Assembly: GCA_009103225.1 (NCBI GenBank)
Contig: RHPI01003422.1
Coordinates: 1 to 5,674 of the forward strand
Reading direction: 5' to 3'
DNA length: 5,674 nt
Origin: Chlorokybus atmophyticus
Lineage: Eukaryota; Plantae; Mesostigma and Chlorokybus algae
The notes below the pieces were generated by a model. That model did no database searches. It was not told the DNA's origin and saw only the letters and a list, made by a program, of their open reading frames with translations. The first letter of the stretch is position 1, and every line of letters begins with the position of its first letter. The position numbers and the translations under genes were made by a program. This document shows positions 1 through 5,674 of the stretch, in pieces.

Positions 1-464
1 GTTAAAGTAGCGGAAGGTGAAGGCTGTGAGGTCCCCGCAGCAGAATCTGAAGGCTGTGGGGCCACGGTCACCCCTAATAGCGCAGACTCCTGCTGTAGCC
101 GTAACAGCGCCTCCTCCCTCCTTCTTTTCTCCTCATGCTCCCTCCTCTTTCTCGTCTCCTCCTTCAGCCTCCTCTTCCGCTCCTCCGCCTGCTGCTCCTT
201 TTCTTCCTCTTCATCCACCGGCGTCTTCAAGACGAACCCTAAGCGCGCAGCCTCCTGTTGTAGCCGTGCGACCGCCTCCTGTCTCTTCCTCTCCTCCTCC
301 TCCTTCCTCTTCCTCTCCTCCTCCTCCTTCTTCTTCCTCTCCTCCTCCTCCTTCTTCTTCCTCTCCTCCTCCTCCTCCTCCTGCCTCTTCCTTTCTGCCT
401 CCTCCTCCTGCCTCCTCCTCTCCTCCTCCAGCTCCTGCTGGCTCCTCGCCTCCACCTCCATCGC
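1..464 (-). CDS. Gene A last visible exon: ER/K single-alpha-helix (SAH) region, open to the window edge and missing from the ORF track
   Basis: The minus frame from ATG 461 reads MEVEARSQQELEEERRRQEEEAERKRQEEEEERKKKEEERKKKEEERKRKEEEKRQEAVARLQQEAARLGFVLKTPVDEEEEKEQQAEERKRRLKEETRKRREHEEKRRREEALLRLQQESALLGVTVAPQPSDSAAGTSQPSPSATL with no stop. Alternating E and R/K blocks are the SAH signature. Confidence 0.75.
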
Positions 465-2001
465 CTCGGGTCCCGGCAGAGAATGGAAGCTACTTGTTCA
501 AGCTTGTTAAAGACCACCCGCCAGCATACGCCTGATCTCAAGAGGTGGTGCTCGTTGATCTTTACGGTGTTATGGGTCTCGCGCAGCAGAGCTGAGGGAG
601 TGTTTGCCTCTTTGCGTAATCTGTCCTCCAGCACCTTGCGCTCTTTCTCCAGCTTTTCGCGTGCAGTGCGCAGCTCCTTGTGCTCCCTGGCAGCTTCTTT
701 CAGAAGAGCCTTGGCTGCTGCCTGCAAGCACATACAACTCAAGGTGAGTGTACCAGTCAGTGTATCCCCTGCAGAATGCACAAAGAGTAAACACACCAAA
801 GACCTTGTCCAAGTCTAGCTGTTTTCTTTCAGTCTTCAAGATTTCACGACAAGAATTCACGTTGTCAAGATGAGTCAGCAACTGCGATCACTCCGTTTGG
901 ATGGTGTTCCGCAATTGTTGCAAGCTCTGTTTTTCCTCAGCTGCAAGGTCTAGCATTCTCTCCACACGTTTAGACACTAAAGACATCTTCTTGACAGCAT
1001 GTGCCATTCGTAAATGCACCAATGAAGCGCAAACTGAAGCAATCATGACCGGGTTGTGGACTTACCTCGTTCAAGTTGTCCACAAGCTCCTCGGTGGCCA
1101 GCACCATGTCCCAGGTAGGGTGTGCCAGTTCTGTGGGCTTGACATGCGCCTGCAGGGCAGATGCATTCAGTCAGTCAGTGTGCATCCGTCAGACCCTACA
1201 TCCACAAGCTTGGCTGCATGTAGCTGCTTGCTTACACTTCCAGACCGCGTTGCTTTGGTAGACTTTGCTGGCGTTTGTGGAACTGAAGGCTGGCCGTTCT
1301 TCTTGGAGGATGATTCTTGTCTTGGCTTTTTTGCTGGGGTCTCAGCTGCTGGTGGTTCCTCCTCCTCTGATTCCTCCTCATCCGACACCTCCTGCTCCTC
1401 CTCCTGCTCCTCCTCCTTCCCCTTGTCCTTCTGCTCTGATGCAGCTGGATTGGGAGGATGCGTGTACACCCATTTGTGCCCGGTTGAAGTCTTCTCCAGC
1501 TTCCATCCTTCGGGGGGGCCGCTAGGTCCCCAATCTTCCGGTTTTGCCAAGTGCTCACCGTCCTGTATGGGTAGTTACTTCAGCTTTAAAGATACATAAA
1601 CAGACAGAGATGCATACACAGACAGAGATACATTCAGCTAGCAGCAGCATACCTACAGCAGCAGCATACATACAGATAGCAGCTTGGACACAGACAATAA
1701 AACATGCAAAAATGCAACCATGTAAGCATGAACCAAGCAAGCTCACCTTTATGTGCTGCACAACTTGGTCGGTGAGCTGCTGCAACTCGGAGCCGTGAGG
1801 GAGCTTCTCCTTGGGCGTTGCTCCTGGCAGTTTCTCAAACTGTTCAGGGCCCACACGAATCTTGGTGCAGGTGAGGGAGCCAATGTGCTGCTTGACCTTG
1901 CTGACAACGGACCTCTGCAACAAGACTTGACAATATTTGCAGCGCCAAGGCTGCTCTGCACCAGACTGCCAGTATGCACTAGCCTCTGCCTTGCCCTTCA
2001 T
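1..2001 (-). CDS. Spliced gene A, 3' end outside the window: BED Zn finger + WW-like motif + acidic tract + coiled coil + ER/K single alpha helix. Proposed exons 2001-1747, 1562-1236, 1149-1066, ~989-804, 721-~530, ~464-<1. Possibly pseudogenised.
   Basis: Phase-0 joins through donors GTGAGC (1746), GTAAGC (1235), GTAAGT (1065) and acceptors ATACAG (1563), CTGCAG (1150), TTGCAG (722) link the protein-like parts of the ORF-track entries 1555..2073, 1167..1550, 570..881 and 239..799. There is an in-frame TGA at 890-888 and a frame switch near 465-530. Confidence 0.68.
280..430. repeat. (CCT/CTT)n low-complexity coding repeat with ~18-bp EEERKK units
   Basis: Visible tandem CCTCCTCCTTCTTCTTCCTCT-type units on the plus strand. 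Confidence 0.9.
530..721 (-). CDS. Gene A exon 5: charged coiled coil
   Basis: AAAKALLKEAAREHKELRTAREKLEKERKVLEDRLRKE follows a GTGCTTGCAG acceptor. A candidate GTATGC donor sits at 529. Confidence 0.68.
804..989 (-). pseudogene. Gene A exon 4: coiled-coil segment interrupted by an in-frame TGA at 890-888, or a shorter exon 881-804 if CGCAG at 882 is the acceptor
   Basis: The frame reads KMSLVSKRVERMLDLAAEEKQSLQQLRNTIQTE*SQLLTHLDNVNSCREILKTERKQLDLDK. Both flanking splice sites are weak (TCAAG acceptor, GTCTTT donor). Confidence 0.45.
1066..1149 (-). CDS. Gene A exon 3 (AHVKPTELAHPTWDMVLATEELVDNLNE)
   Basis: 84 nt, open, phase 0 at both ends. Flanked by a CCCTGCAG acceptor with upstream CTGAC branch motifs and a GTAAGT donor. 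Confidence 0.65.
1236..1562 (-). CDS. Gene A exon 2: WW-like motif, acidic E-rich tract and basic NLS-like motif
   Basis: PEGWKLEKTSTGHKWVYTHP aligns without gaps to the first two strands of the WW consensus (PxGW-x7-G-xx-aromatic triplet-xH) but lacks the second Trp. It is followed by EEEQEEEQEVSDEEESEEEE and PAKKPR. The acceptor is CCATACAG and the donor GTAAGC; the exon is 327 nt. Confidence 0.72.
1747..2001 (-). CDS. Gene A exon 1: BED-type zinc finger
   Basis: MKGKAEASAYWQSGAEQPWRCKYCQVLLQRSVVSKVKQHIGSLTC fits the BED pattern W..(W)xCxxC..x(n)..(K)xH(L/I)xxxxC. The exon is 255 nt and ends in phase 0 at a GTGAGC donor. Confidence 0.75.
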
Positions 2002-2134
2002 GCTTGCTATGCTCAATACGTTGCAACAGCTCAACGCTTCACAAACCGAGGCCACCAAGCACGCCGCCGCCACACACAGGAATAGCCGTTGTATGTCTTA
2101 TGTATGCTGCTGTGGCTATTTATTACTCAGGAGT

Positions 2135-2170
2135 CCTAACCCTAACCCTTACCCTAACCCTAACCCTAAC
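2135..2170. repeat. Interstitial telomere-type repeat, 6 x CCTAAC (TTAGGG on the minus strand), with one CCTTAC variant
   Basis: cctaac cctaac ccttac cctaac cctaac cctaac, read directly from the sequence. Confidence 0.95.
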
Positions 2171-2232
2171 TTGTGCGCAGCTGACTTCTGCGCAGTAAGA
2201 CTCCGAAGAAGCACAGCTGTCCGCAGTGCTTC

Positions 2233-2283
2233 GGCGGCGGCGGTGGCGGCGGCGGAGGTGGCGGTAGTGAAGGTGGTGGCGGG
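2233..2283. repeat. Imperfect (GGC)n tract
   Basis: ggcggcggcggtggcggcggcggaggtggcggtagtgaaggtggtggcggg. Confidence 0.85.
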
Positions 2284-2406
2284 AGTGAAATCGTTGGTTG
2301 ACTGTTTTGCGTCTTGACGTTTCCGGGCCTACTTGCTAGGTTGCGGTGCTGGAAGCTGTTTGTAGCTGCTACCAAGCTGCAAGGTTGTGTGCTGCTCTCA
2401 AGCACA

Positions 2407-2692
2407 ATGTCAGTGTATAGGATGAGCGTTGAGCTTATCTCCAAACGGGTAGCTAAATTGTTGAGAGGGGTTCCAAGTGCACAAGCAATAGCGGAGAAGT
2501 TCAAGGAGGAAGAGATTGATGGAGAAGCTTACTACAGCCTCTCAGCAGAAATTCTTGCACAGATCACACCTAGGCTGAGCATTGCTTCGCGGATCCTTGA
2601 AGACGTGCAGAAGTTAAACAGGGATGAGCCGAGGTTGCAAGCTGAAGATGAAGAGGAGCAAGACGAGGCGGGAGCACAACCTGGGGACACAG
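2407..2692 (+). CDS. Gene B exon 1: sterile alpha motif (SAM) domain and acidic linker
   Basis: SVELISKRVAKLLRGVPSAQAIAEKFKEEEIDGEAYYSLSAEILAQITPRLSIASRILEDVQKL matches the SAM hallmark F-x-x-x-EIDG-x-A and the C-terminal RIL-x-x-(V/I)QKL helix. Confidence 0.85.
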
Positions 2693-4830
2693 GTGTGCTT
2701 GCTTTCAACTAGTCTGCTGCCAAGCTGCTGGTGCAACTTTATTGCTCCTGCAGCTGAAGCTCTGCTAGCTCTGCTTGCTCATTGGTATGCTTTGGTCTGC
2801 AGCTTCAGTCAAGCTGAAGCTACAACTCAATTGAACCTGCGGCTTGGCTGAAGCTGCAGCTTGAGTAATGGCTGCATATCGGCTTTCTGCCAAGCAGAGC
2901 CTCAGCCAAGCCGCAGCTGCAGTTTAGCTTAAGTGGTAGGTTGGGTGAAGCTCTACTTGCTTTGCTGTATTTTGTACGCTTCGGTCTGCAGCTTTAGTCA
3001 AGCAACAGCGTTAGCCGAGCCACAACTGCAACATAGCTGAAGCTGCAGCTTGGCTAAAGCTCTGCTTGCTTTGCTCTCTTTTGTAAGTGCCATGCGCTGA
3101 CTGTTGGCCTTGTGCGCAGGAGCTGTTGATGAAGTTAACTGTGAAGACGAGTCAGAGGCAGTCAAGAAGGCAAAGCTGGAAGAAAAGTGCTTTGCCCCTG
3201 TCGCTGACAAGCCTAGGGGACTAGAGCAAAATGGGCAAGCTTACTTGAAGAAGAAGGACGAGACACAGTGGAGAATACAGGAGGACAACCGCAAGCTTCT
3301 AAAGGAGAAGCTGTGGGCCAAGTTCCCAGACCACTGTGTTGGCAAGAGCTTCAATCGGGCCGGCTCAGATTATGACATGAGGGAGGAGGTGGTGGCGGAT
3401 GTAATGCAGAATCACACTCCGCTGGAGATCAACGGACAGACATTGCGCTGGCCTGTCAGTAAGTAATCTGCGTCTGCCTATGTGCATGTGCGTCTATATG
3501 CCAGCTGCCACCTGCCAGATGTCTTGTGCTTCCTGCAAATGGCTGCTCACTGCCTCTTGTTTGCAGAATGGACTCGTGAGCAAATCCGCCGGTTTGTGGA
3601 TAATGCAAGACGGGGCCATCCATTAACGCCAGGCGAAACGGTAGGCTTGACCCGTGAGCAGCGCAAGGAGAAGATGCGCGCTGCACGCGCTGAGAAGCGC
3701 GCTGACGCAGAGGAGCCAGCTCCACGCCGCTCGCGCACAGACTACGGGCTTGGCCCACATTTCACCGTTGCAGACTTTCCCTCCAGCCAAAATGCTGTGC
3801 TGCTTGCCTTGTTGACTGCTGAGCCGCCTTCTCAAGCGCAGCTGCGTGAGGACTGGGTGGCTTTCAGGTACGCCATTTATCCTCTTGCACAAGGCTTTGC
3901 ACCCGCACTCGTAAGGAATTCATATGCGGCTGGTGCTGCAGACCCGCAGGAGATGCTGCAAGCACCAGCGGCAGCAGCAGCCGCAGAGTTGTGGCTATTG
4001 GGCGCGGTCAAGTACTGGAGGTGCTTGAGCAAGAGACTCCTTGGCGCAGCTACAAAGTGAAGGTGCTGGAGTGGTACAACGCCAAGGGTATCGGTGATCA
4101 ACGCGTCTACATGCCAGTACGTGACACGGACGGGTATGCTGGCCAGATGACCGGGGACGAGCACTTGTGCAGCAATATCTTGGTGAGCGTAGTAGAGTGT
4201 GTGCTGCGGCACAGCACATTGCAAGCGTAACTGCAAGGAAGATTATATGCGTGACATGCAATGCGGCTGCTTGAGTGATGCAGGGACGCAGTTGTGCTTG
4301 GCCTGCATCCTTGGTAGCCCCGTCTGCAGTCTGCCCTTGCTCAGACTGCTCTTCAGGCGACTGCATTGCAGAAGTCACCCCAAGATGCGTTCGCGCGCTC
4401 GTGGTTGACAAGCGCGTGCAGCCAGAAGACCAGCATGACATCAATCAGAGGGTAAGAACGTTGCAGTGGGCTGTAACGTGTGCAGCATGCTTGCATGATG
4501 CACACTTGTAACAATTCTTGCTTGCAGATCAATCGTTGCTCTGACCACCTCATGCACTTGGCTGGCATCTGCTGCAATACCTTGTGCGCCAATGTTCCCA
4601 ACCGCGAGAGCTTGCTGGAGGTGTACACTTCCTGGAGGGGGACATACGGGACGCAGATTGGGAGGCTGCCGAAGGAGGACCATCTACTTGCAAAGTTCAC
4701 TGACTCGCAGATCGGTCTCATGCTTGTTACATTTGCAGTCAACAAGCGCTGGCTGGTACAGGATGACTCTGGAGAAGCACGCTATGGCTGGCACTGGAAT
4801 AGTCAAGCCAAGCGCCAACCCGGTCCATAA
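2407..4830 (+). CDS. Spliced gene B, about 530 aa: SAM domain + homeodomain-helix-like + BAH-like + winged-helix-like putative chromatin/DNA-binding protein. Exons 2407-2692, 3120-3458, 3567-3867, 3987-4182, 4284-4451, 4528-4830.
   Basis: All five introns are GT-AG and phase-compatible (1,1,2,0,0). The joined CDS is 1593 nt with no internal stop. Donors are GTGTGC, GTAAGT, GTACGC, GTGAGC, GTAAGA. Acceptors are GCGCAG, TTGCAG, CCGCAG, ATGCAG, TTGCAG. The 5' boundary of exon 5 is the least certain. Confidence 0.78.
2756..3075. repeat. Intronic degenerate duplication (189-bp offset) with an internal 15-bp perfect inverted repeat
   Basis: 2785-2814 and 2974-3003 are identical at 27 of 30 positions. 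GCTGAAGCTGCAGCTTG occurs at 2847 and 3036. CTGCGGCTTGGCTGA (2837-2851) is the reverse complement of TCAGCCAAGCCGCAG (2902-2916). Confidence 0.85.
3120..3458 (+). CDS. Gene B exon 2
   Basis: This is the open part of ORF 3104..3466. It has a CTGAC branch motif at ~3097, a TGTGCGCAG acceptor and a GTAAGT donor at 3459, with phase 1 at both ends. Confidence 0.8.
3567..3867 (+). CDS. Gene B exon 3: homeodomain-helix-3-like motif and basic tract
   Basis: Splicing gives WPVKWTREQIRRFVDNARRG, which resembles the TALE homeodomain helix 3 pattern xxxQIxNWFxNARRR. The acceptor is TTTGCAG and the donor GTACGC. Confidence 0.75.
3987..4182 (+). CDS. Gene B exon 4: BAH-like / SH3-barrel segment
   Basis: DWVAFRVVAIGRGQVLEVLEQETPWRSYKVKVLEWYNAKG...HLCSNIL(GRSC) resembles the BAH pattern D-x-V...I-x-x-(I/V)-x-E(I/V)...V-x-V-x-W(F/Y)...I-x-GKC. 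A strong GTGAGC donor lies at 4183. Confidence 0.68.
4284..4451 (+). CDS. Gene B exon 5 (Cys-rich start, boundary uncertain)
   Basis: ATGCAG at 4283 is the phase-0 acceptor in the ORF 4275..4511 frame; the other CAG sites I checked in 4284-4371 are out of phase. The GTAAGA donor at 4452 is strong. Confidence 0.5.
4528..4830 (+). CDS. Gene B terminal exon: RFX/D5-type winged-helix-like domain
   Basis: ESLLEVYTSWRGTYG...FTDSQIGLMLVTFAVNKRWLVQDDSGEARYGWHW resembles the lY..Y..Wc...G / s...FG..L / k.r / g..Y.g pattern of RFX and D5-primase C-terminal wHTH domains. The acceptor is CTTGCAG with an upstream TGTAAC; the stop is TAA at 4828-4830. Confidence 0.68.
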   Translation: MNRCSDHLMHLAGICCNTLCANVPNRESLLEVYTSWRGTYGTQIGRLPKEDHLLAKFTDSQIGLMLVTFAVNKRWLVQDDSGEARYGWHWNSQAKRQPGP

Positions 4831-4874
4831 TTGGGTACCAAGGTGAAGACCTTCGCTCAACTTTTTTGCAGCAC

Positions 4875-4995
4875 CCAGTCTAGCTTCCATGCAGCTTCCT
4901 TGCAGCCGCCAGTCTAGCTTCCTGCTAAAAGTCTGACTTCTTGCTAGCAGTTTAGCTTGCTACCAGCAGTTAGCTTCCTGGTAGCAGTTAGCTTC
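4875..4995. repeat. AGCTT-rich short direct repeats downstream of gene B
   Basis: CCAGTCTAGCTTCC at 4875 and 4909; AGCAGTTAGCTTC at 4965 and 4983. Confidence 0.75.
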
Positions 4996-5046
4996 TTGCA
5001 AACAATTGGAGCCTATTCTAGTACTAGTTAAGAGTACATGGTACAA

Positions 5047-5051
5047 TGTAA
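5047..5051 (+). promoter_or_regulatory. Candidate TGTAA polyadenylation signal for gene B
   Basis: TGTAA, the known chlorophyte poly(A) signal, lies about 215 nt after the stop in an AT-richer stretch. A 5-mer is weak evidence. Confidence 0.35.
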
Positions 5052-5148
5052 ACTCCATATGAGGTTAAGATTTCTTTACCAGGAAAACTGCCTGCAACTT
5101 GCCTGCATATGCCTGCTATGTTGTGCTGCTAATTTTGGAATGAATGGC

Positions 5149-5674
5149 TGGGCCGTTATCGGCATGACTGCTGGTCCACCGAGGTCGACACACCAGGAGC
5201 TGTGCCGTCAACGGCACGACTGCTGCTGCTGCTGTGCCGACGTCGGCAGAAGTGCTACTGTGCCGAAGACGGCAGAAGCGCTGCTGTGCCGAAGTCGGCA
5301 GAAGTGCTATTGTGCCGAAAACGGCAGGATCGTTGCTGTGCCGCAGACGGCAGAAGCGCTGTTGTGCCGAAAACGGCATAAGCGCTGATGTGCCGAAGAC
5401 GGTGGGGTCGCAGCTGTGCCGAAGACGGCAGAAGCGCTGCTGTGCCGAAGACGTTAGAAACACTGCTGTGCCGAGGTCGGCCCAACGCAGTTTGCCCCGT
5501 CAGCGGCAGTAACCAGCTTGTGCCGGCTGACAGATGGTGACTTACGATCCTCTGCCGGCACAAAGCGACTTGTGCCGTCTTGGGAGAAGAACTGCTCGCA
5601 GAACTCGAAGGCAGGTGCCGCTGACGGCACAACTGGCTTGTGCCGAGAACGGATTCTGCTGCAGGCGCCGTGTG
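5149..5674. repeat. Tandem array with a 26-bp period, each unit carrying the palindrome (T)GTGCCG-N4-CGGCA; subterminal-repeat-like
   Basis: Exact TGTGCCG occurs at 5201, 5233, 5259, 5285, 5311, 5337, 5363, 5389, 5415, 5441, 5467, 5519, 5571 and 5639. Degenerate in-register units occur at 5149, 5175, 5493 and 5545. GTGCCG-CTGA-CGGCAC spans 5615-5630. Confidence 0.95.

Follow-up and report, generated by a model that had tools for sequence, protein, structure and literature searches.

A candidate orphan gene of six exons with a SAM-like N-terminus in Chlorokybus atmophyticus

The window, by which we mean the whole stretch of 5,674 nucleotides analysed here, carries what looks convincingly like a six-exon gene: its splice sites follow the consensus, its exons join into one open frame and the codon score is positive in every exon. 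We think it somewhat better than evenly likely that this is a lineage-restricted orphan nuclear gene whose ~545-residue product, with its SAM-like N-terminus, acts as a self-associating scaffold or regulator. With a SAM-type module, the protein would be able to assemble head to tail with copies of itself or to dock onto a different protein that carries a SAM. The ligands of the C-terminal 330 residues would thereby be brought together locally; within this region lies a cluster of 13 Cys and His residues that may bind zinc. Taking SAM-type association and a C-terminal binding region together, we infer that the protein would most likely be a self-associating scaffold or a nucleic-acid/chromatin-binding regulator.

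Gene structure and coding signal

Joined in a script on the plus strand (2407-4830), the six exons (Table 1) read through as one open frame, 1638 nt long (545 codons plus TAA), which is close to the ~530 residues proposed in an earlier sequence-only reading of this DNA. The same reading held that the ORF track splits one spliced gene into six, and the six plus-strand ORF pieces do rejoin through five canonical introns, of 427, 108, 74, 101 and 76 nt in order. Their donors are GTGTGC, GTAAGT, GTACGC, GTGAGC and GTAAGA, and the acceptor is GCAG in all five, so that every intron runs GT...GCAG; intron 1 is packed with direct and inverted internal repeats. The start at 2407 is the first in-frame ATG past a stop at 2311-2313, and the GC content at codon positions 1, 2 and 3 of the spliced frame is 0.61, 0.45 and 0.60, respectively. 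The source DNA is that of an intron-rich eukaryote, with a GC content of ~53%.

A leave-one-out codon model gives exons 1 to 4 between +19 and +37 bits in frame, as against -19 to -51 out of frame. Exon 5 scores +6 to +7 bits in frame, with the other frames negative, and exon 6 scores +14. The five introns range from -35 to +4 bits; most antisense frames score below zero, and none exceeds +8 bits. Of the five junctions, only the one between exons 4 and 5 is ambiguous: 4183/4283 fits the consensus best, while 4199/4329 and 4199/4356 are likewise in frame, with ~10-20 residues of difference (exon 5 would start at 4330 or 4357, each paired with donor 4199). An alternative acceptor at 4371/4372, which puts exons 5 and 6 in another open frame, was dropped because these frames score negatively in the model (-6 and -17 bits versus +7 and +14).

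These data bear on the possibility, which we consider very unlikely, that the locus is not a functional gene, being composed of chance ORFs in GC-biased DNA or of the remains of a decayed pseudogene. GT/AG pairs readily yield spliced open frames, the antisense strand has long ORFs too, and no homologs were found (see below). A non-functional locus would nevertheless have to display a codon signal that is frame-specific in six of six exons, with none in the introns and little in antisense, together with uniform GCAG acceptors, a 545-codon frame without interruption and the SAM-like similarity of exon 1.

Table 1. Features of the window (positions count from its first nucleotide)
Feature	Position	Strand	Description
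Divergent intergenic/promoter region	2002-2406	.	Minus-strand neighbour ATG at 2001, gene ATG at 2407
(CCCTAA)6	2135-2170		Telomere-like; in intergenic/promoter region
(GGC)n run	2232-2282		In intergenic/promoter region
Exon 1	2407-2692	+	95 codons + 1 base; pI 4.5 (acidic); codon model +20 bits
Intron 1	2693-3119	+	427 nt, GTGTGC...GCGCAG; codon model -30 to -35 bits, whichever the frame
Exon 2	3120-3458	+	Hydrophilic; acidic start, C-terminal half helical-looking; no similarity found; codon model +36 bits
Exon 3	3567-3867	+	Opening helix, then K/R/E-rich stretch, pI 9.9; codon model +37 bits
Exon 4	3942-4182	+	Ser/Ala-rich start, then strand-like stretch (claimed BAH-like first half); codon model +19 bits
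Exon 5	4284-4451	+	Contains CPCSDCSSGDC; acceptor uncertain
Cys/His cluster	4293-4587	+	Exons 5 and 6, interrupted by intron 5; candidate zinc-binding module
Exon 6	4528-4830	+	Claimed wHTH-like C-terminus; stop TAA 4828-4830; codon model +14 bits
TGTAA	5047-5051	+	Sole copy downstream of the stop, 217 nt on

The N-terminus and the remaining modules of the protein

When exon 1 was searched against the PDB with phmmer, seven of the eight matches were SAM domains of the Ph/Scm/L3MBTL3/PHC3 kind: L3MBTL3 (PDB 8y76/8y77), PHC3 (4pzn/4pzo), Polyhomeotic (1kw4/1pk1) and Scm (1pk3). The seven have E values of 0.014, 0.014, 0.04, 0.05, 0.2, 0.25 and 1.8 and are colinear with the query across 53-58 residues. 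The SAM-like core comprises residues 13-70 (nt 2443-2616), and the EIDG motif described in the sequence-only reading is present in the translation at 2512-2523. In the same search the other five exons gave incoherent top matches (E 0.066-0.96), which thus serve as an internal noise control for the SAM matches. The resemblance to a single subfamily, the Ph/Scm/L3MBTL-type SAM, agrees with what had been proposed. The SAM call had, however, been presented as strong, and this goes too far, the best E being only 0.014; moreover, Pfam returns no SAM family (SAM_1/SAM_2/SAM_PNT clan) at E<=10 for either exon 1 or a trimmed core (2425-2631), and the predicted fold is not that of a SAM domain.

The single-sequence AlphaFold (AF2) model of exon 1 (pLDDT 83.6) is a three-helix bundle, with helices at 3-19, 25-34 and 39-88 and one 50-residue helix in place of SAM helices 3-5. 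Foldseek of this model against the PDB gave designed helical bundles as best matches (E>=0.6) and no SAM. As modelled, exon 1 would thus be a generic helical bundle and not a five-helix SAM fold, a result that we take as a soft negative. Together with the Pfam result and the marginal best E, the bundle with its long helix could indicate that the orphan gene is real and its SAM resemblance due to chance, the N-terminus being an amphipathic helical or coiled segment. We see in this a minority possibility, one that has to face matches that are family-coherent and extend over the full domain, with the F-x3-EIDGEA core included, control exons that match incoherently, and a proline at residue 55, within the modelled long helix, which suggests that the single-sequence prediction over-extends that helix. 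We conclude that residues 13-70 probably fold into a helical SAM-type module like those of Ph, Scm and L3MBTL.

The sequence-only reading had added three further modules, a homeodomain-like helix-turn-helix (HTH), a BAH-like barrel and a C-terminal winged helix (wHTH). Exons were searched singly, and exon 6, like exon 1, was folded on its own, the claimed HTH (interrupted by intron 2) and BAH (by intron 4) being tested in halves, and none of the three modules rose above noise in Pfam, PDB sequences, PHROGs or folding. These negatives are soft, since the HTH and BAH are split by introns and there are no homologs with which to deepen the structure predictions. Exon 3 opens with the helix WTREQIRRFVDNARR (3569-3613), and the helix TREQIRRFVDNARR is found in the translation at 3572-3613 as had been described. 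However, no HTH family is matched by exons 2 and 3 taken apart, and the sole signal for the homeodomain-like module is a sub-threshold Pfam match of 3569-3640 to DNA_meth_N (E 0.027; 14.9 bits versus a cutoff of 25). Nor do exons 4 and 5, taken apart, match BAH in Pfam or anything in the PDB, the sole signal being SH3_3 on exon 4 (E 0.12); the second half of the claimed BAH is the Cys-rich cluster, which is atypical for this domain. Exon 6 gives no Pfam family and no PDB sequence match for a winged helix. Its AF2 model combines a low-confidence helix at 26-40, a helix at 59-72 and a two-strand hairpin at 75-87, a helix-helix-hairpin secondary structure that, at low confidence, is compatible with a winged helix. 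At a pLDDT of 40.9 the model is unusable and renders the Foldseek search (best E 2.2) uninformative; the AlphaFold plus Foldseek check that had been proposed for part of this exon thus returns noise.

The claimed four-module architecture is unproven. We judge it highly improbable that the gene encodes a protein of chromatin-silencing or origin-binding type in which a polymerising SAM is combined with a homeodomain-like HTH, a BAH barrel and an RFX/D5-like winged helix. The SAM resemblance of exon 1 speaks for such a protein, as do the weak HTH-type DNA_meth_N match on the TREQIRRFVDNARR stretch, the strand-like hydrophobic pattern of exon 4 with its SH3_3 match and the hairpin arrangement in exon 6. 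Set against this, family and structure matches for HTH, BAH and winged helix are all at noise, a Cys-rich cluster lies where the second half of the BAH should be, there is no AAA+ module and hence no parallel with Orc1/Sir3, and all four calls would have to be right jointly.

The Cys/His cluster, absent from the earlier account, contains 10 of the 14 Cys of the protein plus three His, in the pattern C-x12-CxCx2Cx4C-x7-C ... C-x2-H-x2-H-x4-CC-x3-C. It matches no family in Pfam or the PDB with the exon 5 and exon 6 halves taken apart. The protein as a whole is hydrophilic and net acidic, without a strong basic patch, and direct DNA binding is therefore not favoured.

Relatives, flanks and origin of the gene

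Word searches with exons 1, 2 and 3 found no relatives. As these searches cover proteins of 0.55-1.75 times the exon length, full-length relatives were tested through exon 6 only, by exhaustive phmmer against 1.84e9 representative proteins. A single match was obtained, P0001 (E 3.3e-10), a 315-aa metagenome protein from ENA with 4-5 near-identical 36-aa repeats and no Pfam family. We rejected it as a homologue because the low E arises from a single weak motif match counted repeatedly, the best single repeat giving 16.7 bits, equivalent to E ~700 at library scale. Locus scans detected nothing in metagenome contigs (exons 6 and 2), viral contigs (exons 6, 2 and 4) or prokaryotic genomes (exon 4). 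PHROGs gave noise only, Rfam had no match in the window, and a literature search on the SAM, BAH and winged-helix combination in algae returned nothing relevant. The sequence-only reading had not recognised the combination from any named gene; we too found no named gene, nor any other protein, of similar sequence.

The divergent minus-strand neighbour has, according to the codon model, the same codon usage as the six-exon gene. Past the stop, the TGTAA is a weak candidate for a chlorophycean-type polyadenylation signal, given that about one chance occurrence is expected per 850 nt. An array of TGCCG-N4-CGGCA palindromes begins 320 nt past the stop, with 11 copies at 5151-5629 versus 0.17 expected. 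The 26-bp repeat unit was sought in viral contigs and not found, and no terminal inverted repeats were detected between the window ends.

The palindromes resemble subterminal transposase-binding repeats and, with the telomere-like (CCCTAA)6 and the orphan status of the gene in sequence searches, they could suggest that the gene is no host gene and travels with a transposable element or endogenous virus as passenger or accessory, the flanking repeats being parts of that element. We hold this origin to be unlikely. Signals of transposase, integrase, reverse transcriptase or capsid are absent from all exons and from the neighbour in Pfam and PHROGs, the window ends lack terminal inverted repeats, viral contigs contain no match to exons 2, 4 and 6 or to the 26-bp unit, and the gene shares its codon usage with the gene next to it.

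A bolder reading, to which we give very little credence, is that the protein is a SAM-polymerising, zinc-dependent DNA-binding factor of a type not seen before, found in only one algal lineage. Its C-terminus (the Cys/His and helix-hairpin region) would read palindromic or telomere-like repeats, for example the downstream TGCCG-N4-CGGCA array or the (CCCTAA)6 in its own promoter, and the SAM would spread it over arrays. If true, it would be a non-animal analogue of SAM-driven chromatin compaction of the Polycomb/SAMD1 type. For our preferred reading, a self-associating orphan protein, a SAM-like module that is real and polymerising would mean that a Ph/L3MBTL-type SAM has been fused, outside animals, to C-terminal modules of no known kind, and such a fusion would bear on the breadth of SAM-driven assembly in nuclear regulation. 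In eukaryotes that have been little sampled, it is common to find orphan genes with a single weak domain. As matters stand, the chief practical benefit is a lesson for annotation: a bacterial-style ORF track breaks one gene into six seemingly unrelated ORFs, and of the four domains called by eye three were not reproduced by any search.

Comparison with known SAM and winged-helix proteins

Orc1 and Sir3 combine BAH, AAA+ and winged-helix modules, and the sequence-only reading had drawn an analogy with them. The likeness is limited to the pattern-level BAH and wHTH calls; Pfam finds no AAA, BAH or ORC/Cdc6 family in any exon, and the analogy fails because the AAA+ module, of ~250 residues, is absent, 545 residues in the present layout leaving no space for it. 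The gene is thus not a member of this group. The nearest named match to the two outer modules claimed, SAM and wHTH, is found in the ETS factors TEL and Yan, which are animal-specific and carry a polymerising N-terminal PNT-SAM and a C-terminal ETS winged helix; the exons, in contrast, have no ETS or SAM_PNT match in Pfam.

LEAFY consists of an N-terminal SAM oligomerisation domain and a C-terminal helix-turn-helix DNA-binding domain (PMC4844672). The order is alike in our protein, with an N-terminal SAM-like module and a putative DNA-binding C-terminus, and both belong to the plant/algal lineage, but there is no match to the Pfam LEAFY families and no detectable similarity. LEAFY is highly conserved and is not known from chlorophyte algae.

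SAMD1, a winged helix plus a polymerising SAM, binds unmethylated CpG islands, and for its binding to chromatin it relies on a disordered linker and on polymerisation of the SAM; the SAM of L3MBTL3 also forms head-to-tail polymers (PMC11969672). The SAMD1 logic of a DNA-binding winged helix plus SAM would be paralleled here only if the putative wHTH of exon 6 is real, and even so the order of domains is reversed and sequence similarity is confined to the SAM-like region.

The SAM domains of Ph and Scm form head-to-tail polymers, and in Ph, Scm and L3MBTL the SAM is located C-terminally. Here, by contrast, the SAM-like module is N-terminal, and neither MBT nor an FCS zinc finger was detected. 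Residues 13-70 of exon 1 are nevertheless colinear with the whole ~65-residue domain of Ph, Scm, L3MBTL3 and PHC3, with which they share the stretch F-K/R-x-E/Q-EIDGEA as well as the hydrophobic positions in helices 1, 2 and 5.

The predicted gene and its coding signal

The window is eukaryotic in style and is not taken to be human, with a GC content of about 53%, short GT..AG introns and two spliced, divergently transcribed genes. On its + strand a mechanical ORF list breaks 2314-4830 into six separate ORFs. Joined, the six predicted exons (E1-E6) form an uninterrupted frame of 1638 nt, made up of 545 codons and a TAA stop, and all five introns (427, 108, 74, 101 and 76 nt, in order) start with GT and end with GCAG. 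GC at codon positions 1, 2 and 3 of the joined frame is 0.61, 0.45 and 0.60, and the product is hydrophilic and net-acidic.

We scored the exons leave-one-out with a codon model, for which the confident exons from this gene and its minus-strand neighbour served as training set. In-frame scores run from +13 to +49 bits for E1-E4 and the neighbour's three exons, whose out-of-frame scores are -9 to -51 bits. In the proposed frames E5 gives +6 to +7 bits and E6 gives +14 bits, and the remaining frames of both are negative. The five introns score -35 to +4 bits, and antisense frames are mostly below zero, with a maximum of +8. A path through an acceptor at 4371/4372, opening a second frame across E5 and E6, was discarded because that frame scores negative. 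The sole soft junction is E4/E5, for which 4183/4283 fits the consensus best; the alternatives 4199/4329 and 4199/4356 keep the frame and alter 10-20 residues. The open joined frame, the splice sites and the codon signal thus bear out in silico the sequence-only reading of a spliced gene of ~530-545 aa broken up by the ORF track, and we regard it as very probably real.

Predicted exons and promoter repeats in the window
Feature	Position	Strand	Location
E1	2407-2692	+	
E2	3120-3458	+	
E3	3567-3867	+	
E4	3942-4182	+	
E5	4284-4451	+	
E6	4528-4830	+	
Neighbour exons	2001-1747, 1562-1236, 1149-1066	-	
(CCCTAA)6 telomere-type repeat	2135-2170		405-bp divergent promoter common to both genes
(GGC)n run	2232-2282		same promoter

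Neighbouring gene and flanking repeats

The two start codons, at 2407 and 2001, lie 405 bp apart, and the genes share their codon usage. The neighbour has no Pfam match; after its three exons it runs on as a long E/K/R-rich, coiled-coil-like part that continues past the window edge. A zinc-finger-like motif (C-x2-C...H...C) can be seen in its first exon and a stretch, PPEGWKLEKTSTGHKWVYTHP, with likeness to a WW or MBD motif in its second, while CTC repeats with a period of 24-27 nt occupy 275-459. At the bidirectional promoter the (CCCTAA)6 tract forms a telomere-like repeat in an interstitial position. Among chlamydomonadalean algae, repeats of the TTAGGG type occur in the Dunaliellinia and Stephanosphaeria clades (PMC3318450). 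Taken with the intron style and a lone downstream TGTAA, the repeat would be compatible with an alga of these clades, although TTAGGG is used by many eukaryotes.

Intron 1 (2693-3119) is made up of direct repeats, with units of 79 nt spaced by 109 nt and units of 33 nt spaced by 189 nt, and of inverted repeats of 55-62 nt rich in GCTGAAGCTGCAGCTTGG. Downstream, a TGTAA at 5047-5051, 217 nt past the stop, would fit a chlorophycean polyadenylation signal; it is the sole downstream copy, with about one expected by chance. A 26-bp tandem array (5176-5540, in a window that ends at 5674) lies ~320 nt 3' of the stop. The palindrome TGCCG-N4-CGGCA occurs 11 times at 5151-5629 on the + strand (at most one mismatch) vs 0.17 expected by chance, mostly within the array, with conserved stems and a variable 4-nt spacer. 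These copies could be a minisatellite, subterminal repeats of a transposable element or dimer-binding sites. The 26-bp unit was absent from viral contigs, Pfam and PHROGs gave no transposase or viral signal, and no terminal inverted repeats were found between the window ends.

A probable SAM-like module at the N-terminus

Searches, family scans and folding took each exon singly; joining served solely for counting length and stop codons. A phmmer search of all PDB sequences with E1 gave eight matches at E<=10, seven of which are SAM domains of a single subfamily: L3MBTL3 (two constructs, E 0.014 and 0.04), PHC3 (two constructs, 0.014 and 0.05), Polyhomeotic (two constructs, 0.2 and 0.25) and Scm (1.8). 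The matches are colinear with E1 residues 13-70, including F-K-E-E-EIDGEA. Their coherence is meaningful because the other five exons, in the same search, gave unrelated best matches at E 0.066-0.96. However, neither E1 nor its trimmed core returned a Pfam SAM family at E<=10, and the single-sequence AlphaFold model, which is confident (pLDDT 83.6), places one 50-residue helix where SAM helices 3 to 5 would be; against the PDB, Foldseek matched this model solely to designed bundles of helices, at E>=0.6. Such over-extension is typical of single-sequence predictions for helical peptides, and we suspect it here since proline 55 falls inside the long helix. The N-terminus is probably a SAM-like module, a more guarded grade than the strong call made initially.

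The C-terminal region, relatives and proposed function

Introns cut three putative modules, which were examined in halves: the HTH by intron 2, the BAH by intron 4 and a Cys/His cluster by intron 5. The helix TREQIRRFVDNARR was found at 3572-3613, and the only Pfam signal of the homeodomain-like segment, exons taken singly, was a sub-threshold DNA_meth_N (E 0.027, 14.9 bits vs a cutoff of 25). For the BAH-like barrel, E4 gave only SH3_3 in Pfam (E 0.12) and no PDB sequence match, and E5 neither a Pfam nor a PDB match. The presumed second half of that barrel is a Cys-rich stretch, CPCSDCSSGDC...C, running on into E6 as C-x2-H-x2-H-x4-CC-x3-C; nt 4293-4587 encode 10 of the 14 Cys of the protein plus three His, and this stretch resembles a cluster for binding zinc more than it does a set of BAH strands. 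This cluster is missing from the sequence-only reading. E6, proposed as a winged HTH, has no Pfam or PDB match, its AlphaFold model is unusable (pLDDT 40.9) and Foldseek gave noise (best E 2.2); the low-confidence helices 26-40 and 59-72 and hairpin 75-87 are compatible with a winged helix without establishing one. The likeness to Orc1/Sir3 fails because the gene has no AAA+ module. In these single-exon searches HTH, BAH and winged HTH are all left unsupported. The complete four-module architecture is highly improbable.

Word searches with E3, E1 and E2, covering proteins of 0.55-1.75 times exon length, were blank. In order to reach full-length relatives, we ran E6 exhaustively with HMMER against 1.84 billion representatives, a search that returned one protein, P0001 (E 3.3e-10), an ENA metagenome protein of 315 aa with 4-5 near-identical 36-aa repeats and no Pfam family. 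Taken singly, the best of these repeats scores 16.7 bits against E6, an E of about 700 at library scale; we rejected P0001 as a homologue, the low E being one weak match summed over repeats. E6 residues 27-64 (4606-4719) and the 4-5-fold repeat have in common an individually insignificant motif, [LI]xx[LV]YTxW...GRxPxxDxxLxxFxDxxxG, probably a chance helical-hairpin match. No relative turned up in locus scans by peptide pattern with E6, E2 and E4 across contigs from metagenomes, viruses and prokaryotes, and PHROGs gave only noise. The window's own ORFs are absent from the protein collection and its product from the exhaustive-search results, so the source genome is unrepresented there. On the evidence available, in which E6 alone carried the comparison with proteins of all lengths, the protein is an orphan, best classed as one whose SAM-like module stands in a combination not on record.

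The SAM-like module may serve in self-association or docking. The C-terminal 330 residues, the Cys/His cluster included, would thereby bind any target with higher avidity. The protein has no strong basic patch, which disfavours direct DNA binding. Avidity of this kind is documented for SAMD1, which combines a winged helix, a disordered linker and a polymerising SAM (PMC11969672), and for LEAFY, with a SAM and an HTH DNA-binding domain (PMC4844672); by analogy, the gene product could follow a like avidity-by-SAM logic.
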